From: a virus
DNA length: 64,000 bases
IMG/VR virus record: IMGVR_UViG_3300020419_000005
Direction: 5' to 3' (one strand)
Positions within the stretch are counted from its first letter, which is position 1. Each line of letters opens with the position of its first letter. Positions 1 to 64,000 of the stretch are shown here, piece after piece. A program made the translations under genes and the position numbers. The notes below the pieces were generated by a model. That model was given only the letters and a program-made list of their open reading frames with translations, was not told where the DNA came from and did not search any database.

Positions 1-66
1 AGGACCTGCTAATACAGGTGCTGAGAATGCAGAGACTGCTGCTACTGCTAAGAGTGATTTAATCAT
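1..66 (-). CDS. 5' end (partial) of a secreted protein, probably a cyanophage outer-membrane-type protein
   Basis: ATG at 66 reads MIKSLLAVAAVSAFSAPVLAGP to the window edge, a classic Sec signal peptide. Not in the ORF track. Confidence 0.7.
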   Translation of the reverse strand, partial: MIKSLLAVAAVSAFSAPVLAGP

Positions 67-77
67 TTTTGTTTTTA

Positions 78-166
78 ATTTCTCGCAAGAAAAATCCTGC
101 GGATGGAAAATCTTTCGACAAGACTTTTGCATTCGACGCAGGGTTACGATCTTTCGAGTCCTTTGT
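78..166 (-). ncRNA. structured 5' leader, candidate cis-regulatory RNA
   Basis: Lies between a sigma70 promoter and the ATG at 66. Stems CCUGCG/CGCAGG, inner hairpin AAAAGUCUU-GUCGA-AAGAUUUU, and an alternative CGCAGGA/UCUUGCG. Confidence 0.55.
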
Positions 167-180
167 TTAGCATATTATAT

Positions 181-209
181 AGTATATCTTAATACCTTCT
201 TAATGTCAA
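181..209 (-). promoter_or_regulatory. sigma70-type promoter
   Basis: TTGACA (209-204), 17 nt, TATACT (186-181). Confidence 0.75.
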
Positions 210-220
210 GTGTTTGTAAT

Positions 221-673
221 TTAGGATATATCGAAGACCTTTTTCTTCTGATGTTCTGGTACAATTTTCCTCAAATCTATTGATAGAAGACCGTTCTTGT
301 ATTGAACTTCTCCAATCTCTACGTCATCAGCAAGGTTAAAAGTCTGTTTAAATTCTCTAGATGCTAGTCCACGGTGTAAATGTTTACGTGGTTCAACTTC
401 CTCTTTACCTGTTAGTTGTTTCTTAGATGCAATAGTTAGAACGTTTTGTTCTGTAGATACTTCTATGTCATCACTGTCCCATCCTGCAAGTGCCATCTCA
501 ATCTCCCAGTTATCTTCTGAGTTTTTGATAATGTTATATGGTGGATAAGATCTGTTAGTTCCGTTTGTGACATCCAATCTCTTGAGAGTTGGTCCTAATC
601 CGATGCTTGTTTTCTCTATAGCATCCATTAGAAAGTCAAGATCATTTGCTGTGTACCTAGATAGCGTACTCAT
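221..673 (-). CDS. hsp20: small heat shock protein Hsp20 (IbpA-like)
   Basis: YPPYNI, ALAGW, HRGLASREF and NGLLSI alpha-crystallin motifs. Start moved to MSTLS at 673 because of AGGAG at 685-681. Confidence 0.95.
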   Translation of the reverse strand: MSTLSRYTANDLDFLMDAIEKTSIGLGPTLKRLDVTNGTNRSYPPYNIIKNSEDNWEIEMALAGWDSDDIEVSTEQNVLTIASKKQLTGKEEVEPRKHLHRGLASREFKQTFNLADDVEIGEVQYKNGLLSIDLRKIVPEHQKKKVFDIS

Positions 674-802
674 AATAGTTCTCCTTTTTAAGCGAGTGTG
701 AATAGTGTCCCTGTAAGGCGACAACACTATTTAACACTATATGTATTGCTACGACTAGGGAGGTTAACCATAGGTAATTGTACGGGTGTTACGAAAGAAT
801 TT

Positions 803-814
803 TATTTATAAATA
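803..814. promoter_or_regulatory. palindromic, bidirectional T4-type late promoter
   Basis: TATTTATAAATA contains TATAAATA on + (807-814) and on - (810-803), between divergent genes. Confidence 0.7.
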
Positions 815-844
815 TAGCCAGTATAGTCTCTATTTTCAAAGGCA

Positions 845-1351
845 ATGAAGAAACTAGCGTTCGTTATAATTATGGGATTAGTGGGTGCTCCATTATCTGC
901 AAGGGCAGATTTGACACATAAAATGACTAGCAGTGTACAATTAAATGTTAACGCAGCAGCAACACAGGTTAATCGTATTGGTACTACATACAGTATCTCA
1001 GGAAATAACATAGGTACAACATACGGTACAGGTAGCGATGCTATAACCAATGGTATTGGTGCTTTGACAGTCTCATCAGGCGTTGGTGCGGTACCTGCGA
1101 TTACAGCGACCCAGGCAGTTGCAGGGGAAAGTTTCTCGCTATCTCAGTCATTCACCGAAGGCGATGCTTTAGCAAGCAGTGTTACAACAGGTGCTGTGTC
1201 ACCATATGGTAATCAGGTATCTACAGCAGCAGGAACCGCAGGTACATTAGCAGGTACAATCGATTCTTCCTCAACAATGACACTAACTGGTGGAGGAGCA
1301 GGTACTCAGGCAACTGGTCAATTTACAGTTGAATTAAGTATTAATCATTAA
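845..1351 (+). CDS. secreted Gly/Thr/Ser-rich beta protein, hypothetical
   Basis: Signal peptide ending ARA|D, beta-strand pattern, downstream of a late promoter. Confidence 0.85.
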   Translation: MKKLAFVIIMGLVGAPLSARADLTHKMTSSVQLNVNAAATQVNRIGTTYSISGNNIGTTYGTGSDAITNGIGALTVSSGVGAVPAITATQAVAGESFSLSQSFTEGDALASSVTTGAVSPYGNQVSTAAGTAGTLAGTIDSSSTMTLTGGGAGTQATGQFTVELSINH

Positions 1352-1363
1352 TACCTATATAAT

Positions 1364-1807
1364 ATGAAACGTGTATGGTACATATGTGGCATTGCGACGA
1401 TGACTTTGGGCGTAACCCCAGTCATAGCAGTGCCTGTGGTGCCAAATTTTTCTCAAGGATCGATGTCTAGCCACACGGAAACGACTTCTACGGTGGTGGA
1501 GACCATAAATTCGATGGATTATGCGACAGGTTGGCAGTATTCTATAAGTGGGACTAACATTTCTCACGATGGGACAACCTTATCACCAGGCACAGCGACT
1601 GGTTCATCTAATACTATTAATGGAGTGACTTCGCAATGGCAAAATCTAGACCATTCAAACAAACCAAACTACACGATAACAACCCCAGGAGCAGCGTTCC
1701 AGTTCACGGAGACGTACAAATCCCCAGGATTAACGAATCACACAATAATACAAAGAGAAACAACAATACAATCGGTCACAGATACGCAAAGTATATTTCA
1801 ACAATAA
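1364..1807 (+). CDS. secreted beta-rich protein, probable paralog of 845-1351
   Basis: Signal peptide ending VIA|V. Shares YSISGxNI and G-x-x-F-x-[LF]-[ST]-[QE]-[ST]-[FY] with the upstream protein. Confidence 0.85.
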   Translation: MKRVWYICGIATMTLGVTPVIAVPVVPNFSQGSMSSHTETTSTVVETINSMDYATGWQYSISGTNISHDGTTLSPGTATGSSNTINGVTSQWQNLDHSNKPNYTITTPGAAFQFTETYKSPGLTNHTIIQRETTIQSVTDTQSIFQQ

Positions 1808-2514
1808 TAGCAACAGTTCTCACTGCTAACGCTCTACCTATGCGTGCAGAGACCGTTGGTGGTGTGTCAGCAACAGCATCGCCAATCGCAAATTCCAGTG
1901 GTTCAGTGACCAATCAAGCTATACAGGTTTTACAGGGTCCATATATAACTAATACTTATGGAAATGGCATACAGTGTCAAGGTCCAACGTTAAACTTCAC
2001 ACCATATGTCACAGGGAGTACATCTATACAGCGTCCCTACGAACCTCTATGGTATGACCAAGTGTATGATATGCGTGACTTGACTGGTACTACAGATGCA
2101 ACTGGTGCTGTTACAGGAGATGGTGCACCAGACAATCCAGGTGTTGTATTATATGAAGTTCCAGTAAGAACAGGTCAGAAAGATAATCATTCTCTATCAA
2201 TAGGTTTTAGTGCAACGTGGTCTAAACCATTAGATAAGAAACTACAAGAGTTATGTAAGACAGCAGCAGTCACACAAGTTGCATATCAACAACAACTCAC
2301 TGCCAATAAGCGATTAGACTTTGAGATCGCGAGACTTAAAAATTGTGGTGAATTAATGAAGGCAGGAATAATGTTCCATAAAAATTCACCTTACTATGGT
2401 GTATGTGCTGACGTGGTTCTATTGAATCCTCCTGGAGTTCTTCCAAACCACAAGCATTCAATACCAAGCAATAATGCTGAACTGTTGAAAGATATATCTA
2501 TCGGTAATCCTTAG
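1636..2514 (+). CDS. secreted protein with amphipathic beta-hairpin and coiled coil; true start uncertain (about 1771-1840)
   Basis: Signal-like YAKYISTIIATVLTANALPMRA|E, strands GPTLNFTPYV and SLSIGFSATWSKPLD followed by a helix, 4 Cys. Confidence 0.8.
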   Translation: MAKSRPFKQTKLHDNNPRSSVPVHGDVQIPRINESHNNTKRNNNTIGHRYAKYISTIIATVLTANALPMRAETVGGVSATASPIANSSGSVTNQAIQVLQGPYITNTYGNGIQCQGPTLNFTPYVTGSTSIQRPYEPLWYDQVYDMRDLTGTTDATGAVTGDGAPDNPGVVLYEVPVRTGQKDNHSLSIGFSATWSKPLDKKLQELCKTAAVTQVAYQQQLTANKRLDFEIARLKNCGELMKAGIMFHKNSPYYGVCADVVLLNPPGVLPNHKHSIPSNNAELLKDISIGNP

Positions 2515-3256
2515 TTTTAAATGGGGGCAAACCTTTCTTTGCCCTATACTCATTAGCAATCACATCATTACGAGTTAGTTTGGTAGGTTTCTTACCTAAC
2601 TTTTTTTGTATAGTAGTGGTTGCTTTTTTAATGAGTGGTTTTATAACTCTTAGAAGTAAAGGTGTTGCTGCTGCTGATGCGGTTGCAACTACAGCAATCG
2701 CTGCTGTTACTGATGCTTGATTTGTAGACGGTAAAAATTTTTCAACTGCATTAGTAGGTTCATATAATACCACACAGATATTGTTTTGAACTTCGTGACC
2801 TATAACTTTCTCATCACCTTTCTGAGTTAGATCACCTACTCTAGGTTGATTAGGTGCAGGACATTCTATCTCCTTTTCTGTAGGAGGTATTTCTGGCGGT
2901 GTTACTTCTGGGGTTTCTAGTTCTGGAGGTGCTACTACATCTGGAACTACAGTCTCCTGTTCAAATACTAGATCCTCTTCTCTATAATCTATAGTTTCAA
3001 AGGATGGCATTCCTGCATCACAATATGTGAGAGTACCATCAGGATCATCTTCTTTTATATTTTTATTATTTTTACTGAGTTCGTGTGCCTTAACACAACC
3101 TGGAATGTTTACAACAGGTGTTCCTAGTTCTATTGTTACAGGGACCTGTGGAGACAACTGCCACGCAGGGACTGTCATCCAAGAAGGTGTTGGAGTTGTA
3201 GAAGGGTTAGGTACAAAGAGATCATTAATAATAATATTAGGAATCTCTGGTGGCAT
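2498..3256 (-). CDS. Pro-rich protein with Cys pairs and C-terminal membrane anchor, hypothetical
   Basis: Pro/Glu-rich linker, hydrophobic ASVTAAIAVVATASAAATPLLL followed by a basic tail. Confidence 0.8.
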   Translation of the reverse strand: MPPEIPNIIINDLFVPNPSTTPTPSWMTVPAWQLSPQVPVTIELGTPVVNIPGCVKAHELSKNNKNIKEDDPDGTLTYCDAGMPSFETIDYREEDLVFEQETVVPDVVAPPELETPEVTPPEIPPTEKEIECPAPNQPRVGDLTQKGDEKVIGHEVQNNICVVLYEPTNAVEKFLPSTNQASVTAAIAVVATASAAATPLLLRVIKPLIKKATTTIQKKLGKKPTKLTRNDVIANEYRAKKGLPPFKTKDYR

Positions 3257-3480
3257 TATGGAAGTAATCCTTTAGGTGCTTGAGGCATTACAGATCCTGT
3301 TACGTCAGGAAGTGCTTGATCCATTACGTTTGGAAGAGACCCTGTAACAGATTCCATAACCTTAGATTTAATTCCATCAATGATTGATGCCTTGTTGACA
3401 AAAACGTATATCCCAGTACCGACAACGGCACCAGATATAACGAAAGACGAAATAGCGAGTACATTAATGATCTTTTGCAT
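3256..3480 (-). CDS. small single-TM membrane protein
   Basis: MQKIINVLAISSFVISGAVVGTGIYVF hydrophobic N-terminus; stop overlaps the next start. Confidence 0.75.
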   Translation of the reverse strand: MQKIINVLAISSFVISGAVVGTGIYVFVNKASIIDGIKSKVMESVTGSLPNVMDQALPDVTGSVMPQAPKGLLP

Positions 3481-3787
3481 TGTAATTAATTTCAAAGTTG
3501 TTTAAACCCTTCACTTCAGAAGGTGAACTATTTATCACTCCAAACTGTTCACGTTCTTCAGCATCCCAGTCTTCTTTAATCTGTTCTACCTGTTTATCCA
3601 CGTCTTCCATTGTGTTCTCTATCTTCTGCTCTATCCATTCTTCTTTAAGATATGCTACAAGACCTAGTAAAAGATGATTGATAGGAAACCTTTGTTTCTT
3701 TGCCCATCTTTCCATCTTGGCATACCAAGGATCTACTCCTTTCCCAAATTGTTTTTCAAATTTAAATAACGTCTTTTTCTTTTCCAT
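3464..3787 (-). CDS. hypothetical protein
   Basis: ORF in a tightly packed operon, likely start MEKKK at 3787. Confidence 0.6.
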   Translation of the reverse strand: MEKKKTLFKFEKQFGKGVDPWYAKMERWAKKQRFPINHLLLGLVAYLKEEWIEQKIENTMEDVDKQVEQIKEDWDAEEREQFGVINSSPSEVKGLNNFEINYNAKDH

Positions 3788-4053
3788 CTCGGTAAATAAA
3801 ATACTACGAAAGAACCAATCCAAAAAATTGCTAGTGCTGATATGTGTATCAGTCTATTAGAATTTACTATCAGACCAAGTGTTACAAGTCCGATCCAAGT
3901 ATAATCTAACGTACCGTGAAGACGATACCACAGTTTGTCTCCCAATTTGTTAATGACTCTTTCTCTTTGTTTTGCGAACCACGGTGACACGTGACGCATC
4001 ATCACGAATCCTTCGTTGAAGAACATTATAAAAAAACCAATCCAGAATATCAT
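3733..4053 (-). CDS. multi-TM membrane protein, hypothetical
   Basis: About three hydrophobic segments, basic C-terminus, ATGA overlap with the upstream gene. Confidence 0.75.
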   Translation of the reverse strand: MIFWIGFFIMFFNEGFVMMRHVSPWFAKQRERVINKLGDKLWYRLHGTLDYTWIGLVTLGLIVNSNRLIHISALAIFWIGSFVVFYLPRWKRKRRYLNLKNNLGKE

Positions 4054-4241
4054 TTGATTAACTCTGACTCATCGATTGCTTCTCTAATTATTCTCTTGAG
4101 TTGTTTTGATTGCTTCTGGTTGATAGAACCAAACTTATTGTCTATCCATTTCTTACCATAGTAAAATACAAATAGAACTGCGAGTAAAGCAAAACCTTCA
4201 CCCCAATCTAGACTCCACGCCCATTCAAAAAATTTCCACAT
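4050..4241 (-). CDS. small single-TM membrane protein
   Basis: GFALLAVLFVFYY TM followed by a basic segment. Confidence 0.7.
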   Translation of the reverse strand: MWKFFEWAWSLDWGEGFALLAVLFVFYYGKKWIDNKFGSINQKQSKQLKRIIREAIDESELIK

Positions 4242-4250
4242 AATTTTTTC

Positions 4251-4793
4251 CTAACAATTTTTATTTAGGTCCTCTGCCATATTGCCACCAATGTTTGCAC
4301 CTTGTTCGCCACCGAACATCGCTACCCAACCTGCTGCAACCCAACCAATAAAGGGAATGCCACTAAGAGCAGGAGCAGCAGATGCACCAACGCTAGTGCC
4401 TACAAGTCTTCCAGTTCCTTTTGCAGCACCGACCGCTTCGATACACGCTTCGCTTTTGTTACTGGCAACAGGGTCTGTTTGACCTTGTTGAAATTTTTGT
4501 ATATGTACATCTCCGTCCATTGTATATTCTTCTACTATCTCTTTAGTCTCATTCGCTAATCCTAAGAAACCACCTTTCTCATTGATCTTAGATGTCTTAT
4601 ACATTGTCTTTGGATCATTTCCAACGTAACTCATCTTGTATCCATTTTTATCTGCGGATACAACGTATGATGTATAAGGAGTTACAACAGGTGGATGTAT
4701 GACAGGATAAGTTTTCCTAGATGCTATCATACCAATCATCCCTATATGGGATACACCCAATAAGGCACCTAGACCTAGACTAAACCATTTCAT
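4251..4793 (-). CDS. membrane protein with N-terminal TM and C-terminal glycine zipper
   Basis: GxxxG repeats GRLVGTSVGASAA...GIPFIGWVAAGWVAMFGG, two Cys. Confidence 0.8.
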   Translation of the reverse strand: MKWFSLGLGALLGVSHIGMIGMIASRKTYPVIHPPVVTPYTSYVVSADKNGYKMSYVGNDPKTMYKTSKINEKGGFLGLANETKEIVEEYTMDGDVHIQKFQQGQTDPVASNKSEACIEAVGAAKGTGRLVGTSVGASAAPALSGIPFIGWVAAGWVAMFGGEQGANIGGNMAEDLNKNC

Positions 4794-5206
4794 TTCTTAT
4801 CATCCCCAACTATTTTAAATGCAGGTGACTCTATTCTTATAGTCTGACCTGGAGCAACGTTTGATGCTTTCTCAATCAAGAACTCCATATCTTTCTTGGT
4901 AATCTGTGGTGCAGCAGATGCGTCACCATTCTTTTTCTTACCTCCTGCGGAGACACCAAAGGTCGCTAAAACTCCTGTGAAGACCGAAGCTATGAAAGTT
5001 GGATCCATATCTTGTTTAGGAATTTTAAGTGCTGATGGCAACTCAACATACGCTAATGTTAATATTCCACCTGCCCAAACCAAAATTCCAAGACGAACAA
5101 ATGTACTAAGAATAGCGAGTTGTTCTTCCTTATCTTCTGTCGCTTCTTTCAGTTTACCGAGGAGACCTTTCTTTTTAGGTTCTTCTTTTTTAACTGCTTC
5201 TGCCAT
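4790..5206 (-). CDS. two-TM membrane protein (holin-like topology)
   Basis: Charged N-terminus, TMs FVRLGILVWAGGILTLAYV and FIASVFTGVLATFGV, charged C-terminus. CTAAATA late-like element at 5235-5229. Confidence 0.75.
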   Translation of the reverse strand: MAEAVKKEEPKKKGLLGKLKEATEDKEEQLAILSTFVRLGILVWAGGILTLAYVELPSALKIPKQDMDPTFIASVFTGVLATFGVSAGGKKKNGDASAAPQITKKDMEFLIEKASNVAPGQTIRIESPAFKIVGDDKK

Positions 5207-5227
5207 TATACTGTGGGGTTACTAACC

Positions 5228-5398
5228 CTATTTAGACTGCAAAAATTTTCTAGATTTCTTAAGATACTTCCACTCAGTTTTTATTCTTTCATATGCTTTT
5301 TCCTGTGTTAACTTTCCACCCATCTCTGCTGCACATACAAATTCAATCCTCTTAGCAAATTCTCTTACCGCATCTCCCAATTCATCCGTTTCGTACAT
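5228..5398 (-). CDS. small hypothetical protein (56 aa)
   Basis: Manual translation MYETDELGDAVREFAKRIEFVCAAEMGGKLTQEKAYERIKTEWKYLKKSRKFLQSK. ATG overlaps the regA stop. Confidence 0.7.
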   Translation of the reverse strand: MYETDELGDAVREFAKRIEFVCAAEMGGKLTQEKAYERIKTEWKYLKKSRKFLQSK

Positions 5399-5829
5399 TA
5401 AGTTTCCTCTGTTGTTTTCTTTTTACCAATGTTATATTTAGATTCTAAGATCCACTCCTTCTTATCTCTAAAAGAAATTACTTTGATTTGATTTAAAGGT
5501 GCTATATCTTCGACTCTACTTTCATCTACCATTACTACTAAACCCCAATCAGACAGTAACTTTGTAATACGATTCCTACGTTGTACATCGTTATTTGTTA
5601 GATTAGAGTGCTTACCATCAAGTGCAAATAGTTCTTTAAAGTGAACTATGTAATACTTACCCTTCTTATGTAAGATGTGGCAAGACTGAAAAAGTTTTTT
5701 CTCTTTGCGAGAAGCAACTCCAATTCTTGTTAGTGTTTCTCTTACCTTGAGGAAATCATCAGGTTGACGTAAAGTCACCTCCACCATTTGCTCAGGACTC
5801 CAAGAAATTTCGACATTCTCGTCGCTCAT
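5398..5829 (-). CDS. regA: translational repressor RegA
   Basis: DDFLKVRETLTRIG, QSCHILHKKGKYYIVHFKELF. Confidence 0.97.
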   Translation of the reverse strand: MSDENVEISWSPEQMVEVTLRQPDDFLKVRETLTRIGVASRKEKKLFQSCHILHKKGKYYIVHFKELFALDGKHSNLTNNDVQRRNRITKLLSDWGLVVMVDESRVEDIAPLNQIKVISFRDKKEWILESKYNIGKKKTTEET

Positions 5830-6224
5830 TGTCTGCCTCCTGTATTCATTTTAAGTTTAATCAAATCAATTTGATCCTTGGTTAGAATCCTCAACGCATC
5901 CTTGGTCTTTTCATCAGAGTATTTAAAGAAACTCTTCACGAGTTCAAAATCTTTTATCTTCTCTTTCCTTTCCCAAGGTGAGAAACGTCGTTTCTTCCTA
6001 AGGCTATTTAGATAAAAGGAATATTGTAGATCCTTATCTAAATTAAACTGTGCATTCATCTCATTAGCGTATAGAACTGTGTCTATAAATCCGCTAAGAC
6101 ATTTGTTTACAATGAATGGAGGATAGTTCTTTTCCCAGTCACCTTCGCGTTCTAATATGTTTTCTTTAGTATGATTGATACTGTTTAAGTAATCCTTTAA
6201 AGGATAGTCGTCACGTTTGCTCAT
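5826..6224 (-). CDS. 62: clamp loader small subunit gp62
   Basis: YPPFIVNKCLS, ANEMN, RKKRRFSPW; adjacent to regA. Confidence 0.93.
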   Translation of the reverse strand: MSKRDDYPLKDYLNSINHTKENILEREGDWEKNYPPFIVNKCLSGFIDTVLYANEMNAQFNLDKDLQYSFYLNSLRKKRRFSPWERKEKIKDFELVKSFFKYSDEKTKDALRILTKDQIDLIKLKMNTGGRQ

Positions 6225-6739
6225 AATATATCTCCGAGAGAAAAGGAATCTGTTGGGTGTGTTTGAAAGACTAGACTATATCGTCTTGGATGTGCATCCC
6301 TTACAGGAGGTCTGCCTAGATGTGGAATGATAGATTGAAACTTAATCATTCTACCTTCTTTAGGTGATACTGACTTTAGTATAGTATCAGTTTCTTCATT
6401 TATAAAGATTGTTTCACCTCCCATACCGATATTCCAATCAGGATTTACATATATTAAATATGTTATACCTTGTGGTACTTGAGAATCAACGTGAGGTTTA
6501 GGACAATCAGAGTGTCTAAAACAATTATACAAACATTTTTTGACTGGCACATCTAAAATTTCTAGAAACTTATGTGCTAGTGGTTCAAACTCTGGAGGAT
6601 CAAATGATCTACCTAAAGTATATGCGTGTGCATCCTCTGGAGAATCTGCAAGATGATGCCATCCATTGTAAGAGTCAAGATAGTAATATGCTTCCTTTAT
6701 TAAACGTCTTGGAAAAAAATCTTCAATAACCTCAATCAA
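6221..6739 (-). CDS. 2OG-Fe(II) oxygenase (prolyl-hydroxylase-like)
   Basis: HVD...YVNPDW..GGET...H...RYSLVF. Confidence 0.85.
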   Translation of the reverse strand: MIEVIEDFFPRRLIKEAYYYLDSYNGWHHLADSPEDAHAYTLGRSFDPPEFEPLAHKFLEILDVPVKKCLYNCFRHSDCPKPHVDSQVPQGITYLIYVNPDWNIGMGGETIFINEETDTILKSVSPKEGRMIKFQSIIPHLGRPPVRDAHPRRYSLVFQTHPTDSFSLGDIL

Positions 6740-7559
6740 TGAATAGTTCCTCCAGTGGTGACGTTACACTATAGTTAGTAATTAAAAGTTCTTTCTTTCT
6801 AGTATTATCTTCTCTGTGTTGCATTCCATATGTAATAGAATATTTTTCTATATTATAACTTTTGAATAGTTCTTCAATGTTTTCATTGATGTTGTATGTA
6901 ATCATCCAATCATTAGTTGTCTCTGCACAATTATATGCAAACTGTCTATGATCAAAACCTTTGTGCATTGTTCCACCTTTACCACCATACAAGAAATCTT
7001 TTATATCATATGGAGGATCTAAGAAAAGAAAAGCATTGCCACCAAAACAGGAATTATAATCTAGATTAGTTATCTTCCAATCTTGAATCAGTTCTCCATA
7101 GTAAGGTAAGTTCTTAATACCTTTCTTAGTAAAATTTTGTACTGATGCTTGTGGTGAGAATGATGAGTTCTCTGTTAGACCTGAGTAAGAACATTTATTC
7201 ATTACCCAGAAGTAAACAGCAGACAAAAATATATCAGGATCATTAACTCTAGTCTTTGCTGCGTGATATAGTTCTCTTGCTTTCTCAGGAGTATCGTGAT
7301 TGATCTTCAACCCCATCAAGGCATCAGATAAAGTATCAGAATCTTCTTGTAAGATAGTCCAAAAATTATACAGAGGAACGTATAAGTCATTTACCCATAC
7401 AGGTATATCTCTATATTTTTTTGTAAATTCTATAGCAGTGGAACCACCACCAAGAAAAGGTTCTCTGTATTCAGTCATACGTGGCATCTTATCCACGAGC
7501 ATTGGTGCTACTCTTGACTTTCCACCAGGGTACCTAAGAGGAGTCTTCAATGATTTCAT
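6732..7559 (-). CDS. dam: DNA adenine methyltransferase (Dam/D12 class)
   Basis: PLRYPGGKSR, EPFLGGGS, LDPPY, ELLITNY. Confidence 0.93.
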   Translation of the reverse strand: MKSLKTPLRYPGGKSRVAPMLVDKMPRMTEYREPFLGGGSTAIEFTKKYRDIPVWVNDLYVPLYNFWTILQEDSDTLSDALMGLKINHDTPEKARELYHAAKTRVNDPDIFLSAVYFWVMNKCSYSGLTENSSFSPQASVQNFTKKGIKNLPYYGELIQDWKITNLDYNSCFGGNAFLFLDPPYDIKDFLYGGKGGTMHKGFDHRQFAYNCAETTNDWMITYNINENIEELFKSYNIEKYSITYGMQHREDNTRKKELLITNYSVTSPLEELFID

Positions 7560-8095
7560 TATGAATTGAATTTTGTTATTATATTACCACTAACTGATAC
7601 TCTTTGTCCAGTAGATTTGTAGGGATACACATAATGTTTTAACCAAGCAGGAAAAATATAAATGTCACCTGCCTGTGGTTTGATTGGACCGAACTGACAG
7701 TTTGAATATGGTAACTGTTCTCCATATGTAAACACAATAGAACCTGCTATCTCTGGTTCATCATACATTCCAGGTGGAATATCCACATAAACTATAAAAC
7801 TAAATTCACCTGCGTGATTATGTACAGGTTGCCAATCATCTGAACGTTGAAAATTTACCCATATAGGTTCTATATCAATATAGTTTTGATTAGTATATGT
7901 ACCAATATGTTTACGTAACTCATCTAGATCACGTTTACTAGGATAGATGTAATACTGTTCTTCTAATTGACCTGCTAATATTCCAGACGCATCTTGTGAT
8001 GGTTCTGCATCAAAAGCATATCTCAATAGATCTAACCTTACGTCTTCTTCTATTGTACCTTTATAAATTTTAGGACCGAAAGGAGATAGGATCAT
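7559..8095 (-). CDS. putative 2OG-Fe(II) oxygenase (HxH type)
   Basis: WVN...PVHNH...IFPAWLKHYVYP...RVSVSGN. Confidence 0.85.
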   Translation of the reverse strand: MILSPFGPKIYKGTIEEDVRLDLLRYAFDAEPSQDASGILAGQLEEQYYIYPSKRDLDELRKHIGTYTNQNYIDIEPIWVNFQRSDDWQPVHNHAGEFSFIVYVDIPPGMYDEPEIAGSIVFTYGEQLPYSNCQFGPIKPQAGDIYIFPAWLKHYVYPYKSTGQRVSVSGNIITKFNS

Positions 8096-8703
8096 TAGTT
8101 TACTTTTAGGTTTACCATATTCTGTCCATAAGGACCAAAGTTAATACCACCATCAGGTAGAGCATTCCAAGCAATAACAGCACGTGGTTCTGGACCGTGA
8201 TGTGGTACAGACCAATGAATCATCCAACTTGGCCAGATCAATAGTTGACCTACAGTTGGTTCTATTGCTACAGCATTCTCATATGTTCCACTGATGATTT
8301 CTAACTGATTCATCGTACGTGGTGTCAGAGGGTCCTGGAAGACCGTAGGAGACCCTTCTGTGAGGTAATAGATACCAGACAGGTATGCAAACGGATGCCT
8401 ATGTGCTTGATGACAACCACCACTATCAGGTCCACTTACATTTCCCCAAGACATACAGACCTTGAAGTCACCCTCAAATTGTAATTGTTCCTCAGTCTTT
8501 ATCTCATTCAAACATTGTTCAAACCATTTATGTACATCTGAAAATTCTTCTCTCTCAAATAAATCACCTTTAGTAGTCTCTACAGTATTTGGAATATTAA
8601 ATAACCCACGTTCACATTCCATAAGGGTCTGTAAAGTAGGTTGTACTAGATCTTCATTATCAAATGAATAAAATTTAACTGGGAAGAAGTTGTGTGTTTC
8701 CAT
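8095..8703 (-). CDS. putative 2OG-Fe(II) oxygenase (TIGR02466-like)
   Basis: SWGN, HRHP..LSGIYY, WPSWMIH, RAVIAWN. Confidence 0.85.
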   Translation of the reverse strand: METHNFFPVKFYSFDNEDLVQPTLQTLMECERGLFNIPNTVETTKGDLFEREEFSDVHKWFEQCLNEIKTEEQLQFEGDFKVCMSWGNVSGPDSGGCHQAHRHPFAYLSGIYYLTEGSPTVFQDPLTPRTMNQLEIISGTYENAVAIEPTVGQLLIWPSWMIHWSVPHHGPEPRAVIAWNALPDGGINFGPYGQNMVNLKVN

Positions 8704-9262
8704 AATAATTAATGTTCAAGATTGTTCTTGAAGAATGTTTCCTAGGTGCATTACCAGAGTGATACTTGTGTCCATTGAAGATAACATATTTACCTTTCTC
8801 AGGATCAATGTATTGTTTGACTCTTACCTTGTCAGGATTCTCACCATACTTCTCTTTATATATTACTGTTGGACCATCGCTATTATCAGCATAGTAAATC
8901 ATAACCCAATGTCTAAAAGGTGCATCAACGTGTGGTTGTGTAGGTGGGACTTTATTCTTCATAGTCTTTGCTGCACGTACACGAATCAACTCACCAAAAT
9001 CTCCATCAACATTCTTTACCATATACTTCCATAGTTTATCGAAGACTATATCATATGCGTTTGACTTTATCTGATTGTCAGTGACAATAGTATGTGCAAA
9101 ATATGGATGCTCTTCGTATCCATCTAGTTGTAATACTTCAGCAGTGCCATTATAGAATGAAGTCTTTTCTTGGTAGAACCACGGAAAGGTATTATCTCTA
9201 CACAAGACCTCATAGATAAAGTCTGCTATATGGTTAGGAACATATCCTACTTGTATTGACAT
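8675..9262 (-). CDS. putative 2OG-Fe(II) oxygenase (HxD type)
   Basis: FPWFY, PHVD, IYYADNSDGPT, YHSG, RTILNIN. Confidence 0.8.
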   Translation of the reverse strand: MSIQVGYVPNHIADFIYEVLCRDNTFPWFYQEKTSFYNGTAEVLQLDGYEEHPYFAHTIVTDNQIKSNAYDIVFDKLWKYMVKNVDGDFGELIRVRAAKTMKNKVPPTQPHVDAPFRHWVMIYYADNSDGPTVIYKEKYGENPDKVRVKQYIDPEKGKYVIFNGHKYHSGNAPRKHSSRTILNINYYGNTQLLPS

Positions 9263-10188
9263 TGCATCATCATTTCTGTGAGAAATGCTACTAGATTTAT
9301 TTCTTGATCTGCAACGAATGCAGTTTTATATTGATACTCAGCAATAATCAAAACTGCTTGAGGTATGCTTGCAGGTTGTAGATGATCATATAAAGAATCG
9401 TAGATAGTTCTCATAATAGAATTAGGATCATTATCTAAATTAGATACAACCCACTTACGCATTTTTGTAAACTCTTTTGATTTCAAATATGATACTAGAT
9501 CATTTAGATTAGTTGATTGTTGAACTGCAAGAACACCTGTATCAATTTTTCCAATAGAAGAATATCTTTGTAGTTCATTTAAAGTTCTTCTAAAGTCAGG
9601 AAAATATTTCTGTACTAATGCAGCAAGAACTTTAGGTTCATAATCAACGTGCTCTTTATCTAGTATAGATTTGATGCTAGTAAAAAATTCTGCTGCGATA
9701 GTTTGCTTCTCTTTACCTGTGATAGAAAAATCAATAACACTACATCTTGAATGTAATGGTTCAAGTATTTTATTCTTATAGTTACAAGTAAAAATAAATC
9801 TACAGTTACTACTAAACTCTTCTATAGATGCTCTTAATAGAAGTTGAACATCGTGAGTAGTATTATCTGCTTCATCTATAATAATTACTTTATGTTTTGC
9901 AGAAGATGCTAGAGACATAGTAGATGCAAAATTCTTTGCATTGTTTCTAACAGTGTCTAAGAATCTACCTTCATCAGATCCATTGATTACATAATAGTCT
10001 GCACCAATCTGTTCACACATTGCTTTGGCAACAGTAGTCTTTCCTATCCCAGGAGGACCTGATAATAATAGATTAGGAAGTTCTCCTTTCTCTACAAATT
10101 TATTTAAAACATCTTTTATATTTTCTGGAAGAATACAATCATCAATGGTTTTGGGTCTATATTTTTCTACCCATAAAAAGTTACTCAT
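9247..10188 (-). CDS. 44: clamp loader large subunit gp44
   Basis: WVEKYRP, GPPGIGKTT, IIDEAD, SRC. Confidence 0.97.
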   Translation of the reverse strand: MSNFLWVEKYRPKTIDDCILPENIKDVLNKFVEKGELPNLLLSGPPGIGKTTVAKAMCEQIGADYYVINGSDEGRFLDTVRNNAKNFASTMSLASSAKHKVIIIDEADNTTHDVQLLLRASIEEFSSNCRFIFTCNYKNKILEPLHSRCSVIDFSITGKEKQTIAAEFFTSIKSILDKEHVDYEPKVLAALVQKYFPDFRRTLNELQRYSSIGKIDTGVLAVQQSTNLNDLVSYLKSKEFTKMRKWVVSNLDNDPNSIMRTIYDSLYDHLQPASIPQAVLIIAEYQYKTAFVADQEINLVAFLTEMMMQCQYK

Positions 10189-10691
10189 TATGTAATCCAA
10201 GAAGGTTTGCGTTGAGGGTCACGTAGATAATTATCGCACACCCAAGGTTTAGATGCAATATATCTTTTGTACGCAGTGAAAGTATCAATATTAGTATCGT
10301 ACTTAAACTCATCATACATTGCTCTAACAAAATGCGTGGGTTTAGTGTACGCTTTTGGAAATATATTATCAGCATACTCGATAGTATGTTGACAACTATG
10401 AGTCTTGTTATATCTGTGTGTATATTCTGCACACAATGCAAGACCGTGTTCTATTAACCAACGGAAATTAATCTGTGACCAAACAGTACAAGGGTGATTA
10501 CGAAATGCACCCTTTTCTGTTTTATAAGGTTCACCATTTAGTTTAGGTAATGAACCGAAACCGTGTCCCCATTTTTCTGATGCAACAATAGAAAGCATTT
10601 GACAAGTTTCTAGTGGCATTTTGACAATATGTTTGTCAGGTAGAACCTGTGCAGAAACAACAGGATCAGGATCGGTAACGAATATGTTCAT
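10188..10691 (-). CDS. pyrimidine-dimer DNA glycosylase (DenV/endonuclease V)-like protein
   Basis: MNIF...DKHIVKMPLETCQML...NHPCTVW...EYTHRY family signature. Confidence 0.75.
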   Translation of the reverse strand: MNIFVTDPDPVVSAQVLPDKHIVKMPLETCQMLSIVASEKWGHGFGSLPKLNGEPYKTEKGAFRNHPCTVWSQINFRWLIEHGLALCAEYTHRYNKTHSCQHTIEYADNIFPKAYTKPTHFVRAMYDEFKYDTNIDTFTAYKRYIASKPWVCDNYLRDPQRKPSWIT

Positions 10692-10695
10692 ACCT

Positions 10696-10974
10696 TTAGT
10701 CTAGTGCATCTATCTTAGAATGTCTAGTAGGTTTATGATCTTTCATACCACCGTGGTTTCCGTCTCCTGGTAAAGCACCAGTAGCAATGTAAGTAACTGC
10801 ATCAACAGATCCCTGTAGTCTAGTTAAATCTTGTTCTAGTTTAACATACTCATCGTACCACCCTTGCAACTCATCCTTTCTAGCATTGAGTTGTTTGATA
10901 CGTTTCTCAAATCTTGCCAACAGTTGTTCTGGATTTTCTGTTGGTTTTGGAGTGTCGTGTTTCTTAAGTTTCAT
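10696..10974 (-). CDS. coiled-coil hypothetical protein
   Basis: Heptad-rich ORF with ATGA overlap to gp45. Confidence 0.7.
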   Translation of the reverse strand: MKLKKHDTPKPTENPEQLLARFEKRIKQLNARKDELQGWYDEYVKLEQDLTRLQGSVDAVTYIATGALPGDGNHGGMKDHKPTRHSKIDALD

Positions 10975-11642
10975 TGTGGTTCAAGAGCGATAAAGTATTG
11001 CAGGTCACGATTAACTGCATCAAATAGAGCACATCTATTATCATATATTGTAACAGCATACTCTTCTGGTTGCAACCTAAGATTCTCTACCTTAAAACAA
11101 TAACATAGATCTTCTTCTGATGTTGTACCTACAGGTACTTCGTAACTGTTAGATGTTTCATTCTTCTTATCACATACAGTTAATACTAACTGACCGTTTC
11201 TAGAATATAAACATAAGTCTTGAACTGCATAAACCGATGCTGCACGTAATAGATCATCTAAGACTTTTGGTTTTAGATTAAACTTAACTGTCTTAGTGTC
11301 AGGTAATTTAACACCGTCTTTAGGAGGTTGTACTACGAGTTCGGGGTCGCTGTAGAAGAAGTTCGACTCTGCACCTGACTCGTCTTTGATGATAACCTTA
11401 CTGTCTGAACTGAAATCGAAGACAGGGTTTTCAAACAATGAGAGACCAGAGAGAAATACACCGAGGTCATAAATGGGGACTTGTGTAGGAAAAACTTCTT
11501 CGATCTCAGCAGAAGCATATATGTTTTTGTTAACACTAATCGTACGGATTTTAGAACCAGGATTGATAACAATAGATTTGTTGATCGTTGCAAAATTTTT
11601 AAGCGTGTTGAATGTTGATTTAGTTAATTTAACTTGGGTCAT
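10971..11642 (-). CDS. 45: sliding clamp gp45
   Basis: LKNFATINKSI, IYDLGVFL, FKVENL, YFIALE; start MTQVKL. Confidence 0.95.
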   Translation of the reverse strand: MTQVKLTKSTFNTLKNFATINKSIVINPGSKIRTISVNKNIYASAEIEEVFPTQVPIYDLGVFLSGLSLFENPVFDFSSDSKVIIKDESGAESNFFYSDPELVVQPPKDGVKLPDTKTVKFNLKPKVLDDLLRAASVYAVQDLCLYSRNGQLVLTVCDKKNETSNSYEVPVGTTSEEDLCYCFKVENLRLQPEEYAVTIYDNRCALFDAVNRDLQYFIALEPQ

Positions 11643-11901
11643 TGTTTTCGGACTTATCAGAGAAGTGTAATAAGAGTATAGCATAGTGAACGATTTTAAC
11701 AATGTCCTTTCTTGCTGTTCCCTTGCGATCGTAACGAGAAGCATACTTTAGAATGTTACTTCTACAGAATGCTTCAGCGTCACCAACCGAATCTATAATG
11801 TCAAGAGTTTGTACTTGTCCATTTGAATAATGACCTTCGTAGGTCTTTTCAATGTACTTGTAAATTTCTTTAAGGATTTTATCCTCTTCATACTTGAACA
11901 T
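11629..11901 (-). CDS. DUF3310-like protein
   Basis: TYEGHY...AFCRSNILKYASRYDRKG...DIVKIVHYA. Confidence 0.75.
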   Translation of the reverse strand: MFKYEEDKILKEIYKYIEKTYEGHYSNGQVQTLDIIDSVGDAEAFCRSNILKYASRYDRKGTARKDIVKIVHYAILLLHFSDKSENNDPS

Positions 11902-11904
11902 TAT

Positions 11905-11926
11905 AAAAGGGGGTTTATACCCCCTT
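11905..11926 (-). terminator. GC hairpin with short U-tract after the AAA gene
   Basis: AAGGGGGT-ATAA-ACCCCCTT followed by TT on -. Confidence 0.5.
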
Positions 11927-11955
11927 AGTATATCAGTCTTCCTTTTGGAAGTCAA
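11927..11955 (-). promoter_or_regulatory. sigma70-type promoter for the gp45 operon
   Basis: TTGACT, 17 nt, TATACT. Confidence 0.7.
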
Positions 11956-13036
11956 CATCTATCTTATCATAGAGTTCTAAGAATGCTTGCTTAGTCTCAT
12001 CATCGAATCTGTTGATGCTGTACTTGATTGCATCTTCTTTCTTTTTGAAGATTGAGAATGCACGCATAATGTGTACAAGTCTACGAGTAGAGATGACTTC
12101 ATCAATACCACCATCGTTGAATGTCTTACGAATAACCTGTGCCCAATCACATAGACGAGATACAAAGTCTTTGTCGTTGATGTTTAGATCATCAGCAATC
12201 TTAGTAAGAATCTTGTTCTCGACAGTAACTGTTGGATACTCTTGCTCTAATGTGATAGCAAATCTCTCAAGGAATGCTTCGTTAAGAACATTGGTACCGA
12301 TGAATCTACCATCGTCAGAACCTTTACCCTTTGTATTTGCTGTAGCAAATATGTTGAATCCATTAGCAGGTTTTACATACCTACCTAGTTTCTTAAGGAA
12401 TACACCTTTACCTTCTAGTACAGATTGTAAGCAAAGTATCTTGTTTGATGCAAGGTCAATCTCATCAAGGAGAAGGATAGCACCTCTCTCAAGTGCTTCG
12501 ATAACTGGACCATTGTGCCATACAGTATCTCCATTAACTAAACGGAAACCACCGATAAGATCATCTTCGTCTGTCTCAACTGTGATGTTAACTCTTACAA
12601 AATCTTTTTTGAGTTGAGCACACGCTTGTTCTACACCGAATGTCTTACCGTTACCAGATAGACCAGAGATGAATGTAGGATAGAAAACTTTTGAACTGAT
12701 AATCTTTTTGATAGCATTGAAGTTACCAAAAGGAACATAGTTAGGGTCAACATCTGGAACAAGTATTTGCTCTGAACGAGGAACAGATTGTACTTGCTGA
12801 ACAGCAGGTGTAGCAGCAGGTGCTTTGAATGTTTGCTCTAGTTCTTTAACAGATAAGTTCCACTTACCAATGGCAACCTTATAAGTCTTAAGACGTTTCT
12901 TGATTGTTGCTAGTGAACAATGAAACTTATCAGCAGCAGATAAAAGTTCTTTGACAGATACTTCATTGCCAAAGTTGTTTGTTAGGTATGTGACTATATC
13001 AGGTGTGGTCACAGGAATTGCAGTTGTGAAAGGCAT
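11933..13036 (-). CDS. cobS: MoxR/CbbQ-type AAA+ ATPase (phage 'CobS')
   Basis: GLSGNGKT Walker A, LLLDEID Walker B, ATANTKGKG, NEAFLERF, STRRLV. Confidence 0.9.
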   Translation of the reverse strand: MPFTTAIPVTTPDIVTYLTNNFGNEVSVKELLSAADKFHCSLATIKKRLKTYKVAIGKWNLSVKELEQTFKAPAATPAVQQVQSVPRSEQILVPDVDPNYVPFGNFNAIKKIISSKVFYPTFISGLSGNGKTFGVEQACAQLKKDFVRVNITVETDEDDLIGGFRLVNGDTVWHNGPVIEALERGAILLLDEIDLASNKILCLQSVLEGKGVFLKKLGRYVKPANGFNIFATANTKGKGSDDGRFIGTNVLNEAFLERFAITLEQEYPTVTVENKILTKIADDLNINDKDFVSRLCDWAQVIRKTFNDGGIDEVISTRRLVHIMRAFSIFKKKEDAIKYSINRFDDETKQAFLELYDKIDVDFQKED

Positions 13037-13044
13037 TTGTTTGT

Positions 13045-13118
13045 CTTGTGTCTATGTATATAATATACCAATAAAAAACCCCCTTGAAAGGGGGTTGTGT
13101 GACACTAATATAATTGGT
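13045..13118 (-). promoter_or_regulatory. terminator hairpin plus early-type promoter
   Basis: AACCCCCT-TTCA-AGGGGGTT-TTTT hairpin (13096-13073), then TATATTATATACATAGACAC leader shared with 15324-15345. Confidence 0.6.
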
Positions 13119-15316
13119 TATGCAACTGTCTCTATGAATGAGTTGTGCATCTTCTTATTAGACTTCTTGTTCTTGAACATCTTTTTAAATGTCCTAGTAA
13201 TCTCTGCACGTGTGGAATCTTCCTTAATGTCATCCCATAGTTCTTCTGTATCATTCTGATTGTTAGATGGCATAACGAATAACTTATTGTATCCAGTGTT
13301 TGTGAGGGCAACATACTTATCCTTTCTGTATGCCTTCTGTGCTTTCTCCATTGGTACTGTATCATACTCAAATGCTCTGGAGAAGAAGTAATGTCCATCA
13401 CGTGAACCAAGTAAACGGAATCCAATAACATTAAGCATAGGATATGTCTCACGTAGGTTCTGGAGGAGAACCTGTGTAACTTGATCAGACCCATCAAACT
13501 TCTCATAGGTACGTCCTAGTTTACGATCTCTAAGGAAACAGTTGTAACCTAGAGAATTAGCATATGGACGATTGTTGTATTGATGTAACTCACTGTAGTA
13601 AGAAGAGCATTGTCCTTCACCATCAGTAAGAACACATAATGTAAGTTTGTCTACTCTTTTGCTGAATGCTTTTATAATTGGTCTCATCAATACAAGTGCT
13701 TCATTCAAAGGTGTACCTGATAGATTAAATCCTGGTGCTGCTGTAAAACTTACAGCGAAACCATTTTTGAAACTATAGTAACTTCTGAAGTTGTTAGCAG
13801 TAGCATTGATGTAAAGGTACATAAGTGATGCTTCAAATTGCTTTTTCTTCTGAGTAGAAGATACTACATTGAGTAATGTGAAACCATTCTCAAGAGCAAA
13901 CTCACCTATAACAGGTTCGTGTAAAGTCTTTTCTCTATGTGGATAGTCATCATCTGGTTGAATACCATTGACATCCATTCTATAAGAAGAAGCAAATCCA
14001 TCATTAGTAAATGCGTAGACATCAAATGGGATGTTGACTTTCTTACAGAACCAAGATAGTTGGATAACTTGCTCTGTAGTTTCTCTTATGTTAGAAGACA
14101 TAGAACCTGACCAATCTAATAGGAAGATCATACCGTGGTTCTTACCTTCTGGAAGTACAGTTACTTTCTTAAAGATGTCATCAGTAAACTTGTATGTGTG
14201 TAGTTTAGATGTATCAAGAACACCTGTACGAGAAGTTCTAGCACGAGCATATGATGTTGCTGCTTTCTTACACTCAAACTCTTTTACAAGATAGTTTACT
14301 TCTTTCTGTGATTTCTTGTAGAAGTTATTGTACTCTTCAACAGTTCTGTCATAAGATTCTTTTCTACCCTCTTCTTTTAAATCACCTTCTACAGAGAAAT
14401 GATTTTGATTTACTTTAAGAAGATAATCTGCACCAACTATAAAGTGATCAGGATTTAGGTTCTTAGGTAATTCAACATATACATTCTCACGACCGTAACG
14501 TGGTTCCTCTGTTAGATCTTTTGTTCCCTGAGTAAATGCGTCATCAGTTTGTGATTGGAATGGGTCATAGTCTACACCACCTGATCTGGTTCCTGATGGA
14601 ACTTGACCTTCTTGCTGTACCTGCTCTCCTTTGTCCCAAGGTTGATTTGGATTGATGATCTCTTGATCTGGAGTTTCTTCAAAGTCCATACTCTCTCCGT
14701 CTTCAACTTGACCTTGACCACCTTCTTGGTTCTCATCATTTGACTCACCTATTTTTTCTTGTTCTTTCTGCTCTTCAATCTCTTGCATTACTTTGTAGAT
14801 TTCTACTGCTGCTTCTATTGCATCTTCAAATGTTTCTGCATTACCTGTAAGGTCTACAAGATACTCGTGCTCTGGTGCAAAATCGATAGGAGTAAATGCA
14901 CCTGACTTGAAGTGAAGATTGATTTTGTCAACTAGATTGATCTCATCTTGATCATCAGGAATCATAAAGAAATCCATAGCATCTAGTTCTCTGTATCCTC
15001 TATAAAATGTTTTTGGAAGACCACCATACTTTCTCTTCATCAACTTCTCAATGCGTGCATCTTCTGTTACGTTGATGATTGACTTAGGGCAAGGTAATTC
15101 ATCCCATAGTCTGTTAGGTGTAAACAGTGCGTGTCCTACTTCGTGTGCTACTAAAAGATCATATACTTCTTCGGTTGCTTTTTCCCAGTTAGGTAATGTA
15201 AGAACTCTGCGAGCAACATCAAAGGATGCAGTTTCACAGGTCTTGTGCTCAACAACAAGGTCTTCTGTAGCAAGTAGTTTTGCAAGTGTTCCTTTTACTC
15301 CAGTGTTTACAGTCAT
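13118..15316 (-). CDS. zincin-like metallopeptidase plus VWA (MIDAS) domain protein ('CobT-like')
   Basis: HEVGH and NVTEDARIE, acidic linker, LLDWSGSM, GTPL, LTDGE. Confidence 0.88.
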   Translation of the reverse strand: MTVNTGVKGTLAKLLATEDLVVEHKTCETASFDVARRVLTLPNWEKATEEVYDLLVAHEVGHALFTPNRLWDELPCPKSIINVTEDARIEKLMKRKYGGLPKTFYRGYRELDAMDFFMIPDDQDEINLVDKINLHFKSGAFTPIDFAPEHEYLVDLTGNAETFEDAIEAAVEIYKVMQEIEEQKEQEKIGESNDENQEGGQGQVEDGESMDFEETPDQEIINPNQPWDKGEQVQQEGQVPSGTRSGGVDYDPFQSQTDDAFTQGTKDLTEEPRYGRENVYVELPKNLNPDHFIVGADYLLKVNQNHFSVEGDLKEEGRKESYDRTVEEYNNFYKKSQKEVNYLVKEFECKKAATSYARARTSRTGVLDTSKLHTYKFTDDIFKKVTVLPEGKNHGMIFLLDWSGSMSSNIRETTEQVIQLSWFCKKVNIPFDVYAFTNDGFASSYRMDVNGIQPDDDYPHREKTLHEPVIGEFALENGFTLLNVVSSTQKKKQFEASLMYLYINATANNFRSYYSFKNGFAVSFTAAPGFNLSGTPLNEALVLMRPIIKAFSKRVDKLTLCVLTDGEGQCSSYYSELHQYNNRPYANSLGYNCFLRDRKLGRTYEKFDGSDQVTQVLLQNLRETYPMLNVIGFRLLGSRDGHYFFSRAFEYDTVPMEKAQKAYRKDKYVALTNTGYNKLFVMPSNNQNDTEELWDDIKEDSTRAEITRTFKKMFKNKKSNKKMHNSFIETVA

Positions 15317-15486
15317 TTTTTTTCGTGTCGTATGTACATACTATAAACGCTCCCAGACTGTTTGGAAGCGTTTAGTAGACGGTTTATCAACTGTCTACGT
15401 CTCTTTCTTGCTTGACGAAGTTTCTGAGGTTTTAATGTCCTCTTTTGTTTCTTCTTCGAGTGATGCTGCCAGTTCGGGAGTTGCAT
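15313..15486 (-). CDS. small highly basic protein (57 aa)
   Basis: Manual translation MQLPNWQHHSKKKQKRTLKPQKLRQARKRRRQLINRLL...; AGGA upstream; stop overlaps the next ATG. Confidence 0.65.
   Translation of the reverse strand: MQLPNWQHHSKKKQKRTLKPQKLRQARKRRRQLINRLLNASKQSGSVYSMYIRHEKK
15324..15398 (-). promoter_or_regulatory. early-type promoter with two inverted repeats
   Basis: GTAGAC..GTCTAC IR (15375-15398), hairpin 15344-15374, -10-like TATAGT (15345-15340). Confidence 0.55.
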
Positions 15487-15553
15487 TGTCCTTTTCCAGT
15501 TTGTTTATCAGTTTGTCCAACCACTCGCTGTTATTTGTAAACCTTTCAATCAT
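15395..15553 (-). CDS. possible small acidic protein (52 aa)
   Basis: MIERFTNNSEWLDKLINKLEKDNATPELAASLEEETKEDIKTSETSSSKKET. Start overlaps the upstream stop; overlaps the basic ORF. Confidence 0.4.
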   Translation of the reverse strand: MIERFTNNSEWLDKLINKLEKDNATPELAASLEEETKEDIKTSETSSSKKET

Positions 15554-16124
15554 AGACTAACATAGATGGAAATCTTTCTAATCTATCTAGGTGACTTAAG
15601 GATAACATAAACGAAATACTCCATCTTTCTTCATCTGAATAATTATATGTTACCTCGTGGTCCAAGAACCCTGGCCAGATCAGGATGTCTTTCTCTGTAG
15701 GTATGTGAAGATGGGTGGAACAATGATATGGTTGATGTATCATCATTGCTTCTACTGTAGGTGATGGATTATAAAATTGTATGTTACCTGAGTCTGCATC
15801 TGGAACTGTCACATAGTATGTACCTGCCATATCACAACAAGCGTGGTTGTGTCTGGTTTGATATGATCCTGGTGGATTTATATTAACCCAAGCGTGGGTA
15901 CATTCTAGTTTATCATCATACTTTGAGATTGCTTCATTAAGATATGAACCAAACTCAGGATACTCTAAGTGAATACGATTGTCTGATCTTATTGTAGAAT
16001 ATCCAGTTCCATTGAAAGCATTATCTGGCACACAAAATTCATCCCTTCTACTATGTAGATGTTTCTGGAACTGATGGTGCATTTTAAACTCATCATTTCC
16101 TCTGTAATAGGGAGTGTCAAACAT
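15546..16124 (-). CDS. putative 2OG-Fe(II) oxygenase (TIGR02466-like)
   Basis: AWVNINPPG..HNH, AGTYY, WPGFLDHEV, RWSISF. Confidence 0.85.
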   Translation of the reverse strand: MFDTPYYRGNDEFKMHHQFQKHLHSRRDEFCVPDNAFNGTGYSTIRSDNRIHLEYPEFGSYLNEAISKYDDKLECTHAWVNINPPGSYQTRHNHACCDMAGTYYVTVPDADSGNIQFYNPSPTVEAMMIHQPYHCSTHLHIPTEKDILIWPGFLDHEVTYNYSDEERWSISFMLSLSHLDRLERFPSMLVYD

Positions 16125-16288
16125 TATGGTCTAAATTCATCCTTTGGTAAATAAACCTCAACATATGATCCACATTTAGGACAAGAAAGATTACTGACTA
16201 TAGAAATTTCATCATTACAATAATCTTCTCCAGTAAAGTCTCCTCCCCAGATTAATTGTACATCTGGTCCGCAGTGCCAACAATTCAT
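16124..16288 (-). CDS. small CxxC...CxxC metal-binding protein (54 aa)
   Basis: Manual translation MNCWHCGPDVQLIWGGDF...LSCPKCGSYVEVYLPK; overlaps both neighbours' start/stop codons. Confidence 0.75.
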   Translation of the reverse strand: MNCWHCGPDVQLIWGGDFTGEDYCNDEISIVSNLSCPKCGSYVEVYLPKDEFRP

Positions 16289-18000
16289 TCTATCTCTCCA
16301 CATTTAGAAAAGTTATTTACCTTATCAAATTTAATTGTTTTTTCAAATTTGTCAAGTAATACATCACCTTTATGAGATATGATAAAGATGTTTGCATCTC
16401 CAAAACCTTTTAATATCTTTAATAATTCTTCTGTAGCATAGTTATCTAGAGAACTATCAAATACCTCATCTAAGATAAGAAGGTTTGTGGCAATAGAGTT
16501 CTTCATCTTTGCAACGTGTCTCCAAGTAAATAGAAGTGATAGATCAATCTTCTGTTTCTCTCCTTCTGAGAATGAGGAATAAGAAAACTTATCTCTATAA
16601 CGAGACTTTATAACTTCATTAAACTCTTCATCAAGAGTAAAGTTAATATAAGTATCCATATTAGATAAGAATTTATTAATGTATTGATTGATGACAGGTA
16701 TATACTTAGCAATAATTTTAGACTTGATACCACCATCTTTAAGTAAACTACTTACAAGTTTATAATCACTTGATAGTCTTGATACTTCTGCACAGGCATC
16801 TTCCTTTACCTCATACTCTGCTTGTCTTTGCATAAAGGTTTGTTTCTCTGTAGCAATGTTAGGTTTATCGTGTAAGTTTTTAATCTCTCCTAGTATCCTA
16901 GTATTAGTTTTTACTAATCTAGATTCTTTATCTAACAGGTGATGTATCTCTCTTTGCATATCAACATAGTTATCTGCTGCTTCTGAGAACTCAACCATCT
17001 TGGATCTGACCTTTGCAATCTCTAACTTAAGTTGGTCTTGTGCTTTACCTAATTCATTACCTTTGGTTGCTAAAGAATTTACTTTAATATTTCTAAGTGA
17101 CTCATCTATATCTTGAGTACAGGTAGGGCAAGTAGAATGTTCATTAAAGAATTGTATGTCCTTTTCAATTCTTTCAATCTTAGTATCTAATTTAGTACCA
17201 ATAGTTTTTGCACTTTCCCATTTAGATTCAAGTGCACTTAGTTGTGTTTTAAAGTCACCTAGTTCTTTCATTTTAGTTTGTAACATATTAATATTATTCT
17301 TTACTGCTATCATACCATCTTCATTCTCTTTAAACTGTTCTTCTAATATCCCTATCCTTTCATCGTTTGCACCAGTTAATGCTGATAGAATTCTTTTTTG
17401 TGCAATGACTCTCTCTTCTGCGACCTGCAATTCATACTCACAGTCTCTAAGTGATTCATTATTATCTCTTACACGTTCTCTTAATAAGAGATTCATATTA
17501 GAAAATATTTGTATGTCTAGTAAATCTTCTATAACTTCTCTTCTATGTCCTGCTGCAAGTTGCATAAATGGAACAAATGTACTACTCCCTAGTATGACCA
17601 CTTGTGTAAATGATTTGTAATTAAGTTTAAGTACAGATTGTTCTAAGTATTTTTGATAATCTCTACTAGCAGCATCTTGATCTAACAACGCATCATTACG
17701 ATATATCTCAAAAATAGCAGGTTTCATACCACGAACTACTTTATACTTAACAGTTCCTACTGAAAATTCTATCTCTACTACACAGTCTTTATCATTAATT
17801 GAATTGACTAAAAGACCCTTACTGACTTTGCGGAAGGGTCTATTGAATAATCCATAGGTCAAAGCATCAAGCATTGTAGATTTACCTGTGCCATTACCAC
17901 CTATCACTAGAGTTGATCTAGTGTCGGATAAATTAAATTCTGTGAATTGATTGCCTGTAGATAATAAATTCTTCCAACGAAGTTTTTCAAATACAATCAT
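16285..18000 (-). CDS. 46: recombination endonuclease subunit gp46 (Rad50/SbcC-like)
   Basis: GGNGTGKS, CPTC zinc hook, FSEGEK, LDEVFD. Confidence 0.97.
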   Translation of the reverse strand: MIVFEKLRWKNLLSTGNQFTEFNLSDTRSTLVIGGNGTGKSTMLDALTYGLFNRPFRKVSKGLLVNSINDKDCVVEIEFSVGTVKYKVVRGMKPAIFEIYRNDALLDQDAASRDYQKYLEQSVLKLNYKSFTQVVILGSSTFVPFMQLAAGHRREVIEDLLDIQIFSNMNLLLRERVRDNNESLRDCEYELQVAEERVIAQKRILSALTGANDERIGILEEQFKENEDGMIAVKNNINMLQTKMKELGDFKTQLSALESKWESAKTIGTKLDTKIERIEKDIQFFNEHSTCPTCTQDIDESLRNIKVNSLATKGNELGKAQDQLKLEIAKVRSKMVEFSEAADNYVDMQREIHHLLDKESRLVKTNTRILGEIKNLHDKPNIATEKQTFMQRQAEYEVKEDACAEVSRLSSDYKLVSSLLKDGGIKSKIIAKYIPVINQYINKFLSNMDTYINFTLDEEFNEVIKSRYRDKFSYSSFSEGEKQKIDLSLLFTWRHVAKMKNSIATNLLILDEVFDSSLDNYATEELLKILKGFGDANIFIISHKGDVLLDKFEKTIKFDKVNNFSKCGEIE

Positions 18001-18263
18001 AATTTAAGATCAGAGGGAGGTGTAACGAGATCGTTTGGAGTAATTATACAATACATATAACCGTGGTTGACACAGTTTTGTCTGACTTGCTCCTCATCTA
18101 ACTCTAGAATTAGCAAAGGTCTATTATAATCTAATGCCTCCAACTGTGTATAATAACGTATTGCATCATCTTTGTCAACAAAAATTTGCACAACCTTTTC
18201 ATCTTTCTCGTCATCTGTGACAGCGTAGACTCCTCCAGTTGCTTTATCGGTAAGTACAAACAT
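17997..18263 (-). CDS. DUF3110-like protein
   Basis: VQIFVDKDDAIRY..LEA motif; position between gp47 and gp46. Confidence 0.6.
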   Translation of the reverse strand: MFVLTDKATGGVYAVTDDEKDEKVVQIFVDKDDAIRYYTQLEALDYNRPLLILELDEEQVRQNCVNHGYMYCIITPNDLVTPPSDLKL

Positions 18264-19309
18264 TAGACGTTAAGTGCCTCAAGGTAAAGTGATTTAACAA
18301 TTTTAACAATATTCTTTTTATCAATATGATCTTCTAATTCATTAACATAAGTTTCTAAGATAGTCATAGTGTCTTCTAATTTTATAGACTCATCTACCTC
18401 AACTGCTTCAAGAGTTAGATCTTCAATAATTTTTAAATCTGCTACACCAACGTCTTGTAAATGTTTTACATAGCGATCAAATAATTTTTGATTATCTTTC
18501 TGTTGAACTACTATCTTTACATAACTTCCTACCAATTCTTTATGGTCTGGTAGTGTTTCATAATCATTATTAGTATCATCATAAAATATTTTTTCAAATA
18601 TATTAAAAGGATTTTGAATGAATGTTAATCTTAAGTCATCAGTATTTAGGACGTGAAAACCTCTAACAGCACCATAGTCATTCCAGTAAAGTTGGTACGG
18701 ATTACCGAGATACATTATATTATCTTGTCTTGATCTGTGATGGAAATGACCTGTGCAAGTTAATTTAAACTTAGAAAACCTCTCAGGATCTTCACCGTGC
18801 TCCATACGAACTCCAGGAAGTGCTTCAAACCCTGCTAGTTCTAGATGTCCCATACAAGCAGTGGCATCTGTATCTACTATTGTGTCGTAGATCTTTTGTT
18901 TGTTATCATCACAAATCCAAGGAAGCATTAAAAATTTTCTATCATCTAAAACTAATTCTGTAGGTTCTTTTATAACTTCTAAGTTTTGATATTCTTTAAG
19001 TAAATGATCGCAAGCGTTTACCCTGAGTGTATTCTTAAAATATATGTCGTGATTACCAATCAACATATACATCTTGATACCTCTATCCTGTAAAGGTTTG
19101 AACCACATATTTCTAGTAGACTCTAGTGAAAGATAGTTTATACTCTTACGTTTATCAAACGTATCTCCTAAACAAAATACAGTATCTATATTATTCCTAT
19201 CAATATAAGGAAAAACAATTTGCTCATAGAATTGTTTAAACTTACCTAGGAATACTGGGTTATCATTTCTTGCACCAAAGTGCTGATCTGTAATAAGAAG
19301 AATCTTCAT
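18263..19309 (-). CDS. 47: recombination endonuclease subunit gp47 (Mre11/SbcD-like)
   Basis: TDQHFG, LGDTFD, GNHD, GHFH. Confidence 0.97.
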   Translation of the reverse strand: MKILLITDQHFGARNDNPVFLGKFKQFYEQIVFPYIDRNNIDTVFCLGDTFDKRKSINYLSLESTRNMWFKPLQDRGIKMYMLIGNHDIYFKNTLRVNACDHLLKEYQNLEVIKEPTELVLDDRKFLMLPWICDDNKQKIYDTIVDTDATACMGHLELAGFEALPGVRMEHGEDPERFSKFKLTCTGHFHHRSRQDNIMYLGNPYQLYWNDYGAVRGFHVLNTDDLRLTFIQNPFNIFEKIFYDDTNNDYETLPDHKELVGSYVKIVVQQKDNQKLFDRYVKHLQDVGVADLKIIEDLTLEAVEVDESIKLEDTMTILETYVNELEDHIDKKNIVKIVKSLYLEALNV

Positions 19310-19566
19310 TTCTTCTCCTTCTTCATATACTCCTCTCTACCATCTTTTGTAAAGACCTTCTTCTCATAATTAAAGTATGGATGATTAGCAGCAGAAATTA
19401 CTGGGTTCTTTGACCTGTTCTTAATAACAATGAACCTATCAGCAGCAAATGTCCCTGCCAACTGTACTACAACATCGTCATCATCTTTCCAATTAATACT
19501 ACCATCTTTCTTGGTGTGTAGCATTGCTTCTTGTATCTGGTCAATTAGTTCTTGAGTTAGTTTCAT
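19306..19566 (-). CDS. hypothetical protein
   Basis: ORF with ATGA overlaps on both sides. Confidence 0.7.
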   Translation of the reverse strand: MKLTQELIDQIQEAMLHTKKDGSINWKDDDDVVVQLAGTFAADRFIVIKNRSKNPVISAANHPYFNYEKKVFTKDGREEYMKKEKK

Positions 19567-20129
19567 TTTAATCTTATATTATAGGAAACAGAAATCCTGT
19601 CTCCATCTGAATTGTTCTCGGAAACATAATGCCACAGATGACCTGGCATCATATAAAATCTACCCTCTTCACACTCACATTTAAAAGTGCTATTGAGTTT
19701 ACCTATTTTATTATACACCGAACCATCGTTTCGCACAACCTCTAATGTTCCTGTCTCTTCTCCAGTTTGTACATAGAAGTTACCAACGAGTTCACACGTT
19801 CCGTGAGTATGAATTATGTTATGACCGTATGGAGGATTTACATTTATCCAGTAGGAACATTCATCCACCACCATATCATAACTCATCATCTTAGAAAAGT
19901 AATTTGCAAATTCAATAATCTGTTCTTTTAATTTTGTAAGTTCATCAAAAGGCATATGATATACCCAGTTAGTTTGAAAACTATTTCTCCCTGACCTAGT
20001 ACAACTATGAGTTAGTTCATTCTTTAAAGTATAGATTTCTTCCTTAAGTTTATCTAAGGATACATCTATCTTTGATGACATCATAAAATCAGAAAAGATT
20101 ATATCATAATGTAAATCGTTTGGTATCAT
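19563..20129 (-). CDS. putative 2OG-Fe(II) oxygenase (TIGR02466-like)
   Basis: WINVNPP..HTH, LWHYV, RISVSYN. Confidence 0.85.
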   Translation of the reverse strand: MIPNDLHYDIIFSDFMMSSKIDVSLDKLKEEIYTLKNELTHSCTRSGRNSFQTNWVYHMPFDELTKLKEQIIEFANYFSKMMSYDMVVDECSYWINVNPPYGHNIIHTHGTCELVGNFYVQTGEETGTLEVVRNDGSVYNKIGKLNSTFKCECEEGRFYMMPGHLWHYVSENNSDGDRISVSYNIRLK

Positions 20130-20602
20130 TGATACTTGTTATTCATTTCAATACGTGTCTTAATATTATTGAGTGCTGCCACATCTACATCACCATCAGT
20201 ATGAAAGATCTGATCAAAACCAGACTTCTCTATAATTTTTTCTCTGATTGATTGTTGTCTTTTCTCTTTTGCTATTCTTCTTAAGAAAGCAAAGTAAACT
20301 ATCTGTGTAAAATAAGCAAAAGGATTTTTAGATTTGTTAGGATCAAAGTTATCAATGTATTGAACGCAGTTCTCTATCCCATCTGAAACCATATCTTCTT
20401 TGTACATATAGTTAATGAAGTTTGGTCTATAAGATAGGTGCGTCGCGATTTTTAAAAAGCAATCTCCTACGTACTCTGGTATCCTTGGTTTGGATTTTTC
20501 CTGAGACGCTGCACGTTTTACCCTTTCTTTATGATTGATAAGTGCTTCTAAAAATTTTTTGTTATCAACATAGTGTTGACTCTTTGCTCTTTTTCTTGGC
20601 AT
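20126..20602 (-). CDS. 55: late-transcription sigma factor gp55
   Basis: HYVDNKKF, RPNFINYMYKEDM, NPFAYFTQI. Confidence 0.97.
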   Translation of the reverse strand: MPRKRAKSQHYVDNKKFLEALINHKERVKRAASQEKSKPRIPEYVGDCFLKIATHLSYRPNFINYMYKEDMVSDGIENCVQYIDNFDPNKSKNPFAYFTQIVYFAFLRRIAKEKRQQSIREKIIEKSGFDQIFHTDGDVDVAALNNIKTRIEMNNKYQ

Positions 20603-20658
20603 ACTGCCTTGTGAGGTTGTACTTATATTAACATATAATCATAAATTATGCCAGGGGG

Positions 20659-20687
20659 TTGACAAGAGATGAAATATTACGTACAAT
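20659..20687 (+). promoter_or_regulatory. sigma70-type promoter in antisense orientation
   Basis: TTGACA (20659-64), 17 nt, TACAAT (20682-87). Confidence 0.65.
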
Positions 20688-20718
20688 AACTCTGTAAGGG
20701 TTCAAGGGATGGTTATAA

Positions 20719-21168
20719 CTACTCTAAAGGTTTCTTAAATAGATCTTCAAACTTCTTTCTATTATCATCTACTGTTCCTAAGAATCCTTGGTTAGGAGCA
20801 GGTGCTACTTCATTTGCTAGTTTTATATCTTCTAGAGTCTGGTGTTTAAACTCCTGACGTACAAACATTTTATACATCATAGTTGCCTCCGTCGATTGCG
20901 GGGCGAGAGATACTATTTGATTATCAGGTACTATAAAGAATTCTTCATCTGAAAAATACATCCACCTTTTTAATCCAACCATCTCAGTTCTTTTATTATC
21001 ACCATTAGTAATAGAACCGTGATGTACTTTGGCAGGGTCAACTATGAATACAACATCTGTACCATCGGTATCTTTTACAACTGTAAACTTACCAATAACT
21101 TCATCTCCATTAGTAAGTTTAGCAACTCCTAAAAATTCTTCTTCGTGTTTGACGTAGTTGAGTGACAT
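20719..21168 (-). CDS. conserved T4-like hypothetical protein (possible Sm-like fold)
   Basis: KLTNGDEVIG..W..FSDE; position between uvsW and gp55. Confidence 0.7.
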   Translation of the reverse strand: MSLNYVKHEEEFLGVAKLTNGDEVIGKFTVVKDTDGTDVVFIVDPAKVHHGSITNGDNKRTEMVGLKRWMYFSDEEFFIVPDNQIVSLAPQSTEATMMYKMFVRQEFKHQTLEDIKLANEVAPAPNQGFLGTVDDNRKKFEDLFKKPLE

Positions 21169-21172
21169 TGTT

Positions 21173-22633
21173 CTACTTCCTTAGATTAATTTCTGTGATT
21201 GAGTAGTCAAATTTTTCATCGTTGTATGTTTTTATTCTAAAAACCATATGGTTCAAAGTCATATTTCGATTATGCTCATTACTAATATCATCAGCAAAGT
21301 CATAAAGATAGGCACGTGCTTTGGAATCGTGTTTCCTAAGTGCTCTTCCTATAGATTGAAGGTTTCTGATTCTGGACTTAGATGGTGAAGCGAATATAAC
21401 ATTATGTAGGTTCTTAATATTAATGCCCGTACTGAATGTACCGTACGATGCAAGAATAATTGCGTTGTCAGTTACTTCACATATTTCTCTAACCATCTCA
21501 CGATCAGAAGTTTCAGTTCCTCCGTGTATATAAAAGAGTTTTTTGTTTCCCTTTGTACTATTTAGCATATCTCTTAACACGTCACCGTGTCTTTCAATGT
21601 AATTGAATAGTATTAAAGTATTACCTGATATGTCTTTTGCTAAAGAAGTTATTATTTTATTACGTTTTGGATGAGTTATAATGTATTCTATTTCTTCCTG
21701 ATAGTTTTCAAAAGGAATATACTCGTGCTTACATACTAATACATTTATTTTTAGTTCAGATAGATAACCTTTCTTCTGTAATTCTTCAGTTCTAATTACC
21801 TTCTCTACGGGTCCAAACAATCCTTCTAGTTGTAACTGATGACATTGCATACCATCAAGAGTACCAGTAAGACCAATACGGTATTTACAACCGTGCATCT
21901 TAGTTAATAATTTTGTTAATGATTTTGCTTTGTAGAGGTGTGCTTCATCCCCGATAACAACATCAAACCTATTAAAGAAAGACCTAGACTCCTTGTAGAT
22001 AGATTGCCACGTAGATATGACAACAGGAGATTCTCGATAACGTTCTTTCCCTGCATATACTTTGTTGACGTAGTGTCTTGCGTTCCAACCATATTGTTCA
22101 AAGTCCTTAAATAATTGTTCTACTAATGAAGTTGTTGGTACTATAATCAGTACCTGTCTATCATACTGTAAATGCCATCGTATGAGACTGTATATTATTA
22201 ATGATTTCCCAGACCCAGTTGGTGATAGTAATAGTCTTCGGTTATGCTTGATTGCAGAATAAAGTCCTCTAAGTTGGTATCCTCTGATCTTGAAAGGCAA
22301 ACCCAGAGATCTAACGAAACTTGAAACGGACTCAGGGGTGACATATTCTTCTGTTTCATCTGGTTCTCCATAAGTATCGTTAGGAATAATATTATAATTA
22401 TAACCTTTCTTGTCAAGCCACTCAGTTAGATAATCAAATAACCCTATGTACAACTCACCATTTCCAGGAGAATATAATCTTATCCTTCCATCCCAATGTT
22501 TATATCTTCTTTGTTTCTGTAGAAACTTTGCATTAGGTACTTCAAAAGTAAAGTAGTCTGATAATTCTTGGTGAACGTGTGGTTCAGTATCAACTCGCAA
22601 GAAGACTTCATTCTTCTTTGTGATAGTGGTCAT
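21173..22633 (-). CDS. uvsW: UvsW helicase
   Basis: SPTGSGKS, GDEAH, GLTGT, QSIGRALR. Confidence 0.97.
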   Translation of the reverse strand: MTTITKKNEVFLRVDTEPHVHQELSDYFTFEVPNAKFLQKQRRYKHWDGRIRLYSPGNGELYIGLFDYLTEWLDKKGYNYNIIPNDTYGEPDETEEYVTPESVSSFVRSLGLPFKIRGYQLRGLYSAIKHNRRLLLSPTGSGKSLIIYSLIRWHLQYDRQVLIIVPTTSLVEQLFKDFEQYGWNARHYVNKVYAGKERYRESPVVISTWQSIYKESRSFFNRFDVVIGDEAHLYKAKSLTKLLTKMHGCKYRIGLTGTLDGMQCHQLQLEGLFGPVEKVIRTEELQKKGYLSELKINVLVCKHEYIPFENYQEEIEYIITHPKRNKIITSLAKDISGNTLILFNYIERHGDVLRDMLNSTKGNKKLFYIHGGTETSDREMVREICEVTDNAIILASYGTFSTGINIKNLHNVIFASPSKSRIRNLQSIGRALRKHDSKARAYLYDFADDISNEHNRNMTLNHMVFRIKTYNDEKFDYSITEINLRK

Positions 22634-23061
22634 TAGAAACCTGCTTCAAAACGTCTATGTTCGAGGGCATTTTTGATGTGGTAGGTTCTATTGTTAATTT
22701 GTTTCAATACCCCTTCCAAATAATTTATAACAGTTTCAAAGTATGCAATCTTTAATTGCTGAGTTTGTATGTCTGCATCTGCTTCCATAAAAGTATTGAG
22801 ATCATTTTTTAATACTTTTAGATCAAAAGGATTCTCTTTATATACTTCCGCATCTGCTTTACCAGTATAAAAAAGATACTTATCTCTTTTTAAGATGCTA
22901 AGTTTTTTCTTATTGTCTTCTAATATCAGAGAATATTTTGACCAGAAGTCTTGATACTTTGCGTGCAGAGACGGTATCTTTAATGACTCTGAGTCTAATT
23001 TGTCTTCATCAAAAATACAGTCTCCTGCCCAAGACTGCTTAATCATTTCAAGTGGGTCCAT
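22633..23061 (-). CDS. uvsY: recombination mediator UvsY
   Basis: LDSESLKIPSLHAKY, YTGKAD..VY, R.YHIKNA; synteny. Confidence 0.92.
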   Translation of the reverse strand: MDPLEMIKQSWAGDCIFDEDKLDSESLKIPSLHAKYQDFWSKYSLILEDNKKKLSILKRDKYLFYTGKADAEVYKENPFDLKVLKNDLNTFMEADADIQTQQLKIAYFETVINYLEGVLKQINNRTYHIKNALEHRRFEAGF

Positions 23062-23064
23062 ATT

Positions 23065-23622
23065 TTATTTTAATGTTGTCAAACGTTGTCCTTCTAGTGA
23101 TTGGATTTCGTATTGTAGATAGTTAAATTCTACCACAGAATTAAAGTAATCGGTGTCAGATACAGCAGCATCAAACTCTAGTGTGTTCAAAGAGATTGGG
23201 AACATATCTTTAAATACTACATTGAATTTTGGTTGAAAATTACTATTCAATACAGTAAGTGTTCCATCAGCAAATTCCTTTTCACCAATACCAGAGGTTC
23301 TATTATTAGGAGAAGAATTAATTAAGTCCTGCCTTTCTTGAAATTTCTCAGGTACACCTAGTCCACGCATCCAGTTATGAATGATTAGATAGTTTTCAAG
23401 ATTTTCATCAACTAAAAATCTTAATGATAATGCTTGATATGATAGTACACCTTCAAACGGTATAGGTCTGAAAGGTGTTGGTTGTGTTAATTCACCAACT
23501 GATATAGCAGGTATATTTGCAGATTGACAAAAGTATGCAACCTTTGGATACTTCGCTAAGGTAAAACGGAAACCACCTGGACTGAGGAAATTCCTATTGC
23601 TTATTTGCGTTGGAAAAGACAT
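23065..23622 (-). CDS. 3: tail completion/sheath stabiliser gp3
   Basis: NRNFLSP.GFRF, FLVDENLENY, FPISL. Confidence 0.9.
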   Translation of the reverse strand: MSFPTQISNRNFLSPGGFRFTLAKYPKVAYFCQSANIPAISVGELTQPTPFRPIPFEGVLSYQALSLRFLVDENLENYLIIHNWMRGLGVPEKFQERQDLINSSPNNRTSGIGEKEFADGTLTVLNSNFQPKFNVVFKDMFPISLNTLEFDAAVSDTDYFNSVVEFNYLQYEIQSLEGQRLTTLK

Positions 23623-23646
23623 TGATTATATTAGTGTTTCCAATTA

Positions 23647-23654
23647 TATTTATG
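23647..23654 (-). promoter_or_regulatory. late promoter variant CATAAATA
   Basis: About 25 nt upstream of the gp3 start. Confidence 0.6.
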
Positions 23655-23657
23655 CAC

Positions 23658-23686
23658 AAAAAAAAGAGATCCCGTAGGATCTCTTT
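23658..23686 (-). terminator. intrinsic terminator after gp23
   Basis: AAAGAGATCC-TACG-GGATCTCTTT (UNCG loop) followed by a T run. Confidence 0.9.
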
Positions 23687-23707
23687 GAAAATATATAAGC
23701 ATCTCGC

Positions 23708-25075
23708 TTACATAAGGTTGTCAACAAGAACTCTTCTGTAGTAACGGTTAGCGTTAGCAGTAAGTGCTCCCTCTCCTTGAGTTGTACCTTCAGCAAATGG
23801 GTTTGCAACAAGACCGTATCTTGTCTTAAATCCAATTTTTGGTTGGAAGGTATCCTGACCAACTGCTCTTACCATTTGTAGAGGAACATATGGACAGTAG
23901 AATAATCCTGCATCATATGCAGAAGATCCTTTGTATCCTGCAACGTAGAAGTGTCTGTCACTTACGTTTGCTGAATATGGGTCAACATAAACCTTGATTC
24001 TTCCGTTTAATGTTCCTGCAAGTGTTGAGGAATTATCATCTGGAAGTAGGTTACTGTTACCTTGTAGAGCAGGAGTGTAATCAAGTACACCTGCCATAGA
24101 AAGTGCTGAAGCAACGTCAGCAGAACATATGATTATGTTCCCTTTTCCACGACGAGTTTCGTGCCCGATCGCATTCATATCTCTTTCGATCTGGAATAGA
24201 AGTCCTTTGAACTTCTCAACAGACCATCTACCATTGGAGTCAACGTCTAAGTCGAAGATACCTGCGGTAGCAGTGTTGTTCTGTGCACCAGGTCTTGCAA
24301 TCTTGTAAACAGTTCTAACAACTTCCCTGTTGATTTCAGCAAGGACTTCAGTTGATAGGATGTTTGCCAATTCAGACTCAGCGTCTAAACCGTGAACTGC
24401 TTTAAGATCCTGTGCTAGTTCTAAACTGTACTCTGCCTTGAGTGCTCTGGACTTAGCAGTCACAGTAACTTTCTCAATACTGAAGTTCATTTCAGCGAAG
24501 GCATTAGAACCAGTACCTAGAGTCTCAGACTCATCGGTTCTCATTCCTGTACCGTTTGTAAATGTACCAGAGTCGTTAAGTAGACCTGGGTTTGAACCTG
24601 CTTGTGCAGATCCTTGTGATCCGAAACCAGAAGTCTGTGCTGCGTCAGTTCCAGAGAACTGTGAGTCTGCTTCGTTAAAGAACGCTTCAGAACCAGATGC
24701 ACGGTTAGTTCCGTATCTTGATCTCATCGCAAAGATGAGTCCTGTAGGACCAGTCATAGGTTGTACACCCGCAATGTCATAAGCGATTAACTTAGGCATT
24801 GAACGTCTAATCAATGAGATTAGAACTGGGTCGAAACCTGCAACAGGACCAGTTGCTGTAGCACCTGCACTAAAACCTGCTGCTCCAGAAGTGGATCCAG
24901 TAGAGTTAGTTGGTGATGCTTCAGTTAGAATTCCTGCTTCTTCGCGTAGGAATTTCTCTTGGTTTTCTAGCAGTACAGCGGTAACTGCCTTTCTATAATT
25001 GTCTTTGATACCATCGATACCATCACAATCAAGGATAGGGTTCCACTTTTCCTGCAACTGTTCAGAATTAAACAT
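23708..25075 (-). CDS. 23: major capsid protein gp23
   Basis: GVQPMTGPTGLIFAMR, KSRALKAEYS, FYCPYVPL, FQPKIGFKTRYG. Confidence 0.99.
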   Translation of the reverse strand: MFNSEQLQEKWNPILDCDGIDGIKDNYRKAVTAVLLENQEKFLREEAGILTEASPTNSTGSTSGAAGFSAGATATGPVAGFDPVLISLIRRSMPKLIAYDIAGVQPMTGPTGLIFAMRSRYGTNRASGSEAFFNEADSQFSGTDAAQTSGFGSQGSAQAGSNPGLLNDSGTFTNGTGMRTDESETLGTGSNAFAEMNFSIEKVTVTAKSRALKAEYSLELAQDLKAVHGLDAESELANILSTEVLAEINREVVRTVYKIARPGAQNNTATAGIFDLDVDSNGRWSVEKFKGLLFQIERDMNAIGHETRRGKGNIIICSADVASALSMAGVLDYTPALQGNSNLLPDDNSSTLAGTLNGRIKVYVDPYSANVSDRHFYVAGYKGSSAYDAGLFYCPYVPLQMVRAVGQDTFQPKIGFKTRYGLVANPFAEGTTQGEGALTANANRYYRRVLVDNLM

Positions 25076-25132
25076 TTGCTTGTTTTTCCCTCCAGGAAAA
25101 AATGTGTTTTTAATTGATTTTTAGGGTTGAAT

Positions 25133-26131
25133 TCACTTAGTCCAACGACGTAAAGCATCCACGTAGCGTGTCATACTTTCAGTCATATCTGAATCCACAA
25201 CAGGTTTTGCATCCTCTGCAATCGTGTCTGCTACTGGTGTAGCAGGTTTGCTAGGATAGTAACTCTCTTTAAGAGTTGCCACCTTATTGCGGAATGACTC
25301 TTCATCTTTAAACTCAACACCCTCGGCAAGTTTGGATAACTTCTCCTTTTCAGTAGAAGCAAGTCCCTCTGCTACCTCGTTCACGATCCCATCTCTTGTA
25401 AAGGTACCTACTATTTTAGTAAGTTCAACGTTAGCTTCAATTTGCTCGTTGAGTTTTGTCTCCATATTATCTAATTCAGCAGTCATTGCGTCAACAACAT
25501 CTGCTTTTTCGTCGGGAACCTCAATGTGGTTCTCAACAAAAACCTTTTTAAGACCAGAAACAACTGACTCTGCGATCTCTGCTTTGAGACCATTCTCAAC
25601 TTCGAGTTGGTTGCTGTCGATCCATTGCTGAGTAGCATAGGTAAGATATTCATCTACCTTTTCAGCAAGTTCTGTCTTAACTTTTTCGACTTCCTCAGAC
25701 ATAGTAGTAGCATAATCCTCGTGGATCTTTGCTACTTCTTCATTCAAACGAGAGACAACTGCTGCTTCAAAAATAGTAGTTGCTTTTGCTTTGAATTCTT
25801 CGGAAAGTTCTTCACCTTCTGTGAGTGCTGCTACATCAGCGGATAAGTCTATTTCAATTAGACCTTCGCCTTCTGCGTTTTCTGCTTCAACAGACTCGTG
25901 CTTCTGAGGACTAGCATCAGAAGGTTTTGTTTTTGGAGCAGTCGCTGTTGGACCACCACCAGTCTTGAGTTTGTTTGACTCATCATCAGGTTTCGAGTTC
26001 ATTGGAGTAGGACCTCCAAGATCTTGAACTGCACCTAAAGTAGACTGATCAGATACAGCACCGTCAAATTTTGCTTCGGTGACTTCCTGCTTAGAATCTT
26101 CGGGTGTCATAACTTTTTCATCTGCGGACAT
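25133..26131 (-). CDS. 22: prohead core scaffold gp22
   Basis: ELSEEFKAKATTIFEAAV, acidic coiled coil, LKESY; GGAG before MSADEK. Confidence 0.93.
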   Translation of the reverse strand: MSADEKVMTPEDSKQEVTEAKFDGAVSDQSTLGAVQDLGGPTPMNSKPDDESNKLKTGGGPTATAPKTKPSDASPQKHESVEAENAEGEGLIEIDLSADVAALTEGEELSEEFKAKATTIFEAAVVSRLNEEVAKIHEDYATTMSEEVEKVKTELAEKVDEYLTYATQQWIDSNQLEVENGLKAEIAESVVSGLKKVFVENHIEVPDEKADVVDAMTAELDNMETKLNEQIEANVELTKIVGTFTRDGIVNEVAEGLASTEKEKLSKLAEGVEFKDEESFRNKVATLKESYYPSKPATPVADTIAEDAKPVVDSDMTESMTRYVDALRRWTK

Positions 26132-26171
26132 TTGTGTCTCCTTGTTAACTTTAATACAGTTTTCTAACAAT

Positions 26172-26179
26172 TATTTATA
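26172..26179 (-). promoter_or_regulatory. T4 late promoter TATAAATA
   Basis: Perfect match upstream of gp22. Confidence 0.8.
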
Positions 26180-26180
26180 A

Positions 26181-26828
26181 TTATAAAGTTCCTAGAAACG
26201 AAGAAAACGCGGAAAGTTTCCTTTCTTCTAGTACTTTAAAGTTGGGGGCATTGTCTAACCCACGCTTAATGTTGGCAATCTCTGACTCTTTTATGATGCC
26301 ATTTGTCCAAACCCATTCTTTTCCTTCCATAATACCATTGACAAAAGCGTCAGGTGCGGAAGGATCGGCAACGATGTCTGCTGCTGTAGCAAGCATATAG
26401 TCATCAGCGACTATTTTGCAACCATTAGTTTCCTTAAGTGATCCAATACCACGTGAAGAAACTCCAAGTTTGACTCCCTCATCAAGCAAGTTCTTAGCAA
26501 TGTTACCCATTGGTGTGTCGAGAATACGAGCACGACCTCTAAAGTTATTGCCTTCCTGCACTAAAGAAGTAATCAAGTGTGATGCACGATCTAAATTTAC
26601 AGTAGGACCATCTGGATGACCTAATTCACCCAAAGAGCGACCGCTTTTTATGTACTGCTCATTATATTTAGACACTTCGCGTTCAAGTGTACTCAATGGA
26701 TACATTCTTCCGTTACGGTTTTTGATCTCTCCTTGTAAAAAAGTTCCCTCGATGTAAAGTCTTTTCTTACCATTTTTTTCTTCAGTAAGAACTTTTACAT
26801 CTTCAACCTTCTCCGTTATCAGTTTCAT
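26181..26828 (-). CDS. 21: prohead protease gp21
   Basis: MKLITE, NRNGRMY, GELGHP, GVSSRG, DIVADPS. Confidence 0.97.
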   Translation of the reverse strand: MKLITEKVEDVKVLTEEKNGKKRLYIEGTFLQGEIKNRNGRMYPLSTLEREVSKYNEQYIKSGRSLGELGHPDGPTVNLDRASHLITSLVQEGNNFRGRARILDTPMGNIAKNLLDEGVKLGVSSRGIGSLKETNGCKIVADDYMLATAADIVADPSAPDAFVNGIMEGKEWVWTNGIIKESEIANIKRGLDNAPNFKVLEERKLSAFSSFLGTL

Positions 26829-26994
26829 TAGGTGTTTCCTCTGGTTCGTTCAGAAAGTTTTTAGCAATTTCTGTTTTTTGCTTTTCTAAAGCAGCAACAG
26901 TCATTGTATTCATCGCGTCATTAACTTCTGTACTGACATCTTTTGATCCAGAAAAAAGTTTATTGACGATTTCCATAGCTCCAATGCTAGGCAT
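26803..26994 (-). CDS. small prohead-core-like protein (gp67/68 position)
   Basis: Lies between gp20 and gp21, acidic tail, CTAAATA at 27022-27016. Confidence 0.65.
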   Translation of the reverse strand: MPSIGAMEIVNKLFSGSKDVSTEVNDAMNTMTVAALEKQKTEIAKNFLNEPEETPNETDNGEG

Positions 26995-27018
26995 AATTAA
27001 TTCCTCAATTAATACTAT

Positions 27019-28647
27019 TTAGAATTCTCCGCGTTTATAGTCTTGCGGAGCGACTGCCTCGACACCTGTTGAGGTAATATCCTCAGTAGGTTCTTCCATT
27101 GGTTGCTCCATTCCACCACCTGCAATGGGTTCACCAGTAACAGGATCGATTGAAGCAGGGTCTGGAAGTTGACCACTTGCGATTTCTTTTTTGATTGCCT
27201 TATCAATCTCCTTAATCTCACTGTCAGACTGACGTAAGATCTTGCGACGTATGTGCTCAACAGAGAAGTAACGACCCGCAAAAGGATCCATAACATTAAC
27301 AAGATTCAATCTTTCGTTAAGAATTTCTTGATCTTTTAGTTCACTGAAGTAATTATCAGCAACGAAATCATACTGTATGTGTTCTGACATATCATCCCAC
27401 TCTTCAATGGAGATAATACCTTTAAGAACTAATTGAGTTTTTAGTAAATCGTGGAAAAGTTCTGAGAACTTCTTGCGGAGACGTGTAACAAACTTTTGAA
27501 ATTTAACTTCGTCACGTGTAATCTCAGCAGCACGACCTAAGTTGAATGTAGAATCAGACTCTAATCTAGACTCTGGTACATTCAATGCACGGTAGAGTTT
27601 CTTTTGGAAGTATTTGACATCCTCAAGTTCTCCAAGATTTTGTCCACCTGGGAGCGTAGTGATCTCAGTACCTCGTCCTCCTTCTCTTCTGGGCAACCAG
27701 AAGTCTTCGAGCATTGACATAAATTTTCTGTCATCTCTAATTTCTCCTGTATCAGCATTGTAAACTAATTTATTTCTATAGCGACTCATAACCTCACGGA
27801 GGTATTGTTCCGCTTTTTGTTTTGGTAGATTACCTACATCAATGTAGAATATTCTACGTTCTGGTGCTCTTGATAATCTATAGATCACAAGACTATCTTC
27901 AATCATCCTAAGTTGATTGAGTGCTTTGATTGCTTTATGTAGATGTGACATAATCACATTCTTATTCATATCTTTTAAACCACTATGGCAAAAAGATATT
28001 GCATCAGAAGCAATCTTAATTCCTGTAGTTTCAAGACCACGTAAACCTTTCTGATTATACACATAGTATTCTGCTGACCTAGGTGCAGTCAGTGCTTCCA
28101 TTGTGCGTGGATCTACGAATTGTCTATCTTTCTTTGCTTCAAATTCTATTACTTTACGGATCTTACGAGGGTCTATGTACCTTAATTCCGTAATACCACG
28201 ACGAGGATTCTTAGTATCAATGACCTTGTGGTAGTATAATTTGCCATCTATATACCATCTGCGGAATATATCGTATGCTTTCTTATCAAAATCTAATAGT
28301 CTGAGTACGTTATGAAACTCATCCCGTATCTTTTTTCTGATGTTTGAACTAACGTCTAAGTTAGCAAGGTCTACATCAACAGGACTATCATCCCTGTCAC
28401 CTGCAATCGCTTCATTGACAACATCATCCACTGCCCTATCACACTCTGGGTGAATGGACATCTCTCTATATCGTCTAATTAAATCTGATTCGTCTTTGTA
28501 ACTACCATCTAGATCAATAGCGGTTCCAAAATAACCACCACCTGCTACTGGTGTTGCTGCATCATCAGATTCTTTACGCACAAAAGAAGGACCAGAGTTC
28601 TGACCCTTCTTCGCACGCTCAAGAGAATAACCAAAAAGTTGAGACAT
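27019..28647 (-). CDS. 20: portal vertex protein gp20
   Basis: WYIDG, RAPERRIFYIDVGNLP, EDFWLPRREGGRGTEI. Confidence 0.99.
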   Translation of the reverse strand: MSQLFGYSLERAKKGQNSGPSFVRKESDDAATPVAGGGYFGTAIDLDGSYKDESDLIRRYREMSIHPECDRAVDDVVNEAIAGDRDDSPVDVDLANLDVSSNIRKKIRDEFHNVLRLLDFDKKAYDIFRRWYIDGKLYYHKVIDTKNPRRGITELRYIDPRKIRKVIEFEAKKDRQFVDPRTMEALTAPRSAEYYVYNQKGLRGLETTGIKIASDAISFCHSGLKDMNKNVIMSHLHKAIKALNQLRMIEDSLVIYRLSRAPERRIFYIDVGNLPKQKAEQYLREVMSRYRNKLVYNADTGEIRDDRKFMSMLEDFWLPRREGGRGTEITTLPGGQNLGELEDVKYFQKKLYRALNVPESRLESDSTFNLGRAAEITRDEVKFQKFVTRLRKKFSELFHDLLKTQLVLKGIISIEEWDDMSEHIQYDFVADNYFSELKDQEILNERLNLVNVMDPFAGRYFSVEHIRRKILRQSDSEIKEIDKAIKKEIASGQLPDPASIDPVTGEPIAGGGMEQPMEEPTEDITSTGVEAVAPQDYKRGEF

Positions 28648-28671
28648 TTACTATTACTGTTCTTACATCTA

Positions 28672-28678
28672 TATTTAG
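28672..28678 (-). promoter_or_regulatory. late promoter variant CTAAATA
   Basis: About 25 nt upstream of gp20. Confidence 0.55.
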
Positions 28679-28698
28679 CAAGGTAAGAAACCGCCTTT

Positions 28699-29370
28699 TT
28701 AAGACTGGTTTCCGCTATCTACGTCTGTATCGTATGTCCAGTATTGTACTTGGAACTCTACAGTGTACTCTTCTGGAGTGTCATTTGTTCCCCAGTCAAG
28801 TTCGATAGCACTGATGTTACTTGGCCAAATACCTTCAAACCTATAAGTTCTAATGATGTTACCTTTACGGTCCATCTGACGAACTTTTGCTACAGACTGA
28901 TAGTCTGCAATAGTATTTGAGTTCTGAAAGTTTTGCTGTAGTGCTTGGATATTAGAAGACCACGCCTCGAAGAATGCTCTGAACTTAAATGATTGATCAT
29001 TAAGTACAGTCACTGTCCAAGGTTCAAAGGTTCTATCCCCTGCAATTTTAAGTTGTCTTCCTCTGTAAGGTACGTTAACAACTCCTACAACAGATGCAGG
29101 AATGTTTGCTGCCTTAACAAGGAATGTACCGAAAGCATTTGCTCCCGCTGCATTTAATTGGGATTCACCTGCTAATGTTTCTAGAACATTTGCTGCTGAT
29201 CCTGTTACTCCACCAGGTTGAGGTACTACGCTTTGTTGTAGTACAGGAGGTGCAAAGACCTCTACCTGGAACAGATTAGGACGTGCAAAGTCCTTTACGT
29301 TATCTCGGAAGGTAAAAATAGGTGCCTTTATATTTGCTCCTTGTACCTGTCCTGGTTGTGCTTCTGCCAT
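28699..29370 (-). CDS. 19: tail tube protein gp19
   Basis: ARPNLF, KIAGDRTFEPWTVTV, WPSNISAIEL. Confidence 0.96.
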   Translation of the reverse strand: MAEAQPGQVQGANIKAPIFTFRDNVKDFARPNLFQVEVFAPPVLQQSVVPQPGGVTGSAANVLETLAGESQLNAAGANAFGTFLVKAANIPASVVGVVNVPYRGRQLKIAGDRTFEPWTVTVLNDQSFKFRAFFEAWSSNIQALQQNFQNSNTIADYQSVAKVRQMDRKGNIIRTYRFEGIWPSNISAIELDWGTNDTPEEYTVEFQVQYWTYDTDVDSGNQS

Positions 29371-29386
29371 TTGTTTAGTCTCTTGA

Positions 29387-32170
29387 TTAAGATGTTACTT
29401 CAGAGAAACTAGAACCAGTTCTAGTTGCAGTGAAGGTAAGTGTGATGAAGTTAATAGATCTAGTAGGTTTCACGAAGATCTCCGCGAAGAACTCTCCTCT
29501 ATCTATTGCTTCAGATGGGTTATTGCTCGTATCGCACACGACCAAGAAATCAACGATTCCGCGACGAGATTGTATGGAACGCAAGAATGGTTCTACAATG
29601 TTCTTGAATGAAGAACGTGTAAACTCATCATTGAGTTCAAAGAGTTGTGTTTTTGCTGCATTGGCGATAGCATCTTCTAACACAAGGAACAGACGACGAA
29701 CGTTAATTCTATCGAATGCTGATTGATATGAAAGTGCAGTCTTATCACCAAATAACACTATGCCTTGTCCAGGGAATGAAACCACTGGGTTAACACGTGC
29801 AGCATAGAGTTTATCTCTATGATCCTTAAGAGGTGAGTATGCAAGTTTGATTGCGTTACGTAACTGTCCTCTATTAAATCCTGCGGGTGAGAACCACGCT
29901 TCTGAATTTAATGTTGCACCTAGTACTAGACCTGCAACGTCAGCGTTACAAGGAATGTAGCGGTACTTATCATTGTACTTATCGTAGATATACTTGTAGT
30001 TGTTATCAAATACAGCATATGATGTTGAACTTAACTTACCGTACATATCGATAGTCTTGTTAACAATCACGTTTGTATCTGATTGTCCAATTACATCTCC
30101 GCGTGATGGGGAGACGAAAGCGATACAATCTTTACGAGTTGCAGCAATGTCAATGATCTTCTGTGCTTTAGCAACAGTATCATTTGCATTTGCCATTGAA
30201 GGACCCATTAAGATGTAATCTACATCAACTGTTTCCTTATCTCCTATAAGATCATATCCTCCGAGAATATCGGAACGAGCAACTGTATATCCGTCAACAC
30301 CACCTTGTAGTGTGTACTTAACAGTAGGACCGTCTGTTGTACCAATGATCTCACGACCAAGGTTTGTTTCTTTATCTTTAATAGGTGAAGTATATTTGAT
30401 AAGATCAAATGAGCGAGATACACCTGTTAAACCAAAACTACCATTAGCAGCACTGTCAACATCCATAACTGATGATCCTTCGTGAGATCCCCAGTAAACA
30501 AATGCAGAGTTTGATTTAATTACGTCTGAATAGTAAAGTGTTTCGCCTTGTACACCCTTAGCGTCTGATGCTTTAGATACAAACAAGAATTTCTCAAGGA
30601 CTGATCCAGGAGTTCCTGTTAGTTTTCCGTCTCCATCAAGGATAAGAATGTGCATTTGGTCATTATCACCACCACGATCTTGTACCCAAGGAGAAGTTGT
30701 AGGACGTGGTGCAATATTGATCCACTTCTGTTCTCCACCGTAGTAACGCTCTTCGTAGTCTGAACGTACACTTAGGATTTGAATTGTTGTTGAGTTGTCA
30801 TCTTCTATAGTGTAGTTTGCTGCAAAGTCAGATGCTGATGCTGCGTTAACAACACGTAACTGACGTTCAACACTTGCTACGACTGCTTTATCTCCAGTTC
30901 TAGAACCACCAGATGCAGCATCCCATAGAGCAACAACATCACCGATCTCAAGAACAGTAGATGACTGGGCGTAGTCTACGCTAAGTTCAATCTTTCTTGA
31001 TACAGGATCGTATGCTACAACTTGACCAAGAACGTCAATAGATGATGGAGATGAAGCATTAGTTTCTGCTCTCCAGTATTCATTCTTATTGAAGTCACCG
31101 TTGATTGTAGTAGCATCAAATGTTACCACCATTGTGTATGAGAAAATCTTACCAGAAGAGTTGCCCAAAGGATAGGTTACATTTGTACTGTTTGAAATCT
31201 TAGTTCTGAAATCCCATTCAGCAGATGTTGGTTGTGCAAGTGATAAGATTTGGTCTGGACCTGCATCAGTCATTACTACTCTTAATGAGTTACCATAGAT
31301 TCCAGGGAATCTTGAACCCCATTTCCAAGCATTAGATGCTGTCTCTACACTTGTTTCATACTGCTCAAGGTTCTTGATAAGAGGTGCAGTAACACCAGTA
31401 GATGTTTCTTCGTTAATAGTTGTCTTGCTAACTGTAACTGTTAAGCGACTAACAGCAACTCCATCTGTATGAGATGAAGCAGTTGTGCTTAGTTCTCCAC
31501 GTGTTACGGTTAAGTCGTTTCCAACGATTGCACTGACACGTACGATTTCATCTTCTATCTTGATGTAATCGTTTAACTGTACACCAAGTGTACCTGCATC
31601 AGCAACTGTAACTGTTGTATCAGATGAACTAAGTGTTCCACCCTCATTTAAAGTTGTTGCTGTTCCTGCTGCCTCTATCAATGTAATAGAAGATCCCGCA
31701 GCGTGTGAAGTTGCAGCAGATGCTAACTGTCCACGTAGAACTGTTAGGTCTGTACTGTTAACAGCAGTGACTTGTAGTATTTCAGCGTCGATTAGTAAGT
31801 AATCGTTTTGTGAAATGTCTGTTGAAGATGTAACTGTAAGAGTTGTATCCGCAGCAGAGAAAGTAGTCAGCGTTGTTTGTGCTGTGTCAATCGCGTTTTT
31901 AAGTGCACTTGCTTCTGCTCTTATGACTTTTAATGTACCGCCATAGAGTAAGAACTGTGCTGCACTGTACCAGTATTCGTAGTTATAATCATTAGGTCTT
32001 CCAAATGTAGAAAGTAATTCTTTCTCACTTGTAATATCAACTATCTTGTTGACAGGACCCTTTTCAAAGGAACCGACTATCACTGCCACATTATCTAGAG
32101 TTGCATTTGCAACTGTTGTCAGATCCTTTTCAAGTACGACAACCCCTGGTGAAAGTTGGGTGGATGCCAT
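29387..32170 (-). CDS. 18: tail sheath protein gp18 with inserted domains
   Basis: SPGVVV.EKD, WFSPAG.NRG, FDRINVRRLF, KPTRSINFI; 927 aa. Confidence 0.97.
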   Translation of the reverse strand: MASTQLSPGVVVLEKDLTTVANATLDNVAVIVGSFEKGPVNKIVDITSEKELLSTFGRPNDYNYEYWYSAAQFLLYGGTLKVIRAEASALKNAIDTAQTTLTTFSAADTTLTVTSSTDISQNDYLLIDAEILQVTAVNSTDLTVLRGQLASAATSHAAGSSITLIEAAGTATTLNEGGTLSSSDTTVTVADAGTLGVQLNDYIKIEDEIVRVSAIVGNDLTVTRGELSTTASSHTDGVAVSRLTVTVSKTTINEETSTGVTAPLIKNLEQYETSVETASNAWKWGSRFPGIYGNSLRVVMTDAGPDQILSLAQPTSAEWDFRTKISNSTNVTYPLGNSSGKIFSYTMVVTFDATTINGDFNKNEYWRAETNASSPSSIDVLGQVVAYDPVSRKIELSVDYAQSSTVLEIGDVVALWDAASGGSRTGDKAVVASVERQLRVVNAASASDFAANYTIEDDNSTTIQILSVRSDYEERYYGGEQKWINIAPRPTTSPWVQDRGGDNDQMHILILDGDGKLTGTPGSVLEKFLFVSKASDAKGVQGETLYYSDVIKSNSAFVYWGSHEGSSVMDVDSAANGSFGLTGVSRSFDLIKYTSPIKDKETNLGREIIGTTDGPTVKYTLQGGVDGYTVARSDILGGYDLIGDKETVDVDYILMGPSMANANDTVAKAQKIIDIAATRKDCIAFVSPSRGDVIGQSDTNVIVNKTIDMYGKLSSTSYAVFDNNYKYIYDKYNDKYRYIPCNADVAGLVLGATLNSEAWFSPAGFNRGQLRNAIKLAYSPLKDHRDKLYAARVNPVVSFPGQGIVLFGDKTALSYQSAFDRINVRRLFLVLEDAIANAAKTQLFELNDEFTRSSFKNIVEPFLRSIQSRRGIVDFLVVCDTSNNPSEAIDRGEFFAEIFVKPTRSINFITLTFTATRTGSSFSEVTS

Positions 32171-32212
32171 TGTTTAATTCTCCTTGAAAAATGCTTCCAA
32201 TTTTACTAGAAT

Positions 32213-32220
32213 TATTTATT
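32213..32220 (-). promoter_or_regulatory. late promoter variant AATAAATA
   Basis: Upstream of gp18 and its AGGAG. Confidence 0.6.
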
Positions 32221-32260
32221 AATACCGATCTTTCTGATGGGGAAACAAAACGTGAACTAT

Positions 32261-32491
32261 CTACCAGTCAGGATAGTGAGATAATTTAATAGTTTTTTTA
32301 TTCCTTCTACCTACCTGTACACGTTTTTTTGTACATTCTTTACATTCATATGCGTATGCAGATGGAAAGTTACCTCTGTCCTTTCTAGTTTTATAAAAGT
32401 CTGCTATTAAATTCTTAGTTACTAAACATTTTCTACATCGCCTATCTACAAATAACAGGTGCTCTAATTCTAATTCATCTTCGAGGTTCAT
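32261..32491 (-). CDS. small zinc-finger protein
   Basis: CRKC...FY...YECKEC...YPDW. Confidence 0.75.
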   Translation of the reverse strand: MNLEDELELEHLLFVDRRCRKCLVTKNLIADFYKTRKDRGNFPSAYAYECKECTKKRVQVGRRNKKTIKLSHYPDW

Positions 32492-34149
32492 CCTAGTGAA
32501 TTCCTATACTCCCACATAAAGGATGTTTCACCATAAGGATCAGCATTCCATACATTACCGTCATCATCCACATATGTTGTATCGTCCATACCATTATCAA
32601 CAAACCCAAACGGAGCCATATCTGCTTCTATTGCTTCTCTTTGTTCTTCAAACATCTGAACACGTACATCATTATCGTGTAGTTCTTTGAAATATGGTTG
32701 CACTGCTAACCAAGCAAACATAACAAGACACATAGCAAGGTCATCGTTACATCCTTCTTCTGCTTGCCAAGATGAACCTTTCTGAATAAAAGTAGTTAGT
32801 TCTGATATAATATCATAATCACATAAGAGCATCTTATCATCTTCTATTAATTGTTTTAAGTTAGAACATCCAACCTTCTTAACAGCAGTAGACATCTTAA
32901 CACCTAGTTGAACTTTACCACCAGAGAATCCCTGTCCTATTACCTGTCCTGCTCTACCACGCATAGCAGACATCAATACATTATCATACTCAAGATCATA
33001 CTGAAGTATGTCTGCAACCTGTGCTCCTACATCATTTACTTCTACTAAAACATATGCGTGGTTGTATGCGTTTGCTGTTTGAGATATAATATCTGGAAAC
33101 AAAAGGGGTTTAACTGTATTATTTCTATACTTAGCAACTAATTTATACGGAACTTCGGTAGTATCAAATAGACAGAACGCAGAATAATCTCCATCAACTC
33201 CGCGTGCTACGTCAACAGTCATTGTATATGAGTGACCTTTAATTGGATCTTCGTAAATATCTAGTCCCTTACTAGCGTGTAAGGCATCCTCATAAACCAT
33301 CAATCTTAATTTACTTGCGGAAATTAGTGTATCCACAGATCCTAGAAACTCACATTCAAACTCAACTCTGAACTGTGCTTCCGATGTGTTTGCTATAGTT
33401 TGCTCTTTCCACTTTGCATCTCTACCTGGAACTTGTGACCAGTGCACTTCTGTATTAATATATTCGTTCTTATTTCTTTCAGCATCGTGCCATATCTTAT
33501 AATACATATTCATCCCGTGAGGGGTAGATATGATAATAACTTTGGTATTTTTACCAGATGAGATAGTAGGATAAACAGAAGCAAAGAACTGTTCAGCAAT
33601 ATTATTCGGAACGAACGCAAACTCATCAAGGAAGATAATATTAAAGGACATCCCACGAACAGCAGAAGCAGAAGTAGATGAAGCAAGGAGACGAGATCCG
33701 TTCTCCAATTCGACTGACCCCTTGTTCCAACCAACAATACCCTGCTGCATCCATTTAGGAAGGTTCTCATAAGATAACTGTAAGCGTCCCAACATTTCTC
33801 TAGCAGTCGGGGCTTTGTTTGCGAGGATTGCGACATTGACATTATCGTTGAATATTACATACCATAAAAGATATGATGTTACAATGGTTGATTTACCAGA
33901 CTGACGTGGCAACTTTGCTATATTAAATCTATTCTCGTGAAAACTATGTACCATCTCCTCTTGGAAATCGTACATATTAAAAGGTATAACACCTTCATCT
34001 AGAGATACAATCTTAATATAGTTACGAATAAAATATGCAGGATTTTTACTACACTTAATAAACTCTCCAACTTGTTCTGGGGTGAAGTGAGTTGGTACGT
34101 TTGCCTTCTTAAGGTTTGGATTACCTAAGTATATTTGATTTTCTGCCAT
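32488..34149 (-). CDS. 17: terminase large subunit gp17
   Basis: YLGNPNLK, PRQSGKS, FLDEFAF, DVARG, NDDL. Confidence 0.98.
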   Translation of the reverse strand: MAENQIYLGNPNLKKANVPTHFTPEQVGEFIKCSKNPAYFIRNYIKIVSLDEGVIPFNMYDFQEEMVHSFHENRFNIAKLPRQSGKSTIVTSYLLWYVIFNDNVNVAILANKAPTAREMLGRLQLSYENLPKWMQQGIVGWNKGSVELENGSRLLASSTSASAVRGMSFNIIFLDEFAFVPNNIAEQFFASVYPTISSGKNTKVIIISTPHGMNMYYKIWHDAERNKNEYINTEVHWSQVPGRDAKWKEQTIANTSEAQFRVEFECEFLGSVDTLISASKLRLMVYEDALHASKGLDIYEDPIKGHSYTMTVDVARGVDGDYSAFCLFDTTEVPYKLVAKYRNNTVKPLLFPDIISQTANAYNHAYVLVEVNDVGAQVADILQYDLEYDNVLMSAMRGRAGQVIGQGFSGGKVQLGVKMSTAVKKVGCSNLKQLIEDDKMLLCDYDIISELTTFIQKGSSWQAEEGCNDDLAMCLVMFAWLAVQPYFKELHDNDVRVQMFEEQREAIEADMAPFGFVDNGMDDTTYVDDDGNVWNADPYGETSFMWEYRNSLG

Positions 34150-34841
34150 TAATTCTTACTCCAAGGTTTGTCAAATAAGACATTGTTTATATATTTATCT
34201 GCCCACTCGGTATTAAACCACTGTGATAATACTGCTTTAGTTTTTTTATTCTTTCTTTGGGATATACAATACCAAGTTTGATCATCCAATCTTTTCATTG
34301 TAGGTATCCAATGTGAGTGTGGGTCTTTCTTTCCTACCTTTACAGCATCACAATATATTTTTAAATACTCTTTAACTACATTGAAGTAATCATCTCTTGC
34401 TTCTTGATCTTTCAATCTAGCAAATTTACAGTGAGGTGAAAAGATCGACTCTGCCCATAAAGGCAAAGGTCTCTCATCTTTAAAATTATATTTTTTACTA
34501 ACTACAGAGAGTTGATCGTCGAGATCCATCCCGTGTACAGGAGACACATCGACAATAGCAGCAGTAATAGTTGTAGGCGTTTGGATAATGTCACAACCAA
34601 AAATAGGTAAAGAATATTCTGGATCTGGATAGAAGACACAATGAATAATTTCTATCTTGTCAGTATTCGCTCTTTCTAGATGTAATTTCCTTACTCCTTT
34701 ACATTTCCACATCTCATTGTGTATAGTCACTTTCTCGTGCTTTATTACACTATGGTCTGTTTCCTTGATCTGAAGATCAGGCAAGTCATCAATACTCGTA
34801 CGAATTAGATCCGCTAACGCATCACAAAGATTTTCTGTCAC
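34149..34841 (-). CDS. pcyA: ferredoxin-dependent bilin reductase, PcyA-like
   Basis: RKLHLE, HCVFYPDPEY.LPIFGCD, AAIVDVSP, RPLP.W..IFS, Q..YC..Q.KN.KT..VL; GTG start. Confidence 0.88.
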   Translation of the reverse strand: MTENLCDALADLIRTSIDDLPDLQIKETDHSVIKHEKVTIHNEMWKCKGVRKLHLERANTDKIEIIHCVFYPDPEYSLPIFGCDIIQTPTTITAAIVDVSPVHGMDLDDQLSVVSKKYNFKDERPLPLWAESIFSPHCKFARLKDQEARDDYFNVVKEYLKIYCDAVKVGKKDPHSHWIPTMKRLDDQTWYCISQRKNKKTKAVLSQWFNTEWADKYINNVLFDKPWSKN

Positions 34842-34843
34842 AG

Positions 34844-35308
34844 TTAACCTGCTACAAGTGTGCCAAATGATCTACGTATCTCACGTAGTTCCTCAAAGTT
34901 TTTTTGTTTTGTTCCACCGTCATATGCCCAAGCATATCCTTCGGTTATCATTTGTTCGTTGAGCGATACTTCAGCATCACCAATATATAACCAACCAAGC
35001 AAACGCCCATACTTACCCATCCCGCCTTTGAGTTCAGTTCGTATAGTAAGTTCAGACTCTCCATCAATAGCACCCTCTAATTTTTCTTTCATCCAATTAG
35101 TAGCATCTATACCCAACGCTTTCTCTTCTAAGTCACGAGTGCGTTTCTCAGGAGTATCGACTCCTGCTATTCTCACCCTTTCTTTTTTGTATAGATCAAA
35201 ACCTAGATCAATAGTAACATCGATAGTGTCACCATCAACTACTCGGTTTATCTCCGTCACTCGGAAGTTGTAGCAACTCTTCCTGCTTGGTGGAACCATT
35301 GCTCCCAT
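34844..35308 (-). CDS. thermonuclease (SNase-like) family protein
   Basis: RVVDGDTID, RIAGVDTPE, GKYGRLLG, Y.GG. Confidence 0.9.
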   Translation of the reverse strand: MGAMVPPSRKSCYNFRVTEINRVVDGDTIDVTIDLGFDLYKKERVRIAGVDTPEKRTRDLEEKALGIDATNWMKEKLEGAIDGESELTIRTELKGGMGKYGRLLGWLYIGDAEVSLNEQMITEGYAWAYDGGTKQKNFEELREIRRSFGTLVAG

Positions 35309-35408
35309 CGTTCATCTCCATAAATGCCATCCTTAGTATATAGACGATATACCAAGTAACTAATACAACAAGTATTCCTACCATCCAGATGACACCCCAG
35401 ACAACCAT
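35235..35408 (-). CDS. small single-TM protein (57 aa)
   Basis: Manual translation MVVWGVIWMVGILVVLVTWYIVYILRMAF...; start overlaps the upstream stop. Confidence 0.6.
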   Translation of the reverse strand: MVVWGVIWMVGILVVLVTWYIVYILRMAFMEMNDGSNGSTKQEELLQLPSDGDKPSS

Positions 35409-36025
35409 TAGTTTTGATTATGTATTATAGTATGATTTCCATACCACTGACCGTGTAATGGAAACTCACCAGTTTTGTTTATAGTTACATTGAACCCTAT
35501 AGAGTACTTTTGATCTAAAGATTGGTTCTGTGTTGTAGAATGTTCTAACCAAGATGGAAATAGTATTAGAGTATTAGGGAATGTTTCTACTGCCATCTCT
35601 TTATATGTACCATAACAATCCATTCTTGCCTGTACAAGTGGACTATGAAAATTAATTAGACCTTGTTCTGGACTTGTCTTATGGTAATAACATCCTGATA
35701 ACTCAAATCCAGGGTGCATATGTTGATTCTGATTAGAACCTTTAGGATATATATTCAACCACGACTCAGGTATCTTCCAATTAGTATGACCAATATAATG
35801 ATTGATACACTCTGCCATATAAGATTCTAGATTAGGTAATTCATATGAACACAAAAAATCCCTCCAATGATCTTGCTTGGAAGGATCGTCTCCAAAATGG
35901 AGAACTAATTGCTCTTTCTCTTGTACTTCACTTATAACATTATCCAACTCAGTTTCTATATCAGAGTCATCGTGTCTGAATCTTAGAACTGTAGATGGAA
36001 ATAAATCAATAACGTCAGGTTGCAT
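35408..36025 (-). CDS. putative 2OG-Fe(II) oxygenase (TIGR02466-like)
   Basis: SWLNIY..HMHP..LSGCYY, FPSWLEHS, KYSIGFN. Confidence 0.85.
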   Translation of the reverse strand: MQPDVIDLFPSTVLRFRHDDSDIETELDNVISEVQEKEQLVLHFGDDPSKQDHWRDFLCSYELPNLESYMAECINHYIGHTNWKIPESWLNIYPKGSNQNQHMHPGFELSGCYYHKTSPEQGLINFHSPLVQARMDCYGTYKEMAVETFPNTLILFPSWLEHSTTQNQSLDQKYSIGFNVTINKTGEFPLHGQWYGNHTIIHNQN

Positions 36026-36047
36026 AATAAAGTTTCTGTTACACTAT

Positions 36048-37802
36048 CTATGACTTACGACAGTTCCATTTTTTAAGTGCTAATGCTTTACGAGTTGGTC
36101 TACCTTTCTCATCTTTCATAGGTCCTTCCATTCCACCCATTCTGGCACAAAAACTATTTTGTCTTTTATCTGCCTTACTACCTTTCTTTGGACTACCTGT
36201 CACAGGTGCTTTGAGATCTGAACCAGGATTCTCACGTTCGTAAGACTTTCTTCCTTTCTCATTTAACCCACCACTAGAATTTTTTCCTTCTTTACGTTGC
36301 CAAGCAGATTCCTTGAAACTCTTTAAACCACTTTTAAGATTGCTTGCCTTACCTGTCTTTGTGTGACCATACTTAGCAAGATCCTTATGTAGTTCTCTAT
36401 GCTGTGCTTTACTATCACCAGATCTTTTGTTTGACTGATCCATTCTTTTATTTTTACCAACAGGTTTATAACCACCTGTAGTATATCTTTTTTGATAAAA
36501 TTCTTCTTTATATGATTGCACTCTAGTCTTACCAAGAATGTATTTTGGATCATTCTTCATTGCTTTCTGTGCATCTGCCTCATCATTTTTATTCACATTT
36601 ATAATTGTCTTCCCACCTTTCTTACTTTTAGTGTGAGATATATTACCCATTTCTTCTTTTACTTCTTTTTTCTTTTTAGTTTTCTTAGTAAACGCTGCCA
36701 TAGCACCTGATGGTTTACCAGTTCCCTTGTAGAGACCATAAGAAGTTCCTTCACTTTTCATTTTTGCTTTTGCTGCTTTGATTCTATCAAGAAATGCTTG
36801 TCCACCTTTTTCTTTCTTGATCTCATCATCAGTCCTTGCTCTACCCATACTATTATTCTTAGCATATAATTTACTCTGCATAGAATTAACGCTAGTCATT
36901 CTACTTTCTTTGTACATACTAATCAATTCATTTCTTGCTTCTCTCTTACTTGGTTTACGATAGCGACCAACTTCTGTGACCTTACCATCTTTACCGTAAT
37001 GAGTTCCTCTCTTTCTATTGACGTGATCTGTCATTGCAGTATCTACCTCTTTAGTGCTTCTAGCATACTGAGTAGACTTATCTTTTAAATTAACTTTCTC
37101 TAATTGTACTTCTTCCTTGTGTGTCTTACCAGGCATCACAGTTCCATCAGGCATCTTGTGTGCGTTCTTGTCTTTTCCGTATGTGATACAAGGATCTTGA
37201 CCACATCCACAATTCTTTTTACCCTCCCCTAATTGTACCTCTTCATTTTTCTTCTTACTTACATCCATTATCGCACCTTTACCATACTTATCAGTTATGC
37301 TTTTTTTAACCATCTCAACTGCTTTAGCACTATTCTTTTGCTGTCTTAACATACGTGCTTTTCTTTGAGCATCAGTCTCATTGTTTCTTGTATGGTTAGC
37401 AGTAGTTGCATCAGATTTTTTAGGTGAACTTGGATCACCACCTGCCATTACAATATTATCTTTATACCTATCATATCCTTCTTCACTCATAGATCTTATT
37501 GCCATCTTCACTTTCTTACCTGCTGAATATGGATTCTCTTTCTGCTGTCTTCTCTTAGTGTCTGCTTTTATAGACGACATCTTCAAAGCATTAGAAAGTT
37601 TAGCACGCTTACTATTGTACTTTGGTTTATTTTTAAACGTTGAATCAATCGCACGAGCAAGTTTTAATCGTGCTCCTACTCTAGGATCACCATATTCTTT
37701 TATGATCTCTTCTTTAGTAATTTTAGATTTCTTTTTCTTGTCGTCACTATGATCGCAACCACAAGATTCAGCATAGTTTTGGAATGATTGAAGATTAGTC
37801 AT
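36048..37802 (-). CDS. very basic modular protein, putative internal head (poly)protein
   Basis: Lys/Arg-rich modules separated by xEE/LxE motifs; C-terminal AWQRKEGK..GGLN..SFCARM..W.C domain. Confidence 0.75.
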   Translation of the reverse strand: MTNLQSFQNYAESCGCDHSDDKKKKSKITKEEIIKEYGDPRVGARLKLARAIDSTFKNKPKYNSKRAKLSNALKMSSIKADTKRRQQKENPYSAGKKVKMAIRSMSEEGYDRYKDNIVMAGGDPSSPKKSDATTANHTRNNETDAQRKARMLRQQKNSAKAVEMVKKSITDKYGKGAIMDVSKKKNEEVQLGEGKKNCGCGQDPCITYGKDKNAHKMPDGTVMPGKTHKEEVQLEKVNLKDKSTQYARSTKEVDTAMTDHVNRKRGTHYGKDGKVTEVGRYRKPSKREARNELISMYKESRMTSVNSMQSKLYAKNNSMGRARTDDEIKKEKGGQAFLDRIKAAKAKMKSEGTSYGLYKGTGKPSGAMAAFTKKTKKKKEVKEEMGNISHTKSKKGGKTIINVNKNDEADAQKAMKNDPKYILGKTRVQSYKEEFYQKRYTTGGYKPVGKNKRMDQSNKRSGDSKAQHRELHKDLAKYGHTKTGKASNLKSGLKSFKESAWQRKEGKNSSGGLNEKGRKSYERENPGSDLKAPVTGSPKKGSKADKRQNSFCARMGGMEGPMKDEKGRPTRKALALKKWNCRKS

Positions 37803-37926
37803 TGTTATTATCAGGATTTCTTGGACAATTTTTTTCGTGTTTTTCCATCCACGTTTTTGGTCTCCAGTGTCCTTGAGGTGATGTCAAACCACAATGAGCA
37901 CATACCCACTGACCATTAGTATTCAT
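37795..37926 (-). CDS. small C2HC zinc-finger protein (43 aa)
   Basis: Manual translation MNTNGQWVCAHCGLTSPQGHWRPKTWMEKHEKNCPRNP. Confidence 0.6.
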   Translation of the reverse strand: MNTNGQWVCAHCGLTSPQGHWRPKTWMEKHEKNCPRNPDNNND

Positions 37927-37935
37927 TTCCACGGA

Positions 37936-38487
37936 TTAACCTCCGACAATTTGTACTTGTTCTACAACTACATCAGCAGAACCTGCTGTTAGTTTAACAG
38001 TTCTTTGCAACATAGGTACTGTGTTAGCAATTACATCAGCATCACTGATTGTGTATGCAGAACCTGCACCTGACGCATCAATATCTGTAGTGATTGTTAT
38101 GTCACCAACTGCTGTAACTTTCTTACCTGCTGATGCAGCAGATTCAAAGTCTGTTCCAAAACCATTTGTGTCACCACCATCTATAGTCTGAACAAAATCT
38201 CCTACAGCAAAACTGTGACGACCACCTGCTCCTGTACCGTGTCCACCACCTGCAACAGTAAATACTGCACCATTGGCATTAGTTCCACCAGTAATACTGA
38301 TATTTTTTGATTTACCTACTGAAAGCAAAACTGCTTCCCCTGCTGCAAGTGTAATAGCAGGACCGCTATCAAACTTTATGGTTGATGCAGATGCAGCATA
38401 TGCACGTACAACTCCACTTTTAACGACGATGTAAGCAGTACCTGAACCACTCACTGTCGTAGTATCTAAGACATTTAATACAGACAT
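37936..38487 (-). CDS. Gly/Ala/Thr-rich beta protein, probably virion-associated
   Basis: Composition; GATAAATA late-like element at 38523-38516. Confidence 0.7.
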   Translation of the reverse strand: MSVLNVLDTTTVSGSGTAYIVVKSGVVRAYAASASTIKFDSGPAITLAAGEAVLLSVGKSKNISITGGTNANGAVFTVAGGGHGTGAGGRHSFAVGDFVQTIDGGDTNGFGTDFESAASAGKKVTAVGDITITTDIDASGAGSAYTISDADVIANTVPMLQRTVKLTAGSADVVVEQVQIVGG

Positions 38488-38514
38488 CGACTTTTTGACA
38501 CAAGATTGTTTTTA

Positions 38515-38976
38515 CTATTTATCCTCTTTCTGTTTCTGTTTGAGGAATTTTGCAAGATCAGCAGTGCTACCAACAAACATTGTGTTGTTAGTAACGTTAC
38601 CTGATACATTACCTTTTGGACCTTCATCGAGTTCTTGCATCTTTTTCTGAAGGTCTATTAGTTTGTCCGTGGCATCTGCCACGTTCTTAATTAGATTACC
38701 TGCTACCTCATAGGCACGTGGTGAATCTGTTTGTTGTGATAGTTCTAGGATTCCGTCTACCGCTTCCTGTCCTTTATCAATTAACGAATACAAATTACCA
38801 CGAGTATATTCGTAGTCTTTTTTAACTGCTTCGTTTTGCTTTGCAGGTGTATCTTCTACTTTTGTTAGTGGAGGTTTCTCATCTTTAACGATGGATGTCT
38901 CTACATCAAGAGCGTCCTCGATACCGTCGAATTTACTCGTCGTTTCCTGTGGTTGCATTTCTTGATTTTCCATCAT
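38515..38976 (-). CDS. 16: terminase small subunit gp16
   Basis: DYEYTRGNLY, PRAYEVA, FVGSTADL; start uncertain (38958 or 38976). Confidence 0.9.
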   Translation of the reverse strand: MMENQEMQPQETTSKFDGIEDALDVETSIVKDEKPPLTKVEDTPAKQNEAVKKDYEYTRGNLYSLIDKGQEAVDGILELSQQTDSPRAYEVAGNLIKNVADATDKLIDLQKKMQELDEGPKGNVSGNVTNNTMFVGSTADLAKFLKQKQKEDK

Positions 38977-39730
38977 TGAATTCACTGTATATTTCGTTGA
39001 AACCAAAATCATCATCTGGGTCAGAGGTGAGTGGGTCTGGTTGGACCGTGTATCTCATTTCACGAGGTGCACTAGATTTACTGTCAGTAGCAGTATCGAC
39101 GATTGCCTTACGTATAAGGTCTTTCTCACCGTCAAGAACGGGACCGTAGATGTATGTTTTGCAAGTAAAACTTAGTGTATATATTAAAGTTCTTCGTGTT
39201 GTATAATCTCCTTCATAATCATCATCGTAAGATATTGTATTTAAAACTGTGGGAAAATCTTTTTTCTCCTGTAACTGATCGTTCAGTTGTACAGTGATAT
39301 TGAATGTGGGTTGGAAGTATGGAAGTATTTGTTCTAAGATTTGTAAACCGTCATCTTGATTCTTTGATAGTATTGCTAACTCAAAGTCAACGTTGTACGG
39401 TACTGGCATAAACGCTTTTTGTAGGTCAGTTCCAACAGCAGTCCTAACTCTCTGTGTTGGGGAGACCTTTCTGGTTGCGTCGTAATTGAAGCCAGAAATC
39501 TCAAACGAAATCCTAGGAAGCGTAATTTGAGTCGCATCTTTCCTAGTTAAATCTCCTACTTGTTGGAGTCTTGCTAAAAACTTTTGTTTAGGTCCGTATG
39601 CCAATGGCACTTTCATATATTCATATTCCGTAGCACTTTTCTTTCTACGGATTTCTATGTTATTAAACAAAGTACCGAATGCCACAACTGACTTTCGGAA
39701 TATTTCGTTGTATGTGTATGTACCTAACAT
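38933..39730 (-). CDS. 15: tail sheath stabiliser/completion gp15
   Basis: FGTLFNNI, VPLAYGPKQKF, LQILEQILPYF. Confidence 0.95.
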   Translation of the reverse strand: MLGTYTYNEIFRKSVVAFGTLFNNIEIRRKKSATEYEYMKVPLAYGPKQKFLARLQQVGDLTRKDATQITLPRISFEISGFNYDATRKVSPTQRVRTAVGTDLQKAFMPVPYNVDFELAILSKNQDDGLQILEQILPYFQPTFNITVQLNDQLQEKKDFPTVLNTISYDDDYEGDYTTRRTLIYTLSFTCKTYIYGPVLDGEKDLIRKAIVDTATDSKSSAPREMRYTVQPDPLTSDPDDDFGFNEIYSEFNDGKSRNATTGNDE

Positions 39731-40596
39731 TAATTTGCACCTCCAAAGTCACCAAAGGGATTACCCTCTGAAAAATCTATGATACCATCTGCGATGGTCT
39801 CAAACGAACTATTAGAATCATATTCGCTTGATGTATTATTTAGGGTATTATATGATGCAGTCGTCCAAGCAGCACTTGATGACTGTCCTGTTACAGTTTC
39901 TGGTATGGTGAATATACCAGTTCTATTAAAGACTTGTAACTGTCTGTTAGCAGAATCCCAAGACTTAACCTCTGCTGTAATATTAGAGGTTCCACCTGCT
40001 ACTATCTCACCGACTGTAAAGTCTCCAGTTCCACCTGTAGCAAAATTGACAGTGATAGATACAGAAAAGTCTTGTTCGATTTGATCGATTGCAGTAACTC
40101 CTGTATCGAACTGCTCGTCGCTGAACTCGAATAGTTCACACTTAAGACCCCATACGTGGATCTTTCCTAACTGGTAGAAAGGTTGTTCGTGCTCAACAAA
40201 CATAATCTTGAATATTTTATTTGCCATAGGGAAGTAAACCAAGTCTCCTTCGTTAGGTCTTCCTTCTACAATCAGTTGTGCATTGTCATCAACTGCTTCT
40301 GTAAATCTTTTTCTTGATATTATAAACGTAACTTGATCAGAAATCCTTACACCAAACTTAGTAAAGAGATCACCATCACCAGTAAATCCAGTTGGATCTT
40401 CAATATATGCTTCTATCTCATAGGCATCATCAAATTTAGACAAAGCATCTTCAGTAAATGTTGTATCTTCATTTACTAAAGTTCTAGGCATATAGAAGAC
40501 ATTCTTTCCAAACATCTTTATCTGTTCTATAACAAGATTCTCTATAAGATCTTGTTCCCCAGTTGTGCCTTGTGTAAAGTATGAATTAGTTGCCAT
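39730..40596 (-). CDS. 14: neck protein gp14
   Basis: EQDLIENL, RPNEGDLVYFP, FVEHEQPFYQLG, DFSEGNPFG. Confidence 0.95.
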   Translation of the reverse strand: MATNSYFTQGTTGEQDLIENLVIEQIKMFGKNVFYMPRTLVNEDTTFTEDALSKFDDAYEIEAYIEDPTGFTGDGDLFTKFGVRISDQVTFIISRKRFTEAVDDNAQLIVEGRPNEGDLVYFPMANKIFKIMFVEHEQPFYQLGKIHVWGLKCELFEFSDEQFDTGVTAIDQIEQDFSVSITVNFATGGTGDFTVGEIVAGGTSNITAEVKSWDSANRQLQVFNRTGIFTIPETVTGQSSSAAWTTASYNTLNNTSSEYDSNSSFETIADGIIDFSEGNPFGDFGGAN

Positions 40597-41390
40597 TATC
40601 CAATCATATCCATTGGTGGAGTTTCGTATGTATTACGAAGTTGTTCATCTAACTGTTGAAGTTCTTCTACAGCATCACTGTAGATCTTCTCACCATTTAG
40701 AGTAACACCACCAGGAAGTTGAACGTTTTGGAACTTAGTTAAATTTGTTCCCCAATATTTCTTAATCATTGCTGTAGTATAATCTTTAACCCACATCTCA
40801 TTATAGATCTTTGTAAAGTTAACTGGATCTAATGCACGAACACAATCCATAACAATATACTCACCTTCACGAATATCAGTCTGGGTATCAAAGTCAATAT
40901 ATAAACGACCTGTTGTATGTGCAAATCTTGTAGGTTTCATTCCTTCTAATAAGAAATTAATAGTCTCAAGATGAGTCTGAATCATATAGTAATGATAGAA
41001 CTGTGTTGATGTAAAATCAAACAAGTCATTCAATCTTAACTGATAACGAATGTCAAACATATTAGCAGTACCTTTATCTTGGAAAGTAAAGATTCCATTC
41101 ACTGCTGTTATATAATCTGGTAATTGTAAGTAGTTATTTTGATATTTAAAATCAACACCATTTACTGTTTCGGTACTATCTGCTTGAAACGCAGCGACTT
41201 CAGCAGCACTCATCTGATGTTTTAGATAAACTTTTTCTGCACCACCGTAATGATAGATTTGAAACTTCTCGATTACGTAATCGATAGCATCATCTATTTG
41301 ATCATCAGAAACGTTGACTTCTAGTACAGGTTTACCTAATCTGCGAAGTGCGTATTCTTTGAGTGTTGCTTTACTATTTGGAGTTGCCAT
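40596..41390 (-). CDS. 13: neck protein gp13
   Basis: LRRLGKPV.EVNV, WGTNLTKF..VQLPGGVTLNG. Confidence 0.96.
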   Translation of the reverse strand: MATPNSKATLKEYALRRLGKPVLEVNVSDDQIDDAIDYVIEKFQIYHYGGAEKVYLKHQMSAAEVAAFQADSTETVNGVDFKYQNNYLQLPDYITAVNGIFTFQDKGTANMFDIRYQLRLNDLFDFTSTQFYHYYMIQTHLETINFLLEGMKPTRFAHTTGRLYIDFDTQTDIREGEYIVMDCVRALDPVNFTKIYNEMWVKDYTTAMIKKYWGTNLTKFQNVQLPGGVTLNGEKIYSDAVEELQQLDEQLRNTYETPPMDMIG

Positions 41391-41391
41391 A

Positions 41392-41715
41392 TTAGTGCTT
41401 TTGTAATTTAACCATTACAGTCTCCTTTTGCATAGGAGCGACATCATTTAATCCATTAGCATCAAACCAAGGAGCATTCTCCCAGTCGAATCCTTCACCG
41501 AATGTATTGTCGGGTGCCATAACATACCAATGACATTTAGCATCTGGAATATCTACAGCACACACTGCCCAGTCATCTGCCCATTGAGGAACTTGTACAT
41601 ACATCACTGGCAAGTGATTAGCAAGTACGGGTACCACATTTATAGTAAGTGATGCTATGCAACACAGTACAAATAATAAAGGGACAAATTTAAGTGGGAA
41701 TGGTTTTTTGTTCAT
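41392..41715 (-). CDS. secreted Trp/Asp-rich hypothetical protein
   Basis: Signal peptide ending VLA|N; WADDWAVCAVD..CHWY. Confidence 0.75.
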   Translation of the reverse strand: MNKKPFPLKFVPLLFVLCCIASLTINVVPVLANHLPVMYVQVPQWADDWAVCAVDIPDAKCHWYVMAPDNTFGEGFDWENAPWFDANGLNDVAPMQKETVMVKLQKH

Positions 41716-41717
41716 AA

Positions 41718-44700
41718 TTATAAAGCAGCGATTGCAGACTGGAACGCAGCATAAGTAGCGGAGTTCGCAGCAGCAGTTTTGAGTTGTGCTAGTGTAATTG
41801 TCTCTGCTTGTAATGCAGAGTCTGCCTTGACACCTTGGGCAGCAGTAGCGTATGCAGTTGATGCAGTCGCAGCAGCAGTGCCTAGTGTAGGTTTGCCACT
41901 TAAATCATTATATGCACCAGAGAATAATGAAGGTTTGCCAGTTAGATCATTGTATGCTCCACTGGTTGCTACAGTTGACAAGTCACCTGGTTGTGTAGCA
42001 GAAGCAGCAAGTGTACCCTGTGCAGCAGTTGCATAAGCACTTGAAGCAGTGGTAGCAGCAGATCCAAGTCCAAGAGTTGTTCTTGCAGCAGATGCTGATG
42101 CGTCATCAACCAGTGTTAGACCAAATGTGCTGATTGCAGAAGCATCAAGTTTTCCAGTGATACCTGCAACAACACGAGCATCTGCTCTAGCATTTGTATA
42201 GTATAGATTTGTTGATCCCTCTGCTACATCATCAGTATCGTGGTTAGATAGTGATGCAATAGTTGAAGGAATAGTATATGATATTACACCAGTAGAAGAA
42301 TTATATCCTAGATCTCCACTGACTGATATGTGTCCACGAGTTCTTGCAGCAGTGGTGAATAGGTTGGTTGATCCTTCTGTGATATTATCTGTATCAATGT
42401 CTGACTGAGTAACAGACAAAGTACCAGAAGAGTGTGTAATACCTGTTCCATATGTAAAGTGTGTTCTGGTTCTAGCAGCAGTGGTGAATAAATTTGTTGA
42501 TCCTTCAGTAACGTTGTCAGTATCGATGTCTGCCTGTGTTACAGATAGAGTACCACCAGAGTGAGTGATACCTGTGCCATATGTGAAGTGAGTTCTTGTA
42601 CGAGCAGCAGTAGTAAAGAGATTAGTTGATCCCTCAGTAATATTATCAGTATTAATATCTGCCTGAGTTGCACTCAAGGTTAAGATATTTCCTGCATCAT
42701 CGTAAGTAGCAGTAATACCTGTACCACCTGTGATTAGAGCGTTAACTCTGTCATCAACTCTTTCATCTGTGAAGTATAGATTTGTAGATCCTTCTGTAAG
42801 AGCATCTGTATTATGGTTACTAATGTCACCAACCTGTGACTCTTGGAACGTAATAGTTCCAGTAACGTTCATATTACCTTGAACTTCAAAGTTTGTAGAA
42901 CAAACAAAGTTACTTACAGATAAAGTATTTGAACTAGGAACATATTTAAAGTTATCTGAGTCAGTTCTTATTTCAGTGTTTCCAGTTGTAGCAGAAACAA
43001 ATGTTGGGAAGAATGTAAGGTTAGAACCTGTTGTGTTTGTGACATCAACTAGAGATGCAGTATCTGCATTACCTGTCAACGCACCAGTTACGTTACCAGT
43101 GATCTGACCTGTGACTCCAAGTGTGCCTTGTAAAGTTGTATCATCTTGAACAGTAAGTGTTCCAGTAATATTGGTGTTACCTGTAGGTCCGTCAACAGTA
43201 AATTTAACTCCTGCTGATCCACCAACTGATAAGTCATCACCAACATATGCTTTTTTCTTAACTGATAAACCACCATCTGTATGTACAGAAGCAGCACTAT
43301 CGTTATATGCAGAAGAATCTGTTACGTTATTTGCTTGTACAAGACCTGCAAATGTAGCAGCACCTGCTGTGACATCTATACCAGAATTAAAGTCTGCGTT
43401 ACCATCTACATTCAGAGTTGAATCAAAGTCAACTGCCTGTACAACATCAAGTGTACCTGCAATATCAGTATTACCACTTGCAGATGCAACGTTAAATTTA
43501 TTAGTGTTGATGTTAAATCCACCACCAACGTTTAAGGTTGATTGTAAGTTTGCTGTAGAAGTAGCAATGATTGAAGATAGGGTTGTTGTTCCACCTGTTA
43601 TATCGAGTGTTCCACCAACAACTGTGTTACCTGATGGTCCATCTACAGTAAAACTACCTCCACCAATGTCAAAGTCATCTCCAATATATGCCTTCTTAGT
43701 AACTGCTAAACCACCTGCTGTAAATATTGCAGCACCGTTATTGTTTGCAGCAGTTGCCTGTGCAGTAGAATTTGCTCTTAGTTTCTCTGTTAATGATACA
43801 ATACCACCAACTCCAAGAGTTCCATCTATTGTACTGTTTGTATATACTTTTAAGTCTCCACCAATACCAGTATTACCTGCAACAGATAAACCACCTGCTG
43901 ATACTCTTAACGCACCATTAGATGCCCAAGATCCACCAAGAGTTGCATTGGTAGAATTTGTAAGAGTTGTTATTCCAGTTACACCTAAAGTATTAGTAAT
44001 ATTTGTAACACCAGATACATCTAGGGTGTTATTTAAAGTCGTCCCTAACGTTACTCCTAGCGTCCCTGAGAGCGTTGTATTGTTTGTGACACCCAAAGTA
44101 CCACCAACAGTTAGATTAGAACCTGATCCAACAATATTAACAGTGGAATTTAATGTAGATATTCCATCTGCTCTAAAGGTTCCTGCTACTAATGTATTAC
44201 CTGTTGATTGAGCAACCGTAAATTTATTTGTATTAACTCTAAAGTCATTTGTTACATCGAGTGTACCAGTAATATCAACATTTCCACCAAACGATCCGTC
44301 GTCACCTACTATAAGATCATCACCAACTTGTAGATCTAGTCCAATACCTGCACCACCACCAACAATAAGAGCACCTGTAGAAGAATTAGTTGCGTTTGTA
44401 GTATCAAATAATTTGATAGAACCTGCATCAATACCAGATCTAGTACCAGAAAATACTTCAGAACTATTAGTAGCATTGTGATAAACAGCAAATCTAAGTG
44501 CTGAATCATCCCATCCGAAGAATCCTAGTTTAGCATTTGAATCATAATATCTAAACTCTACACCACGATCTTTTGCGTCGTCAGATGCAGGAGCAGTATC
44601 TCCACCCAGTGTGATGATAGGATCGTCCACAGTAATAGTAGTACTGTTTACTGTAGTTGTACTACCGTGAACTGTTAAGTTACCATCAACTATGGCATTA

Positions 44701-47700
44701 CCACCAACATTAAGGTCTTGTCCAGAACTCAGGGTGACGGGTGCCGTGAATTGAGACGTAGCATTTACCGTTAATGCGTCACCAGATGCGTCACCGATGG
44801 TATTCTGTGCACCATTTAAAGTGACATCTCTATTTAAAGTAACATCTCCGTGGACGGTAAGTGTTCCTACTGTTGCTGAACCTTGTCCAGTTCTACCTAT
44901 TGTTGTATTACCAGACTCTCCAAGAACTGTAAATTCTGTTGTGTCTCCAGAGTTAAGTTTACCAATATAAAGGTCATCACCAATATAAAGGTCGGTAGCA
45001 ATACCTGCACCACCATAAACTCTTAAGTTTGAAGTATTATCTGTAGCATAAGATGGAGTATAAGCAGCAGTAAATCCTGTACGAAGTTTATAACGTACAC
45101 GTAGATAGTTCTGTGTACTGAATGTCTCAGTGGTTCCTAAGTCTTTTTGGTTAATAGAACCGTTAATGTATAAATCTGAGTTAAACAGAGTGTCACCTTC
45201 AATGTAACCACCACCATCAAAACGGAAAGACCCGTAATCTCCACCAGATATGACGAAATTGTCTTGAGCATCTGTTCCTATAGTTGGTACATCAACATCC
45301 TCGTGATGGAAGAAATTACCTAGATTTAGAGTACCCTCAATATCGGTATTACCATTCGTGGTGCTGATTTGAAATTTTTGTGCACTACCATTTGTAAGAG
45401 TAAATGTCTTACCAGTAGTGTCCATCAAGAAATCATTATGTAAAGTTACATCGTCATCAACATCAAGTGTTGCATTAAAAGTAACATCGCTGTCTACATT
45501 TAGAGTTGAATCAAAGTCTACTCCTTGTTTGGTGTTGAGTGTTCCTTCGATAACTGTATTACCGTTATCAGTGTCAACCGTAAACTTATCAACACTACTA
45601 GCAGTACGGATTTTGAATTCTTTTGCATCGGCAGTAACAATTAAATTGTCTGTGATTTCAGTTTCTAACTGTACATCTAATGTACCTTCAATAATAGTAT
45701 TACCATTATCTGAATCAACTGTAAACTTATCTACACCCGCAGCAGTTTGTATTGCAAATTCTTTGTTATCTGCTTTAATAATTACGTTATTATTAATTTC
45801 TGATTGACCTGCAATCGTAACAGTACCACCAACGTGTGCGTTCTCAGAAAGTCCAAGTCCACCAGTTACAACTAATGTACCAGTTGTAGTTGATGTAGAA
45901 CCTGTATTTGTTGTAAGTGCTAAGTTACCTGCAATTAGAGGAGCATCAGTACCAGAGAAAACTTCGGATGTATTAGTTGCATTATATAAGAATCTATATC
46001 CACCTGTACCTGACCAAATATTTGAGTTAGCATAATCTTCATCCCAACCAAAGAATCCAACACGTGCCTGAGTATCGTAGTATTTAATCTCAACACCACG
46101 ATCTTTATTATCATCAGTAGTGGGGGCAGTGTCTCCACCAAGAGTAATGATGGGGTCATCTACCGATATTGTTGTACTATTTACTGTGGTAGTAGTTCCG
46201 TCTACTTGTAGATTACCACGTACTTGTACTAAACCTGTTGCAGCATCATCGTCACCTGGATCTAATACCATAGTGGCATCACTGGTTCCGATAGTGTTCT
46301 GCTGTAAGTAGAAATCTTCTACTTGAACTTTTGAAGCAACATTAGTTGCTGTGATAACAATACCATCATCTGATGTTACGTTTATCACTGATGTTCCTGA
46401 TCCTGCATTATTTGAAATAATGTCAAGAGTTCTATTTACAGAAGAGTTTACATTATGATGTATTTTTAAAGAACCTGATGAACGTTCTATTGTTTGTAGA
46501 GGTGTGTTTCCAGGTCTGTCAAGTTTTATAAGTGCACCACTAATATGAGTATCAACATTAATGTCTACTCCACCTGCACCAGTATTATCTACATTGTTAG
46601 CAGTAAATAATAAATTTCCACTGGTATCATTTACAGTAACATAATTAAGATAATTAAATCCTCTATATCCTGTTGTCGCTGTTAATTCTTGATCTAACTC
46701 AAAAGTTTCTACAGTATTACCATCAGCAAATCCCACCCTATTGTTTTGCATTTGAGTGTTATCGACTGCAAGTGCTGCAATAGTAACGTGACCATTTGCA
46801 TCTACATCAAAATCTTCTTGAGCAAATGATGCTAAACCTTTCTGTTCTGTAGCAGCAGCAGCGAGGTATCTCCAATTACTTACATCTCCACTTGTATGAG
46901 TAGGTGCTCCTTGTCCTGCACCAATATCTGTTATTGCCTGATATACTTTGCTTGCATTCTCCAGAATATCGTATCTATTATATGTTGAACCTGCATTATA
47001 GGTTGCATACTTTGAACCTTCAGTTGCAGTGGCAATCGGTACAACGGTTGCTTGTGTAATTCTTCCATATCTGTCAACAGAAAATTTAGATGCGTTTACA
47101 GTTTCTGTTCCGTATGGTTCACCATTAGCACCATTAGCGTCTACAGATGTTAATGCTTCAACATTATATGAACCCACAACAACCGCAGTATCAGCAAGGT
47201 CGATAAATGGGTTAGATGCTACACCATCAGGTGTAGTAAATATAATTCTACCTGCACCACCAGTTAAGTTTCTAGTAGTGATTTGTCCTGTAGCAGTTCT
47301 AGCAAGCATACCAAATGTGGTTATGTTCGCTAATGCTGTTAAGTCACTATCTAATCCTTGTGCGTCAGTAATTCCATACTCAGCAAGTGTAGATGCTAAA
47401 CTAGCACCAACAACCCTACCTCTTGAATCAACTTGAACTCTAGAATATAGAGCAGTTGCATCAGGATCGTTAGCATTATAATGTGGAAGAGATGTAACTA
47501 ATTCTAAGTTTGTAGCAAGGTTTAGGTTAGAAGAACCATCAAAAGAACCTGATCCAGTTATAGAACCTGTTAATTGAATTTGTCTTGCAGATGCAAGTCT
47601 TGTAGAAGTAGAAGCATTTCCAATTAACGTAGCACTAATAGCACCCGCCTCAAAGTTACCGTCAGCATCTCTTTTAACGAGAGTGTTAGCAGCGTTTGAT

Positions 47701-47870
47701 TCAGTTTCTATTGGTCTCTCATATCTAAGAGAGTTCCAAGGCGTTACACCATCTCCGATTTTGATACGTGAAGTATCAATCTCGATGCCAAGTTCACCTT
47801 GTGCCAAGATAGGGTTGATGTTTGCCCACTGTTGAGCACCATCACGTCTTAATTGGAGTCTATTTGCCAT
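41718..47870 (-). CDS. long fibre protein (Mtd/hyaluronidase-like N-terminus, multiple repeats)
   Basis: MANRLQLRR..W...NPILAQGELGIE.D...KIGDG; FTVDxxxGNT, TEGSTNL and SGAYNDL repeats. Confidence 0.85.
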   Translation of the reverse strand: MANRLQLRRDGAQQWANINPILAQGELGIEIDTSRIKIGDGVTPWNSLRYERPIETESNAANTLVKRDADGNFEAGAISATLIGNASTSTRLASARQIQLTGSITGSGSFDGSSNLNLATNLELVTSLPHYNANDPDATALYSRVQVDSRGRVVGASLASTLAEYGITDAQGLDSDLTALANITTFGMLARTATGQITTRNLTGGAGRIIFTTPDGVASNPFIDLADTAVVVGSYNVEALTSVDANGANGEPYGTETVNASKFSVDRYGRITQATVVPIATATEGSKYATYNAGSTYNRYDILENASKVYQAITDIGAGQGAPTHTSGDVSNWRYLAAAATEQKGLASFAQEDFDVDANGHVTIAALAVDNTQMQNNRVGFADGNTVETFELDQELTATTGYRGFNYLNYVTVNDTSGNLLFTANNVDNTGAGGVDINVDTHISGALIKLDRPGNTPLQTIERSSGSLKIHHNVNSSVNRTLDIISNNAGSGTSVINVTSDDGIVITATNVASKVQVEDFYLQQNTIGTSDATMVLDPGDDDAATGLVQVRGNLQVDGTTTTVNSTTISVDDPIITLGGDTAPTTDDNKDRGVEIKYYDTQARVGFFGWDEDYANSNIWSGTGGYRFLYNATNTSEVFSGTDAPLIAGNLALTTNTGSTSTTTGTLVVTGGLGLSENAHVGGTVTIAGQSEINNNVIIKADNKEFAIQTAAGVDKFTVDSDNGNTIIEGTLDVQLETEITDNLIVTADAKEFKIRTASSVDKFTVDTDNGNTVIEGTLNTKQGVDFDSTLNVDSDVTFNATLDVDDDVTLHNDFLMDTTGKTFTLTNGSAQKFQISTTNGNTDIEGTLNLGNFFHHEDVDVPTIGTDAQDNFVISGGDYGSFRFDGGGYIEGDTLFNSDLYINGSINQKDLGTTETFSTQNYLRVRYKLRTGFTAAYTPSYATDNTSNLRVYGGAGIATDLYIGDDLYIGKLNSGDTTEFTVLGESGNTTIGRTGQGSATVGTLTVHGDVTLNRDVTLNGAQNTIGDASGDALTVNATSQFTAPVTLSSGQDLNVGGNAIVDGNLTVHGSTTTVNSTTITVDDPIITLGGDTAPASDDAKDRGVEFRYYDSNAKLGFFGWDDSALRFAVYHNATNSSEVFSGTRSGIDAGSIKLFDTTNATNSSTGALIVGGGAGIGLDLQVGDDLIVGDDGSFGGNVDITGTLDVTNDFRVNTNKFTVAQSTGNTLVAGTFRADGISTLNSTVNIVGSGSNLTVGGTLGVTNNTTLSGTLGVTLGTTLNNTLDVSGVTNITNTLGVTGITTLTNSTNATLGGSWASNGALRVSAGGLSVAGNTGIGGDLKVYTNSTIDGTLGVGGIVSLTEKLRANSTAQATAANNNGAAIFTAGGLAVTKKAYIGDDFDIGGGSFTVDGPSGNTVVGGTLDITGGTTTLSSIIATSTANLQSTLNVGGGFNINTNKFNVASASGNTDIAGTLDVVQAVDFDSTLNVDGNADFNSGIDVTAGAATFAGLVQANNVTDSSAYNDSAASVHTDGGLSVKKKAYVGDDLSVGGSAGVKFTVDGPTGNTNITGTLTVQDDTTLQGTLGVTGQITGNVTGALTGNADTASLVDVTNTTGSNLTFFPTFVSATTGNTEIRTDSDNFKYVPSSNTLSVSNFVCSTNFEVQGNMNVTGTITFQESQVGDISNHNTDALTEGSTNLYFTDERVDDRVNALITGGTGITATYDDAGNILTLSATQADINTDNITEGSTNLFTTAARTRTHFTYGTGITHSGGTLSVTQADIDTDNVTEGSTNLFTTAARTRTHFTYGTGITHSSGTLSVTQSDIDTDNITEGSTNLFTTAARTRGHISVSGDLGYNSSTGVISYTIPSTIASLSNHDTDDVAEGSTNLYYTNARADARVVAGITGKLDASAISTFGLTLVDDASASAARTTLGLGSAATTASSAYATAAQGTLAASATQPGDLSTVATSGAYNDLTGKPSLFSGAYNDLSGKPTLGTAAATASTAYATAAQGVKADSALQAETITLAQLKTAAANSATYAAFQSAIAAL
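42330..42680 (-). repeat. about three tandem 129-nt (43-aa) repeats in the fibre gene
   Basis: TTGATCC anchors at 42368, 42497 and 42626; unit LSVTQADIDTDNVTEGSTNLFTTAARTRTHFTYGTGITHSGGT. Confidence 0.9.
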
Positions 47871-47900
47871 TGTTTATTAAGGACACTATTGCCTCTTTGA

Positions 47901-47908
47901 TATTTATA
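47901..47908 (-). promoter_or_regulatory. T4 late promoter TATAAATA
   Basis: Perfect match about 30 nt upstream of the fibre gene. Confidence 0.8.
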
Positions 47909-47911
47909 AGC

Positions 47912-47937
47912 AAAATAGAAAGGGACTCAATGTCCCT
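47912..47937 (-). terminator. probable intrinsic terminator
   Basis: AGGGAC-ATTGA-GTCCCT followed by TTCTATTTT. Confidence 0.55.
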
Positions 47938-47941
47938 GACG

Positions 47942-48145
47942 CTATTCTGCTGTTAGTTCGTCTACCGTATTAGTTTTTAGATATTCGAGTGTTTCAATAG
48001 CACCTTGCAATTTGAGCATTTGAGTCTCGTTATCTTTTACTTTTGCTACGAGTTGTTGGTTTTCATCACGTAGTTTAGTGTACCTACCTTTAAAATCGTC
48101 GAGAAGTGCTTTCTCGTCCATTGTCTCAGGTGTGTCTACAGTCAT
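47942..48145 (-). CDS. small coiled-coil protein
   Basis: LKLQGAIETLEYL heptads. Confidence 0.7.
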   Translation of the reverse strand: MTVDTPETMDEKALLDDFKGRYTKLRDENQQLVAKVKDNETQMLKLQGAIETLEYLKTNTVDELTAE

Positions 48146-48363
48146 TGGTTTTTCTCCAGGAATGATTTTAATAGAGATTTGATCTCAGTCAATTCAGATT
48201 TTAGCACGCTTACATCAGATTGGAGGTCGGAAAACTCGTCATCTTTCAACTTGCGTTTTTTTGCTGCACTACCATTAGTAGCATTAATATTTAGCACAGC
48301 ACCAGAAGAGGAATCTCGTATTAAGTTTGGATGACCCTCGACTCTCTGGTATTTTGGTTTCAT
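48142..48363 (-). CDS. small hypothetical protein
   Basis: VEGHPNLIRD..SGAVLN plus a coiled coil; follows the VrlC-like gene. Confidence 0.75.
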   Translation of the reverse strand: MKPKYQRVEGHPNLIRDSSSGAVLNINATNGSAAKKRKLKDDEFSDLQSDVSVLKSELTEIKSLLKSFLEKNQ

Positions 48364-51300
48364 TACAGATCACTAAGTGCAATAACTCTAAGGTTCTTGA
48401 CCTCTGGGACGTAGCACTGATTAGACGAAGTTAAAATAATTTTAACCTGTGCTATCGTAAATTCAGTTCCCTCGAAGGTGTACTCAAAATCTCTATAAAG
48501 AAGACTTTCAGTTTTCTGAATTGTTTTGTCCTCAAGACCATTACCATTAAAATATGTATAACCTATTTCATTGACTGGAATTGTAGTTCCAACAGGTACA
48601 ATTTTATACATAACTTTTATCTCTGTAGCAGGATGTCTCCATCCTTCAAATCTTACTCTAAGTGAGTTAGCAGGGTTAATAAGATTCATTACCTTAGTAA
48701 CGTAAACTGCATCATCAAGATCACCTACAGCACTCTCTGCGTTGTTACTACCAACCGCAAGGTCATTAACTCTGTTCATAGTAGTAATAAGAGAGCAACG
48801 ATCTGTGTCAAGAACAGGAGATATGTTTGCATTAGATGTTGTCATTATCATTTGTACGTTCAATGATTTAGAACCAGATAATTTAGCATCTTCATTTACT
48901 TGTGAGCAAACCATCTTAGGTTCGTCAAGATAATTATCCTCATTAGGAATCATATCGTAGTAAATACCATCATTAATAAATGACGCTTGAGTTACATTGT
49001 TACCATCCTGTATTGATGTACCAGATACTGAGTTAATTCTAGGAACAACATCTGTCTCAGGATATACTGTCATTTGTAACTGAGGATATAGTTGATCAAA
49101 CTGTATGTTCTGTGTAGCAACTACATCAAAACCACCACTTACAATACCTGCTGTAGATACTGATGATACTTGAAGTTTATATGTATCAAGTGTTGGACTA
49201 CCAACAGCAGTGTGTAATTTATTGATTTCTGTTAAAGGAATACCGTCAAGGTTATAACATTCAACTATGCTGTTAGCACTGTGTGCTATTGCAGTAGTAC
49301 TTGCTTGTCCACGAGAACCTGATGGTAATGTAAATATTTTACCGTCACCAGATATGCCAGTATATTCAATAATTTCAAAATGTTGTCTAGGAATTTCTGG
49401 ATCACGAATAAGGATATAACCTTTATTAGATGTGCCTACTGTAGAACCGTTGATAACAGTGTGGAATGCAGCACCATCCATAACGTGTAACTGGAATGAA
49501 CCTGTAACACCATCACTTGCTGTAATACCATTTGTATGATATGCAGAGTCTATTATAGTTGGTGATACTTCAGATTTAACACCACTCATCAATACTGAGT
49601 TAGAACCATCGTGCATACAATGGTTTGAATGACGTACTTTAATTTCAGTTGCTCTGTTAAAGTATGAGATAGGAGCAGATGGATAATCATTAATATCATC
49701 ACCTTGGAAACTTGTACCACTTGTTCCAATAGTTCCTGATCCAGTTGTAGCAGAAGCAATCACCTGAGTAATTGCATCTCCATCAGCAAATGTACCTGTA
49801 ATTGATTTAACTGTTACAACTCCTGTTCCTGCGTTCCAGTCAGTAACCATAGCAGAACCACCAGTACCATTTGTCACTACTGTTCCAGTAGCAAATGTAC
49901 CAGATACACCAGTTAATGTAATAGTACCAACAGATCTTGAGGATACAAGTCTATAGATGAAACTAGAACCAGATGCAACACCTTCTCTAAAAGTTCCTAC
50001 AACATCATCAAGTATTAAGTATGCGTTAGATGAACCTGACACACCTTGTACAACTTCACGAACAATAGCAGATGGAGCAGGAGATACATCAGTCTGTGTA
50101 AGTTCAGCACCGATTGTAAAGTTAGCAACGTGGTCTGCAAGTATTATTTTAATCTCTGGTTTTGTAGTTTCTATAGGATCTAATCTTAGTCTTGATATAC
50201 CAAAGTTACCCTCTGCAAGTTCTGCGTTATTGAACCAAGCAGTTCCAGATCCTGCTGTATCAAATACCGCTTTATATAATGTAAATTTAAGATCTTCATA
50301 TTGATCAGCAGTCCAAGTAGATGCGTTCTGTGATTTGAATAAAACACCTGCATATGGTTGTTCAGATATTGTTCTATCAGATGTAACATCATCTTCACCC
50401 ATTCTTGAGATCCAAAGTTTATATTCATTGGAGTCAGAAAGTATAACTGCACAGTAGTCTCTATTCTCAGTCACATATACAGGTGATGGGAATGTAAACT
50501 TAGTTGGTATTGTACCATTTTCAGATAAGTTAATATCAGATGGTAGTAATGTTACGTCAGAGAAAGCAAGAACTTTTGTAGTTGGATAACCATTCGCCAT
50601 CTCTCTGATCTGACAAGATACAGGGATTCTTTCATCACGAGTTCTAAAGTAAATATCGATACTTGTTAAGAATGCACCACCCTTAGATTCAACCAAGAAT
50701 GATTGTGCAAGAGGGTCATACCATCCAGTATCTCTAACAGTTAATGATGTACTGTTAACTGTACGATCTTGTGTTACTGTGTCTCTTACGACATCAGCAT
50801 TTCTAACTGCAAGAATTGTTTGTTGCTGAGTTTCGATAACACCAGATGCAACATAGTTGTGTTGTGCAGCAGAGTCAACTTCACCAGGAACTCTAGAGTC
50901 AGTGGAAGATGTTGTTACACGAATAACACGAGTACCAGTAGCAAATCTTGGGTTGGTATTAACAGCAGGATTAGGAATCCACATAATACCTTCCATATCA
51001 CCATTAGTATTAGCAACTAATCTCTTAGGTTTAACAACAGCACGAGCACCAGATGTAGCACCTACAAGAATTTCTCCTTCTAATGGGTTTCCATAATATG
51101 TACCTGCAACTGTATCTGACATTGTTCTAGTGTCAATGTTAATGAATCCAGTAGTAGAAGCGTATGATGTAGGTAATTCACTCTGATCATAAGGTGATAA
51201 ACCATCAGTAAATCCTTGATTAGGATCAACAAGTTTTAAACGACATTGTGATGTCTGTCCTACAACAGTTTCACCAACAACAAATGGTGTATCATTAGTA

Positions 51301-54300
51301 CGAATATCCTCAACAGTATTCTTAATAACCTCAAGTAGTCTTGGTGATGTGTAGAAGTTTACATCTACATTATCAATAAATGAGTAGAATCTTGTATTAG
51401 GTTTTAAACGTTGAATCTTAAAGGCAATATTTCTAGATCTAATAAATGGAACTACAGTTCTTTCAATAACACGATCACCTAATGACTGACGGTCAATTCT
51501 AGGAGTAATACGAGTTCTTAAACCTTGTCTAGTTTGTGAACTTGTTGTGTTACTTACATTAAATGTAATCTGTCTAATACCACGTCCACGCATATGTAAG
51601 GTAGAAGAAGATGTTGTTGTAGATGACCAGTTAGTTCTCCAAGAGTTCCATTGTACAGGAGCAAATCCAGTGTTTGTATCAGCACCACTTGCTATCATTG
51701 ATGCTTCAAAACTTCCTTCCATATTAACAATTCTATCTGGAGCACGACGTGTATCTACCCAGTCATCAGATGATGGATATAAATCAAGACGACCAATGTA
51801 TGCAAATACGTTAAATGGGTTTACATTCTCAACTCTAGAAGCATAAGGTTGAACAATAAATCTTGTTTCTGTATAAGGTCTTGTAATTGTACCTGTATCG
51901 TGAACAGTAACACCACTAGATTGTGTAGTACTAAACTCTAACGATACATTTGTAGTGTAGTGAGAAGGACGTAAAACACCTTCTTGGAAATCTAACGCTG
52001 CACCAAAATCTTCGTGAGTAGTATCTGTAGAATCAAAACTTGTAAAGTTGTCTACAAGGAATCCGTTTTTAAATTTATCAAATCCATCACTATCTTTTAT
52101 AGGTAATGAACTTGTTTCTAATTCAAGCAAACTAAGAGAAGTATAATATTCTAATTGGTCAACACGTTTCTCAATAGCACCGATGTCACGCATAGTGAAT
52201 CTACGATTATTCTCTCTTGAGATTCTTACATCTTCTGGAGAATATCCATATGGTCTATGAACCATAGTTGCTAGTAACATTGCATTATCAATGTTTGCAG
52301 GAATCTCTTGCTGTTCTCCAGATATACCTTTAACAACTTTAAATTGTTGCTGATCAGTTAAGAATACTTTATCTACTCTACCAAGATAGAAATCGTAGTC
52401 ACAACGGAAATCAGATTCTGGTTTAGGAATATCGATAACAGTAGCATTATTAGATACGCCTCCTGATGCAAAACTACGATCTTTAAAGTCTAATGATGCA
52501 CAGTTAACAAAGTATGGTGCACCGATGGTTCCTGATCCAGATAATACAGGAGTTACACCTGGACGGAAATCAAGAACATCTCTAAGTTCTTTTGCAACAC
52601 CGTTCTCAACGTACTGTGGAATGTCATCATAATCTACACCAACATATGATTCAGATGCGAAATAGTCACCAGTTGCTTCGTGAACAAACCTATTAAATAC
52701 AACTTTTAATTTTCTTAATGGTTTAGTTGATGCTGCAAATCTAATTAGTTTTGAAATATCATAGTAATGTCCTTGTTGGTTAGGATCAAGGAAGAATGAT
52801 GTTGTTATATTTTTACTACCGTTTTCAATAGAACCATCAGCGTCATTAATAATACCACTAATAACTACATTGTTAGCATTGAAACCTTGTACAGTTTCAC
52901 CTAGTTGGAAAAACTTATCGTTCTCATATACAAAATGACAGATATATGAAACAGAATTAAAGTTTACAACACGTGCTTTTGCTTTAGATGTTTGTCCTTC
53001 AATAATTGTACCTTTCTGGAAGATAGTAGCATCCTGCATTGTAATGAAAGGAACCTTTGCAGAAAGGTCATCTAATGATTCATATACTGCGTGTACCTTA
53101 TAAACGTCAGAAGATCCCAAAGATATTTCTTCATCTTCAATACGTGTACCATATAATGATCCATAAGAAAGACCATACTTAGGAGCGTCAGAAGATATGT
53201 TTGTTTTCTCAATCTTCATCACTTCCATTTCTGTAGCGTTCTTTAACTTCTTCTCTGCTTGGTTTTTAGATACAGAAGTAATTAAACGACAAGATGTAAC
53301 ACCTGTTAAACCAGAAACTGTTAAAGATGTTCTAGGAGTACCAGTGCTGTTAAATGATAAGTTAGGTTCAATATCAATCAAAGTACCTGCTGTAGGTGCT
53401 AATTCTACTAACTGATAATGATCCTTATCATACGCAAGGAACTGTTCATCAGCAGGTAGAGATATTGTAAAGTCATTAGATCCAGTAACTGTTATATCAT
53501 CAAAAGATCTTGCAACTATAACTGATTCGTCTGTGATGCTTCTAATAGATTCTTTAGGCATCTCAATTAGAAGATCAGCAGTTTCTTTATCATATACTTG
53601 TGCTCTACGACGAACCATAAATGAGTAGTCGCCATTACTCAAACCACTTGCAGTACCACTTGCATTTAAAGCAGATGTAATATTATTTGTTATTGTACTT
53701 GCAGATATAGGATATATCTTATCCATTGAGAATGTATTCACACCGTTTGGTGTTAGAACATCTCCAGGACGTAAATCAAGAGTAAAGTTTGAGTTTGTAC
53801 CTGTAAAGGTAGTACCGTTAATATTAAAGTTAACACCACTAATAATAGTTTCCTGATCAAGAAGTAGATCTCCTGCAAATGTAATTGCATTTGTATCTGG
53901 ATCTCTACCAGTTACACCTTTAGCATCTGTAATTTGGAAACTAAATGAATTTGTAAGAGTTCCAATTTCTACACCATCTTTTTCTATAACTTCTCCTGCA
54001 CGGAATGTACCAAATACTTGATAGACTTTAAATACAGTTTGTGCTGATATAGCATCTACAACAAATGCTTTTGCTCTGGATGTTCTACCACGAATAACAG
54101 CACCTTGTCCCGCAGTCACAGCAGCAGACATTTGGAATGTAGTTAGTGGTTGAATATCAAAAATATATGTTTTAAATACTGTAGCGGATGATGTTACATT
54201 AGTACCACTATGATATTCATATGCAGCACAACGTGCATAACCTATAACTTCACCTGCTCCAGATAATGATCCACCTGGTGCAGTATCTCTAAACTCAAGA

Positions 54301-55556
54301 ACCTGATAGTTTGCTGTTACATTATTACCATTAACTATAGGAGAACCTTTTACATTATTCATCAGCATATAATTGCCGAGTTCAAATGGAACTATAGAGT
54401 TTTGTAATGCTTTTGTATCTCTTGGTTTCTGTACATCAATAAAAGTAGGAACTAGGGTTTCAATCTCAAATCCTCTTACGTACGCTTTTCCTGGGGATAC
54501 TTCTAACGCATAATATGCAGAAGTAGATGCAATTCCATTTGGAGATGTTCTACCTGGAAGATATACACCATTATTTTCACCATCGTCTTGATGCTCACGC
54601 ATCCTTAGATCAAACTCTCTGACACTGTAATCACCAGACTCATCAAATGTACGACGAGCAAGTTCTCTTTCTATCTCATTATATGCTGTTCTTTCTACAA
54701 ATGATTCTACTGCTGAATTATTAATACGCAATAGTTCAATAAAGTTTTTATCTGTGTCATCATCAATAACTTTCTTTGTTAATGAACAACGAATTCTAAA
54801 TCTATGTGCACCAGGTGCTGAATAGTTTGATGTTCCAGTTGCATTATCGTTTAATGATGGATCATCTTCTGGAGTTACAATAGATTCAAATACTTCTAAT
54901 CCAACTCTGTAAGAAGGACTGTTTGTATATTGATCAAGAATAATTGTTTGCTCAGTTACATCAACAAAATAACCACGTATAAAATATACACCAGTAGCGA
55001 CTGTAGCAGTAGAACCAACAGCAGTAGCAGTTGTAGGTAACAACTGTGCAAATGGTGTGCCAACTTCAATTAGAGTAGATCCAAAAGTAAGTTCAGCATC
55101 AGCAACTAACTGTTCATTTGCAGTGAAAGTTCTAGTGTCACTATCTGATCCACCTGATGTAATATATTTTAAGTATAGAGTTATGTAACCACGTTCTGAT
55201 TCTGTAGCAGATATAGAGAATATAACTTTTGCTTTGATACCAGTTGTAAGACCTGTAACTATTCTTCCTTCTAATTGTGAACGATATAACTCAACGTTTG
55301 TTCCTAAGAAACTTGCTTGTAACAATACTGCTTTTGCATCTAAGTCATAACCTATTTGTCCAGGGATGACCATTGCACCATCCTTAAACATATGAGTTCC
55401 CATCGACTCAACTTGATTCTGCATCAAGGATTGAAGCGTGGTTAATTCTCTTGCCTGTATCGGATACCCAGGACGGAAAAGAACTTTATAAAAGTTATTA
55501 GCAGCACTGAAGTCGTCGTAATAAGGACTTATATTGAGGTTGGTATTCTGTGGCAT
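48363..55556 (-). CDS. large virion structural protein (VrlC/DUF4815-like)
   Basis: MPQNTNLNISPYYDDF, QARELT, APGAHR, FKNGFLVDNF, DPLAQSF, LFKSQNASTW. Confidence 0.88.
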   Translation of the reverse strand: MPQNTNLNISPYYDDFSAANNFYKVLFRPGYPIQARELTTLQSLMQNQVESMGTHMFKDGAMVIPGQIGYDLDAKAVLLQASFLGTNVELYRSQLEGRIVTGLTTGIKAKVIFSISATESERGYITLYLKYITSGGSDSDTRTFTANEQLVADAELTFGSTLIEVGTPFAQLLPTTATAVGSTATVATGVYFIRGYFVDVTEQTIILDQYTNSPSYRVGLEVFESIVTPEDDPSLNDNATGTSNYSAPGAHRFRIRCSLTKKVIDDDTDKNFIELLRINNSAVESFVERTAYNEIERELARRTFDESGDYSVREFDLRMREHQDDGENNGVYLPGRTSPNGIASTSAYYALEVSPGKAYVRGFEIETLVPTFIDVQKPRDTKALQNSIVPFELGNYMLMNNVKGSPIVNGNNVTANYQVLEFRDTAPGGSLSGAGEVIGYARCAAYEYHSGTNVTSSATVFKTYIFDIQPLTTFQMSAAVTAGQGAVIRGRTSRAKAFVVDAISAQTVFKVYQVFGTFRAGEVIEKDGVEIGTLTNSFSFQITDAKGVTGRDPDTNAITFAGDLLLDQETIISGVNFNINGTTFTGTNSNFTLDLRPGDVLTPNGVNTFSMDKIYPISASTITNNITSALNASGTASGLSNGDYSFMVRRRAQVYDKETADLLIEMPKESIRSITDESVIVARSFDDITVTGSNDFTISLPADEQFLAYDKDHYQLVELAPTAGTLIDIEPNLSFNSTGTPRTSLTVSGLTGVTSCRLITSVSKNQAEKKLKNATEMEVMKIEKTNISSDAPKYGLSYGSLYGTRIEDEEISLGSSDVYKVHAVYESLDDLSAKVPFITMQDATIFQKGTIIEGQTSKAKARVVNFNSVSYICHFVYENDKFFQLGETVQGFNANNVVISGIINDADGSIENGSKNITTSFFLDPNQQGHYYDISKLIRFAASTKPLRKLKVVFNRFVHEATGDYFASESYVGVDYDDIPQYVENGVAKELRDVLDFRPGVTPVLSGSGTIGAPYFVNCASLDFKDRSFASGGVSNNATVIDIPKPESDFRCDYDFYLGRVDKVFLTDQQQFKVVKGISGEQQEIPANIDNAMLLATMVHRPYGYSPEDVRISRENNRRFTMRDIGAIEKRVDQLEYYTSLSLLELETSSLPIKDSDGFDKFKNGFLVDNFTSFDSTDTTHEDFGAALDFQEGVLRPSHYTTNVSLEFSTTQSSGVTVHDTGTITRPYTETRFIVQPYASRVENVNPFNVFAYIGRLDLYPSSDDWVDTRRAPDRIVNMEGSFEASMIASGADTNTGFAPVQWNSWRTNWSSTTTSSSTLHMRGRGIRQITFNVSNTTSSQTRQGLRTRITPRIDRQSLGDRVIERTVVPFIRSRNIAFKIQRLKPNTRFYSFIDNVDVNFYTSPRLLEVIKNTVEDIRTNDTPFVVGETVVGQTSQCRLKLVDPNQGFTDGLSPYDQSELPTSYASTTGFINIDTRTMSDTVAGTYYGNPLEGEILVGATSGARAVVKPKRLVANTNGDMEGIMWIPNPAVNTNPRFATGTRVIRVTTSSTDSRVPGEVDSAAQHNYVASGVIETQQQTILAVRNADVVRDTVTQDRTVNSTSLTVRDTGWYDPLAQSFLVESKGGAFLTSIDIYFRTRDERIPVSCQIREMANGYPTTKVLAFSDVTLLPSDINLSENGTIPTKFTFPSPVYVTENRDYCAVILSDSNEYKLWISRMGEDDVTSDRTISEQPYAGVLFKSQNASTWTADQYEDLKFTLYKAVFDTAGSGTAWFNNAELAEGNFGISRLRLDPIETTKPEIKIILADHVANFTIGAELTQTDVSPAPSAIVREVVQGVSGSSNAYLILDDVVGTFREGVASGSSFIYRLVSSRSVGTITLTGVSGTFATGTVVTNGTGGSAMVTDWNAGTGVVTVKSITGTFADGDAITQVIASATTGSGTIGTSGTSFQGDDINDYPSAPISYFNRATEIKVRHSNHCMHDGSNSVLMSGVKSEVSPTIIDSAYHTNGITASDGVTGSFQLHVMDGAAFHTVINGSTVGTSNKGYILIRDPEIPRQHFEIIEYTGISGDGKIFTLPSGSRGQASTTAIAHSANSIVECYNLDGIPLTEINKLHTAVGSPTLDTYKLQVSSVSTAGIVSGGFDVVATQNIQFDQLYPQLQMTVYPETDVVPRINSVSGTSIQDGNNVTQASFINDGIYYDMIPNEDNYLDEPKMVCSQVNEDAKLSGSKSLNVQMIMTTSNANISPVLDTDRCSLITTMNRVNDLAVGSNNAESAVGDLDDAVYVTKVMNLINPANSLRVRFEGWRHPATEIKVMYKIVPVGTTIPVNEIGYTYFNGNGLEDKTIQKTESLLYRDFEYTFEGTEFTIAQVKIILTSSNQCYVPEVKNLRVIALSDL

Positions 55557-55559
55557 TGG

Positions 55560-57095
55560 TTAGAACTCTACAACGATTTTAATGTCTTCAATTTGGTCGC
55601 CCGCCCTTGAGATTGCTCTCCTATTGTCTATGTAGATCACTTTACCTGAATCCTTTTTCACTTCAGGTTTGGCGTAACCAGATGTGAATGACATACCTAA
55701 ATCATACTCCGTGTTGTTTATGACACGTGTTGCTTCACCAGGAACTACAGGGAAGTTGATGTCAGGGTCAACAGACGTACCAGAACCCGAACCAACAATG
55801 GTGTTACCACCAGAAAACTCAACTTTATTACCAGTAATCTCAGGGAATATACCATCTACTCTGTTTTGATAAAATTTCAAAACTTTTGTTAAGGAGTTCC
55901 AAGAAACTACACGACCACGGGCAGTGACCTGTTGTCCACCCACAGTACGAGTTTGAGTTATGATTTCATCAGTATTAAATGATCCTGTGAAATCAGGAGA
56001 AAATATTACAGCATTAGATGCTGATAAAGTAATAGCGTCTGCTAATTCTTCGGTACCATACTTAAATGGATTAAGAGTTAATCCAATACGACGGTAATCA
56101 TTATCAGTAGGGAAGTCTCCTGATCCCTCTGAGTATGTAAATTTGGTGTTGATCATAACACGGAATCCACCTAACTCAATAGCAGGAGTAGATCCGTGAC
56201 CACCTTTAGGTGGAATAATAACGTCAATAGCACCACCAGATCCTGTACCAGAACCAATACCATTAACTTCATCAACAACGATTTTACCGAAGGAATAGTT
56301 AGATCCTCCAGAAGTCACAGTTGCAGATACAATACGACCACCATCAACAACGACAGAAATACGTCCACCAGTTCCATCACCTCTTAGAGGGATATTTTCA
56401 TATGTACCATTGTTATATCCAGAACCAGATGATTGAATAACAACAGTGTCAATCTCTCCTCCAACAGCATCAGATTGAACAGCACTGTCAATTAAAACAG
56501 GCATATAATCTGCTGAGAAGAATTTCAGAACCGATCCCACTGGGATGGTGTACATATACTTCCAACGATAACCATCAGCAGTGGTGATAATAGAAGTAGA
56601 AGTGCCAGTGGGTTCGATCGTACTAGGTTTACCGTTCGGATCAGAGGGTGACGTTCCATTGTAGATACACTTATATGTTTGATAAGATGAGTTAACAACA
56701 TAGAAATCAGCATCATATAGTTTAGTAGCACCACTAGAAGCAGTCTTACTAGATGAGTAGTCGTTACGATACATATCGTAAACATAACCTAAACCACCAG
56801 TAGTTTGTTCTGGGGGTATCCAGTCAATACGACGTACGACTTGAATAGCGTCACTAGCAAGTACACGCTTCATAGAAATCATATCGTCATATGCGTCTGA
56901 GAACTCTTGGAAAGAGTCTATAGGGGTAGGAGGATTATTCTCATTATCCCATTCTTGAGGGCGACCAATGAAAACATACAAACGGTCACGATTTGCACCC
57001 GCAGCGATGTCACTCTGAGTCGAATCTGGTCCCTCAAGTGATTTGATGAATTTTTCAGCGGTGAAAATTCTAAATTGATCGGTAAGTAATGCCAT
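55560..57095 (-). CDS. 8: baseplate wedge subunit gp8
   Basis: TDQFRI, YVFIGRPQ.W, YKCIYNG, DGYRWKYMY, EDIKIVVEF. Confidence 0.92.
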   Translation of the reverse strand: MALLTDQFRIFTAEKFIKSLEGPDSTQSDIAAGANRDRLYVFIGRPQEWDNENNPPTPIDSFQEFSDAYDDMISMKRVLASDAIQVVRRIDWIPPEQTTGGLGYVYDMYRNDYSSSKTASSGATKLYDADFYVVNSSYQTYKCIYNGTSPSDPNGKPSTIEPTGTSTSIITTADGYRWKYMYTIPVGSVLKFFSADYMPVLIDSAVQSDAVGGEIDTVVIQSSGSGYNNGTYENIPLRGDGTGGRISVVVDGGRIVSATVTSGGSNYSFGKIVVDEVNGIGSGTGSGGAIDVIIPPKGGHGSTPAIELGGFRVMINTKFTYSEGSGDFPTDNDYRRIGLTLNPFKYGTEELADAITLSASNAVIFSPDFTGSFNTDEIITQTRTVGGQQVTARGRVVSWNSLTKVLKFYQNRVDGIFPEITGNKVEFSGGNTIVGSGSGTSVDPDINFPVVPGEATRVINNTEYDLGMSFTSGYAKPEVKKDSGKVIYIDNRRAISRAGDQIEDIKIVVEF

Positions 57096-57117
57096 TGGAT
57101 ACTATGTACCTTCCTTT

Positions 57118-57125
57118 TATTTATA
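57118..57125 (-). promoter_or_regulatory. T4 late promoter TATAAATA
   Basis: Perfect match upstream of gp8. Confidence 0.8.
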
Positions 57126-57130
57126 GTAGT

Positions 57131-59002
57131 TTAGTCAGGTTCGTTTCTGATATAGGATGGATAATTTATAAATTGGATAACACCTATGGCACCTGACGTA
57201 CCTCCAGTGATATTTTCGTTCTTATTCCAGAGGTAATTTCCACTATTTGCAACTGGATTTTTGATAACAAGTTTCTTTGTAGTTGCATCCCAAGATTCAA
57301 CTGTTCCTGTTACTCCACTTAAACTTCCTGTTATTGTTTCACTCTGAACAAAGTCATTAGTGTTATTCATTGTACGGAAAGTAAACTCAATAGTTGCAAC
57401 GTGTGCATCTCCATCACCTAAAGCACCTGCAATAGAAACAGTTGGTGATCTAGCAGGAAGAGACGCATCTGTCATTTGGTCTCCAACTTGGAACAATGAA
57501 GTGTTTTGTCCACCTAATGTTTCCTCAATACCATATAGAGATGATGCAATACCTCCATCAAGACTTATTGCACCTGCATAGTCTGTATTAGTATTTACCA
57601 GATCAGGAATACCATCTCCTGCTCCTTGTAATTCATCATCATCTTCAAACTTTTTATCCTGTATTAGACCTATAGGATCTGTTAACTGAACTATATTGTC
57701 ACCTATAGACTCTACTAATACGTGTGGTTCAACACCAGTTTCAGTAGATCCTGCTGTACCTCCTACAAAGTCAATAACTGCTGACAATGTATTAGATGAT
57801 CCACCATCAATAAATGCTAGTTTATCAACTTCAAATGTCAAATACAGTGCATTTATTGCAGGTCTCCAATCATAAACACGAGCAATCTTATTACTAGAAC
57901 TTTCAGAAGTTCTTATAACACGATCTCCCACATTAAAAATATACTGACTGACACCATTAACATCATCTGCGAGTGAATCTAATGTTACTTTTTGATCATA
58001 TCTAAAGTTAACAGCACGGTCACAACCAACAAAAGATGTAGCAGTTTTACCTGTATATCTAATAACTTCACTTCCAATTAATATTTTTCCTGATCCAGGA
58101 TAAGGTGAAGTAGTCTCAACAAATATTGTTTGATCAGATATACCCACATTATTAATAAGACCAGTTATATTATATAAAAATGAGTTAAATGCTTGTCTGT
58201 TTCTAGACCTTTTTATTAAATCAGTATTTCTAGTAAAAATTACTGAAGGTTCTGATGAAAAACCACCACCAGGATCAAGAACATTTATAGCAGTGATAGC
58301 ACCTAAATCTACAGTAGCAACTGCTCTGGCACCACCTCCACCTCCACCATTGAGTAAAATAACAGGAGGAGTTTGGAAATACTCACCTGCGTTCGATATA
58401 TTTACTGCTTTAACAATACCAAATTCATCTACCTCTGCAACACCAGTAGCACCCTGTCCTCCTCCACCAGATACAATAATATTAATATCACCATTCTCAT
58501 AATTTGATCCAGTATCTTCTAAAGATAAACCAGTAAGTAATCCAGTAACAGGTCTGAGTTCAGCACCTGCACCACCACCACCTTCAATTACAGCAGTGGT
58601 TAGATCATTAAAATACTGATCTCCATTCGATAACATTTGAATGTATTGAATAGCACCCGCAGGTGCTATTAATGTTCCATCAGCAGCATATTGATCAGCA
58701 TCCCATAGGATTGCTTTTGCCTCTGCTCCATATCCTAAACCTGCTGTTGTTAAAGTAATTCTAAATGGATCATATCCTTCACCTGGATCTAATACTTTTA
58801 CAGCAGCAATTTGACCATTAGTAATAACAGGTTCAAGTATTGCTTCTCTTAATGGTGTTCCACAATTTCCAACTTTTAATTCTGGAGGGTCCCCTGCGAC
58901 ATAACCAGTCCCCCCATCATTAACAAATACGTCTTTTATACCATACGTACTGTTAAAGATAGGTTCTATAACTGCTCCTGATCCTGGGACTGTTCTTGTC
59001 AT
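57131..59002 (-). CDS. baseplate-region virion structural protein with Gly-rich beta repeats
   Basis: Repeated [IV]xxxxxGxG[YF]...P...GGGG.GA.A units. Confidence 0.8.
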   Translation of the reverse strand: MTRTVPGSGAVIEPIFNSTYGIKDVFVNDGGTGYVAGDPPELKVGNCGTPLREAILEPVITNGQIAAVKVLDPGEGYDPFRITLTTAGLGYGAEAKAILWDADQYAADGTLIAPAGAIQYIQMLSNGDQYFNDLTTAVIEGGGGAGAELRPVTGLLTGLSLEDTGSNYENGDINIIVSGGGGQGATGVAEVDEFGIVKAVNISNAGEYFQTPPVILLNGGGGGGARAVATVDLGAITAINVLDPGGGFSSEPSVIFTRNTDLIKRSRNRQAFNSFLYNITGLINNVGISDQTIFVETTSPYPGSGKILIGSEVIRYTGKTATSFVGCDRAVNFRYDQKVTLDSLADDVNGVSQYIFNVGDRVIRTSESSSNKIARVYDWRPAINALYLTFEVDKLAFIDGGSSNTLSAVIDFVGGTAGSTETGVEPHVLVESIGDNIVQLTDPIGLIQDKKFEDDDELQGAGDGIPDLVNTNTDYAGAISLDGGIASSLYGIEETLGGQNTSLFQVGDQMTDASLPARSPTVSIAGALGDGDAHVATIEFTFRTMNNTNDFVQSETITGSLSGVTGTVESWDATTKKLVIKNPVANSGNYLWNKNENITGGTSGAIGVIQFINYPSYIRNEPD

Positions 59003-60678
59003 TACCTAATTTCTAATGTTCCAGACATATCGTTGTGGATTGTACACTGATAATATAGAGTGGTAGGTGCATCAAATGGAACTGTAAATGACTGCATAGC
59101 AGTGCTAGATCCACTAATACCTGTAGTATATGGGGTTCCTGATGTTCCAGTTGTGGACTGAATTCTTAGTGGATGAGATGCTCCAGTAGTATTATTGAAA
59201 TCATATGTAAATCCACGATAAAGAATTATAGTAGGATCTGTTGATCCTCCAGATGGTAATCCAGGTCCGTTTACTGTATAGTTTGATTGTCCAACTGCAC
59301 TAAAAACATATAGAAGTGTTGGAGATGGTTTATATACAGTTGCATTATTATATCCTTTAATAGGAGTTGATCCTGCGGGAGCACTTGTACCTTGACGTTT
59401 GAATCCTCTATCAACGTCTTCAAAAGTTGAACCATCGTTAGCAACTTGTAATTCACCGTTGGTATCAAGTTTTATTCTCTTAGTACCAATCTTAATTTCA
59501 GCACCATCTGCTAATTCTAAGTTGTTACTTGCATCAAGTGATAATTTTTTAGTACCACCACTACCAAATCTAATCTCTGCTGATTCTGGAATTTCTAAGT
59601 TACCAGATCCATCAAATTTAATTGCTTTATTAGCATCACCACCAAAACGAATATCTGTTCCTGTAGGTAAATCTAAGTTATTGTTTCCATCAAACTTAAG
59701 TTCTTTAGTAGATCCACTTGCACCAAAACGAATAGAAGCAGCAGCAGGTAGTTCTAATACATCAGAATCAAATGATAATTCTTTACCAGTATCAAACTTA
59801 AGTTTCTGTCCTGCAAGATCTACAACACCATCTTCATCTTGAGTAACTAATTTATTCTTAGATGAAATCTTAACATTACCTGCTACACCTAGTTCTTGAG
59901 TTTGGTTTGCAGTTCCTGTAGCGGTAACTGTAACACTACCACGAGTAGCACCTGCTTCAGCAGTAAATGATGCAAATGCTGCATCAATTTTATTACCAGT
60001 AGAATCTTCAATCTCTAACTCAGTACCAACTTTCATAGCACTGAAACGTGTACGAAGTGCTTCTTCTTGTGTTGAGTTCTCTGATGCTAGTTTAGATGTG
60101 ATAGTACGAGTTGCACCTGTGTCTATACTATGAACAGTATGTTCTACTCTTTTTCTACGAGTAACTTCTTGGTCTGATCCTATAGAAATACCTGTATCAT
60201 CCATCCAAATAGTAGAACTGGATAGATATAAATCCCTAAACTTAAGTGCTGAACTACCTAAGTCATATGTGTTATCGGTGTTTGGTAAAAGATGAGTTGA
60301 AATAACAACGTTGTTTGAACCATTGTTAGTCAAATTAGTAATGGCACTGCCCCCACCGCCACTACCTTGTAAGTCATCACCAGGTTGGAATCTTGAGTTT
60401 GCTGTATTCCACTTCAATACTTGACCATTCGTAATACTCGTTAGGTCTATATCTGTTAAATTAGATGATGCCAGATCACCTTCTGTAAATACTGAACCAT
60501 TCCATTTTAGGACTTGGTTTGTTGATGGTGATCCAACACTAATTTGTAAGTTAGTATCATCACCTAATTGGGTGTATAACTCATTAATAACGTTATTAAT
60601 TTTTATAGCACCGTCTCTGAGGGTATCTCCTGTACCATCATTTGCCGATACACCGACGTTTACATTCTGCTTAGCCAT
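59002..60678 (-). CDS. gp9/gp10-like baseplate fibre-connector protein with C-terminal cupredoxin-like domain
   Basis: MAKQNVNVG..ANDGTGDTLRDG..KIN N-terminus, NGQVLKW repeats, HPL...YYQCTIHNDM; CATAAATA at 60710-60703. Confidence 0.8.
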   Translation of the reverse strand: MAKQNVNVGVSANDGTGDTLRDGAIKINNVINELYTQLGDDTNLQISVGSPSTNQVLKWNGSVFTEGDLASSNLTDIDLTSITNGQVLKWNTANSRFQPGDDLQGSGGGGSAITNLTNNGSNNVVISTHLLPNTDNTYDLGSSALKFRDLYLSSSTIWMDDTGISIGSDQEVTRRKRVEHTVHSIDTGATRTITSKLASENSTQEEALRTRFSAMKVGTELEIEDSTGNKIDAAFASFTAEAGATRGSVTVTATGTANQTQELGVAGNVKISSKNKLVTQDEDGVVDLAGQKLKFDTGKELSFDSDVLELPAAASIRFGASGSTKELKFDGNNNLDLPTGTDIRFGGDANKAIKFDGSGNLEIPESAEIRFGSGGTKKLSLDASNNLELADGAEIKIGTKRIKLDTNGELQVANDGSTFEDVDRGFKRQGTSAPAGSTPIKGYNNATVYKPSPTLLYVFSAVGQSNYTVNGPGLPSGGSTDPTIILYRGFTYDFNNTTGASHPLRIQSTTGTSGTPYTTGISGSSTAMQSFTVPFDAPTTLYYQCTIHNDMSGTLEIR

Positions 60679-60705
60679 AGTAGGGGGGTTTTTCTACAGT
60701 TTTAT

Positions 60706-62073
60706 TTATGTCATATCGAAAGATTCTGACGTATTATCCAAATTTACATCTTGTCTAGTAAAGTCAGGATTGTTATTATCCCGATCAAATGTAACTGGAG
60801 TCATATCGTACTTTCCAATACCAGTGTCAAATTTAAGGATAGAGGAATAATCTATAGACGTTCCAGAACCTGTTACAGTAAGGATCGCTAGATTGCTTAT
60901 TAAAGGTGAGTTTTGTGCTTGTGTTGATGAACCAACTGGACCAGTTAATACACATCTATAACGATAACCCGTCATAAATGGTTGAGCATTTACTGTTAAA
61001 GTTGCAGTAGTATCACCAGTCAAATTAGACCAAGCAAATCCACCATCTGTTGATACTTGCCACTGATACGCAATAGTATCATTTTGTGGTTGTATCTCTG
61101 CTAACAAACTAAACTGTTGTGTATTACCACTTTGAACAGTAGCGTTTGTTGGTTGATTTGTTATAACAAGAGTAGGAGGTTGAGCAGGAGTATCACCACT
61201 TCCACTGTCACCACCAGTAGTTTGTGTAAAACCACTATTTGCAGGAACTGACATTGCCTCTTTCGAGGTCAGACCCATCATAAAAGGAAATACAGGATTT
61301 CCAGAAACATCTTCGGTAAGAAAATATGCAAAAGTACCACTAGGATACTCAGGTGTCACACAATATCTACCATTGTGTGTATCTAATTTACCTGTTCCAC
61401 CAGTGTATTCCCAGTCTTCCATAAACACACCTGCGGGGTATGTTCCACTATAACCAGGTCTACTAGGTGCTTCCTCGCTCCTTACTGTCCATCCAGAGGA
61501 CATTCTGATAACAGATGTAACATTACTGTTAGGATCTGTATATCCCCAAGGACCATATACAGGATAACCGTCAAAAGCATAACCAATTATTTTAGAGTGT
61601 CCATCAGGATGTCTAATATTATCACCATTATATTGAGATGAACCATAATAATCATTATATCCTGCCATCGCCTGATTGTTATTCCAACAATCTAAGAAGT
61701 CGCTGTCGTTATAACGGTACTGACCAGTTGACTCAGGATAACCACCACAACTATCTTCTCCATAATTAAGAGCAGAACTAATACCCGCTGCCACGTAGGA
61801 AAATCCTGACGGGGGCGATCCATCATTTCCTGCACTAGGATTAAAGAAGACGACACCGTTTGCAGCAATACCAATAGCACCCAGACTGACAACCCCAGAA
61901 TTAGACGTGTTTGATCCACCTCTGTGAACAAAGTTGTGGTTGAAAGTATATGATGTAATAGTATTTGTGTTATTGGCATTAGGAAATGTTCCCGAAGTTA
62001 CTGGAAAAGGTAAACCATTACCAGTTACTGTTAGGACATTATTACTGCTGTTATAGGTTGCATTTGCTGCCAT
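60706..62073 (-). CDS. YHYH-family domain plus Ig-like domain protein
   Basis: GIAANGV, HSKIIGYAFDGYPVYGP, LD.HNGR.CVTPEYP.G; QP....V..G...YQWQ..YRYRC Ig; CTAAATA at 62085-62079. Confidence 0.85.
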   Translation of the reverse strand: MAANATYNSSNNVLTVTGNGLPFPVTSGTFPNANNTNTITSYTFNHNFVHRGGSNTSNSGVVSLGAIGIAANGVVFFNPSAGNDGSPPSGFSYVAAGISSALNYGEDSCGGYPESTGQYRYNDSDFLDCWNNNQAMAGYNDYYGSSQYNGDNIRHPDGHSKIIGYAFDGYPVYGPWGYTDPNSNVTSVIRMSSGWTVRSEEAPSRPGYSGTYPAGVFMEDWEYTGGTGKLDTHNGRYCVTPEYPSGTFAYFLTEDVSGNPVFPFMMGLTSKEAMSVPANSGFTQTTGGDSGSGDTPAQPPTLVITNQPTNATVQSGNTQQFSLLAEIQPQNDTIAYQWQVSTDGGFAWSNLTGDTTATLTVNAQPFMTGYRYRCVLTGPVGSSTQAQNSPLISNLAILTVTGSGTSIDYSSILKFDTGIGKYDMTPVTFDRDNNNPDFTRQDVNLDNTSESFDMT

Positions 62074-62081
62074 AAGAGTAT

Positions 62082-64000
62082 TTAGTCGTCGTCAAAGATT
62101 TGTGTAGGTGTGAAGGAACTAAGTGTTGTAGCACCGATGTTAACGGTGAGAACAGCAGAAGTTGATAGAACAGGAACCGCACCATTAGATGTGATACCAA
62201 CACGGAATTCATCATTTGTATCTGCTTGTGTAGTAGCATCAGTTGTGAATGTAGAACTGGTTGCTCCAGTAATATTATTCCAACTTGTTGTTCCGTAATC
62301 TTTCTTCTGCCATTGATATGATAGAGTTCCGTTATTAACATTGATTGCTGAACCCATATATTGATGAGCACCACATACGTAATTAAGGGTAGCAGGAGCA
62401 TCAGCAGCAACCGTGATACTAACACTACGTGTTGTAGCAGCATTAAATCCTGATGCGTAGGTTGCGTAATCTGCAACTTGATTACCGTTAAGACGATATA
62501 CAACACCTGTTTCATATCTACTATTTCCACCGTAAGCAGTTGCATCTTCACTAAAGTAAAGTGCGTGAGTAGAATTACTAATATCATTTTGATTAAACTG
62601 ATATGTTGCTCCACGTACAAATGTAAGAGTTGGTGCTTCAGCATTTGAAGTAAATTGACCACCAGTAAAGTTGTATCCTTTTCCAGATCCTTGATTATAG
62701 TAAGGATGAGATACAGACTTATCAGCAACTGTAATTGCATATGCAACAAGATTAGATATTGTAACTGTTGCAGCAACTTGGAATGTAGCAGTTTGACCTT
62801 GGTTAACAGTAATATTTCTAGGTGCTTCAGTGATTGTTATAAAGTTCTCAATAACTCCAGTACCACCTGATGTAGGAATGAAGTTAGGATCGTAAATATC
62901 AAGACCACCATTTAATGCAGGTCCTGTAGGTCCTAAGTAATCATCTGCAACAGTTGTGTTTGCGTTAATTGTAGGTAGTGTATATCCTTGACCTGCATTT
63001 TTAACATCAATTCTGGCAACACCGATAAGTGCTTTAATACGTCCACCAAATCCTGTTGAAGATATAACATCAACTTGAGGTCTTGTACTATAACCATCAC
63101 CAGAGTTTGTTAATATTGCGTTAGTAATACGTCCTTTCTCAATAGTTGCAAGTGCCTGTGCATTACGTCCTTTAACAGCACCACTATATTCAAATGTAAT
63201 AAGTGAGTTAGAAGATTCAATAAGAGCAACAGTTCTAGTTTCTTCCTCACCATCAATTACAAGTTCGTCACCTGCTTCAATAGGTGGTACAACTGTTGCT
63301 GCAATAACATCAACGTCAGAACCAACATAAGAGAATGCAACGAAGGTTGAACCTGCACGAGGAACTTCAGAGAATATAATTCTAGAACCAACAATCTCAA
63401 AACCAATTCCAGGTTCCTGTATAACACCATTTAACTGACATATAATATTGTTCTCAGGTAAGATTGTATTTGACTGTACACCATCAGTTAGAGTCAATGA
63501 GTAGAACACTCCATTTAACTTCAAGTTGAATGAGTTACGTAATGAATCAAAGTCGAATGATATATCATCTAATTGTCTTAACTTACCTTTATATACACCG
63601 TGGAATGTTGATCCTATAGCAGGTGCTTCAGTAAACTGAATGTTATCTGAGAATGCAGTAAATGCGTAGTCAGCACCAGGTGGTTGTAAGATACCATTTA
63701 CAAAGATCATCATATGTCCTGCGGGATCTGGGAAGTATTGTGTACCGTTTCCTTGAGTTAACTTGAATGACTTCTGTACACCATCAAATCCTCTAAAGAA
63801 TCTACGTACTCTACCTCTTAATGATCTAGCAGATGAACAAGCACCTTTGAAACTATTATCTCCAATAATCTGTGAGTTCTTCTGGAATGTTCCACTTGTT
63901 CCTTCTAAGTGTAATACTGCACGAGTACCAAACTGTGAAATCTTAGCAATCTTACCAAATGCAGTTGTATCTGTTATTGTGACTGCACCAATAGTTGTAT
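62082..64000 (-). CDS. 3' part of a very large virion/baseplate protein (gp7-like), partial
   Basis: Frame stays open from 63713 to the window end. NGILQPP, LDDIS..FD and NGVIQEP repeats; C-terminal Ig plus cupredoxin-like domain. Confidence 0.8.
   Translation of the reverse strand, partial: TTIGAVTITDTTAFGKIAKISQFGTRAVLHLEGTSGTFQKNSQIIGDNSFKGACSSARSLRGRVRRFFRGFDGVQKSFKLTQGNGTQYFPDPAGHMMIFVNGILQPPGADYAFTAFSDNIQFTEAPAIGSTFHGVYKGKLRQLDDISFDFDSLRNSFNLKLNGVFYSLTLTDGVQSNTILPENNIICQLNGVIQEPGIGFEIVGSRIIFSEVPRAGSTFVAFSYVGSDVDVIAATVVPPIEAGDELVIDGEEETRTVALIESSNSLITFEYSGAVKGRNAQALATIEKGRITNAILTNSGDGYSTRPQVDVISSTGFGGRIKALIGVARIDVKNAGQGYTLPTINANTTVADDYLGPTGPALNGGLDIYDPNFIPTSGGTGVIENFITITEAPRNITVNQGQTATFQVAATVTISNLVAYAITVADKSVSHPYYNQGSGKGYNFTGGQFTSNAEAPTLTFVRGATYQFNQNDISNSTHALYFSEDATAYGGNSRYETGVVYRLNGNQVADYATYASGFNAATTRSVSITVAADAPATLNYVCGAHQYMGSAINVNNGTLSYQWQKKDYGTTSWNNITGATSSTFTTDATTQADTNDEFRVGITSNGAVPVLSTSAVLTVNIGATTLSSFTPTQIFDDD

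Follow-up and report, generated by a model that had tools for sequence, protein, structure and literature searches.

Organization of the locus

The window (the whole 64-kb stretch of viral DNA that was analyzed) belongs to a T4-like marine cyanophage and, using a greedy non-overlapping choice of ORFs, contains only three genes on the + strand, at 845-1351, 1364-1807 and 1636-2514, confirming the counter-orientation of this trio reported in the first-pass annotation. The trio, its signals and its neighbors are as follows:

221-727, - strand: hsp20, divergent neighbor of the trio
807-814, + strand: TATAAATA, putative late promoter element of T4 type, with the ORF1 ATG 31 nt downstream
845-1351, + strand: ORF1, 168 aa; homolog of Syn9 gp167 / T4-GC 237 / phrog_564
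845-907, + strand: ORF1 signal peptide, MKKLAFVIIMGLVGAPLSARA, followed by DLTHK
1364-1807, + strand: ORF2, 147 aa; DUF6322 (PF19847) / Syn9 gp166 / T4-GC 236 / phrog_650
1364-1429, + strand: ORF2 signal peptide, ending in VTPVIA and followed by VPVVPNF
1636-2514, + strand: ORF3, precursor of 292 aa; Syn9 gp165 family / T4-GC 235 / phrog_848
1636-1807, + strand: dual-coding stretch, where the last 57 ORF2 codons are also read in the -1 (+2) frame as the first 57 ORF3 codons
1848, + strand: predicted ORF3 signal cleavage after Ala71, with the mature part from 1849
2236-2361, + strand: predicted ORF3 helix, residues 201-242, flanked by Cys207 and Cys237
2498-3256, - strand: ORF4, 252 aa; T4-GC 234 / phrog_570
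3256-3495, - strand: small protein with one transmembrane segment (1-TM); phrog_568, annotated as 'plasmid stability'
4251-4793, - strand: glycine-zipper membrane protein; phrog_605, T4-GC 219
4790-5206, - strand: 2-TM DUF6450 protein; PF20048, phrog_2714/721, T4-GC 218

The trio has direct homologs, with the same order and orientation and also next to hsp20, in gp167/gp166/gp165 of Syn9 (T4-GC 237/236/235/(234)), from which the genes of the window show no structural difference; many T4-like cyanophages, and S-TIM5 too, have hsp20 adjoining the trio. The window's genes fall into PHROGs 564, 650, 848 and 570 and into Pfam family DUF6322, none of which carries an assigned function, and searches of Pfam and NCBIfam gave no match beyond DUF6322. 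ORF4, which is convergent with ORF3 and overlaps it by 17 nt, codes for a product rich in Pro and Glu that contains Cys and an Ala-rich hydrophobic segment and has a basic tail; ORF4 always adjoins the trio, and in P-SSM3, P-SSM4 and S-TIM4 both are on one strand. Together with the 2-TM DUF6450 protein, ORF4 and the small 1-TM protein, the trio constitutes what we call the cassette, which in T4-like cyanophages is neighbored by the glycine-zipper protein.

Relationship between ORF1 and ORF2

The sequence motifs shared by ORF1 and ORF2, already noticed in the first-pass annotation, reflect real homology, as seen from blastp (E 0.012), from hhalign (probability 94.9%, E 4e-8) and from their matches to DUF6322. 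ORF2 is a member of this family (135.8 bits against a gathering cut-off of 30.6, E 8e-40); the ORF1 from the window did not match the model (version 4), which was matched by 24 of 51 of its relatives (best E 8.8e-5), and PF19847 occurs in 100% of the members of the Atlas clusters. By sequence comparison, ORF1 is a distant member of DUF6322 and a paralog of ORF2. The mature ORF1 is rich in Thr, Ser, Gly and Ala and contains no Cys, and the mature ORF2 is polar and beta-rich. Long terminal strands had been proposed for both products; we saw them for ORF2, in an AlphaFold2 model of low confidence (pLDDT 58).

The start of ORF3 lies within ORF2

The start of ORF3, placed only loosely before, is the ATG at 1636, to which an ORF2 codon contributes its third base and the codon for the invariant Trp92 its TG. 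The resulting -1 overlap is kept in 62 of 62 distinct loci, as well as in the T7-like phages NATL1A-7 and P-SSP7, and over the overlap the ORF3 frame contains no stops in 3381 codons from the 62 loci, with a probability of being open of about 0.03 per sequence. The codon preceding the Trp, which supplies the A of the ATG, has A as its third base in 51 of 51 sequences, through five different codons (synonymous entropy 1.11 vs. 1.34, p 0.005), and a GGAG or GGGG sequence is found about 10 nt upstream of the ATG. The position of this ATG inside the 3′ end of ORF2 couples both genes physically.

The frame of ORF3 is always -1 relative to ORF2 and most genomes lack a canonical start close to the ORF3 signal core, as would be expected if ORF3 were made as an ORF2-ORF3 fusion through programmed -1 frameshifting. 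However, the open frame ends shortly upstream of the conserved ATG, which the choice of third base preserves and the GGAG/GGGG sequence precedes, and a fusion would bury the signal core and AXA site within an already exported protein. A heptamer of the type X XXY YYZ appears in the overlap in 5 of 62 loci, in none at a conserved position, and we rejected frameshifting as very unlikely.

With this ATG as the start, about 50 additional N-terminal residues precede the signal core of ORF3; this extension is strongly basic (on average 10.4 K+R vs. 3.1 D+E), and ORF2 may dictate much of its sequence. A long N-extension before an ordinary signal core and cleavage site is likewise found in the extended signal peptide regions (ESPR) of autotransporters and two-partner secretion proteins; unlike these, ORF3 lacks an ESPR motif or Pfam match, and its extension is encoded inside another gene. 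Several database records omit ORF2 or begin ORF3 at a downstream Met.

Signal peptides and export

We assessed signal peptides by inspecting the sequences and from their conservation in about 60 homologs, looking for a positive n-region, a hydrophobic core of 10–16 residues and small residues at -3/-1, as in Sec (type I) signals. ORF1, ORF2 and ORF3 all show these features, with conserved AXA sites, in agreement with the signals previously proposed for the three. Throughout the homologs, ORF1 and ORF2 start with a charged n-region (MKK or MKR), followed by the hydrophobic core, the AXA site and an invariant mature N-terminus. ORF3 has an unusual start, and then a signal core and an AXA site followed by ETVGGVS; the ORF3 from the window has a Met at -3 of the cleavage site, which is also unusual. 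An RR pair present in some of the ORF3 extensions is not conserved, and a Tat signal was rejected. The conserved signal peptides and the four invariant Cys of ORF3 (see below) support the earlier prediction of export, and we consider it very probable that the three products are exported and are members of the cassette. In cyanobacteria, a Sec signal may also route proteins to the thylakoid lumen.

The ORF3 family and structure predictions

Members of the gp165 family (phrog_848 / T4-GC 235) share a full-length profile match, four conserved Cys and a signal core followed by an ETVGGVS-type mature end, all of which are found in ORF3 (E 1.4e-126 to phrog_848, residues 7-283). As already indicated in the first-pass annotation, ORF3 has four Cys (C114, C207, C237 and C257), which do not vary even among relatives with about 30% identity and form two probable disulfides. 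An HxH metal site is absent from the T7-like homologs and was rejected as a feature of the family. The mature protein also contains about 50 consecutive invariant residues where synonymous variation is high (normalized entropy 0.8-0.9), indicating that these are real proteins under very strong protein-level selection.

AlphaFold2 models from 51-row alignments were poor for ORF3 (pLDDT 49.7, pTM 0.26) and ORF2 (pLDDT 57.9, pTM 0.26), so that no fold can be assigned and no fold supports the role in lysis considered below. The strands running into a helix that had been anticipated for ORF3 appear in this low-confidence model only (pLDDT 50); the helix, of 42 residues (201-242), reaches a pLDDT of 68-78 and shows a heptad-like pattern by inspection of the sequence, and is exactly 7 residues shorter in the homologs from T7-like cyanophages. 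Comparison of the ORF2 model with 48,161 PDB chains (VIA-align) retrieved nothing above Z 2.9, with generic long hairpins as hits; a profile search of PDB sequences gave none for ORF3 and two chance-level hits for ORF2 (E 0.2 and 0.79). An Atlas search retrieved only the proteins' own families. The predicted complex of mature ORF3 with mature ORF2 (score 0.10, mark 0.32) argues neither for nor against binding.

In the first-pass annotation, the three proteins were thought to co-assemble as an outer-membrane pore, a TolC-like channel or a surface tube. The three genes always co-occur, ORF2 is modeled, at low confidence, with very long beta hairpins and ORF3 with strands that continue into a long helix, and poor monomer models can signify an obligate oligomer. 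However, subunits of outer-membrane beta-barrels are recognized by amphipathic strands with a lipid-facing hydrophobic face, aromatic girdles and a C-terminal aromatic signal, and none of 116 ten-residue windows from ORF2 has a hydrophobic alternating face (mean KD of at least 2.0); the aromatic content is 4-8%, with Thr, Ser, Gly, Ala, Asn and Gln making up 58-67%, the C-termini are Q, H or D instead of an aromatic residue, and outer-membrane families were unmatched in Pfam and NCBIfam. TolC (PF02321), in turn, contains OEP repeats, in an architecture of roughly 430 aa, and forms a 12-strand trimeric barrel with long helical hairpins. ORF3 resembles it solely in the strand-then-long-helix order of its model, and differs in that the mature protein (about 221 aa) is half the size, with a single long helix rather than repeated helical hairpins, and in that 51 members of its family gave no Pfam match, OEP included, even with E values as high as 10; besides, ORF1 and ORF2 lack lipid-facing strands, and one DUF6322 protein suffices in T7-like cyanophages. 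With polar strands, low-confidence folds and no family match, the oligomeric barrel, pore or tube found no support, and we regard it as decidedly unlikely.

Promoter and timing of expression

We considered as putative T4-type late promoters the TATAAATA elements situated ~25-35 nt upstream of a start codon, with no requirement for a -35 element. One such element is present at 807-814; it lies within the palindrome TATTTATAAATA (803-814), such that the - strand also reads TATAAATA, towards hsp20. The window does not contain more copies of TATAAATA than expected by chance (5 found vs. 6.6 expected), and all five are intergenic and face a gene. Relatives carry (C/A)TAAATA ahead of ORF1, and a TAAATA late-type element occurs 8-45 nt upstream of this gene in 57 of 61 related loci, compared to 1% of random windows. 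In the transcriptome of P-HM2, the homologs PHM2_197, PHM2_196 and PHM2_195 are classed, respectively, as Late(E), Late(D)/Mid(C) and Mid(C) (Thompson, 2016; PMC5082946, S1 table); the ORF3 homolog is hence middle, not late. The late expression previously proposed is consequently maintained as late or mid-late, with ORF3 as the exception in P-HM2.

Distribution among cyanophages

The three genes are found together in every related locus with enough flanking sequence, as predicted in the first-pass annotation. The neighbors in the cassette recur in the TIM5-like myovirus S-TIM5, in the siphoviruses S-SKS1 and P-HS2, both of which also have the small 1-TM protein, and in T7-like podoviruses; the linkage of the trio is therefore repeated in unrelated types of cyanophages, except that the T7-like podoviruses lack ORF1 and have a single DUF6322 protein. 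Judging from this distribution, the cassette moves between unrelated cyanophage lineages. Homologs of ORF3 were found in 455 phage records, all of them from cyanophages. Among 185,579 species genomes there were only 11 hits, with unrelated labels (Formosa, Euryarchaeota, Nonlabens and Prochlorococcus single cells). We interpret these 11 as phage contigs rather than cellular genes, which leaves the cassette with no cellular homologs. A profile search of 1.84 billion representatives produced 583 matches, of which the 150 listed are all close cyanophage relatives; among these 150, the longer ones contain no extra Pfam domain and no informative fusion.

The lytic T4-like cyanophage S-PM2 has no detectable ORF2, ORF3 or DUF6450, which implies that the cassette is dispensable or replaceable. 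Among the rows covered of the virion proteome table for S-SM1, S-PM2 and Syn9 (Sullivan, 2010), T4-GC 234-237 are absent, and a whole-word search of the virion proteome file had no entry for 235 or 236 (Sullivan, 2010). To that extent, the earlier claim that these are non-virion proteins is borne out. A late promoter and a neighboring hsp20 would also suit proteins that belong to the virion or take part in its assembly, yet we find this extremely improbable, given the signal peptides, the absence from the covered part of the three virion proteomes and the presence of the same proteins in myo-, sipho- and podoviruses with unrelated particles.

In the podoviruses P-SSP7 and NATL1A-7, the genes are arranged as tail fiber, 1-TM protein, 2-TM DUF6450 protein, ORF2, ORF3, a small ORF and small terminase. 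In T7, the holin gene 17.5 lies between the tail fiber and small terminase genes, and the spanin genes 18.5/18.7 are just past gene 18. By analogy, the podovirus cassette occupies the T7 holin slot. The DUF6450 gene is directly upstream of ORF2 in T7-like cyanophages and of ORF1 in the siphovirus P-HS2, and position makes its 2-TM product a holin candidate.

This location bears on two other possible roles. Exported proteins might coat or block envelope receptors, in superinfection exclusion or receptor masking, which would spare later phages or released progeny from loss on infected cells and debris. In favor of this role, the products are exported, specific to phages and restricted to cyanophages, the invariant N-terminal region of ORF3 suggests, from its sequence, binding to a conserved host component, and the cassette is dispensable in S-PM2. 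Nevertheless, exclusion genes are usually early and lineage-specific, whereas the trio is late or mid-late and common to phages that differ in their tails and presumably in their receptors, and its position in T7-like genomes is that of the lysis slot; we consider this role unlikely. Alternatively, the proteins could act alongside hsp20 on host physiology (photosynthetic membranes, nutrient uptake), in the thylakoid lumen or the periplasm. Exported phage auxiliary proteins such as PstS do exist, the genes are restricted to cyanophages, hsp20 is the divergent neighbor here and in S-TIM5, and cyanobacterial Sec signals serve both membranes. But the trio has no host homologs, unlike typical auxiliary metabolic genes, which in P-HM2 are middle while ORF1 is late, and in podoviruses it is linked to small membrane proteins beside the terminase, making this role quite improbable.

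Discussion

Our comparative analyses suggest that the three genes would encode late-made, Sec-exported, non-virion proteins: ORF1 and ORF2 as paralogous, polar and beta-rich proteins, and ORF3, probably translated, in a different frame, from an ATG within the ORF2 3′ end, with a very strongly conserved beta N-terminal region, a long coiled-coil-like helix and two probable disulfides. Once exported, they would work in the periplasm or at the outer membrane, with the cassette carrying out the envelope-breaching steps of lysis. That late, Sec-exported, non-virion proteins form a cassette that breaches the envelope at lysis is the best explanation overall, which we hold tentatively, at slightly under an even chance. 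Gene position and timing point to envelope disruption at lysis as the most likely role of the cassette, an assignment that we make with a shade more reserve; likewise, gene position favors outer-membrane disruption among the roles listed in the first-pass annotation.

Within such a cassette, the overlapping ORF2/ORF3 pair might stand in for a spanin while having no lipoprotein or membrane anchors. Two-component spanins are typically encoded by overlapping gene pairs. As with lambda Rz/Rz1, T7 gp18.5/18.7 and T4 PseT.3/PseT.2, ORF2 and ORF3 form a periplasm-facing pair whose genes overlap in different frames, one partner (ORF3) has a coiled-coil-like helix and conserved Cys, and the pair is late, lies beside a small 2-TM protein and, in the podovirus relatives, falls in the T7 lysis slot; it is from this position in T7-like cyanophages that the putative lysis-cassette context derives. 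Conversely, ORF2 and ORF3 have no sequence or Pfam relationship with spanins, and their overlap is 3′-terminal, in the -1 frame, and encodes only the extension of a signal peptide. Inner-membrane spanins keep an uncleaved N-terminal type II TM anchor, whereas ORF2 and ORF3 have cores of about 13-16 residues followed by AXA, in ORF2 as a cleavable signal. Outer-membrane spanins have a lipobox with Cys at +1, in contrast to the residues found after cleavage of ORF1 (D/G), ORF2 (V) and ORF3 (E, in place of the lipobox Cys); there is no Cys near any of the three predicted cleavage sites. Lacking a lipobox in ORF3 and a stable membrane anchor in ORF2, neither protein fits the definition of a spanin. 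It is possible, if doubtful, that ORF2/ORF3, plus ORF1 in the larger phages, constitute a soluble, anchor-free outer-membrane-disrupting system specific to cyanobacteria. No peptidoglycan hydrolase domain was recognized in the cassette.

A literature search on Syn9 gp165, OMP1, DUF6322 and cyanophage lysis genes retrieved nothing specific and no named function, and gave no support to the label 'OMP1 protein' carried by some ORF1 homologs; neither did we find a paper naming a holin, spanin or equivalent of marine cyanophages. To our knowledge, no study explains how these phages breach the envelope of Prochlorococcus or Synechococcus.

The start of ORF3 is deeply conserved within ORF2, a clear case of dual coding, and current annotations are often wrong at this point, with ORF2 missed or ORF3 started too late. 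Marine cyanophages are among the most abundant viruses on Earth, and a compact cassette confined to them, common to T4-like, TIM5-like, sipho- and T7-like phages, is a concrete and testable candidate for lysis, now that T7-like cyanophages can be engineered. If ORF2/ORF3 do form the anchor-free system considered above, the DUF6450/ORF4 cassette would be the lysis machinery that has long been missing for marine cyanophages, whatever their morphotype.

Plus-Strand Genes of the Window

The window is of the T4-like cyanomyovirus, Kyanoviridae-like type, and its closest kin are Prochlorococcus and Synechococcus myoviruses. It encodes hsp20, regA, the clamp loader and large structural proteins, with almost every gene on the minus strand. 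As stated in the first-pass annotation, ORF1, ORF2 and ORF3 (the trio) are its only plus-strand genes, since greedy non-overlapping ORF selection yields no others in the 64 kb. The relevant features are as follows, with T4-GC cluster numbering from Sullivan (2010):

845–1351, +, ORF1 (phrog_564; Syn9 gp167; T4-GC 237)
1364–1807, +, ORF2 (DUF6322, 135.8 bits; phrog_650; Syn9 gp166; T4-GC 236)
1636–2514, +, ORF3 (phrog_848; Syn9 gp165; T4-GC 235)
2498–3256, −, ORF4, convergent on the trio (T4-GC 234)
807–814, +, late promoter element TATAAATA, 31 nt upstream of the ORF1 ATG
26172–26179, 47901–47908 and 57118–57125, −, the remaining three TATAAATA sites, just 5′ of gene starts 26170, 47870 and 57095

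Positions 1–132 (minus strand) hold the 5′ portion of a small secreted-protein gene truncated by the window edge; its DNA is similar to a P-HM1 gene annotated as a DUF680 domain-containing protein.

The motifs previously noted as shared by ORF1 and ORF2 align by BLASTP (E 0.012), profile-profile comparison of both proteins gave 94.9% (E 4e-8), and 24 of 51 ORF1 relatives match DUF6322; on these comparisons, the two are paralogues.

The Start of ORF3 Lies Within ORF2

ORF3 occupies the −1 (+2) frame of ORF2 in 62 of 62 distinct related loci, where its frame is open from 172–271 nt (mostly 181–196) 5′ of the ORF2 stop and an ATG stands 163–169 nt ahead of that stop; in most of these loci there is no second canonical start ahead of the ORF3 signal core. 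The ATG, preceded by GGAG or GGGG about 10 nt 5′, uses the final base of the codon before an invariant ORF2 Trp, and this codon (TCA, AAA, ACA, CAA or AGA) ends in A in 51/51 sequences. The overlap contains 0 stops in 3381 codons, compared with 5.5–8.6 stops per 100 codons in the same frame elsewhere; redrawing synonymous codons with the ORF2 protein fixed gave an open frame in only about 3% of trials for each sequence. Likewise, ORF2 synonymous entropy is lower inside the overlap (1.11 vs. 1.34, p 0.005). The conserved ATG and the open overlap frame thus place ORF3 at 1636–2514. Frameshifting to the −1 frame is unlikely, because no conserved slippery heptamer was found in the overlap.

The resulting N-terminal extension of about 50 residues is strongly basic (mean K+R 10.4 vs. 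D+E 3.1) and is followed by the hydrophobic core and a predicted cleavage after Ala71; its sequence may be partly functional and partly dictated by ORF2. The annotations of the homologues S-TIM5 gp062 (L084:4627–5202; L-numbers designate related loci) and P-SSP7_045 (L103:3079–3534) begin at a downstream Met and so leave out the signal peptide together with the conserved start of the mature protein; the open frame continues 5′ into ORF2. For P-SSP7, the likely start is not the Trp-codon ATG but a GTG located 112 nt ahead of the ORF2 stop.

Export and Structure of the Products

Signal peptides were called by inspection and conservation among about 60 homologues. ORF1 starts with MKK, a hydrophobic core and AXA, followed by GGLV or DLTHK; in ORF2 the core and AXA lead into an invariant VPVVPNF; and in ORF3 a short core with AXA precedes ETVGGVSAT. 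All three proteins thus appear to carry signal peptides, as first proposed, and are almost certainly exported. All four Cys of ORF3 are kept without exception, down to homologues at about 30% identity, which fits an oxidising compartment. A physiological role in the thylakoid lumen or periplasm seems improbable to us, and a part in exclusion or receptor masking only slightly less so.

About 50 consecutive residues of mature ORF3 are invariant, although the sequences are only about 60% identical overall, and synonymous entropy across this stretch is high (0.8–0.9); constraint therefore acts on the protein, not on DNA or RNA, and suggests a conserved partner or substrate. In some ORF3 homologues (L037, L056, L063; columns 300–384 of the family alignment A1) the C-terminus is extended by a long tail rich in Ser and Gln, with a conserved ...EDRQAVLRA.Q..QQQ motif at its end; the window protein has no such tail.

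Sequence and fold searches returned no usable structural relatives. AlphaFold2 models of ORF2 and ORF3, both of low confidence, would agree with the proposed beta ends and strand-to-helix arrangement: 22-residue strands at either end of mature ORF2, and strands followed by a helix at 201–242 in ORF3 (helix pLDDT about 70–78). By inspection, this helix has a heptad-like periodicity, Asn224 occupying a core position, with Cys207 and Cys237 at either end. The trio had been read as subunits of a TolC-like pore or tube. However, ORF1 and ORF2 consist of 58–67% Thr/Ser/Gly/Ala/Asn/Gln with few aromatics, and no lipid-facing strand face was found in ORF2, which argues against integral outer-membrane barrels and the TolC analogy and leaves a pore or tube with little probability.

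Promoter and Timing of Expression

TATAAATA occurs five times in the window, which is not above chance, yet each copy is intergenic and directed at a gene; the three distal ones stand where late promoters of structural genes would be expected. ORF1 is preceded at 8–45 nt by a (C/A)TAAATA element in 57/61 related loci, against 1% of random windows, which fits the proposal of a late promoter element proper to the trio. The element at 807–814 is contained in a palindrome, TATTTATAAATA (803–814), and can be read in either direction, one facing the trio and the other hsp20; a sigma70-like TTGAAA-17-TATATT (839–811, minus strand) is also directed at hsp20.

In P-HM2, the ORF1 homologue falls in class Late(E) and that of ORF4 in Late(D); the ORF2 homologue is Late(D) under light and Mid(C) in darkness, and the ORF3 homologue is Mid(C) (Thompson, 2016; PMC5082946, S1 table). 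In that phage, the late expression first proposed is thus seen for ORF1 and for ORF2 in light, whereas ORF3 is of a middle class.

Distribution Among Cyanophages

The trio is syntenic, with ORF4 always adjoining, in every IMG/VR locus with sufficient flank. ORF4 is usually convergent; it shares the strand of the trio in P-SSM3, P-SSM4 and S-TIM4 (L001, L002 and L058), a single-gene local inversion inside a conserved cassette. ORF1, ORF3 and ORF4 each retrieved about 400–410 phage records, from cyanophages only. Co-occurrence of the trio, put forward as a check, extends beyond T4-like phages:

S-TIM5 (separate myovirus lineage): hsp20, ORF1, ORF2, ORF3, ORF4
S-SKS1 (208-kb siphovirus): ORF1, unannotated ORF2, ORF3, ORF4, small "plasmid stability" protein
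P-HS2 (38-kb Prochlorococcus siphovirus): DUF6450, ORF1, ORF2, ORF3, ORF4, small protein
NATL1A-7 (T7-like), from tail fibre to small terminase: mini ORF4-like protein, DUF6450, ORF2 homologue, ORF3 homologue

DUF6450 is also present in T7-like cyanophages, and P-SSP7 (PSSP7_042 to 047) has an order identical to NATL1A-7. The NATL1A-7 ORF2 homologue is unannotated (L087:3752–4123, profile E 1.6e-9), the ORF3 homologue is supported by blastp (2e-20) and profile (5.9e-17), and the −1 overlap is kept. With podovirus ORF3 as query, 455 records matched, about 45 of them T7-like and every one a cyanophage. Podoviruses keep ORF2 linked to ORF3, with a single DUF6322 gene. The acidic loop is missing from their ORF3, in which the helix is shorter by exactly seven residues, preserving the heptad register. 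By gene content, the module is independent of the T4 body plan.

GenBank annotation lacks DUF6322 homologues with clear signal peptides in NATL1A-7, where an annotated "gp165" ORF is drawn over the ORF2 homologue in another frame, and in S-SKS1 (L085, about 4004–4447). ORF2, ORF3 and DUF6450 homologues were not detectable in S-PM2 (NC_006820), in agreement with its empty column in the cluster table (Sullivan, 2010); an analogous but unrelated module may be present in this lytic T4-like cyanophage.

No more than 11 loci matched in a search of 185,579 species genomes; their organism labels are unrelated, and we read them as phage contigs, not cellular genes. The ORF3-bearing cyanophage-like contigs (L088–L098) are labelled Formosa, Euryarchaeota, Lewinella, Nonlabens, Gammaproteobacteria and Chloroflexota, and include a 188-kb contig of Nonlabens xiamenensis 1Q3 (L093, NZ_RMVE01000006.1); the odd labels look like mis-binning or contamination. 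Infecting phages may account for the contigs of roughly 190 kb that are labelled as a Prochlorococcus single-cell assembly and a Synechococcus MAG.

A Possible Role at Lysis

T4-GC 234–237 do not appear in the rows examined of the table of S-SM1, S-PM2 and Syn9 virion proteomes, in line, for those rows, with the non-virion nature expected of the trio. In T7-like genomes the cassette lies in what we take to be the gene 17.5 holin slot beside the terminase genes. This position, the small 2-TM neighbour, the late timing and the spanin-like overlapped layout of ORF2 and ORF3 point, tentatively and at somewhat less than even chances, to disruption of the envelope at lysis. The trio proteins lack a membrane anchor and a lipobox and so fall outside the definition of spanins, of which they would be at most functional analogues.

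The trio is a real, conserved, phage-only set of genes with late or mid-late expression, and belongs to a cassette, spread over unrelated cyanophage lineages, whose products are membrane proteins and exported proteins; this cassette is a candidate agent of envelope disruption at lysis.
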